A stretch of DNA of 63,782 nt, counting the filler, from Folioceros fuciformis (Eukaryota): assembly GCA_049999805.1 (NCBI GenBank). It is 12 parts of 12 records of this genome, joined end to end, with 100 filler letters (N's around TTAATTAATTAA, not from the genome) between each part and the next. Parts side by side here need not be neighbours in the genome. Positions count along the whole stretch, not along the records: positions 18,213 to 22,521 come from JBNGIO010001033.1; 11 more parts are not named here. One strand, given 5' to 3'. Position numbers and translations under genes: made by a program. Positions 1-63,782 of this stretch are shown in pieces; within the stretch, counting starts at the first letter, position 1, and each line of letters opens with the position of its first letter. The notes beneath the pieces were generated by a model. It ran no database searches. It worked only from the letters and a program-made list of their open reading frames with translations, and was not told the origin of the DNA.

Positions 1-442
1 CGTTGTAGATCTCCATAGCCGAGACCTTGAGCACGAATTCCCTATCCTCCTTCCTCCGAATGTACTCATAAATGTCCCGAACAGCACACTCCATGATCCC
101 TCGCATGGTGTACGTCTTCCCACTGCTCGTCTGGCCGTAGGCAAAAATGGTGGAATTCAAGCCGGTGAGCGCAGACAACGACACATCCTTAGCCCCGTCC
201 TCATACACTCGCTGAGTCGCACATTCCGGCCCAAACACTCGATCAAACACATAGGAAGAAGGCAATGCCGACCTTTCCCCGGGCCTCTCCCGCTCCCCAG
301 AAGCCGGCTTGAACACCACAGTGTGCTCATTCAAGCAAACCCAGTCCGCAGTCTCCCCTTGCGCAACCTCCTTCCCATTCAGCGGCCTCACTCGCACAGT
401 CACGAAAATCTTCTCCTCTCGCACCTTCGGCCGGGCCATCAT
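1..442 (-). CDS. Kinesin-7 (NACK/HINKEL/CENP-E-like) motor domain, 5' part; continues off the window
   Basis: Manual translation from ATG 442: MMARPKVREEKIFVTVRVRPLN...YVFDRVFGPEC...TIFAYGQTSSGKTYTMRGI...SAMEIYN. P-loop GQTSSGKT is typical of plant kinesin-7. Confidence 0.93.
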   Translation of the reverse strand, partial: MMARPKVREEKIFVTVRVRPLNGKEVAQGETADWVCLNEHTVVFKPASGERERPGERSALPSSYVFDRVFGPECATQRVYEDGAKDVSLSALTGLNSTIFAYGQTSSGKTYTMRGIMECAVRDIYEYIRRKEDREFVLKVSAMEIYN

Positions 443-1384
443 TTCCACCAAGACTTTCCACTCTCCCTCCCGTCCTCCACCTCCCCGCCGACCTCCGCTA
501 CAGCATTTTTCGTCTCAGAATTGCGGGAGCAGGAGAAGCGTCGGGCTCCGCAGTAGAGCTCAATTTCTGGTGAGAAAGTGAAGGATGCCAGGCTCCATTG
601 CCTGTGGAGCTGGCGGAGCTTGTATCAACAGGAACTATGGCGGAAGCGAGTTCAAAACGGAACGAGTGGGAACCGGGATTGGTTACCCCTAGTTTAGGAT
701 TTAGGGGGCCGATAGACTCCGGTTGGCTCTGACATAGTCGCAAGGAGCCGTTACAAACACAGAGCCGTTGCGGTTCAAACGAGCAACGGCGTTGGCCAGT
801 TAAGCAAACCTGGATGTCTGGACCGGGGCTCAATGCCGTTGGCCACGGGATACACTCACCGACATGAGGTAACTGTGCCTTTATTCCGCGTTGGCGAGCC
901 GGGGGGAAGGGAGCCTGGAGCGCTGTTTGGCCAGTGCATCTGCTGGTGTTTTTTTTTGCTTTCTCCTGCGTGACTGCTACTGTCGAGAGCAGCCTCAGGG
1001 CGCAGTAGCTCGCTTGGTTCCGGTGTTTTTGTTTCTCGTAGTATAGCACCAGGCTGGTGTTGCGTGGTCTTCTTGAGTGCGGATTTGCTTGCTGTTCTGT
1101 ATTTTCGGTGGACGCTCGTGTGATTCTTCCGGCGGGCACCAAGGAACAGGAACCTCGACATAGTTTCTCTGTGCCGGAAGAGGAATACTGTGCTGGTTGG
1201 TGTTCGAGACAAGTCATCGCCTCTGGGTGAATTTCCTCGCTCCGTTCATGTGAGTATGATGGTGGAATGTGTTCAAGAGGAGGGAGGGAACCCGATGCAT
1301 GCGTTAGGTTGAGTGACCAGTTGTCGGTGGCGTTAGAGGACAGATGTGTGCGTTGTTTCTCACGAGATTGTGTGTTTTCGCAGG

Positions 1385-1828
1385 ATGGTAAGAAGGGCGA
1401 ACACATCCCCTATGAAAGTTGCGCCATCTCCGACCAAGGAGCCGCTCACGTTCGAGAGAATGACGGACGCAATGTTGCGGATGACAGAGTCCCTCCAGCG
1501 AGTGTCTCAGGAGATCGCCTTCCTGCCTAACATGCGGAATGTTCAGTTTCACGAGGAGTTCATTGCATTGATCAAGAATCTGCAGGAGCACCAGAGCGAA
1601 ATTCAGATGTTCATGGCGGAGCAGCAGCGGCAGATTCAAAACTTCATGGCGGAGCAGCAGCAGCAGATGCGTTTGCTTGCGCAGGACCAGGCGGCGCAGC
1701 AGGCCATGTTCCAGAAGCAGGTGCTGGATCTTCAGCGCCAGATTGGCGCGCAAGGGATGCGGAAGGTGCACGGGCGGCAGAGCCGAGAGTCGCAATCCGC
1801 CGGGCTCTCTCGCACCTGCGCAGCTTGA
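1385..1828 (+). CDS. Hypothetical Gln-rich coiled-coil ORF
   Basis: Open frame with heptad-like Q/M-rich segment (FMAEQQRQIQNFMAEQQQQMR). No family recognised. Confidence 0.3.
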   Translation: MVRRANTSPMKVAPSPTKEPLTFERMTDAMLRMTESLQRVSQEIAFLPNMRNVQFHEEFIALIKNLQEHQSEIQMFMAEQQRQIQNFMAEQQQQMRLLAQDQAAQQAMFQKQVLDLQRQIGAQGMRKVHGRQSRESQSAGLSRTCAA

Positions 1829-2456
1829 CTGTATTTCTGCGCACCTGGCGAGCGACACGGGATGATGCAACTTGGACATTACCTTCGTCGGGGGTCTTCC
1901 AGCCAGTCACTCTGCAACGTGTAACAACTTCGTTTTGGAGGGAGGATCTAGAGCGATCTAGCGGAGTAACCCGACGTTGGAGAACGCTGTTCAAGGGTGA
2001 GAAACATGGCTAGCTGTACAGAGCCTTCAAGGATGGTCCGCGCGTTGTCACTCTCTAGTCTGTTGTTGAGCGTGTGCGAGTGTCTACTCAGGACCTCCTC
2101 GCATAGATAAATCCTCTACCTTGATTTGAGAGTTGTCCGGGAAGTCTTGTGGAAAGCACAACTTGTTTTTCCCTCGCGCGCCATGGAAGCACTGGGAATT
2201 TTCAAGGACCTTTGTAACAGCTTCCAAATACAAGACATTTTGTATTGGATTCCAATTTCCGAACTACGCTTTTGTACAGTAAAGGACACGCGTGTTGCAT
2301 CAATAATGTTCACATGGCAATCACGTACAACAAGCCAACGAAGTTGCCATTCATGGAAGAAAGAACTGTGGTCGGCTCAACTTCTCTCATCTTCGAAGAT
2401 GATACATTGTCAAGTAGCGATGCCATATTGTGATGATAGCTTGCCTGTAGCTCAGT

Positions 2457-4334
2457 CTATGTTGACTGTGGAGATGGAAAGGCCGGGCTGTGTTGCCTCC
2501 GAGTAAGGTATCTGTCTGCAACTGTAGCATGCAAAGCAGCTCCCAGTGGCAGGACATCCTCGTTAAGGACAAAGGTTGGGGTGTGGGGATGGTGCGCCTC
2601 TCCTCCGGATGTGTCTTTGTCCATCCCCAGAAAGAAATAGGCTCCAGTCACTCGTTGCAGGAAGAAGGAGAAGTCCTCTGCCCCCATCACCGGATTCATT
2701 GTTATCACGTTTTCCGATCCCAATACCTCGCCTGCTGCGTCCTTGAAGAGATGGTATGCTCCCTCGTCGTTCACCACTGCTGGGTACAAGGGGTGATTGT
2801 CCTCCACGAAGTCTACCACGGCAGTACACCTGTACACTTGTGCTTGGTTCACTATGACCTGCATAGATCGCCACAGAGGAATAAGTATGGATTAGTGCCG
2901 AATGATGAGAATTTACCAGAATCCCCAAACTGGTGAGGAAGCAGCAAGGTAGCATGCTGCGGGCATGCTGCCCTAGGCCTACCCACCTCTTCCAGTCTCT
3001 GCTTCAGTTCCCTGTGCTTACTGGTGCTTAGAGCACGGTAAGTTCCTTGGATTGTCACCTTCTCAGGTATCACATTGTACCCGGAGCCAGCGTTGAAGGT
3101 CGTCACAGACACCACCTGCAGAATCCGAAGTAATGCCAATTTTGTGGCATCAGAAAAGAAAAGAGGACAAGACTACTGTTGAAGGCAACCTGAAGCAAGG
3201 GGAAGCTAGGGCTGAACCTTGGAATCTAAAGGAGAGGCCTCCCTGGAGACAAGGGACTGAAGGCTCAACACTGGTGCAGAGCCAGCGAGGATGGGGTCCA
3301 CCGTCAAGTGAGGAAATCCTGCGTGGCCCCCCTGACCAGTGATTTCGGCCCGGAAAAAGCCGCTTGCCGCCATCAAAGGCCCCGACTTGCCTGCCACCTT
3401 GCCGATGGGCACCTGCGTAGTGACATGCATGCCAAATATGGCTTCCACTCTGTCAATGGCGCCGTCGTACACCATCTGCCTGGCTCCAGCTCCCCCTTCC
3501 TCTGCTGGTTGGAACACGAGTGCGACAGTTCCCTGTAGCCAACCGTCTCTGGGTTAGGCCATCTCGCTGTTCCAGCTTGAAGAGATGGAGGACACCATAG
3601 TTTCATGCCAGAATCTGCACCCCAGTGCCAACATTCAAAAACAGTGGGCACAGAAACCTGCAAGGTTCGATTCTTCAGAATCCTCGCTGCACCCAGCAGC
3701 ATGGTCATGTGTCCGTCATGCCCGCAAGCGTGCATTTTCCCAGGATTCCTGCTCTTGTACTCCCACTCCACGGCTTCCTGCACGGAATTGAACCAAGACG
3801 GCCACCGCTCAGTCTACCAATTCCAGGACCGAAAGGAATTAAGTGCAATTCTGGGACCTGAATCGGGAGCGCATCCATGTCGGCTCGCAGTCCTACAACC
3901 GGCGGCTCGCCCGTCCCAACATATCCTACAATGCCGGTGCCGGCGAAGGGATAACGGTACTGAATTCCCATCTCCTCAAGCTCCGTCCTAATGAGAGCGC
4001 TGGTCTCATGCTCCTGGTATGCCAACTCCGGGTTCCTGTGCAACCTTCTCCTCACACTCTTCATCCACTCCACAGTCTCCGGATTCCTAGCTGCTGCAAG
4101 AAACTCCTGCCCTGTCGCAACCTTGTGTTTCTGATTCTCATCAGGCTTGGCAGAGCCGAAGGTGGCCAGCTCAAGGAAGGAATCCTCCGGCCCACAGAGA
4201 GTCGTCTCTACCGTCTCCCGCAAGGTCTCAGCCAATTCTGATCCCGGCAGCAGCAGCAGCAGCAGCAGCAGCAGTGCTTGCACGGCATGCGAAGCCTGCA
4301 TCCGGCCTAACAGGAAACCCCTTCTGGAACCCAT
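2457..4334 (-). CDS. ILL: IAA-amino acid hydrolase ILR1-like (peptidase M20D amidohydrolase), 5 exons
   Basis: Motifs [62 protein letters not shown] exons 4334-3858, 3777-3658, 3532-3218, 3115-2987, 2858-2457. Hydrophobic signal-like N-terminus. Confidence 0.95.
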
Positions 4335-5150
4335 GGTCCGCCCAAAGCTCTGTCACCTGCGGAAGCCAAGAAAAGGCACACAGACGACCCAACAACGCCT
4401 GCATACGATGTGAATTACAGACATACGCACTGCACCAAAATTCTTCGCAACCATGCAGGAAAGGAAAGCCTTTGTGTGTTAAGCAAGTTTGCATTTACGA
4501 ACGGGTCAAGTAGACCTACCAAAGCGAAAGCCTGCGTGGATTGAGAACATAATCTAGACTACATATGTCGGTGGAATGCACTCTCCGATTTTGTGGACGG
4601 AGTTGGAAAGTCTTTGATTTGTGTCGGTGGATACAACGCTGGCACGGGTTCCTGGAGAATGCCACTCTCAGCACTGGTATCCTCTCCTTGCGTCATGAAG
4701 GGGAGCATCTCCAGTAGTCCCGTGACTGCTGGCGTCAGAGATTGCACAGGGAGAGAAAGTGAGACCAAGTGCGGAAGTACCCCCCTCCGCCCCCCGTCCA
4801 GAATCTCACAAGGAAGAGGCAGCACCGTATGTATTTACATATGTACATGTACAGGTGCTGCAGGATTACGACGCCGTCTGGGACCTGGATGAGACAGAGA
4901 GAGGAGAACTTGGAGCTGACGTGGGAGGCTTAAAGTGGCTCCGTAACGCGCATTCCCGGAGGAGAGTGTGGGCACTGGGATCCCATCATGAAAGCCGCAC
5001 TTCCCCACTTGCTGTACAAGCTTGCCAGGGCTTTCATGACCTTCGTACTGGCGCCAGGCCCGAGGGAGGGACAGTGGCCTGTAAGGAGAGATAGGAAGAG
5101 CAGTTTGTTTCAGATCAGGTGGGTTCGGGCGAGAGCTCGTGGTGACGACA

Positions 5151-7471
5151 ATGGGCGGTTCGCAGACGCGGTTGCCTGCATTGGCATGCTTGGTGATCCT
5201 GGTCTTCTATGGGTGCTTGCCCACCTCGGCGTACTCGCTGAAGGGGTTCCAGAGATTTGATCAGCCGGGAGTGGAGGTGAAGAAAGGTGAGAGGGTTGAG
5301 GTATTCGAGTCTGGGTTGAAGCTCTTTGGGGAGGGCGTGACGGGAGCTGAAGCGGAGTGCGAGGAGAGCTATGGGGTGCTCCCTTGCTCGACCAGCATCG
5401 GGGGGAACTTGTTCCTGCTGCTGGCCTATGGCTACCTGATGCTCAAGGCCGCCCAATGCCTGTCCGAGGGCAGCGAGTTGCTCCTGGCTGTGCTGAATCC
5501 TGGGCTAGTTGGAGGGCTCCTGTTGCCTATTTTGGGCTGCTTGCCTGATGCCATTCTGATAGCAGGTATGGTAGAGGGATGTGACGCATTGTTGTAGATC
5601 AGGGGAGTGTGTGTCGTGGCGGTACAAGTGTGGTGTGGGGGGATCTATATTATCGGCGTTGTCGTGTCGTACTGCAGTTTCGGGCTTGTCAGCAAGTGTG
5701 GATGATGCTGCCGACGAAGTGCTGGTCGGGATGGGCCTTCTTGCGGGATCAACCGTCATGCTGCTCACCCTGCTGTGGGGTACATCGCTGGTGGTTGGCC
5801 GATGTGATCTTGAAGAGAGGCATGGGCGGGTTGTGGCTGTAGACAAGAAGCTGACAAAGGGATTCAACCTTTTCGGTAAGTGCATCTGAGCCTAGAGCGT
5901 TGCTTCTGCTTCTTCTGTGTGAAGGAATATGTGATCGGTAGGTACCCTGGTTGAGGGTGTCGTGATGTCGTGGACACGGCTGGTGCAGAAACTGGGGTCA
6001 CTACTGATAATCAGACGAGAGTTGCGTCGTGGATTATGATAGTTACGGTTCTACCGTTTCTCATTGCACAGTCTCCTCGAGTTTTTGGATGGTCTACCAA
6101 GGGCCATTTGGCTGTGTTGATTGGCGGTATTGTGTCCTTATTGGGCTTGATAGTGTACTGCACATATCAGGTGAGGCTCGAGAGCCTACTGCCCTGTTTG
6201 TGATGAGGTACATGGATCTGCACAGCTCCTTGAACACCTACACCATTGCAGGTGTTTGCACCCTGGATTCAAGCTCGCCGGCAAATATTGGCTCGTGAAC
6301 GATACATCCGAACGCACGCCATTCATCGGGTGAATGAGTTATCCAAAGGGCAATCTTGGGGAGATCTTGTGAAGGCGGATGGCACTCCGAACCATCCTGT
6401 TTTCACAAAGTGCGTAGTTTGGACTGCCATATCAACTCCAGATTAGCCTCTCGTGAGGTACTGATGCAATCTGCAGCTGTGCAGGTTATTTGGGAGGTTC
6501 GATGTGGACCATAACGGCCTCTTGTCAACCAAAGAACTGAAAGCTTTGATTGTTGGGATAAGCTTCGAGCATGACCGGCATGTGCCATCGGAGCACGTCG
6601 TCTTGAGCTGGATGTCCGAGTTTGATTTGTCCAAAGACGGTTACATCTCACAGGAGGAGTTCATACTCGGCATGGGCAAATGGCTGAGGACCGTCCTCAG
6701 CGCCAAAACGAGCAAACAGGGCCCCCACAACTTGCCGTGGAGTGCCGAGTGGCAGGTATGCCCCCGTCAGATGTCTTTTCTGAAGGACTAATTCGTTTCA
6801 CAGTTCTGACCCTCAGGAGTACTGCAGAATGCCAGGAATGAGCTCGCACTACTGGACGATTCTGGGGGTGACGATGAGGAGGAGGAGGATGAGAAAAAGG
6901 AGGCCAGCCCACAAGTCATCGTCATCAGGGCCATCTTGCTCATTGCCTTAGGAGCTATAATTGCTGGGGTCTTTGCAGATCCTCTAGTTTCAGCCATCAC
7001 CAACTTCTCCAATGCTGCTGGCATCTCACCGTTTTTCGTTGCGTTTGTTGCCACACCACTGGCCACAAACTCGAGTGAGGCCATTTCTTCAATTCTGTTT
7101 GCCAAGAGCAAACGAAAACGCAACATCTCCATGACGTACTCTCAGGTATCTTCATCTTTTCCATCACCCCTCCTCCACTTCAGATTGTGGCATATAGTGA
7201 GACATCTGTGGTGATCTTGCAGGTCTATGGAGGTGTGACAATGAACAATACCTTGTGTCTGGCCATCTTCTTAGCCGTGGTGTACGTAAGAGGGCTGGTG
7301 TGGGATTTCTCCTCAGAGGTGATAGTCATCGTCTTCTGTACTGTGGCGATCGGAATTTTGGCTAGTTTCCGAACCACATTTCCTCTGTGGACAGGTCTTG
7401 TGGCCCTGGCCATCTACCCTATTTCCATAGCCCTTGTTGCAATTCTGGATTCCTTTTTTGGCTGGCAATAA
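5151..7471 (+). CDS. NCL: Sodium/calcium exchanger-like protein NCL (EF-hand CAX-like), 7 exons
   Basis: CEESYGVLPCSTSIGGNLFLLLAYGYLM, GLLAGSTVMLLTLLWG, two EF hands (DVDHNGLLSTKE, DLSKDGYISQEE), PLATNSSEAIS, YGGVTMNNTLCL. Exons 5151-5565, 5678-5875, 5989-6170, 6252-6409, 6485-6755, 6828-7145, 7223-7471. Confidence 0.95.
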
Positions 7472-7791
7472 TCTCAACCGATGTGTAGATGAAGCTCGTG
7501 AGCCGCTGCTTCTTTTTACTGGTTGTTGTGGAGGCTTCAAGCAATGAAGCTCCAGAACGGTTTTTTGTCACGTGGGTGCGGTTTTGAAATGCTACCTGCA
7601 CAAAAATGTGCGTAGCCAGTGTGTAGATGACGAAACATCAATTTTCCTGAGTTTGCAATGCGGATTGAGGAGGAAAATGTAAAGAGTCATCGAAATGCAA
7701 TACGGATAATTTTTTAAGATAGTGTGAATGTTGGAAGGATAAAACGGAAATGTTCTCCATCCGGCCAAAAACGATCTGAAAATAATGTACC

Positions 7792-9946
7792 TCAAGTGAA
7801 AAGAAGATTCTTAGCTGCAGGAATTGTACAAGCTAGAGAGCAGACACCACCCATCAAAATGTACGAGGCTGCACAAAAGGGCATCAGATCTGGTTCACCG
7901 GCTGCGACTGATGCCGAACCAAATGCATGAGAGCTGCGATTTCCATGCACATTTGGGTTAAACAAGAGATAAGATGACAACATAAGAGACGATAGTTGAT
8001 GCAACCAGAGTATTGTTACAGACCTGCAAGCAGTAGTAAGACCCCGAGCAATGAGATCATCTATCCGCAGACGGGACAGCAGCCACTTAGAAAGATTTGC
8101 CCCTAGCAATCCCGTGATTATGCTCGCCGCTAAAGCCAAGGAGATGTTGCCTGCGTTGAGTAAACAAACAGAGCAATGGATTTGAGTCACAACGTACAAG
8201 GTTGTGAAGTTTGACGCCAACGAAAGGATAGGGCATGTGCCGACATTCAAGCCAGGTTACCTTGTAATGTCTCAGTGATTGGAACAGCGAATGGCATGGC
8301 AACACTTCGTGCCGCGACTGACCGAGTTAGCCCAGCATCTAAGCCTAACTGGCGCCCTAGCACTCCAGTCAGCAGAAGGGAGAACAAGCCGGCTGCTGGA
8401 ACCACAGCCAGTATCTCACGAGCATGTCGCTTCAAGACCTGCACACCAAGCGATGTCGTGAGAAGACAACAAACGGCGTTCTTCGGTAAAGAGTCGGAGC
8501 TACCTCGCGTTGCCGGAACAGCGTCAAGGAATAAGAAACTGTGAGGGGACCGAGGAAAGCCATCAGCAGATCGCCTCCGCCAGGGGTCCTCACGTCTGAG
8601 GTCAAGTACAGTCCTGAACAGCCGCCATAGCACATCTGTCAGTGACAGCCGCTCATCATCACAACGGTGTTGAAACTCCGGAGTCGAGAGGTGAAGGAAG
8701 CAAACCCAGAACGGACAAAACGCTCTGCTCTGTAACAACGCCGAAGAAAAATGCCGCCACTATTGTGAACGCGGCGGCAGTGAGAACAGGATGGACGAAC
8801 CTCTTGACGGGGCCTGGGAGGCTGCAACCGGCAACAGAGCGGAACATTTAGGCGGTGGAATCGACTGTGAGCTAGCCACGCCCAATTCACAACTTTTGCC
8901 AACTTCAGCAGAATTCTCAAACTCGGGGCATGGACCACTCACTGCGAACCAAGAAGAAATCCAGACACCGTTGCAGCAACGAAGAACGGAGCAGCCGTGG
9001 TCGCCGGGTTACCCAAAGCCGCAGGTGCAGCGTAGACCAGGCCAAATCCTGCTACCCCGGCTCCAGCCCAAGTGAGCATCTCCCATATCCCGAACGGAGC
9101 TGTGGACACCATGTTGGGCGCGTCCCCAAGCCTGCCATTGAAACTCTTCCTGGCAGCCGACGCCAGCCCTCCCACGGCCACCACGTTCACCACCCAAGCC
9201 GCAACTGCAATTACACACAGACACCATAAAAATGCGTTCACTCAACCGGCAACGCCCACCACACCTCGAACCCAACACCCACACCATCAGGGGGAGGATC
9301 TGGACGCACCTACCAGAAACAGCAGCTGCCCGCCCTGCCCTAGACTCATATTCTTCACCGCGGTCGGCAGCATCACCAGCGGTGGGGTGTAGAAGAGCGG
9401 CATCCAGCGTTGCATGAGCTCCGTGGCGGGCAGGAAGAAGGCCATCACCTGCTTAGACAGCTTCGGGAATTTGATGTCCGTTCCAGCCAGCGCCACGAAG
9501 AGCAGTAGCATGCCCACAGTCGGACTGGGCAAGCTCCGCAGCCCCGCCGGCAGCGCCTGCCACTGCGAGATCCCCGCTCCCAGCGCCTTCTCACCGCCCA
9601 CCATCAACCCAACTGCAAGCGCGATCTGCAGAGGCCGCAGCGGCCTCCCCTGCCCGGACACCTGCTCCGAGAGCTCCGCATCCAGCACCGCCTGCACAGC
9701 CACCGAGCCCCTCTTCCTGCTTTGCCTCCACGTTCTCAGCGGCACAGCTCCCAGCTGCTTCCCGGCCACCTCGGATCTCCCTCTCCAGCCACGCCCTTTC
9801 ACGTTACATTTCCGGCCCTGCAGCCCGCTTGACGCAAACAACCCTGTTGGTGCTGCGCAGATCCTGGACCCTGTCGCAGCAGATTCAGGTACTAGGAGAG
9901 CAGGCGCGCCCACTGCTGCTCGGCTCAGTGTGCCCGAGCCTGCCAT
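7792..9946 (-). CDS. PLGG1: Plastid glycolate/glycerate translocator PLGG1-like (LrgA/LrgB family), multi-exon
   Basis: Transit-peptide-like N-terminus, then QRWMPLFYTPPLVMLP, PGGGDLLMAFLGP, VLKRHAREI, ARSVAMPFA, IITGLLGAN, ARGLTTACSSHAFGSASVAAGEPD, split by short GT-AG introns. Confidence 0.85.
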
Positions 9947-10241
9947 TTTCGAAATCACACAAATCCAAACCCAAGATGGAAAGCTCCCCAACGGAGTGGT
10001 CCGATGACACCGACGCTTTCGCATCTGTCTCAAGGCGGGAATGGGCGAGCATTAGGCCGAGCTCACGTGGCAGGAAAATGTCGCTTCCAAGTGTCGCCAG
10101 CGGACCCTGGCACTTGGCAAACGAGGACTGCGTGAATCGAGGAATGTGGATACACGATATCCAGGTAAAGTTTTTGAAATAAAATAAACAATAGTGTGGA
10201 GGGGAATGTGACCTCAGGTGTTACACAAACGGGTCCTTTGT

Positions 10242-12617
10242 TCATGCTAGGAGCAGCTCGTCATAATCAATTTTATGCGAGGCTTGCTTGGTCTTAACAT
10301 CCAAAGCTAGGTGGACAGTGCAACCCAACAGCTTCTGAAGGTCTAAACGGGCACCAGTACCGATCTCCCTGCACGAGTCGGAAAAATCTGAGTCATAGAC
10401 AATTCGGTGAAAAAGGAGACAGCGGGGCAGGGAGAAATTCCTCCATCTATACTTGCCTGATAACGGCTCCGCCTTTACCGACTATGATCTTTTTGTGGTC
10501 CTCCTTTAGCACAATGAACTGTTGTTCGATTCGAATGGAACCATCTTTCAGAACCTTCCAAGAAACGTGATGGTGGTCGATGGCGTATGGGATTTCCTGC
10601 TTGGGTTTCGAAGATGACAATCAGGAACGAGAACTGTGACTTCGTGAACAAAGTGATTTGAGGACGGGAAAGGGAGGGGCATAATTGATGTCTGGAAAGG
10701 GGGTACTACCTCATGTATGTAGTTGTACAGGTGCTCTCGGACAACTTCCATGGCAAGATCCTGCTTCGCTGTGGGGCTTGGGTTTCCGCGTTCATATTCC
10801 CAGGGTCTCAGTATACCCTAAAAGTACCCAGGCAAATGAGACGCTGACCGAGCATTAGACAAACAGGAGACGGGCGGGAGCAAGGAATTGACGCTTAAGG
10901 CACTTTCGATAGCTGCACCAACCTGATCAAGCAGATGTTCGCGAATGTCTCGTACTCCTGAACCACTTTTACTGGAAATCATGAACACCCTGATGAAGGT
11001 GAAAGGTGGTTATCAGCAGAAGCACTCATTGAAGAATTGCCAAAATCCCGAATTTGACATACGAGCAGCATGAAGAAAGCGAACATGAAACTGAACATCA
11101 CCGGTCGAAATTGGCAAGTCGAACAAAATGGTCCGCTAGAGGCAGCAAGGATTTCTTGTCAGTTATAAGATCCACCTTGTTCAGACACAGAATCGTCTTC
11201 TTTTCCCAATCGTCCTCCTCCCCCAACTTTGCGACCAGCCGCTCCACTCGCTTATCTGGTCTGTAGAAACAGAATTAGCACGTGATATCTACATAGCATG
11301 ATAAGGCGTATGCTCCACACAACTGTCCAAAACAGACCTGAGTATCTGTCGACTCGCATCCACAACCACAAGTATTGCTTCACAGGTTGCGGCGGCCTGC
11401 CAGGCCGTGCCGACTGAGGCAAGCCTGGAGCGTCTTATAGGATACCCTTGAGAATCTACTTGGAGGCCAGGTGTATCATGAATCACCTTTACAGGGGACA
11501 AGGGGTTTATCAACTACCAGGCACGACCACACCCCATCCAGAAAAAAGTTTCCTTCCACGAATGCAATGGACGAGACGTGATTGAGCTTCACCTACCAGC
11601 TGCGTGTCTCCTTGCGTGTACACACCGACGTGGTCAGCGTGGGTAGTATTCGTCTTCCGTGAGACTGCTGAAACCTTACTCCCCACCTGCCGTCATCACC
11701 ATCACCCCTGTTAGCTCCTCCTGACTGCAAGTCCAGCGGGCTGTCAACCCTTCCTCGAGCTGGTAGCGTGCACAGGCATTCTAGAGACGGACCACACAAT
11801 TTAGACAGGACGGCCCCTAGCATTTTAAACTCCCACAAGACTACAAAGCATAACACACCAGCTGATTCGTGAGCGCCGATTTCCCCGCGTTTGGAGCCCC
11901 AACCACTGCCACACAGAGGGACCGTTGTTCGGTTTCAGGGACAAATTGCTCCTCCTCAAGAACTTCAAAAGCTTGCCTGAGCACCCTTCCTACAACATCT
12001 ACATCTGCATTCACTTCTTCTTCCACGTCACGAAGCTCCCTGCCCTCAGGTACCACGCCACCCCTCTGGGCGCGCTTCTGTCCCCGCTTCGCTATCCTTT
12101 CCATAATTTCCTGTATCACAGACTGTGGAAGTGCATCCTGCTGGTCTTCTTTTCCAAACCCCTGTGCTACTTCACCGCAGGTTGCCGCTTCCAAATCCTC
12201 ATTCCCACTTGCTTCCCTATCATCTCCGCTACCAGAGGCACCGCCTGTCGCTGAGAATGCAATACTGCCAGGGCTGAACCCAGACCGCTCTCGATACCTA
12301 ATGCCATCCCGCGGTGCAGCGGAGGAACAGCCGGAATCATCATCCCGACTGTCTGAAGCTTGCAAGCCTGTGAGGGCAGCCTCAGCTATGGTTCCTTGTG
12401 CCCGAAACCCTCTTCTCGCGCCAAACCACAACAACTCTGGCGCGCATCCCACCAATTCCCTGGCAGACAATTCACAAAGCGATGAGGAAGCTCGCGGCAG
12501 GTCGACAGCAGCAGCCTCAAGCAAATCCCTCTCCTGCAAGATTCCAAATCGACTCGATTTTCCTTGAACCGCAAGAGACCTGCAAGCAGCCCTCAGAAGG
12601 AGCTTCCGAGCTTGCAT
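10242..12617 (-). CDS. Era-like GTPase (organellar, ERG/ERA2-like) with C-terminal KH domain
   Basis: G1 VAVVGAPNAGKSALTN, VSRKTNTT, HDTPGL, LVVVDASR, LNKVDL, VFMISS, EVVREHL..HEEIPY, KH IIVGKGG. Stop TGA at 10244-10242. One GC-AG intron at 10369-10456. Confidence 0.93.
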
Positions 12618-12857
12618 TTCACCTTGCTCCAATTCATCCGCTGATCCACCCAAGATCCCGAAGGCGAGACACTGGGTGCAAGAACCCAAAGGGTTTAGGG
12701 TTTACGACAGGAAAATTCAAAGAATCTATATAGTTTCACAGTGATTAATAGTACAAGGAAGCACATCCGCCGAGGTGTCTAAAGGAGCTTTTGAAGGACA
12801 CCTTGCTGATAGATATCCAGAAGCGATCACGATGCTTGACTAATCCAGAAAGGAAGT

Positions 12858-14926
12858 TCATCGATCTATGTTCAGCTGCACAGTGAGTTCGCTCACACCC
12901 AGGTCGTTGTACACGCTGTGAACATGTCTCAAAATTTTCTGCTCATCCGCCCCTTCCTTTACCTGTTGCACACAGGAAGGGCTGAGCTATTTTCCCCAAG
13001 TCAAACATGTAAGAAAATGCAGAAGCAGAGACACAACAGGCAAGGGTATGGAGACAGCACCCGTAAGATAATGGTCCCGACCACAAAACCTGGAACCATG
13101 TCCCAGAAGCGGATGATGGAGCACTCTGACACGCCGTCATGCATCAGGACCTGATGGACAAGTCATGACACACTCTCTGAATGTCAGAACAAGTCCAGAG
13201 GATGGCAAGGCAGATATTTTCCACGAAGGGTCCAGGAAGAGTTAGATACCTGGCGCAGGCATTTGCTAAACGCTGAATTTGAAATTCCAGTCGGGGACAT
13301 CTGTAGCAGCACTCCTCCTGATGCTTTGAACATGGGCATGGTCATGAAAACCACAGAAACTGATACCAGGAGGAAGCACAGCGTTTCTGCGTTGGTTACT
13401 CTGCAGCAGAGGACAGGTGTTTAAGTGTGCACAACATTGTGGAGGAGGCCTTTGATCTGATGGACGTAAGCAGAAGGAAGAGTCGGGTTTACCCCAGAGC
13501 AAGTAGCCAGGATGCCAGAATGACCCCTGCACTGCACAATCGAATGCTTTCGAGGTGAGATCAACCACGTGATCAACCACTAGAAGCGTGAAGTGAAATG
13601 ATACAGGTTCAGCTTAACGATGTACCTTCGGATGGAATCGGCTAATACATGGAGACAGACTGCGTGCAGGTTCATGTCCTCTGCTTTCCTGTACGCTGGA
13701 TTCAATGACAGTGGGCAAGAACGTCAATCCAATGCCAGCCTAAAGAGAAGTCAGAACTGGATGGATGAGTGTAGCTGTGCATGATGCGTGAAGAACTTCA
13801 CCAACACGTAGTCGGGCATACTGTCGGAAGAACCATACTCCCAGTAGATTGACAAGAAGATTTGTCACTGCCGACACTATGAGGTAGTGCCTGCTCACAA
13901 CACACCACAGGAAAGTAAGGCCATGGTGTGCACGACAGGAACAGCTTCCACCTCGTTGAGGGCTCAGAGTAGGGGCTCACTTGTGCTCAGATTCGTCCTG
14001 AATGAAGGCATGCAGAGCTTCCACAGCAAGAGAGAACGACAGAAACAGAAGAAAGAGCTGCATTGCAACACAAGGCACAAGCTTAGTGTAGAAAGGAAGG
14101 AAGGGCTGCCTGCCTGCCTGCCATTACTCAATCACACCAGCAGCCAAAACCGACGTACAGCATTTGTAAAAGCTGCCAGAACTTCCAGCCTCTTGTATCT
14201 GCAAGGCAAATGGAAAACCGAGTGAGAATCCCACAGTTACGATGCAGGTCCACAGAGCCTCATCACACGCATACCCGTATGTAAAAGTCTCGTCTGGCTT
14301 CCTCTGTGAACCCACCAGAGCATATAGAGAAAACGTGAGAACTCCGCATCCGAATGTAAGATGAAAGGAGTCAGACACAAGGCCTGCAAACGACACTGAG
14401 CATCAAAAACCCATGCTACCCAGCACCAGAAACTGCTCACTGCATCCAAGGACGACACTAACCAATCCGCCCACTGAACAGGCCGATGAGGAATTCGATG
14501 GCGGAGTAGACAAAATTGAGCAGAATGAGCAGGAACAGCTTCTTTGCCGGTCTCATCCCAGACCTCAAGATGGGGTTCAAGGCCACCAACATCCGCGCCC
14601 TCCTACCAGCCCGCTGCCATCTCCTCTTCACATCCACTCTCTTTCCGTGCAGACCCACCGCCTCCTCCTCCCCAGGGTCGGCCTCCTCCTCCCCAGGGTC
14701 GGCCTCCCCCTTCTCGCCCCGCTCCATGGACAGCAGGCGGGTCAAGCTGGGCTCCAGATTCCGGCCATCCGCACGAGCCTGCGGAGCCTTCTGCAGCACC
14801 GGAGGCTCCCTAGTGAAGGAGGGCCAGGAGGCGAATGCGGCCCCTGCTCTGGCAGATGCGGAGCTGAAGGGCGAGGTCTGCGGGTAAGGGGACCTGATGG
14901 GCTTGAAGGGGATGGCCGGGCTGGGA
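12858..14926 (-). CDS. MTP5: Metal tolerance protein C2/MTP5-like CDF zinc transporter; 5' end lost in gap
   Basis: KKLFLLILLNFVYSAIEFLIGLFSGRIGLVSDSFHLTFGCG, FTYGYKRLEVLAAFTNA, EALHAFIQDESEHKH, YRKAEDMNLHAVCLHVLADSIR, RFWDMVPG. Ends VYNDLGVSELTVQLNIDR*. Confidence 0.93.
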
Positions 14927-15026
14927 NNNNNNNNNNNNNNNNNNNNNNNNNNNNNNNNNNNNNNNNNNNNTTAATTAATTAANNNNNNNNNNNNNNNNNN
15001 NNNNNNNNNNNNNNNNNNNNNNNNNN
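14927..15026. other. Artificial 100-nt contig linker (N44-TTAATTAATTAA-N44); first of 11 copies
   Basis: Identical linkers at 14927, 18113, 22522, 31140, 36023, 38556, 40578, 44148, 46577, 54128 and 61231, each 100 nt. The core gives stops in all six frames. Confidence 0.98.
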
Positions 15027-15073
15027 CTTTTTCAACCAAAACAAACTACTACCCCAAACTTTGGAGGTTCACA
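15027..15073 (-). mobile_element. Terminus of dispersed repeat family B (TG-starting, probably an LTR)
   Basis: Matches 36385-36431 and the reverse complement of the element starting at 22091 (TGTGAACC..AAGTTTGGGGTAGTAGTTTGTTTTGGTTGAAAA). Interrupts a Copia integrase. Confidence 0.75.
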
Positions 15074-16260
15074 ACTCCGTTCGTGAATCTAATGAAAATA
15101 TACTTCTGTGCTCAATTGTCAAGCTTTGTCCGAGTAGCCTTATGGGTGTGTGCATACACTGTTGATCCAAATACTCTGAGTATGGATAGGTTAGGTCTCG
15201 ACCCTGTCTCTTGTGGTAGGGAGGAGGTAAGGCTCTGGTTGACAATATATACTGCATGGGACATACCTTTAGGCCAGTAGCTTTTGGGTAGGCTTGCATG
15301 GATCAGCATTAATAGAGCGCAGTCTTGTATTGTTCTGTTCATCCGCTCTGCTACTCCATTCTGTTGAGAGGTATGTGGAGTAGTGACATATTGGGTGATC
15401 CCGTGATCTGTACAAAATTGCAGGATTTGATTGGAGTTGAATTCACGACCTTGGTCTATGTGAATGGTAAGTAAGGGTTCTCCAGTTTGCTTTTCAGACC
15501 AAGTTTTATAGTCCTTGAGGCAAGTAAAGGATTGTGCCTTGTGTTTCAGCAGGTAGAGCATTGTGAAACGGGAGTAGTCATCTATTACAGGCATGAAGTA
15601 GAGGTATCCAAATAGTGATCTTTTGAAGGGGTTTAAGTTGAAGTCTTCTTGTTGCTCTCGCCGAGGGCTCTTTGGGAAAGGGAGAACGATGACTCTTGCC
15701 TAGGGAACAAGCCTCAAAGATTCCGAAATCTTCAATCTTGGTGAGTGGAATGCCTGCAGTTGCCTCAGTTTTTAACATGTCCTTCATCTGCTAAGTGTGC
15801 ATATGTTCGAGGCGTGCGTGCCACAAGTAGGACTGACTGATGCTGGTGGCTGCAAAAAGGGAAGAAGTTTTGGCAGCTAGAGAAGTTGTGACATTCAGGT
15901 GATAGAGGTCGTCGTCTTTCAAGTCCCATGTGGCTATTAGGTCTCCTTATGAGGTTTCAATAATTCAATGACCTTCGCCAAAGCACACATAATAGCCAGA
16001 TTGATCAACCTTCTGGATTGAAAATAGATTCTTTGTCAACCCTGGTATGAGCAGCACATCTGATATTTGTAGAGTAGAGTTGGGCTTGACATGCAGGTCC
16101 ACTATTTCGTGGCCTGAAATTGTGTGTTTGGTGTCGTCCCCAAGGCGGACGAAATCTGGAGGTGTGGTGGGGTGGACATGGCTGAAATATTCACGTTGTG
16201 GTGTCATGTGCTGGGATGCCCTAGAGTCTATGTATCAGGTATGTTGACCGTGTGCTAAGA
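15074..16260 (-). mobile_element. Degenerate Ty1/Copia pol fragment: protease, GAG-pre-integrase, integrase core
   Basis: YIDSRASQHMT (protease), LWHARLEH, rve core IDDYSRFT...IDQGREF...TPHTSQQNGVAERMNRTI. Contains stops and frameshifts. Confidence 0.92.
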
Positions 16261-16447
16261 GACATGAGGCTACTAGGTTGAGGGTGGAGGAGTAGTTAAA
16301 GTAGGTAATTGACTCATTGTGTGAGAAAAGCCCTTGAAAGTCGCTTCATGGTGAGGGTAAGTTGCTCTGATTGCTGATATCGTAGATTGGCTGCAGCTAA
16401 TTGTTTCCAACATTCTTCGTAGGTATGACCAGGGATATTACAGTATC

Positions 16448-16754
16448 TGTAGGGTTATTAAAGCCCAATGTGCTTAGGCTAATGTGTTTAGTCTAAGATT
16501 AGTGTCTAGTTAAGTATCATTAGTTTAGATTAGCTTAAGCTAATCTGTAGGAAGCTTCTTGCACAGCTTCCTGTGGGCTTCTTGTGAAGATTCCTAGGGA
16601 GTTCTTCTAGAGGGTATAAATACCCCCTTGAGCTCCCTTGTATATTGAGAGACTCATTGTGAGAGTGTGACCTTTCTTTCTCCTCTCCTCCTTGCCTCCT
16701 CCTCTCTTCTACTTCACCATGCTTCTCTAGCGATCCTTCAAGTGGTATCAGAGC
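16448..16754 (+). mobile_element. LTR family A, copy 1 (16448-16740) plus tRNA-iMet primer binding site
   Basis: TG...CA termini, internal TATAAATA, followed after 2 nt by TGGTATCAGAGC (16743-16754). Confidence 0.9.
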
Positions 16755-16999
16755 TAGGGTGTGGAGCAAGATGGTTGTGTCTGTTGTAGGTGCTACGGAC
16801 GGAGGCGCAAGTCCATGAGGATGGACATCTAGGAGGAGCACGGGCCGGGGCGCCAGGCCGCCCGGTTGAGGCGCCAGGCGGCGGTAGCAAAGGCGCCGCA
16901 CGCTGGCTAGGGCTAGGGCGCGCCAACGGGGCGCCAGCGAGGCGCCACCCGGGCACCATCGAGGCGCCACTTAGGCGCCAGCGGAGCGCCACCTGGGCG

Positions 17000-18112
17000 T
17001 GTAGGGTTATTAAAGCCCAATGTGCTTAGACTAACACGTTTAGTCTAAGATTAGTATCTAGTTAAGTATCATTAGTTTAGATTAGCTTAAGCTAATATGT
17101 AGGAAGCTTCTTATGCAGCTTTCAGTCCGTTTCTTGTGAAGCTTCCTAGGGAGCTCTTCTAGAGGGTATAAATACCCCCTTGAGCTTCCTTGCATATTGA
17201 GACCTTTTGTGAGATTGTGACCTCTCTTTCTCCTCTCCTCCTTGCCTCCTCCTCTCCTCTCCTTCACCATGCTCCTCTAGCCATCCTTCAAGTGGTATCA
17301 GAGCTAGGTTGCAGAGGAAGATGGTGATGTCCGTGGGTGATGCGGACAGACGCTCAAGGCTATGAGGTGCGAGGGTCTCGAACCCCGTCGTGCAAAGAGT
17401 GGCAGTACGGAGCAAGAGTGATCTTGGGTTGTGTGCAACGTCTGGGGAGCTTCAAGATCGCTAGGAACACCAAGAGTGCATGTGCGTAGGGCGCTCAGCC
17501 ACGGGCGTACAAGACACCCCGGCCGCAGCGGGCGCATACAGACCCTTGCCGGTGGGCCGCGCGGGCTGCCAGCCCTGGCCCACGGGGCCGTCAGCCCCGT
17601 AGGCGAGGGCCTTCAGCCCTGCAGGCGAGGGCCTTCAGCCCCGGCCGATGGGCCGTGCGGCTGCGAGCCCCAGCCCAGCGGGCCGCGAGAGCTGCCAGCA
17701 CCGGCCCTGCGGGCCGTGCGGGCTGCTAGTCCCACCCGGGGGCTATCAGCCCCACGGCCTTGGGGAGGGGCTCCGCCAGGCGCCGCCGGGTCTGGCCAGG
17801 GCCAGGGGCGCCCTAACACGGGCGCTAGCCCAGCCGGGGCGCCCAGCCCAGCCTACAGGGCGTCCGGCTTAGAGGGGGGGCCCGATTCGCCCGCTGTAGC
17901 GCCACCAAGCACTAGAGGTGCCAGAGGCAGGGACGCCCGGCCGGGCCAAGCCCGGACGCCCGGGGCGAAGCCGCCACATCTGACGAGCGCCGTTGACCAG
18001 GCCATCGGCGCCACGATGCGTCCAGGCCAGCGAATCGCCGGGCCAAAGAGCGTCGCGAACGCCGGAGGACGGACACCGCAGGTGATGAGAGGGAGAGCTC
18101 AGGCAACGCGAG
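17000..18112 (+). mobile_element. LTR family A, copy 2 (17000-17290) plus PBS and GC-rich internal leader, truncated at gap
   Basis: Highly similar to 16448-16740. TG...CA termini, PBS TGGTATCAGAGC at 17293-17304, then very GC-rich sequence. Confidence 0.88.
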
Positions 18113-18212
18113 NNNNNNNNNNNNNNNNNNNNNNNNNNNNNNNNNNNNNNNNNNNNTTAATTAATTAANNNNNNNNNNNNNNNNNNNNNNNNNNNNNNNN
18201 NNNNNNNNNNNN

Positions 18213-18964
18213 GCATTGGCGCCCTCAAAACTTACAAATGTCGGTAACGCCCTCCTGAGCTCCCCCTTTTTATTTACACAATAAAAAGGTTGTCTATCAT
18301 CTGAAGTCACTTGCCTACTCACTCGCCCCTCATCTAATATCTGATCAACTATTGAATCATCATCCCTACACCACTGACTCACAAGCATCTGCAACAAATG
18401 CCTAGGCATCATGTTATTCTTAAAACAGCGATGCCTATGAGCCCTAGATCCAAACTGCACTACATCCAACTTTATAGGTTCACCCAAATAATACTTGATC
18501 TTCTCAAAATCTCGCCTCAACACCACTCTTCTATCCATTTGCGAATCCACACTCTCAATCAAAAAACCACATTCTTTCCTCTAATGTTTTTGCACCAAAT
18601 TCAAAATCCTAATTAGCTCATAAAATAACACCGACCTATAATCCAACAAGCCTTTTCCCTTGCCTGCCATTGAATGCCCTTGACATTCCCAGCCAGCTAT
18701 TATCAGATCAACTTCTTCCTCCATTTGAAATTGTACCAATCCTATAAGCCTAACATCTTGCGGCCAAACAAAAAACGCTTGCTTCACAGCTTCAACCTTT
18801 AATTGCTCAGGATACTTTTTGCATAATTGAAACACCCTTGTCTTCGAAATTGTCTGACAAACTTCATTTGGATCACAATAAATGTAACGTCTGACCACAT
18901 ACCCAGTAGCCAACATAGCCTCCAGACCAGATGCAATCCCAGCAAACAACTCAACCACAACCAA
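18213..18964 (-). pseudogene. C5-cytosine DNA methyltransferase domain within retroelement (premature stop, truncated by gap)
   Basis: Motif I VVELFAGIASG, motif IV DLIIAGWECQGHS, motif V GLLDYRSVLF, motif VI-like FLIESV, motif VIII AHRHRCF. In-frame TAG at 18583-18581. Confidence 0.9.
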
Positions 18965-21231
18965 CCCATACTAAGATGAACTCAATGTCACAAGTTTATT
19001 ACACACAGGTTCAAGTTTACAAACTGCTTCTTTTGTGCAAAGCTGAATTTTATTATCTAGCTAAAACTCAGTCTGTCGCTTTTCAACCTCTCTAAAAATT
19101 TCAACTAATGCTCTACCAACACTTTCTCTCATTGCAATTTCTTGCACTGTGTTATGACTAAATTCCTTTAAACATAACTTATCCATATGACGCTCCACCC
19201 ACAATTTATCATCTTCATCTTCTTCCTCTTGTTCATCCCACAAAGTCGTCATGTTTACTACACACGCATCTTGCATGTCCTCCTGTAATTGCAGCTTAAG
19301 TGGAATTGTTGCTACTCTCATTCCTTCACCTTGTCACCATCCTGGACGATAGTAAAACTCCTATGTCCATAAGTCCACTCCTCCTCCATGCATGAATAAA
19401 GCCTCTGTTCCTAAAATAACATCAAAATTTCAAGATTTGACAATCAAACATTTCATTTCAATCGCTGTCTCTTCTTCTATCCCAAGCTTAAAACATAGCT
19501 GCAATTTCTCTTTAGTTTCCCCCATCACCGCCTCCAGACCTCCTTTGGCCATCCTTATCTTCCATCTTGTCTCCTGTATATCTTCCTTTTTCAATCCCAT
19601 AGCATACGCCGTGCTGAAATGAATCAATGTAGGTTGCGCTCCTAAATCTATCAATACCTTTTCTAATGCAAAACCTTCTACCAAAAATTCACACCCACCA
19701 TTGCAATTCCCGGACTAACTTTTGTCCTGTCTACATCATTTCGCATATTGCTATTGAGACAAAGTGAAACTTTCTTGTCTAATTTTCCACTTGCATTAGG
19801 CCACTCTACTATCACGTCCTGTAAAAGTTTTCGAATTTTTGACTTGCTCACCCCCACTTTGACGCCCAATTCTAACACACTTCGAATACAACCAATCACA
19901 TCACTCTAAGACACCTACGTTCTCTTGCTCACTTGCTGTTCCAACACCTTCACTGCTCTGCCATGCATCTTCTCACCAAAATCTTTCATATGCACATCTA
20001 ATACTTCAAATGATTGCGGATATTTCCAGCCTGACACCACCGATCTTCCATGGTCTTTATGCTGACCTTCTAGTCTTGTGTTGTATCTTTTTTGAGCAAC
20101 CTCTACTTCCAATGCATCTCCCCTGTCCACTTCACAAACAAATGCATCCAGTTGAAACTCCTTGTAAGCTTTCTCCTTCTCACCCAAATCCTTCCTTTTT
20201 TCCATTGTCCTAACTTCCTTGATTTTAACTCCGCCATTCTGACCACCACCTGCCTTCAACCTATCAATCTCAGCCTCCAAGTTTGCTATATGCAACTCTA
20301 ACGATTTGTAAGATTTGCTCATCCAACCCAAATTATCTCCACTGGCTCCTCCAAATCTATTTCCTTCAGCCCTCTGCACCTGTCTCACATTCTTAACACT
20401 ATGCCCCTTAAAACCAAACTTTGTGGGCTTGAGAGATGGATACTTCTGCCAACAAACTTTCTCCAAATGTCCTTTCTTTCCACAATGATTACAACCTACA
20501 TCCCTCTTAATTGAACACTCCATCATCACATGAGAACCACTCCCACAACGCAAGCACTTTATCCCTTTTTCTGTTTCTACATTCATGACAGGTTTCATGT
20601 ACCTATTGTCCATTCTTGACATGTTCGGTTGCTGCTGCCAAGTTGGTCTCCATTTAGGTAGAAAATTATGTCGGGGAACTGTCGCTGAAAATACACCTCC
20701 CTTTCTATTTGTCCCAACCTTTCTTCCCATGGCCTTTAGCAATGCTCTTGCCTGCTCATGCCTTTTTGCAATTGGGAATACCTAGTCCAGTGTGTATGTT
20801 TTACCATACAATGCTGTCAATTCTCTAAACACATCTTCCTTAATATCTTCATCCAAATTGCAAATATACTTAAAACAAACTTCCATTTCATTGTGCATCC
20901 CTGTATCTGTCACCAGCTGACTAGCACGATTGTAAAACATAAGTGCTGTCTCATTCAGCTTCCTCTTCAAATTTGCCAACTCTTCTATCTTCATGGCATT
21001 AACAGATGGAAACCTCATCTCCAATCAAATGAAGAATTCCTTCACCGGCTCAGCATGTTTACTAGACACTACCAAATCCATGAAACTCTTCAGGTTAAAC
21101 TTGTAAGCATCTCCATACAACAAGTTCCCTAACAAAATAAATTCAAATATGGGGTCTAACTCAACGGCCTCACCTCCACACTCCTGTAACTTAATCATAT
21201 AAAACATACACATTAATTGGTTAATGGACAC
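18213..21231 (-). mobile_element. Decayed Ty3/Gypsy-like retroelement polyprotein: gag - 2x CCHC zinc knuckle - aspartic protease - C5 cytosine methyltransferase
   Basis: Consecutive ORF pieces share one frame apart from one frameshift near 19690. Zinc knuckles CLRCGSGSHVMMEC and CNHCGKKGHLEKVC, protease VLIDLGAQPTLI...FDVILG, then DNMT motifs. Confidence 0.85.
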
Positions 21232-21253
21232 TGATGACTTGGGATGGCCGGAA

Positions 21254-21546
21254 TGTAGGGTTATTAAAGCCCAATGTGCCTAGACTAATGTGTTTAGTCT
21301 AAGATTAGTGTCTAGTTAAGTATCATTAGTTGAGATTAGCTTAAGCTAATCTATAGGAAGCTTCTTGTGCAGCTTCCTGTGGGCTTCTTGTGAAGCTTCC
21401 TAGGGAGCTCTTCTAGAGGGTATAAATACCCCCTTGAGTTCCCTTGTATGTGGGACTCTATTGTGAGTGTGACCTCTCTTTCTCCTCTCCTCCTTGCCTC
21501 CTCCTCTCCTCTCCTTCTCCATGTAGCTCCTAGAGCGTTCCTTTCA
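21254..21546 (+). mobile_element. Solo LTR of family A with 5-bp target-site duplication
   Basis: TGTAGGG...TTTCA flanked by CGGAA at 21249-21253 and 21547-21551. No PBS follows. Confidence 0.92.
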
Positions 21547-21653
21547 CGGAATACTTCTCACTCTTTGCAGGTAGTGAAGGATTGCTCCATGAGCTACATG
21601 GTGAAGGAGGAGAGGAGAAAGAGAGGTCCAATTTACCTTCATAGGAGAGCGGT

Positions 21654-22090
21654 CTACCTCATGCCCATGAGTGTCCGAGCTTGTGCAAATTGCTCTGAAG
21701 AGAGCCCCTTGGTAAGAACATCTGCAGGGTTCTGACTGGTGTAAACTTTGACAAGCTGTACCCTCTTGTCTTCCAACACCTCTCGAATGAAGTGATACTT
21801 CACCTCCACATGTTTGGTCTTCGCATGAAACACTGCATTCTTCGCCAATTGGATAGCACTCTGGCTATCACAATGCAACACTGGCAGCTCAACCTTGATC
21901 CCCAAATCTCCCACTAAACGAGCAAGCCAAATGGCTTCCTTACACGCCTCAGTAGTTGCAACATACTCGGCCTCCGTGGTAGATAGCGTTATGCACGATT
22001 GCAAACAAGATCGCCATTAGACTACCCCTCCAATGCACATGAAGACATAACCTGATGTGGACCCCCTTGTGTCCATATCCCCTGCATAAT
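21654..22090 (-). mobile_element. Ty1/Copia RNase H fragment (Tnt1-like)
   Basis: YAGDMDTRGSTSGYVF, LSTTEAEYVA, CDSQSAIQLAKN.VFHAKTKH, NPADVLTK. One internal stop. Confidence 0.93.
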
Positions 22091-22521
22091 TGTGAACCCT
22101 AAGTTTGGGGTAGTAGTTTGTTTTGGTTGAAAAAGGGTTGATAGTGGTATGGTTTGGTTTTCTTTTTCAACTTATTTTCCCTAATTTTTCTTTATTTTCT
22201 AGCCATTTTTCCTATTTTTTTTTGTGCTAATTAGGTTAATTGACCAGAAAATAGTTGGTTTGGTTATAAGAGTGGGTATAGGTTTGGTCCCAGACCTGGG
22301 AAGGTTTAGGTTCGGTACCAGGCCATAGGGTTGGGTGATTAGTTTAATATTAATTAAAGATATATAATATTAAATGATTAAATAATAAAATAATGGTTTG
22401 AACATAGGAACGAGTATCTGGGTATGTCAGTGTCAGGGGTCAGGGTCTAACGATAGGCTGGCTGATTGCTTGGTTGGCATGAACGGCCATGGAGGCCATG
22501 CCCTAGCTAGAGCTAGAGGCA
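22091..22521 (+). mobile_element. Repeat family B (TG-starting, probable LTR), inserted in Copia RNase H
   Basis: About 300 nt match the reverse complement of 36123-36431. Begins with TG exactly where the Copia frame is broken. Confidence 0.78.
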
Positions 22522-24320
22522 NNNNNNNNNNNNNNNNNNNNNNNNNNNNNNNNNNNNNNNNNNNNTTAATTAATTAANNNNNNNNNNNNNNNNNNNNNNN
22601 NNNNNNNNNNNNNNNNNNNNNTAACGCCGGGCCGGAAGTCGGGTCGCGGATAGGAGGCGCGTCACCGCCACGCCGGCTGCTTGCGGGCCCCGCTGCTCTC
22701 CACTCAGAAATTCCTTCTCCTCTGCAACTTGCGTCTCCCCGCTTGCTTGCTTGCTCGCTCCCTGCCCAGCTCCATGCAACTGGGGCCTCAAGTAGGTGCA
22801 CCTTCTTTCATCATCTTCTCTAACCATTTGGTGCACCTACCCCTATCCTTCTCTTTCTCTTCTACGTGCTCACAACCACAACAACAAATAAACGCCTACA
22901 ACCAAGTGCAAGAAGAGATTTTTTTTCTTTTTTATATTAAATGAGGGAACATCCCTTCCCTTCCCTAAGCATGCACTCCCGAGCTCAACGCTAGCTGGTG
23001 CTATTGTGCTCGGTGTAGCCATAGCCAAAGCTAGAATCTTATGTACATATGTATATCTAGGTGTAAATGTAAACAAATATATGTACATACAAAGGAAAAA
23101 CTAAGACTCCAATGAAAAGGAATGGAATGGAATGCAATGGTGAGGTGAACAACAGTAGTTGGCATACAGAGCCAGATTCGAAGAGGAAAAAAAAAAATGT
23201 GAGGAGGCGACAAAAACGGGCACCCCGGAGAAGTCAGTGGACCAAACCAGGCTAGTCTGGGAGTTTTCTCCCAAGTTGTTGGGCAGTTCTCCGCTTCACC
23301 CAGACAGGGACCCCTCCACGTCAGGGACGAGGCGGGACAGGACAGAAGTTTCGAGATTCTCCAAACCCCGTCAGTCGCAACAGGCGTGCGCCAAGAGGGA
23401 CTCTTGGCACTGCTGTCTTTGCGGACTCCGGCCAGTTCAAGACCAGGAGGTGGCCAGTAGGCCACAGCCTTTTCTTGAATGACCACGAGCTTTCGGGAAG
23501 TCTCGCAGTGCTACAGGCAGGTAGCGGACATGCCAAAGCATGTCCAAGTCGTAGTGCGCCTGAGAGGGTACTTCCCTACCTGTTAGAAGGGGACGTGATG
23601 TCTTCATGATCCATGACGTGTGAGTCTGCTACTGCTTCGGTGCTTTGCTGCATGCTCTCCACACAGCACCAGCGCACAGCCTTTATATCAGCTTAGACAT
23701 CCGTCTCTTGCCCCGCATGCTAAGGAAGCCGTTGAATCGGTATTGGCTCCTGCATCAGGTGCAAACACCGAGTTGGAATATTTCAGGCGCGAGAAGAGGA
23801 AGGCATATCCATGGCAGCCAGTGGATCAAAACAGCACTGAGACTCTTCGCTACTCTGCTTTTTATTCAACTGCTGCTTGTTCAGTGTGTAAGGTACATGC
23901 TAGCGGTGGGTGAACCCACAGGGCAAGGGCAAGGGCTTGCAGGGCAAGACAACCAGTCATGCTTGGGACGTCCACATGCCCCTCCTCAGCCCCCCAGCGT
24001 CAACAATAAGCCTGCTATGTTACAGCTAGGAAGAGCGGACGCCTGCCTACCCGGAGTTGATTCCCAGTAGGTTCAAAATCCTATCGTTGGCCCCAGGCTC
24101 TTAAACATACATCTGGGGAACCCTATCAGACTCGTCTGTACACACGCCTGCATATCATACACACAAAAGAAGAGAGACCTCATTATGAATTGTTGCAACT
24201 TAGTGATACTGGACATCACAACTCTGACAACCTAGTAGCCCAGAGTCTGGCACACAATTCGTTCAGCGAAACACATGAGGGGACCCGCAACTAGATTCGT
24301 CATTCAATGTTCAACACTTT

Positions 24321-27297
24321 TCAGCCAAATTCTGTGACTGCGCTATCTGCAACCATGCCAATCAAGAACGGACTTGTAATGCGAGGCCTGGTTCCATGAC
24401 CAACGCCGAGTACACCATACCAAGCGACAACAAGCACACGGTGTGAAGGAGAGGAGAGGGTCAAGGCACATACTTTTTTCTTTTCTGGTGGATCCTCCAG
24501 CAAAATGCTCCAACACCGAAGCCACAGCTAGCCAGGCCTATGCCAACTGCGGCGCCCATTGGAACAGATACTACAGAACTGTTGGTCCCTTCCTCCACAT
24601 CAGCGGCCACAGAAAGATCACGATTCACAGACTTCGATGATGCTTCTGTATAGCTCGGAATCAGCAAAGAGCCGTAGGTTGTCAAAATAAATGACAAGAC
24701 TTCAGTCTCATCCCATTTTGGTCCTTGCTCTGCACTATCTTCAGTCTCCTGCATACAAGCAGGACATACACTCTTTGGGGGCCAGATCACCTTCGGATAT
24801 TTGGGATCTCCACCAGAACCTTCCTCTTTCATCAATCGGCCGTTCACCTGCGCCAGATGGAATCGTTGACGCTATATGTTTTTTTTCCGCACAAAACCTG
24901 TGGCAGCAGCTTGTCCTACAATTCTGTCCTGTTTGTAGCAAAAATAAAGGCACAATTGGAGAGCATAATGACAGTCGACTACTTCAAAACCAACCTCATT
25001 GTGAGCCCGCCAAAGCCACAATACAAGCTCATGCCGAGACGAGGCAGTGCCGTTCAGACTGCACAAAACTCGGTGAACAGATTCAACAGAAATGAGTTTT
25101 CTTCAAATACCAAGCCAACCTTTCAAACGCTATAAATAGATCAACCCGGACCACGTCCAAATAAGCCTGGACAACGGTAGTCTACCTGGTTTTCAATTCT
25201 GCAAAGTGTGCACGGCATTCTTGACAGGGGAAGAAATGAAGTACAAAATCCTGGATGGCTTTCAAAGTTGATGCGCTTTCCCAATCATCAACTCGTACTG
25301 AAAGTGAATGGAAGAGAAGCCAGAGTCCGCAACTACACAAAGGGCCACCCACGTATTGATATTTAGAATAACCCATAGGGAACCTGAGAAAATTGGAGTG
25401 CAAACTGGCAGAAAGAACCCAATTTCTGCTTGCAATGCCTCACAACATGAAACAAAAGATAGCTCCTGGTAGATCATTTCCGTGGCCACCATCCACAGGG
25501 TTTCCGTTTTCCAAGGATAGGGCATGCACCTGTAGCCACGGGTATCACGTTTGCTTCCTCGGCAAGTCCTCTGCACATTTAAAGCACCGCAATTGTCAAA
25601 GTTCATGGTCAGGTGATACACAAGTGTGTGACCATATTCAGACAAGCTCAAAGTTTAGGGCAGACCCATCCGCGTGGACGACTCTTTCCACAGACATCTA
25701 CATCTTTAAGGGCATTAAAATTTGCTCCCGGTTGATCCCTGATAGCTTCGTTGACTATGACGCTCTTTGAAGAGGGCCACAGATCATCTAAAGTAGAAAG
25801 AACTTCTGCACTTCCTATTCGACACCTGTTGCAATAACGGGAAGAGGGTAATCAGATTGAGGCCCCGAGTACAGTTTCACTCTGACTTGTAAGGGGTAGA
25901 GACGTCGCAGGTACCTTTTCGAAGGATGGTGCAACACGAGTAGTTGCAAAAAATTGACGAATGCCGATTTGCTCTCAGGCTTGAGCATCTACTCAAGGCA
26001 CGGGATGAATAGGATGAGCTTCTGACAAGCAGAGGAGAATAAGGACAACTAACAAAGTTACTGCTATGTGTGTTTGCCTAAAGAAATTCACATGAGCTTA
26101 CGTTGCTGTCCAATATTATTTTAACCGCCTCTACAGTAACTTCCTCTGTGTCGTGAACTTGCACGGGAACCTGCACACTTCAAACAGCACTCAAAACTGT
26201 GTCCTACCCAGCTATCAGCATATAAGAAACAAATAGGAGTACAGACCAACCTGCACATATGAGGTTCCACCTAATTCCCCAGATTCCACCGGTGGAGCAC
26301 CAAACTCATAGTTCCTGGTTGAAAGCAGGAATGGTCATCAGGATTGCTTCTCCTCGCAGCATGCTAACACTGCACAGCCTCAAACATAATTGGTTCCACA
26401 CTCCCTTGACTATTCCAAGACATTACCTTCCAGATCGATTATTGATCCATTGCAGCAATTTGTCTGCATTTCGAGCACCTTCAATCTCCACTGTGTCACG
26501 ACTGCTTCGTTTGCCCAAGGTCAACTCGTACGGGCGGCCCCAGTATAAGGTGGGGAAGTGCCCAACTTCAAATTGGTCACAAAGTCCTCTGTTGACCTGT
26601 GCTGTCAGGCCGTCCAATGACAGTCAGAGCAGTGGAGAGCAGCTTGATGCATGGCAAGATGCTACGGTCTGTGCAGCAACGGAAACCCCGCCATACAGCG
26701 ACTACGATCAAGGAGACTCAAAGCGAGATGCCTTTCACCAGGCTGCATACCGGTAGAGCACAGTCCACCTTCGCCATGTACAAATGACCCGGGTAGGGAG
26801 CGGAGTGGCCATTGAAAAGTCTTGCAACACGCTCATAGTGCGGCTGGAAGGGGCACCATCTATCAGTTTGCAAGCCTTACAGAAGAACTGGGTGCCAACC
26901 ATCACCATGTTGTCGAGGAGAAAGGATGAAGCTTCACCCATTTACCTTATACTTCTGACAAGCAGGGCACCTGTATCCCATCACTACCCAGTTACACAGT
27001 GTACTAAAGCATTCTCCCAACTTCACAGGCGTCTTAATGCAGCTGAAAGAGCTACAAACTACACTGCCCAACACCTATTGCAGCAGCCACGTACCAATTC
27101 GCAAAGAATTCTACAATAGCGTAGGGAGTGGGCTGCGAGACAAGAGTCTGGTTGAAGGTGTCCCTGTCTAGTTCCACCGCGGCGTCAGTCGATTCACCGT
27201 GCACGAGCTTCTGAGAGTGACGTCCGGCCGAAGCAGGAACCACAAGCAGCAGCAGAAGCCAGAACTGAAAGGCCCAGATTCGCCATGGCTGCCACAT
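24321..27297 (-). CDS. QSOX: Sulfhydryl oxidase QSOX (thioredoxin + ERV/ALR domain), multi-exon
   Basis: Signal peptide, EFFANW|CPAC, CRGSKRDTRGY, CGLWLLFHSLSV, FFPCQECRAHF, LWLWRAHNEV, WPPKSVCPAC, C-terminal TM helix. Last exon uncertain (stop at 24461 or 24321). Confidence 0.93.
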
Positions 27298-27874
27298 GCT
27301 GCTGCCTCCCGCGTGCACCCGGCAATGGGCAATGGCAGCGGGACCCAGGGCCGCTCAAAATGCAAAAGTTGATGAACGGCTTCGGGGGCGCATTTATAGA
27401 GGTTTGCCTCTAGATTCCCCCTAGAGGGTAAATTGTGGATGTTTGTGACTTTGTTGCTCCTTTTCCGTGTCTCGGCGGTAGCATTCTGGTGGGTTGCTGG
27501 ATTTGGTCCCGGACGAGCCGAAACAGGTGTGAGTGGGATTCTGTTTCTTTCCCAACCCAAAGAGCCCGAGCGTGAAGAAGGCCTTGTCCTGTACGCCCGC
27601 GCTGCCTGTCGGACTCACGTCCGAACGATATTCACGTTGAGCGCCATTTTGGAGCAAGCATGAGCAGGGAGTTGCCAAGAGAGAAGGTGTGCGCTTTCGG
27701 CGCTGCGGCTGCTGCGTCTTGACTGCAGAGCTGCTGGTGCCCCGGTGGGACTTGTTTGGTCCCTCTACCACCCAATGTTGTTTCCGTGCTCTCCTCACAG
27801 GCGGTGGACGGTGGACAGTTTTAGAGGGTTTGGGACCTGCTTTTCGATGCCCTGGGTGGATCATGGTTTTAGCT

Positions 27875-30589
27875 ATGAGAAGGAAGGCACACGGTTTCCG
27901 GCGATGGCATTGGAAAGCTTCCATGCTGTTCCTGGGGATCGCCGGGATTGTGTTGATGCTCAGGCTGCACTATATGCTATCGCCCTCTGATACTGTCTAT
28001 GACCTCACCCTTCTCTCGAGCTCACCAGCCAGGCCTAAACTCGCTTTCTTGTTCTTGGCACGGAATCGCATGCCCCTGGAATTTCTGTGGGAGCACTTCT
28101 TCAGGGTACGCTTTCGCCATCTGTTAGAAGAGTGTAAAGCCCAAAGATAGAGGCTGCTCCCCACACCAAGAAGCCGATTTACTTGCAATCCAATTTTTAT
28201 GAGCTGGCACGCAGGGATCTGAAGGCCATGACTTCAGCATATACATTCATGCAAGGCCTGGTTTCGTGTTCACCGAGGAAACAACGCACTGCCAATTTTT
28301 CATTGACCGCCAGATGAAGAACAGCATCCAGGTGGGCGGTGCCTCTGGCCCAGTCACGTGATTTGAGTGGTACATGGGCTCTTCTCACGTGGATCAATGT
28401 TCAGGTAGAATGGGGAGAAGCAAGCATGATAGAGGCGGAGCACCTCCTACTGTCTAAAGCCTTGGAGGATCCTGCCAATGAGCGGTTTATACTGCTGTCC
28501 GACAGGTTAGTCACGACTGGTTTCGTAATGGTTTCCAAATCAACGCGTTCTGCATCATTCTCCTCACTGGAGTTGATATGCCTGTCGTGCAGTCCTTCGT
28601 GGGCAGCAATTGCTCCTCCTGTTTATGTTCTGAAGCATCCATGGCGCACTCTAACCTCCTTACCCCGAATTCATCCGATTGCTGCAGCTGTATTCCCCTG
28701 TACAATTTTAGCTACACCTATGAGTACATCATGTCGTCGAACAAGAGCTTTTTGGACAGGTTCGTGTGATGTAAATCGTGGTGCTCTCGACTCCGTGCAC
28801 CTGCTCGTAGAATTGCTTGTAGTGATCCGGCTGGGCGATATTGCGTCGAAAGGTTGCCATGGTGTTGGGACTTGTCCGACTTTGACTGCATTTTGCTTAG
28901 GATTTGAATGTCTTCCATAGCGTTGTCAGACCAAACTCATCCAGGCCGTATTGCTTGCTTGGACAGCTTCATTGACAAGCAGGATAAACAGCATAATCCG
29001 AAGATGGCTCCCACTATACCAAGGGAGAAGTGGAGAAAAGGATCACAGGTCCGTACTGTGTTGCACCTGAAGTTCTGGTGTTTCTGTTGCTCTTGCTAGT
29101 GCGTGGGCGCTACAATTTAGAGTGGTATGACGTGTTGATTTACCTGAATTTTGCTCACCCCCACAGTGGCTGACTTATTGAGAAGTGGTTGTGAACAGTG
29201 GTTCGTGTTGATTAGGAAGCATGCCGAATTGGTGGTCGCTGACGAAACCATTTTTCCAGTATTTCGCAAGCATTGCAAGGTACCTGTCTGCAGTGTTCTG
29301 TGGCTTGTGACATCATAGGAGTTGATGTAATCGTTGCTACGGTAAGGGCCGTATCAGCCGCCCTGAGGTTTGTTCTTGATCAATTGTCACAGCGGAGTTC
29401 ACTGCCTGAATTTTGGAGGGAATCGGATTTGGTAAGTACGTCATTAAAAATGATTGAGGATCTTGGGCAATTTAATGCTTGCACTTGTGGCGGCGCAATA
29501 CCCTGGTCAGATTTCCTGATCTTCATAATGCACCCACCAGATTGCTTTTAACAAGACAGGTTCACACGCTAACTGCATACCAGATGAGCACTACATCCAG
29601 ACATTAATTGCGGTGCGTTTCCCTTTAACCTCAGCTCGGTGTTTTTATTGCTGGTTAGGCAACCTGAATGAATGCTGAAGGTTTGACATGCGTTATCTAG
29701 TTTCGTTGGCACACAGGGTCGATGGTGTGGGAAAATTCCTGTGTTTTGGGATGTCCCTCTTCCGTCAAGGATGGACGTGGGTAGTACGTCTTACAGTACC
29801 TGAATTTTTCCAGCTTTTGAGTTTGCTTGGCTGCAAACGATTTGCTCAGAAGCACCCGCTTCCATGTCAGGCAATTTGAATGTGTCCGTGCTGGAGAGTT
29901 CCTGCCTTTCCCTACACTGTGGTCAGACATGCTTCAGTGTTTGGAGAGGTATGGCTTTGCTGTGGTAGACGTGAATGGTTCCAGCCGTTTGTCAGTCTGA
30001 CCGCGGTCCATGTTGAAGAGGTTGAAGTTTTGTATGTCCACCATGGGCTCTCGTCCGTGTCCTGGAAGGCTTTCCTGGTGGTTAAGTTTGTTTCGTGGTT
30101 GAAAGAGTTATGTCCGGTCCAAGCCTGGAAGGAGTATTTTTCGTCATGATTCTTCATTTTGTTGAGGCATTTGCTCAAAACATGTGGTTTCTTCCGCAGA
30201 TTAAAGGAAGCGAAGAAGAGCTTGAGCGGAGAACTCTCACCTACAGCCTTTGGAAGGTCACAGACAAGGGAAGGCAGGGGTGGCACCCGGTGACATTCAA
30301 TTTTGCAGAAGCCTCTTTGAAGGTCGTCAAGGATATACAGGTGAGCATTGCGTTGCTATGCCCTGTAAGATACTCGAGATGCAGCCCTGATACATGTGTA
30401 ATCGTTCCTGCCGTGCAGGCAATAAGAAGTGTATACTATGCAAGCGAATCAAGAACCGAGTGGTGCAGGTCAAATGGTGTGCCCCGTCCTTGCTACCTAT
30501 TTGCAAGGAAGTTTACTCGAGGAGCTGGGGTTAGACTGTACAATCAGATAAAGCGACCTGGGCAAGCGCTCGAAGCTCACAAATTGTAA
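27875..30589 (+). CDS. Core-2/I-branching beta-1,6-GlcNAc transferase family (DUF266/BC10-like) glycosyltransferase, multi-exon
   Basis: N-terminal TM, PKLAFLFLARNRMPL, VEWGEASMIEAE, DPANERFILLSD, CIPLYNF, WRKGSQW, NCIPDEHYIQT, CYLFARKFTRGA. Confidence 0.93.
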
Positions 30590-30669
30590 AGATTTCTGTT
30601 GGTGATGACACATTCAATTGATTTCATTTTAGATTCCTGTCATCCCTACCGCGAGCACATTTGAGCGGT

Positions 30670-30741
30670 AGGAGGCAATCAGGATTTAACTGATGACCTA
30701 TCGGACTGCAACCGGTTGCTCTACCACTGAGCTATACCTCC
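30670..30741 (-). tRNA. trnC-GCA: tRNA-Cys(GCA), atypical / possible pseudogene
   Basis: GGAGGTA TAGCTCAGTGGTAGAGC A ACCGG TTGCAGT CCGAT AGGTC ATCAG TTAAATC CTGAT TGCCTCC T: 72-nt cloverleaf with U73 discriminator. T-loop lacks TTC and the anticodon stem has one mismatch. Confidence 0.8.
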
Positions 30742-30940
30742 TTGCCTGTGCAGAAACTGGTTTTTCTAACAACACTACGTAACCTTTAAGCTAACTACTC
30801 CCCACTTTCTAGGGCTCCATATGTTACTACTAAATACGTTTTTTTGCATGGTCCATAAACTCCTACTTAAGATATATGTTGTACTTCTATGAAAGTGATG
30901 GAGGTTCGGTTGCAGTGGAAGTAGCCTTCTTGTCTCTCTT

Positions 30941-31120
30941 CGAGGGGGATTGAGGATTTGTGCCTTCTTCGAGGGGGTTGAGGATATGTGATAGCTATGT
31001 GTAGACCTCCTTGTCTCTCCCCCCCCATTCTTAGAGGGGGTTGAGGATTTGTGGTAGCCATGTCCAGATCTCCTTGTGTCTTCTGCATTTCCGCGAGGGG
31101 GTTGAGGATTTGTGATAACA
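30941..31120. repeat. Imperfect tandem repeat, 4 copies of core GAGGGGGTTGAGGATTTGTG
   Basis: Direct reading of the sequence. Confidence 0.75.
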
Positions 31121-32089
31121 ATGTAACCTTGGGCTGCCANNNNNNNNNNNNNNNNNNNNNNNNNNNNNNNNNNNNNNNNNNNNTTAATTAATTAANNNNN
31201 NNNNNNNNNNNNNNNNNNNNNNNNNNNNNNNNNNNNNNNTGAGCTGGATGAGCGCAAGGATTGAGCTTGAGCGTGAGCGGAGGACACGGGATGCAGGCAT
31301 AACAACTTAGCCCGTATCCTACTCAAGTGTTTTGTTAGAGTTTTGTTTGTACATGAACTCATTCGAGGGGTTATGTATTTCTTATATACTTTTAAATCTG
31401 TTCATTGCAACCAAGAGGGAGTAATGAAATTATTAAGTCACCTAAAGTTAGGTTGATTAAGTGTTTGTGGTTTTATGAATAGTTATAACCACCTACACAA
31501 ACTTTGCATATATCTTTGGATTTCCTGGAAACTAATAACTGCTTTTATTCTTCCTTCACGGGCATGCTAGCATCGACGCTCTCTCACTCTCTCGTGCCCC
31601 TCGCAATCCACAATAACATTACTGGAAAGCCGAGAGGGAGCGTGAGTTTCGTGAAACTCCTTTGAGCCGTCCGGCTGTTATTTTTTCCCTTTCTCACCCC
31701 GCCACCTAATTGGACCGTGTTTTATGTTGAGAAGGGGTCTATGTGGCCTGTGAGGGGACTGTGTGTCCCAAGGAGGAGGATTGAGTGAAGATTTGATGTA
31801 GGTGAGGTGTGAGTGTCTAGAATTTTGAAGTGCTGAGGAAGATTGGTGACAAATTGAGTGGAGATTTGGTGTGTGAGAAGTGTGAGTGTATGAGATTGTG
31901 AAGTGCTGAAGAAGATTGGAGGCAGATTGCATGGAGGATCAGTGATGCAGTGAAGCGCTGTGGTGTGGGTGGCCCTAATCTGTAGCTACCAACGAATACT
32001 GGATGTAAAATAGCATGAGCATAGCTTGGTGTGCATGAGAATCAGCTTGTATAGGCCATAGCTCCTTCACAAGCGTGGAGTTTGTGAAG

Positions 32090-33878
32090 GAGCTTATATT
32101 GTATGAAACGAGATCGGAGCTTGAGCCACATTCGAAACAATCGATGAGTCCATATTTGTGTTTAACACCCGGTCTACTTTTGTAATTGTGACATTCAAGA
32201 ACGTCCCCTGTCCTTGACTGCCATTTCAAAATAGGCGTTCAATCACTATCGGATGGCTAGGTCTCTTACCATAGTCTATCTGTAATCAAGGTCCCTAATG
32301 TACTAGCCTGTGTCTCAATCTTCGATCTAATAAATGCTTCTCCCGTGTGTAATCCCTCGTGGCATGACATCCCCATCCTCCACTATGCATCTCTCTTCAC
32401 CCATCTCTCATTACAGGAAATGGCATACCACGATTGCCTCGCCCAGGTTTACCACCTCTTAGTCTAAGCGGTGAAACCATGTTCAACCGATGAAACATGT
32501 CGAACTAGTGAAATTGGGTTTAAGCTTAAACAACCATTTGGCTTAAACCTTAAAGCACTTTGCAAGCATGCTATGCACCGTGCTTACGTTTCGATGGAGT
32601 GCCCACTCAACGTCCAAATCCCACCACTCGGACATTTCAGTACAAACACGTTAGATTGGCAAATCCAGAAGCAACTGCAAGTTGCATACATTCAATGGAG
32701 TCATGTGGAGGATTTCGTGGCTGGAGAAAGTCTCTAGTGTGCGGGGTTGTAGGGCTGTAGGGATGTGTTGCTTCTACCACAACCTCACCTTTTGCGTATG
32801 CTCTTAGGTCGTGGAAGCTAATGCAATCGGTTGGGTTGCAGTTTACCGTTGGTTTTTACCGTAATGGAGGAGGAGGGGGTATTGCAAATCCTTAGAGGCG
32901 TTGGAGGTGAACCACGAACGGCAAGGCAAGGCCAGGTACCAACCTGGTTGCGTGAGCATGCTTCCACCTGCAAGAGCTTGCAGTTCGATGGTGGGCGGTC
33001 TTGTTCACTCTTGCTAAGTGCTCAGCTGGATTTGCCTTGTCCTTCGTAGCCTTTGCTGAATGGTTGGAGGTGCAATCATCTTGGACATATCTCCCTCCTA
33101 GCAATAATGTAGGTAGGAGGGATTCGTGCTTGTTTTGCTAACACGGTTGGTTTAATTGTTTACGCATGTGTGTGATTATCTGCATGTTTGCAAGAAATAG
33201 GCGATCTGGAATGTTCAAAATTTTCTATCAAAAGTTTTGGGCTGTCGCCCCCCAGGCCCATACCTCAAAAGACAAGCGAGATGCTCCGGCGCCTCCTTGC
33301 CTGCATGCTTCCTAGCTCTGGCTCCTTGCTCTAGGGTCTCCTTGCCTTGCTCCTCAAAAGACCGCACACCGTTTCACAGGTTCAACATGGTTTTGATGCT
33401 TAGACTAGGAGGTGGCAAAACGGGGCGACATGAATATAGACGATCTCGGTTCGAGGAATATTGACGATCTCGGTTCGAGGAATATAGGCGATCTCGGTTC
33501 GAGGAATACAGGCGATCTCGGTTCGAGGAATACAGGCGATCTCGGTTCGAGGTATGTGATTTCCTGCACACGAAGAGAGTGCATTACGGAGGACGGGGAT
33601 GCCATGCCAGGGGGATTACACACGAGAGATGCATTCATTGGATCGGAGATTGAGACGCAAGCTAGTACATTAGGGACCTTGATTACGGATAGACTATGAT
33701 AAGAAATCTAACCGTCCGACAGTGATTGAACGCCTACTTTGAAGTGGCAGTCAAGGACAGGGGACGTCCTTAAGTGTCACAATTACAATAGTAGACCGGG
33801 TGTTAGACAGATATATGAAATCATCGGTTGTTTCGGATGTGGCTTAGGCTCCGGTCTCGTTTCATACAATATAAGCTC
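32090..33878. mobile_element. Non-autonomous long-TIR (Mutator-like/foldback) element
   Basis: Inverted arms 32090-~32496 and ~33371-33878, both ending GAGCTTATATTGTATGAAACGAG. Internal remnant LNVQIPPLGHFSTNTLDW..VAYIQWSHVEDFVAGES. No TSD found. Confidence 0.65.
33432..33551. repeat. 24-bp tandem repeat x5 (GAATAYAGRCGATCTCGGTTCGAG)
   Basis: Head-to-tail units with no spacers. Confidence 0.95.
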
Positions 33879-34168
33879 GTCCTCCAAAACAGCCTCTACC
33901 CTATGCCTGACTAGTACTGATGCACAACCAAGCTTACCCAAACTGCAGGAAACTGGGGGCCTGTGGAGAGAAGGAACAACGATATGCACAAAACGGGCCT
34001 TCACCGTTGCGGTGAGCACGCCACACATACCCCCTCCCTGACGACAACTTACCACTTAGCTAGGCTTGTCTATCTTCATCCATTTCCTTTGACACTGACT
34101 TCCGCTGACCACCTTCACCCACCGGACCTTCAAAAGCGGTGCCCGCGGACATCCTCTGCCAGTAAAGC

Positions 34169-35184
34169 CTATGAATCTGGAGGGTCGTACTCACCAGTGA
34201 AGGGATCTGGGAAATATTTATGGGTGAAAAGTCGGCGGTGCTCAGGAGGATTGTGGCTCAGGATCTGCCTGATCCTCTCCTCTCTCGCAGCTTCTTCCTC
34301 GGGCGTGAGCTTGGGTTGAGGTCTGTAAGTTTCCCTATACCTTGGCCTGGGTCGATTCTCCTGTGGAGCATTCGGATCTCCCTGCCTATTTGCCCACTGC
34401 CCACCGCCCCCCTGCTGGTATCCCTGACCCTGGTTTCCGTACCCTCCCTGGTTCCCAAACTGACGAGGAGGCCTGGCAACTGGAGCCGGCAGCTGAGACA
34501 ACTGCCCTTGCACCCAGGCAGGCGTGGTGGGACTCTCGATCCAGAGCTTGTCTCTGGTTCCCTTCTTCACAAAGTCAGGGTCGCTGGGAAACCTCTGCAC
34601 GCATTCACACACAAAGCACAGTGAACCACAGCTTTGACAAAGAAGACCGACATTTACAAACATACTTCAGAGGAGCTTCCTTCCACGTCTGAGCGTAAAA
34701 TCCGGCCTCACCTTCTTGCCCCTATCGTCCCAGAACTGCGACGGATTGGAGAAGAGCGACCGCCACAGCTGCTCCGCATTAGGGTCTACTTGGCCCCCTG
34801 CAGGCCACAAACACGATGCAGCAATAGGCAAGCGGGACAAACCAATGACACTCATCGCCTCACAACCCACGATCACGTACCAGAGCTGGGGTTCCCAGGC
34901 TGCTGCTGCTGCTGCAAAGGTTGCTGCGGATAAGCAGGGGCCGGGGGAGCCTGGCTCACATAACCCTCCACCCCGGGTACTCCGCCGTCGGCAGGATACT
35001 GCGCCTGCACCACAGTGGACCTAAGAGCAGGCGTGGTGACCAGGTACCGAGGCCGGAGAGGGCTCCTGAGCCTGAATCCGACGCCGGGAAGCAGCCTCAT
35101 GCTAATTCCTGAAGAAGACGGGCACAGCCTCACAGCCTTGCACACCACCGCTCCGGTACTGCAAACGGCACTCGCTCCCGCCAT
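34169..35184 (-). CDS. Organelle-targeted protein with a single OSB-type PDF ssDNA-binding motif, 3 exons
   Basis: Exons 35184-34881, 34797-34712 and 34594-34169 splice in frame to give EQLWRSLFSNPSQFWDDRGKKRFPSDPDFVKKGTRDKLWIESPTTPAWV. Transit-peptide-like N-terminus. Confidence 0.8.
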
Positions 35185-35759
35185 CACCTGAGCCTATTCC
35201 TCGTGCTCTCCCTTCACACGTCAGCAGAGGACACGAGACCACAACCTTCCCAATCTGGCACCGAGGTGTAAAGGAAAAGCTGCATCCACCCAGCAACATT
35301 GCACCACGTTACCATGAGCCTCTCACCCAGCTCCTCTATCCTACGATGCAGCACCGGATCACTCCATACCATCACCGCCTACAAACGCCTGAACCCAGCT
35401 CTCGGTTGCCAGAGCCACACCCAGGCCCAAAATGTTATCAGCAGCTTTTCTCCCGCACGTCTCCTGGTCGACGGCGGCTGAATCAAGGGAGTAGAACCTT
35501 AAACCCTACCCCCTGTTGTAAGAAATATCTTCCATATGTTCGGAAGGTTCGTTTGTAGTGCCCTAGTTTGGCGGCTCAACGGATATCGAACCTCGGCTAC
35601 ATTCAGGGAGCTGCAATTCGTCGGGTGCAGCTGAGATTCTGTCAAGAAAGAAGTTATCTCTGCAGCACTGAAAAATTCTCCGATCTTCAGTGACTGACAT
35701 CTTGAAGGAAACTTGTGGAATTGTTTCATGTAGCGATGCCTGTGTGAAAGAGAGGAGCC

Positions 35760-36022
35760 ATGAGGCTGGGTTGCATCTATGGGCATAATATCAGTGGTGG
35801 CTATGTCGCTGTTTCTGGAATTGGCTTGCAGCAGCAGAGGAGAGCTGGTAAGCTGTGGGCTGCAGGCATTGGGATTGGGAGAGTGGAGACAAGGTGGAGC
35901 AGGAAGGGCTGGAAGAAATGTGATGGCTTCTGCATCGCCGCAACCCAGCAGCAGGAAGCAGCTAGGAAGCTGCAGGATTCGGATTCGTTTCCCATCGTCA
36001 GGTCGTACAAGAATGAACTGTG
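35760..36022 (+). CDS. 5' fragment of a probable plastid-targeted protein (possibly ANGULATA10-like), truncated by gap
   Basis: ATG-initiated open frame running into the gap, transit-peptide-like, ending SFPIVRSYKNEL. Family call is weak recall only. Confidence 0.35.
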
Positions 36023-36122
36023 NNNNNNNNNNNNNNNNNNNNNNNNNNNNNNNNNNNNNNNNNNNNTTAATTAATTAANNNNNNNNNNNNNNNNNNNNNN
36101 NNNNNNNNNNNNNNNNNNNNNN

Positions 36123-36431
36123 TATTTAATAGTATTATTTGATTATTTAATATTATATATCTTTAATTAATATTAAACTAATCACCCAACCCTATGGCCT
36201 GGTACCGAACCTAAACCTTCCCAGGTCTGGGACCAAACCTATACCCACTCTTATAACCAAACCAGCTATTTCCTGGTCAATTAACCTAATTAGCACAAAG
36301 AAAAATAGGAAAAATGACCAGAAAATCAAGAAAAATTAGGGAAAATAAGTTGAAAAAGAAAACCAAACCATACCACTATTAACCCTTTTTCAACCAAAAC
36401 AAACTACTACCCCAAACTTTGGAGGTTCACA
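36123..36431 (-). mobile_element. Repeat family B terminus
   Basis: Reverse complement of 22091-~22400. Ends ...GGTTCACA. Confidence 0.78.
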
Positions 36432-37143
36432 CCTCACATGCCAGTTTTAAACAATGAGCGCAAAAAGTAGTAATGATAATGGCGAAGTAGTAATGATAAT
36501 GGCGGCCGCCTCTGTGAACCTATATACATTGTGGAGTGGCATGGAATGGCATGGAGATAGATTGCTCGCACTCTCCTCCCACTACATCGACATGGGATAC
36601 GGCTTACCCATCAAGATGCGTGCCAACTTCTTGCTTCCAAAGTATCAACTTCTTGCCTCCAAAGTATTAGCCACAAAGGGCATCACACATTCGTTGGGTT
36701 GTTAAGAATGAGTTCGTCCTCATTCAAGAGATATTTTCTAATCAAATAGAGGAAGGGCATGACAACACTTTGATCAACATTTGTGTAGTTAAGGTGTTCA
36801 CCAAACAGTGGTGGGAGGTAATAGTGTAGGATCAAAGGATTTGTGTGTTGGATAACACGAAGAAGTGGGTGGACATGCTCGATGTCATGGAGTTAGCTCC
36901 ATAGTTGCTATCTTGAGCTCCCTGAATATTCAGGGTCTTCGGAGCTTGGGTTTCTTCTCCTCTAGATCTGCTAACAATGGTTCAAGAGCTCAACAATGGG
37001 TGATGAAACCTATCTTAAGCTTGAATGCACACAGGAGTGATGTGCAATTGGATCTCAACCCTGGGTTTGTAGTCTCGCATGGTATGCTAGTAAGAGGGTA
37101 CTCAGAAGGCGCCATTAGAGTCAATCATTCAAACCTTGACCAA

Positions 37144-37178
37144 CAAGCTCAAGCTCAGGCTCAGGCTCAGGCTCAGGA

Positions 37179-37211
<33 letters not shown>

Positions 37212-37212
37212 A
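37144..37212. repeat. (GCTCAG)n hexanucleotide repeat
   Basis: About 11 units read directly. Confidence 0.9.
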
Positions 37213-38085
37213 AATAGGGTAGTTGCTATTGTAGAAGGGATCCCCTAAGAGATTCTAAGTGTACATGAGAGGAGGAGGGGGCACAAGGGACCTTGAGTCA
37301 ACAAGATTTTTGGCCACAAAGGGGAGTTGTGCATGTGTTGCTCTCAAACAAGGTGGGCAAGGCGTAGACGACATCAGGCAAGGCTAAAATTGATTTTTGG
37401 CATCTTCATTTAAAAGCTAAACCAAGAGACACTCCCATGGAGACTTAGGTATTCGTTGATCCTATTGATGAGGAGGACAACATGGGTGAAGAGGACAACA
37501 TGGGTGATTAGGAAGCATGGGGCACCATCGGCAACGTCCACAATGGAGTATATGAGCTTTACTTTGCTGAAGGCAGCAATGTGGCAGTGGCAAAATATCG
37601 TCACAGGGTGGTCATGGTAATGGGTGGGCGATTCTACATCTCCATTAATGAAACCTCATATCGCTTGTTTTTTTTATCCTTGCCACATGCACTTGGAGTC
37701 TTCTAATTAAGGATTTGCCTTCTAATCCTTGGTTTTCTGAAACTCGTCCACTACAACTTCTCAGCCCTCACCTTTAGTTGAGTCCTTGGTAAAGAGTTAA
37801 GGCTAGACTACTCTATAGTTGTAAAAGTAAGTACAATTATGCCCATGTTATAAGTACATTTTAAGTTTGTAGTCTTTGTATTTAGATAAAATGACACATC
37901 CAGGATGCAAGTTGTGCACAATGTACATCTAAGGTTTGAGAAGAGCAAGCTTTAGTCTTGATTGTCTTTGAAATTACAACATAATCTTGAGATCCATCGT
38001 AACAACCTTATTTGATGATATTATTGAGTTCATCCTTAAGTTTGATACGATGAACTCATGATATATTAGTTCATGGGTTCATGAA

Positions 38086-38465
38086 CTCACTCTTAACTTG
38101 ATTCCATTTTAGGTTCTCAAATTCACTAACAAGTTACACGATCCTGCACATGCACACTCTTAACTAGATTCCATTCCAAGTTCTCAAATTCACTAACAAG
38201 TTACATGATCTCAAATTCACTAACAGGTTACATGATCCTACACGTAGACACTCTGAACTAGATTCTACATCTACCTAGTCACGTGACCTTGTACATTTAC
38301 ACTCTTATTTAGATTCTATTATAGGTTCTCAAATTAAATTCACTAATAAGTCACACGATCTTGCACATGCACATTCTTAACTAGACTCCATAGAAAGATT
38401 CTATGTTCTCAAATTCACAGCCAAATCGTATCATCTTGCACATGCACATTCTTAACTAGATTCCA
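38086..38465. repeat. Imperfect ~67-bp AT-rich tandem repeat
   Basis: Recurring TTCTCAAATTCACTAACAAGTTACACGATC..GCACATGCACACTCTTAACTAGATTCC, about 5-6 partial or complete units. Confidence 0.8.
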
Positions 38466-38826
38466 AAGAGAGAATAAAAACTTACAACTATAACAAACAT
38501 CATTGAACTAGGCTTTTATTCTTTCTTAACCACATACACACATCTAGATTTATACNNNNNNNNNNNNNNNNNNNNNNNNNNNNNNNNNNNNNNNNNNNNT
38601 TAATTAATTAANNNNNNNNNNNNNNNNNNNNNNNNNNNNNNNNNNNNNNNNNNNNTAACAACTAATACTTTATAATTTTTTCATGTTATTTTCTTATTAA
38701 GTTGTGAAATTTTCATGTCATGTAACAATATAGAATCTTAGGAAGGATATAATTATGTATAAGACCATATAATAATGTCACCTTCAGCTCTCAAATTAAA
38801 TTCAGCTTCCTTGCGAATGGGATAAA

Positions 38827-40577
38827 GTGAGGATTATCCAAGTCTCTAGGACCAATATTGCTCGTAAAATGGCTACAGTAGAACTTTTGAGCAAGGAAAA
38901 TACAAACATCCATATGACTCACGTCCCAATTTATGCAAGACCATGGAATTCCCTTGCAAATAAATTGCAAGCTCAAGAATTACAAGCATTTTTGAATAAT
39001 TATGAAGTTTCACCACAAGCTACTCAAAGTATGAGATATGCAATACCATCCAGGAGACATCATGCTATGTTGTACCAAGAGGATATGTCTTTAAACAATA
39101 GGTATAAAGATGTAGTACAATCACATGTAAGGATGGGGATGCAACAGCATAATAGAAGCATGCAAAATAACTTAGGTTCTCTAATGATAGACCAATGTGC
39201 TGAATCAAATAAAACATCACCCATAAGGACAAAGGCTCCACTTAAAAAGAAACCTTTGGAACCACCTCCTCTTTGTTCAATATGCAATAATATTTCTCCA
39301 CAATTTGGTCAAGCGCCTAGGCAATTCACTTATTCTGAACTTCAAGTAGCTACCAACAATTTTTCTAGACATGGATATTTGGCCGAAGGAGGTTTCGGAT
39401 TTGTTTATAGAGGAACTCTTTTGGATGGTCAAGAGGTTGCGGTGAAGCAATATAAACACGCAAGCTTGCAAGGGGATAAGGAATTTTGTGCGGAGGTAGA
39501 GGTTTTGAGTTGTGCTCAACATCTTAATGTTGTTAAACTTATTGGATATTGTTTAGAGGATCAAAGAAGGTTACTTATCTACGAGTTTGTGTGCAACGGG
39601 TCTCTTGACTGGCATTTGTCTCGTAAGCTTCGCAAACTTTATAAATATTCATCATAAGTATTTGTTACATTGATATGATTTTGTTTTCATGCACTAATGA
39701 TGCCTTATTGTATTAATAGCTTTCAACCCACATGTTCTCAAGTGGAAGCATCGCGAAAAAATAGCAGTTGGTACAGCACGCGGACTTCGTTACTTACACG
39801 AAGAAGTTCGTGTGGGATGTATTGTGCATCGAGATTTGCGGCCAAACAACATCTTATTGACGCATGACTTCACACCAATGGTACGTTTAGAAAGGAAAGA
39901 CTGACATAAGGGTTAGTATCTTGTTTGGAGATTGAACATCAAAATTTAGTGTGTTTCAATTGAATGCGTCCAATATTAGTAGACGAATTTTAGATTCAAG
40001 AGTTCAATATTGACAACTTTGATATAAGAGTTATAACCACTAAGATGTATCAACATGGTTTGTAAATGTCATAAGGTCGGAGACTTTGGATTGGCTAGAT
40101 GGCAACCTGATGCAAATCGGGCAGTACAAACTCAAGTTATAGGCACACTTGGGTAGGATTTGCATATTTTTATTTTTTAAAGTTAAATTTTAAGTTTATA
40201 TAATGCTAACCATTCTTCTGTTGTAGATACTTAGCTCCTGAATATGCAGAGACCGGTCATATCACAGACAAGGCAGATGTTTATTCGTTTGGTGTCATTT
40301 TACTACAATTAATAACTGGTCGAAAGGCTTTGGATGCTTCTCGACCAAAGGGACAACAATGTCTTACAGATTGGGTAACTTCCATTATCGCAATCCATTT
40401 AATGTACGATGGATAAGAAAATATTTTCAAATAAATTTCTACCTAAAGTCTTTTGTTAAATATACAACTGATGTTTGTTGTGATGTTTCATGTAGGCACG
40501 TCCTCTTTTAGAGGAGCGACTTACTAGTAAATTAATCGATCCTCGTCTTCAAGATGCGGATGAATATGAACTATATT
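38827..40577 (+). CDS. RLK/Pelle cytoplasmic kinase of the PPPLCSIC / HRDxRPNN clade (SELMODRAFT_444075-like), partial
   Basis: [75 protein letters not shown]. Four short GT-AG introns. 3' end lost in gap, start uncertain. Confidence 0.92.
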
Positions 40578-41171
40578 NNNNNNNNNNNNNNNNNNNNNNN
40601 NNNNNNNNNNNNNNNNNNNNNTTAATTAATTAANNNNNNNNNNNNNNNNNNNNNNNNNNNNNNNNNNNNNNNNNNNNAGGAGACGGACTGGTGGGCATGT
40701 CACCAGAAGGGGAAGCGAGACAGCACAACAAGAAGTTGTCCCGGAGCAGGCTGAGCAAGGCTAGGAGGTTGTCCAGGAGCAGGCGGAGTAGGGGCAGGTT
40801 GAGAAGGAGCAAGAGGCACCTCAGGAACAGGTGCTAGAAATGGAAGTGACCCAACCTAAGGTGATGAGCAAATTAGGGCACGTTCCGGAACAGGAACCCT
40901 TCCCGGGATGGGAGGAAAATTTTTAGAAGGATTCCTCTGGACGACAGGTTGCAGGCATGAGACCTGGAGAGGCTGCGAGCGCTGCTAGGACGGCATATCA
41001 CGAACAAGGGGATGGCTCCAAGTCGGGAGTCGCAGGAGGTGGACCTCAGCGATGGTGCAGGCTTAGGCAAACTTGCTGGACTAGGCAGCCAGGGCGCTGA
41101 CCTGGTTGAGTATGCAAGCGGAGAGGGAGGCTGAGGCCCGGGGCAAGGAGGCAGAAGCTTGCGAGAAGGAG

Positions 41172-41336
41172 TGTGGCGTTAAAATATGGTACACGGGGGT
41201 ACCGCGAGGTCCACACAAGCCCTCTATGTCGTTGTAGCTCTGGGATTCGATCCCAAGGGAATGATTTGTGTTAAACTACACAAGTTAGCTTCTAAAGTCA
41301 ATTAACACCTAAAGCTCGACTGACCCACACACACAC
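41172..41336 (+). mobile_element. TG-starting LTR-like terminus, family C copy 1 (element extends rightwards)
   Basis: Near-identical direct copy at 43883-44047. Confidence 0.7.
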
Positions 41337-42606
41337 GTCCAGTGCTCGGACCTTACCAAGCCCCCTTACTTCTCCCACCAGACGACCCCTCAACCTCCCA
41401 GACGCCCCAGGGACTACCTCCCCCTGGACTACTCTTGGTTGCCCACTGGGCTACCCTCCGTTCTCCAATGGACTACTACCGTCGCCCCCTGGACTACCTC
41501 CGTCGCTTTTCGGGCTACCTCCAGTCGTCTCTCCGGCGACGGTCGCCTGACGGTCTACCGCTCGTGGGTCCCACTCTCTCTCTCTCTCTCTCTCTCATTT
41601 CCCTCTCTCTAGGGTTTTCTCTCTTCCACCGAGTCGTTCCTACCTGACTGATTACCTCCTGCCCGCGCATCCCCTTTTGCGCTTCCCTTCCTTGGTTCAC
41701 CACAAAACCGCCTCACTCACCTCAGGAAGAAGCGCACGCACACATGAACAGCAGCAATCTGTTGGACGCCTTCCACCCTCGTGATCTCACACCTTAGATA
41801 CACCCCCTACGGTCTCAATTCAGCTTCTTCACAGCCTCTCCAGTCTCATCGCGTCCAGTCACACATACACACCATGTCTCGTTGCACCCCACACACATTA
41901 CTCACCTCGTCTCCAGGGTTTCCCCGGCTTCGTTCTCTCTTACCCCACTCACCAGTTCTCTGTATACATTCTGCCCGTCTTAACAGTCGTCGAATCACTT
42001 CCACTCCGCTTCACTTCCTGCTTCCACTCTTTCTAGCTTCCTTTTTGCATTCGCTCTTACCCACTACTCAGCCACTCGCTCCTCCTCCTTCTCACACACG
42101 CGCACTCTCGCGCTCTCCTTTCTCCGGTTCTTCAGTCTTCTTTCTCAGCGATGCCCCTCCTGGGCTCCTATTAACGTTGAGAAATGGTGAGGTATCGGGG
42201 CTAAGGGAAGAGGAGTCCCTTCCACTCCGAACTCGCGGATTCAGCTCCGACACCTGCACCACCCCACGTGACCACCTCGACGATAGCTGGGGAGCTTCTC
42301 TCCCACTCGGCGAGGCTCCTCCTCCCGATTCGTCCCCGGACCTGATCACGGAGTGCCCACCACCCACACCCGCACCCCAGGTTGCTACGTGCGCTCGCTT
42401 GCCTAGACCTCCTCTCCAGCAACGGCCATCGCTAGGTCCCTGCAAGGTTGACTGTTCGGCTGGTTCTTGCTGATTTCTTAGGCCTTCGAACCGGCCTCTT
42501 GTACACGGTGATTGCGAGTTTTTCCGCCATAAAGTCTGTCAGGCAGGTGAGCTGCGCTCTTAAATTCTGAGCGACTTAGGTCCAAATAAAGCACGTTAAA
42601 AAAATC

Positions 42607-43882
42607 CTATTCTAGCCTGCATTTACTATCGCCCTTTCCCACGCCGCTGGCGGCTTCCTTCTGGCCTTCACCCCTTGCTACTCCTCCTCTCGCTCTTCTG
42701 CCCCTCCGTTGGTCCGGTAGATCCTCCCAGAGGATCTCCACATCACTGCTGCTACTGCTGGACCTGGCTGGCGGCACAGGTGGGTCCCGCCGCTGTGGTC
42801 CACCACTCCTCCTCCTTCTCTGGTTGCTGAGGACAGCCACAGGCCCCCGTTCTACCCAGCCCTGGGCCTCCTCTTCCGTCAGTTCCTCCAGAACTGCCTC
42901 CGCATAGCAGTGGGGCAGTCCTGTCACCCACCAACTGTAGTGGTAGAGTCCCAGGCGCGTCCTCAACTACAGGCTGTAGCCCCGCGTCCCTCCTGTGCCC
43001 ATACGTACATACAGAAACAGCTTCAGAACCCTGGCCCCTTCAACATACAGGCCTGGCACATAGGAGGCCTCCTCCTCATACTGCAGCACAATCCGACCTT
43101 CTGTCATAACAGAGGTGCTTACCCCGTCCTCCCTTGGGCTACCTCGGGTTGCCTGCTCCCCCTCCTGCTGGGGTACCTGAAGGTTCTCTGCCTGCCCAGT
43201 TGTTGCCTCCTCCGGCTCTGTCCTCCTGGTACGGGTCACCCTCCTGGAGCGCCTAGGGGCAAGCGCCCCTACTGCTTCCTCCTTCGTTTCCAGGGTTGGT
43301 GCTTCAGCTATCATGGGCCTTGCTGAGCCACCGGTAGCCCCGTCGGCTACTCGACTACCGGTAGTCCCGTGGACTACTGTTCCCTTGGTTCGGCTACCGG
43401 TAGCCCCTTCTGCTACCGGGGTCGCCGACTGACTCGGACGCCCAGCCTTGCCCTTCCCCTTCACTCTCTCTCTGGCCTCATCCCGCTCCCGCTTGTATCT
43501 GTCAGCCAACTTCTGAGCCTGCTCCACAGCGGCTATCTCCATCTCCTGTGCCTTGGCCATTTCCTGTTGCATCTCCAGGTTAGTCTCGTGAGCCTCCCTC
43601 ACCTGAGCTAGCAGGGTCCCCTGTTTCAGCGCCTGCACTTCAGCCCTCGCCTCGCGCGCCTCTTCCTCGGCTTGAGCCTTCTCCCTGTCCAGGACCCGCT
43701 GCTTCTCCTCCAGCAGTTGCCGCGCCGTCTCCGACTCCGCCAGTTGCCTCCTTGCTTTAGCCTCTTGCTCACGAACCTTCTCCTCCTTTCCCCGAGCCTC
43801 GGCCTCTCGCTCCGCTTGTACACTTAACCAGGTCAGGGCCCTTACAGCCTGATCCAGGAGGTCTGCTTGGGCTTGCAGCATC
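42607..43882 (-). pseudogene. Coiled-coil accessory ORF of a retroelement, interrupted; homologous remnant on + at ~40678-41171
   Basis: AQADLLDQAVRALTWLSVQAEREAEARGKE matches the + strand remnant ANLLD*AARALTWLSMQAEREAEARGKE (~41066-41150). Embedded among LTR pieces. Confidence 0.55.
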
Positions 43883-44047
43883 TGTGGGGTTAAAATATAG
43901 TACCCAAGGGTACCGCAAGGTCCACACAAGCCCTCTATGTCGTTGTAGCTCTGGGATTCGATCCCAAGGGAATGATTTGTGTTAAACTACACAGGTTAGC
44001 TTCTAAAGTCAGCTAACACCTAAAGCTCGATTGACCCACCCACACAC
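43883..44047 (+). mobile_element. TG-starting LTR-like terminus, family C copy 2; interrupted at 44048 by another TG-starting sequence
   Basis: Matches 41172-41336. Confidence 0.7.
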
Positions 44048-45425
44048 TGTTGAGTTATCGAGCTCTATATGAGCTAAACTCATGTGGTGTTAGTTATCCT
44101 AGTTGGGTTCATACTAGACTAGTTCTAGTTATTAGTGAACTTAGGATNNNNNNNNNNNNNNNNNNNNNNNNNNNNNNNNNNNNNNNNNNNNTTAATTAAT
44201 TAANNNNNNNNNNNNNNNNNNNNNNNNNNNNNNNNNNNNNNNNNNNNGGGGGTAGGGTGTGCCCGTGGAGAGGGACGCCGGCGTGTGTGGAGCCCTAAGT
44301 CGAGCGTGTGAGGGCAAGTTGTGGCCTCGGGAGCGTACGAAAGGGGTTTAGGGTGTAGGTGTGTGGGTGCCGTGCTTAGCCTTGCCATGGCCTAGCCCAA
44401 GTGCGCCGGGGGGGCTAAGGATCCTAAGAGCAGGCAGATGGATAGGCCAGGAGCAGGGCCAGGCTTGGTCGGATCCTGGTCGGCAGGCAGGCAGCCAGTA
44501 TGCCGGCGGATGGCGGGTGATGCCTGGCTGAGGGGTCTCGCCGGCAGGAGCCAGCTTGCGGCCTCTGGGAAAGCAGCGGCAGTAGGCTGGCAGACCGGTT
44601 GCAGGTGGACCAGCCATGACGGCCCGACTAGCCGGCGGGCGAGTCTGAGGCGGATTAAGGGGCTGGCAGTCGCTCGGCCTACTAGCAGCAGGATGGACCA
44701 AGATGGCAGGCAGCCAGCGGCGGTAGTGGGGCTGGGTGGCTGGCTGGCCGACTCTGGAGCCGGGCTGGCTCTGGCTAGTCCAACCCGGCACGGCTAGGCC
44801 AAGTAGGCTGGTTGCTGGCGGATCCGAGGAGGCCTAATCCAGGCTAGGCCCAGCTGCTGGAGATCAGGTAGGCCGGCTGGCGATGACAGCTCCGGGCAGG
44901 CAGCAGCCAGGCGGGTCGGTGTCAGGCTCCTGGTAGGTGCTAGTCAAGGCTAGAGGGCACTTGGCCGGCAGGCTCCAGGAGGCCTAGCAAGATCAAGGGC
45001 TGGTAAGATGGGCTGCGGCGGCTGGCTAGCAGGATGGGGGGAAGATGAGTTAGCAAATCTAATCAACCAGGAGGCCGAATCGACAAGCAGGCCTAGCTGG
45101 ATCAGCGGAGCGGCCTGGCAACGGATCTAAGCTTGCAGCTAGGCAGGTGGATCGAAGCAAGAGCCATCCAGGCTGGTCGGTAGGGTGCTGGTGAAACCAG
45201 GCAGCAGATCCATCCGGCTGGGCAGGTGGCCTGGTCGTGGAAGGCTGGCAGGTGGCGGCGGATCCGGCCTATCGCAGGCAACTGACGGGCTGGATGCTGG
45301 CTGGCTGGTGGATCCAGGCCTAGACCGGTGGAGCCCGGGCTGGAAGATGGATCTAGCCAGCAGGCGGATCCGCATGCGTGGCGGGCCGGAGTTGGATCCG
45401 GCTGCGGACCCGAATGGATCCAAGG

Positions 45426-45573
45426 GCCAGCATGTAGGCGAGCGGGTTGACTTGGGTGCCAAGCCAGCATGTAGGCAGGCGGGTTGACTTGGGTGCCAAG
45501 CCAGCATGTAGGTAGGCGGGTTGACTTGGGTGCCAAGCCAGCATGTAGGCAGGCAGGTTGACTTGGGTGGCAA
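45426..45573. repeat. 37-bp tandem repeat x4 within a GC-rich repetitive contig (44248-46576)
   Basis: Unit GCCAGCATGTAGGCAGGCGGGTTGACTTGGGTGCCAA, no spacers. Confidence 0.93.
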
Positions 45574-47307
45574 GCTTGCTGGTTGGTTGGCCGGCCACAT
45601 CGACGGCGGGTTCACGGCAACCCAGTGGCGGCGCTGCATCCAGGCCTGGGAGTGGTGTCGGATCCAAGGTAGTCGGGGCTGGATCCGGAAGCCAAGCACC
45701 GGCGTGGCTGTAGGAACTCAAGCAGCCAGGCAAGCTGGCCTTTGGCTTCTAAGTGGGCGAATCCAGCAGCCACCCAGGCCGGGCAAGCTGGCTGCCTGGC
45801 CAGATCCGAAAGGCAGGAGGCCGATTTGCGGCCTTTGGGGGACGGAGGATCCAGGCAGCCAGGTTGTCTGGCTGGACCGTGGCCAGATTGGTGGGCTGGC
45901 TGAGTTGTTGCCGAAGCAGCCAGGCTACACGGGGCAAATCTGGCCGGAATGGCAGGCCGGCTGAAGGCAACCTTACAGGTGGATCCGTCTAGGCAGGCGC
46001 TGGGCGAGCAGGTGGCCAAGGAAGGCAGGCAGGCCTGCAGGTTGGATTTAGCCAGCCAGCGGACCGGCCTCGCTGTAGCTGGAGGCGGCCAAGCAGATAG
46101 CCCAAACTTTGGGCTAGTAGGGTCTAGGCGCTGGCCGGCCAGGCAGGCAGCCAGAGGCGGCGCTGGATCCAGGCCAGGCGGGCCTCGAACTAATCCAAGC
46201 TGTGATGGCTGGCAGGTGAGTCTGAGGCGGATCAAGGCGGCGGTTGGCCAGGGAGGGAATCCTGGCTGGGGGAGGCCTGCTGGCTGGCGGGTGAATCCAG
46301 CAGGCTAGATGTGGAGGCAAAACCCCGGGCACTGATTGCCAACGGGTTCCACCTTTAGTGGCCACACTTATCCCACTGTCGTTGAGACATTGGGTTTCGT
46401 TCCCACGAAGGAGCGATGGGGTTCCTTGCTGCTGTGGATGGAGGGTCGGACTTGATCAACTCGATGATGGATTCGAGGGCTCCCCTCCAGCTCCGATCAG
46501 GCGTAGGACAGGCCTAGCTGTTCGGCGGTGAGCTGCACCTCTCTTGGTGCCCACAAACTCACTCCAGTCACTACAANNNNNNNNNNNNNNNNNNNNNNNN
46601 NNNNNNNNNNNNNNNNNNNNTTAATTAATTAANNNNNNNNNNNNNNNNNNNNNNNNNNNNNNNNNNNNNNNNNNNNGTGGAGATCAATAAAGATCTTTCT
46701 TTCTCTCATTTCCTATATTTATATTTGCCTCATCGAGATTCATCTATGACCTAAGTTTTGTTTTAAGTATGATAAATATTTTAGTAAAAAAAGACTTTAT
46801 TGGAAAACAAGATGGAGAAACTCATCTACTGCAGAGGAGAAACCCATTTACCCCAAAAAGGAAGGAAAAAGAAGGACTACAACACTACTAGGATGAAGAA
46901 AACTAACCCTAAACTAATATATTATAATCTAGGAGAAGGGTCCTCCTTCCTTGGGCATAATTGACCAAGTTATCTGTGGGTTATATGCAGAGCTGGAGCG
47001 AGCGCTAGGCCAAGCTTAATGATGATGTGATAAAATGTAGCCAAGCCATACACAAGTGAGATAGAAATGAGATAGTGTAGCCTAGCTGTACGTAACAATG
47101 AGGTATTGAATAATAACGAGTCCATAAACTAACGTGACCACGCCGCCAAAGGATGGTGGCTCGTATTCCGTTGCCAAGCGAATACGATGGGACACACTTT
47201 GCTGGACAGATTGGTGGTGTACAGATTGGTGGTGTATCTTGCTGCATTTTACTAAGTGGCTGCGAAGTTGGTGGTACTACGCATCTCAAGTGGTCAAAAG
47301 GTCTCAG

Positions 47308-50300
47308 CTAACAGGCGAAGATATGTTCGGTTCTCCTTGTCTCGTGGGATGTGTCAAACCCGTACTCAATGAGCATGTCCACCATCCTTTTGTTGTTGTA
47401 CCCGACGGCACGGTCCATGGCCGTGTGGTTCTGTCTGGCCAGGGCATTGGCATCGGCGCCGGCTTTGAGAATAATCTCCATGACCTCCTCCGATGGCAAG
47501 TCTGCTGCGTAGTGCAAGGCTTCGGTGCAGTTCCGTTTAACCAGCTTCGACACGCTGGAAAACTTCTCGGAGTTCACTGCAACACCTTCGTTTATCAGGA
47601 ACCGAACGATGTCTGTCTGCCTGTGCTGAACTGCCCAGTGGAGGGGGGACCTCATCTTCTCGGGGCTTCTTGCCCCGTACAGGTCTGCCCCTTGGCTGTG
47701 TAGGAGCTGTAGGATGGCCAAGTGTCCTTTCCTGCAGCACGTTTCGAGCAGGTCAAGTTGGTCGTTTGCGCTGAAGTTGACCTTCAGTGGGTGAGTGGAC
47801 AAAATCTGTGACACCTTGTTGACGTCTCCTTCTTCTACAGCTGGAGCTAGGGAGTCTGGGAGTCCCCGTGATTTCTTGCTAGGGTCTTGCACTTGTGCTG
47901 GAGAATGAGTGAGATCCGGCTCTTTCTTCTTTTGCTCTGCTTTTTGTCCTGTTAAAATTTCAGCTTGCTGCAGGAAGCTCTGCAGATCCACTGCTGCATT
48001 GTCTACTGCAATATCGAGGGCTGTCTGGCCAAGCTTGTTCTCCAGGTGCACTTCTACCCCGTTGTTTATCAGAAGTTGTGCGATTTCGATGCTTCCTTTA
48101 TCTTGGGCAACCACATGTAAGAGAGTGTTCCCTTCCTGGTCTACGAACTTTGCATTTGCTCCCATTTCGAGAATCAGGGTTTTCGCCATGCCCAGATTAC
48201 CTGACCTGCAGAGCTGACGAAGTGGTGGGTACGGAAAGTTCTTATTACTCCACCCATCTATGTGCTTTAGGTTCTTAATGCGGCCCTTCAGAAGCTCCAA
48301 CAACTGCCCATCTTGTTGGTCGCAGATATACTCTAAAGGGTGAAGATCAAAATACGAGTAACCATCGAATCTGTATCCAAGCTCCATCAACTTTCGGACA
48401 GCTTGGACACTCCCGTGTCTGCAGGCCTGAGCAGCCAGATTTCCATTATAGACATGTCCCGTATTTCCTCCCCTTTCAAGGAGAAACACGACCGTATGTG
48501 CTTGATCCTCTTGCACAGCATAAAGCAGAGGAGTTGTGAGATTGACGTAACGGTAGCCTAACTTCACAGTCGTGTTCACATAATTCTGGGAGCCAGATCT
48601 TCTCCTCTTACCCCCAGTATATGCCAAGGCATCCAACAGCACCTGAATCAGCTCGTTCCTCCCACTTTGTGCGAGCTTATGAATGGGCTCCAGCAGTTCC
48701 TGCTCGTAGTAGGTGCTGAAATCCATCTGCATATCGAATACCAGGAAACGCAGGATGTCGGCATTGTCGTAGTTGCAGGCCTCGTGAACAAGATCATGTT
48801 CTTGGCTGAGAATGTTCCCCCACTGGCTAACTAGAAACCTCAAAACTGAAATGCTACCCTCTACAACGCAAACATAGGCCATCTCAACAACATCCCGGCT
48901 GGGTTGGAAGTCCCATTCAGCCCTGTCAATGACGTGCTTCAATCCATCCGCAAAATCCAGCCTGCAGAAATGGTGGATCAAACGATGTCCATCCCCGTCT
49001 ACTATCAAATTCTTTGATGGCTGCATCAGCACCCAATGTTGAACCCCAGGAAACCGTAGTTTAGAGCGCATGACCATCTCCTGATACTGCTGGCTGGTGC
49101 GAAAGTCATGTTCCTCTGCATCTCTTCCAGCGGTACAGCATGTCTCACAGATGAAGGAGTACAAGTCTTCCACCTCCTTCAAACACTGCACCAGAGTCGT
49201 CCTGACTTTTCTAGGAGCACAGCAGCCCTCGGCAATACCTGCTAGTCTCTCCACTACTTGCTTGAGCCGGTCTTCAAAGTCTTCAAGAGGTTCAATAGGG
49301 ATGGGAACACCACCGACCAGCTTGTCACAAACAAAATCATTCTCTACTAACTCGGGAATCCTGCCATCCAGAAACATCTCCACAAGAATCATACCCAGAG
49401 AATAGACATCTGAGGGGAAAGGGTTCTCCTTCAGTTGCTCTGAGGCGTCAGACGATTCTGAGTAGTCGTAAACCTCAGGAGACACCCAGAAAAGAGATCC
49501 AGCAAAAGTCCGATAATAGGACTTATCCCTCCGGAGGTCCTTATGAAACTGAGGCCAAAATCCACTAGTCGTGGTCTCATAAAATCGTCAAGCAACACAT
49601 TCTCTCCTTTCAGGTCTCCATGGCACACTCCTTGCTTGTGGCAAAACATGACAGCAAGAACAAGCTCTCTGAATATCTCAATCTTTGTCTTCCACCATCG
49701 CAGATCTCTCTCACGTGACAAATCCTCCTTACACGATCTCTGCAGAAAGCTGTTCAAATTGCTGTTCTGGACTCTCTCCATCACAATGCAGGGGCTGTCC
49801 AGCTCCTTGATAAAGAGCACCCCATGCACAGTCACAACGTTTCTAGAACTCCACAAATTCCTCATCCGCAAAGCTTCATTCACAAGGTCACCTAAGCTGT
49901 CAGCAGAATACTGGGTGAGCCTCTTCACAGCGACCTCGACATAGCGGTCTGTTTCTTCCTTGGCCGGATCAAGCAACTCCACAGGGGCATCCCATCCCAC
50001 CACCATGCCGTGCTGCAAATCATGCATCATAATCAAATTCTCCTTTTCATATGTGACTAGACCAGATGGAGTCAGTCTGGTGTCTGTGCGCTTGCGAAGC
50101 CTTGCGAGGTAGACTGATCCGAACCCACCACTTCCAAGGGTTTTGAAGCGTTGCTGCGGCCCTGCGTCTGTCTCCAGTTGCAGATCCTCCAGCGAGTAAC
50201 GTTCCGGGTCATCCTGATGATGCTGCCTGTACCTCTCCATGCGTGGTCCGGTTGCACAGGCTGGAAGCCGTCGAACCAGAGTTGCCTTTTGACGTTCTTG

Positions 50301-50615
50301 TAATAAGCTGCGCGCATATGTACATTGTGGTGGGGTCAACTTGCCCAGTCAAACGGGTGCAGGTCACGGCGCATTTGACAGCTCTGGGATACGGCATGTC
50401 GAACAAACCCTCTGTCGGCTTCTTCGAGAGGCTCCCACTTCTTACAAGTCCGTACGTAGCATGTGTTCAAAGTTTCTTCGAATTCAGGTGATATTTCATC
50501 CCGTAGGCTTTCCGTGAATGGCCTTTGCAAATGCACAGCAACTGAGTTGAAGAGTGGACGACAGAATCTCACGCGTTGCCCAGATTGTGTGCCAAACTTC
50601 AGCAGCTCAAACGGC
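47308..50615 (-). CDS. Intronless TKL-like protein kinase with ~13 C-terminal ankyrin repeats; frameshifted, 5' end unresolved
   Basis: LGSGGFGSVY, VAVKRL, EALRM, HGDLKGENVLLD, DFGLS in ORF 49431-50339. After a 1-nt shift near 49528 it continues as DKSYYRTFAGSLFWVSPE..SDVYSLGMIL in ORF 47308-49485. Ankyrin repeats include TTPLLYAVQED, GNTLLHVVAQ, GQTALDIA, RSPLHWAVQHRQ. Confidence 0.85.
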
Positions 50616-50621
50616 TCTCAA

Positions 50622-63782: not shown

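Follow-up and report, generated by a model that had tools for sequence, protein, structure and literature searches.

The window analyzed here, a 63,782-nucleotide stretch from the Folioceros fuciformis assembly, consists of 12 separate contigs joined via 100-nt linkers. One of these contigs (window positions 18213-22521), which is 4.3 kb in length and unplaced, carries on its minus strand a retrotransposon fragment in which gag, two CCHC knuckles, a protease and a C5 cytosine DNA methyltransferase (DNMT) follow one another without introns. This arrangement, described in an earlier note on the sequence, was reproduced by translation, Pfam searches and alignment. RT and integrase are absent from the 4.3-kb contig, which ends at 18213 within the DNMT. 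The earlier note had supposed that these enzymes and the LTRs were hidden by a gap; what lies there is an artificial linker of 100 nt (18113..18212; N44 + TTAATTAATTAA + N44), which terminates the DNMT contig and marks a boundary between separate contigs rather than a gap in a chromosome. The element ends with the contig on its 3' side, past DNMT motif VIII, and at the LTR of a nested Copia-type element on its 5' side. An Rfam scan of the window identified a single tRNA (30670-30741), and the look-up of an MLKL-like kinase ORF returned kinase clusters from animals and fungi only.

All features of the DNMT contig described below are on the minus strand. The gag region (19678..21253) has no N-terminus and comprises a capsid-like part and the two knuckles. 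Its frame spans 21279 to 19678 and contains five stops, four of them internal (21025, 20782, 19915 and 19906) and one that ends the frame (19678). BLASTP matched the window gag to that of the Closterium protein P0013 (E 7e-18) and to those of P0010 (2e-11) and P0011 (2e-5), and the alignment to P0013 indicated that about 85-130 residues are missing from the N-terminus. Both knuckles have the form CX2CX4HX4C (20515-20556 and 20452-20493), and the only Pfam match to them was zf-CCHC_5, with an E-value (0.0028) weaker than the family cut-off.

The gag region is followed by a retropepsin-type aspartic protease and a family-conserved YRPGW motif (19334..19714), with stops at 19430, 19361 and 19334. 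The motif sites of the protease are IDLGAQ (19634-19651) and DVILG (19409-19423). Pfam detected the domain weakly (PF13975, E 0.047); the sequence aligned column for column with the DTGAQP...YDLLLG of relatives whose proteases match PF13975/PF13650, and it matched the protease of the Klebsormidium nitens protein P0144 with an E-value of 9e-7. The gag and protease-DNMT frames overlap at 19678..19714, and the frameshift falls there, within the protease N-terminus. A programmed gag/protease frameshift was considered and rejected, as the relatives keep a single continuous ORF at this position in the alignment, which was read by eye, and the frameshift is therefore a mutation. Between the protease and the DNMT lies an acidic linker (18971..19333; stops at 19061 and 18971), recognized in translation and aligned to the variable linker of relatives P0003, P0006 and P0009.

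The DNMT domain (18213..18970) is DNMT3-like and extends from motif I to motif VIII and into the start of the target-recognition part, with a TAG stop at 18581-18583. It matched PF00145 with an E-value of 3.2e-8 and 33.8 bits (cut-off 22), and it lies, intronless, in the same frame as the protease. The sequence blocks identified were ELFAGIASG (18926-18952), GWECQGHS with the catalytic Cys (18671-18694), ESV in place of ENV (18548-18562) and RAHRHR (18428-18445), which we take to be motifs I, IV, VI and VIII, respectively. These catalytic motifs are present in order, with motif VI altered, and the CQGHS block was invariant in the alignment with relatives. The domain is incomplete: its frame ends with the contig about 250 residues in and motifs IX-X are absent, while the DNMT of relatives extends about 80 residues further and has an ERE..GF..LLG tail.

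To place this enzyme, a profile of the family was compared with solved structures in the PDB. The top matches were DNMT3A, DNMT3B and DNMT3C, at about 7e-14 (DNMT3A, 6.7e-14), ahead of HaeIII (3.7e-10), HhaI (5e-7) and DRM2 (1e-3). The cellular DNMT3A/3B/3C enzymes share with the family the AHRxR..W.NL motif and the ERE..GF...LLG tail. In contrast to them, the element DNMT has no PWWP or ADD domain, is part of a polyprotein with gag and protease, and its motif IV reads ECQ or PCQ before GHS. A cellular plant DNMT3/DRM gene would stand alone and have several exons, with rearranged motifs in the case of DRM; it was rejected as an identity for the window copy, based on the position of the DNMT in frame behind gag and protease, a motif order that is not rearranged, the far weaker match to DRM2 than to DNMT3A (1e-3 versus 7e-14) and its multi-copy nature.

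The window copy is heavily decayed. The protease-DNMT frame, which spans 19714 to 18213, contains six stops (19430, 19361, 19334, 19061, 18971 and 18581), so that with those in gag there are 11 stops and one frameshift, in agreement with the one frameshift and several stops reported earlier. Eight of the 11 stops are TAG and three are TGA; none is TAA. In addition, the protease DTG is altered to DLG and the DNMT ENV to ESV, which, with the missing motifs IX-X and gag N-terminus, leaves no intact coding capacity. The 5' side of the element is truncated by the 3' LTR unit of the nested Copia-type element (21254..21543), which is 89-90.5% identical to two copies in the contig at 15027-18112, and the upstream end of the gag frame (21254-21279) already belongs to the end of this LTR. 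Further upstream, 21654..22016 is an ORF that we take from its translated sequence to be the C-terminal (RNase H) end of a Copia-type pol, and so part of the nested insertion and not of the DNMT element. The Copia reading is backed by the Pol_BBD and rve domains located upstream of the same LTR unit in the contig at 15027-18112. The sense strand of the window copy also has a skewed base content, with 11.5% C versus 28.8% G, and only 5-10% C at third codon positions; the C skew is milder in most relatives (16-20% C).

Judging from its sequence, the window copy is inactive, a relic of its family rather than a working member. The suggested methylation of its own cDNA or of host DNA in the vicinity thus fails for this copy, which would be unable to carry it out because of the 11 stops and the frameshift, the DLG and ESV alterations and the loss of motifs IX-X. 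These features also bear on whether the sequence could be a domesticated host gene, that is, a gag-protease-DNMT fusion kept for de novo methylation by the plant. The catalytic Cys and motifs I, IV and VIII of the DNMT3-like domain are still recognizable, as would be expected of such a gene. However, about 3 kb of sequence interrupted by 11 stops and one frameshift, DLG and ESV at conserved motifs, a Copia insertion that cuts the element, and multiple, diverged copies all argue against domestication, to which we attach a negligible probability.

Searches for relatives showed that the arrangement in the window is that of a large family. The closest match to the window DNMT and protease was P0003 (E 3.5e-49, 48% identity), which carries both PF00145 and PF13975, and P0003 and six more proteins were the matches to this region among 1013 scored candidates. 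A search for longer proteins yielded 13 matches among 7999 scored candidates, including P0011, in which zf-CCHC, Asp_protease, DNMT, RVT_1, RNase H and rve domains occur in a single ORF of 2188 aa. The number of representative clusters matching the window frame was 964 at E<=1e-3 and fell to 420 at <=1e-10 and to 90 at <=1e-30. Of 72 metagenome loci encoding a relative, 66 were matched by the window protease-DNMT frame; the flanks of the metagenome loci held other transposon pieces only (RT, RNase H and a PIF1-like helicase). In one of these loci, L001, a first ORF of 1369 aa (gag-protease-DNMT) is separated by one stop from a second of 1047 aa (RT-RNase H-integrase-PHD finger). A single stop at this position, TAG or TAA followed by CAR-YYA-like bases, was found in several relatives. 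RT, RNase H, integrase or PHD domains also follow the DNMT in L009, L040, L011, L020 and L022, and Ty3/gypsy RT, RNase H and integrase are on the same element in L001, L003, L004, P0011, L009, L040, L011 and L022. Full-length relatives such as P0011 and L001 have the DNMT between the protease and RT, the position proposed for it in the earlier note. Terminal repeats were sought within the contigs of L001 and L003, which are near-complete, and of L004, and none was convincing, the sole match being a 144-nt tandem in L003. The relatives have an rve integrase and Integrase_H2C2 and no phage-type integrase; a DIRS-type DNMT retrotransposon of the SymbioDIRS-Dnmt3 sort, which would have a tyrosine recombinase in place of a DDE integrase and no protease, was rejected based on these integrase domains and on the retropepsin-type protease in the window.

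Since there is a single copy in the window and it is broken at 12 places, the juxtaposition of a host DNMT3 pseudogene or retrocopy with an unrelated gag-protease fragment by chance had to be weighed. Eight relatives (P0003, P0006, P0009, P0010, P0011, P0013, P0097 and P0144) and dozens of loci show the same order, YRPGW motif and linker included, and the gag, protease and DNMT of the window copy each match the same relatives. The uninterrupted 1369-aa ORF of L001 speaks against a chimeric annotation as the source of this shared order. We consider a chance juxtaposition wholly implausible because the gag, protease and DNMT are colinear with relatives that run on into RT, RNase H, integrase and a PHD finger. 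The initial identification of the sequence, as the polyprotein of a retrotransposon into which a C5 DNMT is built, is supported.

Sequencing runs provided a further view of the join. Three DNA runs (X1-X3), which carry the same organism label and represent one sample of one study, covered all 30 bins, with up to 23 contigs per run at the listed variant places. Pieces in the runs that were 80-88% alike bridged 18873-19110, 18929-19134, 18744-19008 and 18943-19103, and diverged copies 80-90% alike retained the linker-to-DNMT join. Summed depth in X1/X2 was about 200-460 for the DNMT bins and about 60-210 for the gag bins, so that the DNMT was not lower. These bridging copies speak against a chance juxtaposition. 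The element family consists of many diverged copies in this organism. The only other study with any match (run X6) contained one identical 171-nt gag piece and Copia pieces.

DNMT-carrying retrotransposons are on record from Symbiodinium, a dinoflagellate, and from Klebsormidium, a streptophyte alga (de Mendoza et al. 2018; PMC5890265), and the assignment of the window element to the Klebsormidium kind held. The K. nitens protein GAQ93235.1 (P0144) has the same CCHC-protease-DNMT order (zf-CCHC 297-313, Asp_protease 598-691, DNMT 833-971) and matches the window DNMT with 33% identity over 268 aa (E 6e-39). It is presumably a copy of KnitGypsy-Dnmt3, which is likewise an intronless DNMT3-type methyltransferase in a Gypsy-type polyprotein of a streptophyte and is reported to have a DIRS-like repeat layout. 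The window element differs from KnitGypsy-Dnmt3 in having a host that looks like a land plant and not an alga, and in being a dead copy without RT, integrase or terminal repeats. The window copy is 31-33% identical to the Klebsormidium protein.

Elements with the same gag, CCHC, protease, YRPGW and DNMT arrangement, which we refer to as type A, are found in Closterium (NIES-53/54/68), in Mesostigma viride and in metagenome loci, L001 among them. In the DNMT tree, the window copy is in one group with these type A relatives (23-row group, SH-aLRT 84). They are 32-48% identical to it, but are algal or metagenomic, and several are intact and continue into RT-RNase H-integrase-PHD. A second architecture, type B (RT-RNase H-DNMT-integrase-PHD, in some cases with a chromodomain), is represented by Chromochloris zofingiensis Cz02g39130, a Scenedesmus sp. 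'pol', P0015 and P0020. Type B elements are Gypsy-type polyproteins, again with a PHD finger at the end, and have a homologous DNMT (36-42% identity to that of the window), but in them it is located between RNase H and integrase rather than between protease and RT, and it forms its own clade (SH-aLRT 97).

Other retrotransposon-borne C5 DNMTs are more distinct. According to PMC5890265, SymbioDIRS-Dnmt3 and SymbioLINE-Dnmt have DIRS (tyrosine recombinase) or LINE backbones and dinoflagellate hosts and represent independent acquisitions, although the DNMTs of the DIRS elements are DNMT3-like too. The EpiLTRs of Cymbomonas and Euglena (bioRxiv 10.64898/2026.05.21.726589) are also LTR retrotransposons with a cytosine DNMT, but theirs is reported to be the sister of DNMT4 and to follow pol at its 3' end, together with an adenine methyltransferase and a chromodomain. 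Our search of openly accessible literature texts found no land plant for which a retrotransposon bearing a DNMT had been reported. Within the literature searched, this is apparently the first element of the streptophyte Gypsy-DNMT3 kind in a land plant.

That statement depends on the identity of the host. An ORF encoding DUF7138 on another contig of the window (54228-61230) had its best named matches in liverworts (54%) and mosses (49-50%), followed by lycophytes (43%), ferns (41%) and Spirogloea (34%). In a quick-search tree of 23 rows the ORF was inside the land-plant clade (embryophyte branch SH-aLRT 86, not starred), where it fell neither among mosses plus liverworts nor among vascular plants. 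This placement is that of one gene tree; together with the best matches it is consistent with the land-plant origin previously stated, and the host looks like a land plant of bryophyte grade. The DNMT contig is tied to the land-plant genes via the common assembly and the species label of the runs. It shares repeats of 89-96% identity with the contigs at 15027-18112 and 36123-38555, both of them TE-only, and none with the gene-bearing contigs of the window.

Could the contig instead derive from a contaminating green alga assembled along with the plant, for instance a zygnematophyte or an epiphyte resembling Klebsormidium? Thirty relatives were looked up by name; the eight that were named (from Closterium, Mesostigma, Klebsormidium, Chromochloris and Scenedesmus) are all algae, the contig is short and unplaced, and, as noted, no repeat links it to the gene-bearing contigs. 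However, two other contigs carry repeats with 89-96% identity to the LTR of the interrupting Copia element, and this LTR has a summed depth of 1e3-1e5 in the DNA runs, compared with about 100-460 for the element; the contig therefore comes from the dominant organism in those runs. The many diverged family copies fit an old resident, and the nearest relative is just 48% identical, so that no known alga is the source. Based on these observations, algal contamination is unlikely, and we would assign it only a slim chance.

How the element came to be in this lineage is a separate matter. Horizontal transfer from an alga followed by decay, rather than persistence from an algal ancestor, would accord with the patchiness of the named relatives, with no land plant among the 30 looked up, and with a DNMT tree that departs from host relationships. 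In that tree, a phylogeny with Klebsormidium having been proposed in the earlier note, Klebsormidium fell outside the group of Closterium, Mesostigma and the window copy, but the deep branches were weak and the window copy paired only with P0003 (SH-aLRT 83-92). For cellular DNMT3, DRM and bacterial enzymes, which were outside the tree, the ranking against solved structures was used instead. Weighing against a transfer, names cover just 8 of the 30 relatives, such that an absence from land plants is not established, and the copies within the organism, which are 80-90% alike, together with the nested, old Copia insertion imply a long residence. We assign a horizontal origin a fairly low probability, and the persistence proposed in the earlier note, which implies vertical descent, is likewise only a possible course.

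Together, these data make it quite probable that the window contains the dead remnant of a Ty3/gypsy-type LTR retrotransposon (gag-CCHC-protease-DNMT3-like) that has lost both of its ends, that was later interrupted by a Copia element, and that belongs to a multi-copy family among the repeats of a bryophyte-grade land plant. The first polyprotein of this family would comprise gag, CCHC, protease and the DNMT3-like methyltransferase, followed in full-length relatives by RT, RNase H, integrase and a PHD finger. Domain order, homology and the decayed state of the window copy are observed; beyond these, we infer readthrough, packaging and any methylation activity in the family. In an intact member, the element RNA would be translated into Gag-PR-DNMT, and the DNMT would be made in Gag-like amounts because a single leaky stop separates Gag-PR-DNMT from RT-RH-INT-PHD, with putative readthrough yielding less of the replication enzymes. 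The protease would then free the parts of the polyprotein, the DNMT3-like enzyme may methylate either the newly made cDNA or the site of integration, and the PHD finger of the integrase may read chromatin. Experimental precedent in yeast is limited to SymbioDIRS-Dnmt3, which alone was shown to methylate CG de novo, while KnitGypsy-Dnmt3 gave no methylation, an outcome that its authors call inconclusive (PMC5890265). A more extended speculation would join these points: that intact gag-PR-DNMT / RT-RH-INT-PHD copies exist in this land plant lineage, that their DNMT, predicted to be made at Gag-like levels above the leaky stop, methylates their own cDNA or landing site, and that the depletion of C on the sense strand is the footprint of a strand-specific process (cytosine deamination or methylation) in the replication cycle. 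We offer this combination as improbable in its entirety.

The value of the finding is in distribution and anatomy and not in function, the window copy being a relic. A retrotransposon with its own cytosine methyltransferase is a rare parasite that holds the silencing tool of its host, and the streptophyte Gypsy-DNMT3 kind has reached, or survived into, what looks like a land plant lineage. This kind, which has two architectures, is much larger than the literature suggests: 964 representative clusters matched, and Closterium, Mesostigma, Chromochloris and Scenedesmus are among the hosts of its named members. If it is true that bryophytes hold intact copies, they would offer a tractable land-plant setting in which to study the role of a transposon-borne de novo methyltransferase.

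The 63.8-kb window consists of 12 contigs separated by 100-nt linkers (N44 + TTAATTAATTAA + N44; 14927-15026, 18113-18212, 22522-22621 and eight more) and is not one stretch of chromosome. Since the contigs are separate, adjacency across a linker is meaningless. The DNMT element sits on a 4309-nt contig (18213-22521) and is read on the minus strand in two frames. Frame 1 (21279 to 19678) encodes a region resembling capsid, together with two knuckles of the form CX2CX4HX4C (20515-20556; 20452-20493). Frame 2 (19714 to 18213) encodes a retropepsin-like protease (IDLGAQ, 19634-19651; DVILG, 19409-19423), the YRPGW motif conserved in the family and, beyond an acidic linker, a C5 methyltransferase with motif I (18926-18952), motif IV and its catalytic Cys (18671-18694), ESV in place of ENV (18548-18562) and RAHRHR (18428-18445). 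The PF00145 match of the DNMT was above the Pfam cut-off (E 3.2e-8, 33.8 bits versus 22); those of the knuckles and protease were weak and sub-threshold. The gag, knuckles, protease and DNMT described in the earlier note were thus all confirmed, with three corrections: the "gap" said to hide RT and integrase is the end of the contig, the opening 26 bases of frame 1 are Copia LTR sequence rather than part of the element, and the single frameshift is a mutation, since the reading frame of relatives runs on unbroken at that point.

Searches with the protease-DNMT frame matched 7 of 1013 candidates, the related protein P0003 (734 aa, PF00145 and PF13975) being the top match (E 3.5e-49, 48% identity), and a search of longer proteins matched 13 of 7999 scored candidates. 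Alignment showed the order protease, YRPGW, linker, DNMT to be common to P0003, P0006 and P0009. The longer-protein matches include P0011, whose single 2188-aa ORF combines zf-CCHC, protease and DNMT domains with RVT_1, RNase H and integrase and has no stop between DNMT and RT. The window gag matched the gag of Closterium P0013 (E 7e-18), P0010 (2e-11) and P0011 (2e-5). Chance neighbourhood of a gag-protease and a DNMT was ruled out by this colinear order together with the gag matches in the same relatives. Of 1.84 billion representatives, 964 reached E<=1e-3, of which 420 had E<=1e-10 and 90 had E<=1e-30, with a top identity among matches of no more than 43%.

Copies in sequencing runs were also compared with the contig. 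The whole element was covered in runs X1-X3 by many short contigs 80-99% alike, and X6, from a different study, contained one identical 171-nt gag piece; X1-X3 are one sample of one study, so that three of the four runs represent the same sample. The possibility raised in the earlier note, that other copies lack the DNMT, was not borne out: diverged pieces spanned the protease-to-linker and linker-to-DNMT joins, and depth over the DNMT was not below that over gag. Summed contig depth, which does not equal copy number, was 1e3-1e5 for the Copia part and ~100-460 for the element. The differences of X3 contigs from the window were mostly G>A on the plus strand, which on the sense strand of the element is C>T (233 places, versus 109 with plus-strand C>T). 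Among the tabulated rows, differences confined to X3 were all G>A, at places where X1 and X2 agree with the window. All three runs come from one sample; a difference in library chemistry, or in the set of copies, may account for the pattern.

Scanning metagenome contigs yielded 72 loci, 66 of which were matched by the window frame. Only three of the 72 had an ORF of at least 900 aa on the matched strand, and therefore most copies look broken. Locus L001 is nearly complete, with a 1369-aa gag-protease-DNMT ORF1, one stop, and a 1047-aa ORF2 carrying RVT_1, RNase H, Integrase_H2C2, rve and a PHD finger. L003 and L004 resemble it in layout, and in L009, L040, L011, L020 and L022, too, RT, RNase H, integrase or PHD comes after the DNMT. 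The in-frame stop separating DNMT and RT, with its next bases, is TAG CAG TTA in L001 (position 5083), TAG CAA TCA in L003 (4661), TAG CAA CCA in L004 (4509) and TAA CAA CCC in L009 (11717). The leaky-stop context of plant viruses is stop-CARYYA, which we take the stops of L001, L003 and L004 to fit, L009 falling outside it. Eight contig-name prefixes cover 61 of the 72 loci, GC is mostly 35-50%, and the flanks of six long loci held only other transposon pieces; L004-L067 look like repeated samples of a single large eukaryotic genome or of a few such genomes.

A homologous DNMT also occurs in polyproteins of a second layout, in which RT and RNase H come before it and integrase and PHD, with or without a chromodomain, after it (P0015, P0020, P0101, Chromochloris P0111 and Scenedesmus P0155); these DNMTs form their own clade (SH-aLRT 97). 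P0111 additionally carries a G-patch. The window copy and P0003 form a pair in the DNMT tree (SH-aLRT 83-92), inside a loosely supported protease-DNMT group that includes Closterium and Mesostigma; Klebsormidium branches outside this group, and deep branches are weakly ordered. Against solved structures, the family profile (a single-sequence search was also run) ranked DNMT3A/B/C first (~7e-14), followed by HaeIII (3.7e-10), HhaI (5e-7) and DRM2 (1e-3). An AHRxR..W.NL block and a C-terminal ERE..GF..LLG block are common to the family DNMT and DNMT3A.

Organism names were available for 8 of 30 representatives looked up, all green algae (Closterium NIES-53/54/68, Mesostigma viride, Chromochloris zofingiensis, Scenedesmus sp. 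and Klebsormidium nitens). In GAQ93235.1, the protein from K. nitens, CCHC knuckle, protease and DNMT follow the order of the window copy, which it matches both in the DNMT (33% identity across 268 aa, E 6e-39) and in the protease (E 9e-7). The link to the Klebsormidium kind proposed in the earlier note therefore stands, tying the window copy to the KnitGypsy-Dnmt3 kind of de Mendoza et al. (PMC5890265), the family to which we infer GAQ93235.1 belongs.

Is the host a land plant? A DUF7138 ORF on contig 54228-61230 had its top named matches in land plants, at 54% in liverworts, 49-50% in mosses, 43% in a lycophyte and 41% in ferns, compared with 34% in Spirogloea; no recorded protein was closer than the liverwort matches. 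A 23-row tree placed it within the land-plant clade (SH-aLRT 86), in a three-way split with mosses plus liverworts and vascular plants whose order was not separated. This placement is that expected of a third bryophyte lineage, a single gene being no proof. Other contigs carry kinesin, M20 peptidase, ankyrin-kinase and MLKL-like kinase ORFs; on contig 46677-54127 a 759-aa ankyrin-repeat ORF (47311-49587, minus) adjoins kinase ORFs, and a 417-aa ORF has MLKL_N-like and kinase domains (50698-51948, plus). The sole Rfam match in the window was a tRNA gene (30670-30741, minus).

An algal contaminant as the source of the DNMT contig is unlikely, because the contig bears the most abundant repeat of the dominant organism in the runs. 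Within the window, it has in common with contig 15027-18112 a 290-nt Copia LTR unit (two copies, 89-90.5% identical) and with contig 36123-38555 a 299-nt repeat (96% identical); none was common to it and the gene-bearing contigs. Contig 15027-18112 is a minus-strand Copia-type element with tandem LTR units (~16448-16738 and 17000-17288), a Pol beta-barrel (15965-16234) and an integrase (15115-15699).

The window copy is truncated at both ends and interrupted by an old Copia. The earlier note had suggested that the lineage may methylate its own cDNA or host DNA; for this copy that does not hold, given 11 stops in the two frames (8 TAG, 3 TGA), the frameshift, DTG changed to DLG in the protease, ENV to ESV in the DNMT, and the truncations. 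Judged from its sequence, it cannot make protease or methyltransferase.

Its sense strand (18213-21253, minus) is extremely depleted in C (11.5% versus 28.8% G). C occupies 5% of third codon positions in protease-DNMT and 9.9% of those in gag, and the observed/expected ratios are 0.41 for CpG and 1.66 for CA. No such skew is present in the Copia sequence of this contig. Most relatives are milder (C 16-20%, G 25-30%, T 27-33%), and intact L001 has 16% C versus 35% T at third positions. Double-stranded DNA decays symmetrically, so the skew points either to a bias within the cycle of the element itself or to codon usage of long standing, neither being favoured.

We propose that Gag-PR-DNMT would be the family's main translation product, that readthrough of the leaky stop would add RT-RH-INT-PHD, and that the protease would free the parts. 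The target of the DNMT3-like enzyme may then be new cDNA or the insertion site, in line with what de Mendoza et al. (PMC5890265) proposed for elements making cDNA before integration. There, CG methylation in a yeast assay was reported for Symbiodinium DIRS enzymes only; the Klebsormidium Gypsy enzyme gave none, which the authors termed inconclusive.

No land-plant DNMT-bearing retrotransposon was found in the literature searched, figures, supplements and subscription journals lying outside it; recent texts speak of "streptophytes (Gypsy-DNMT3)", with the 2018 work as source. The window copy is of a kind already known, in a new host group. Other copies in the runs diverge from it by 10-20%, and therefore the family is old in its host. 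This kind of DNMT-bearing retrotransposon has many more members, and more variety, than published accounts show.
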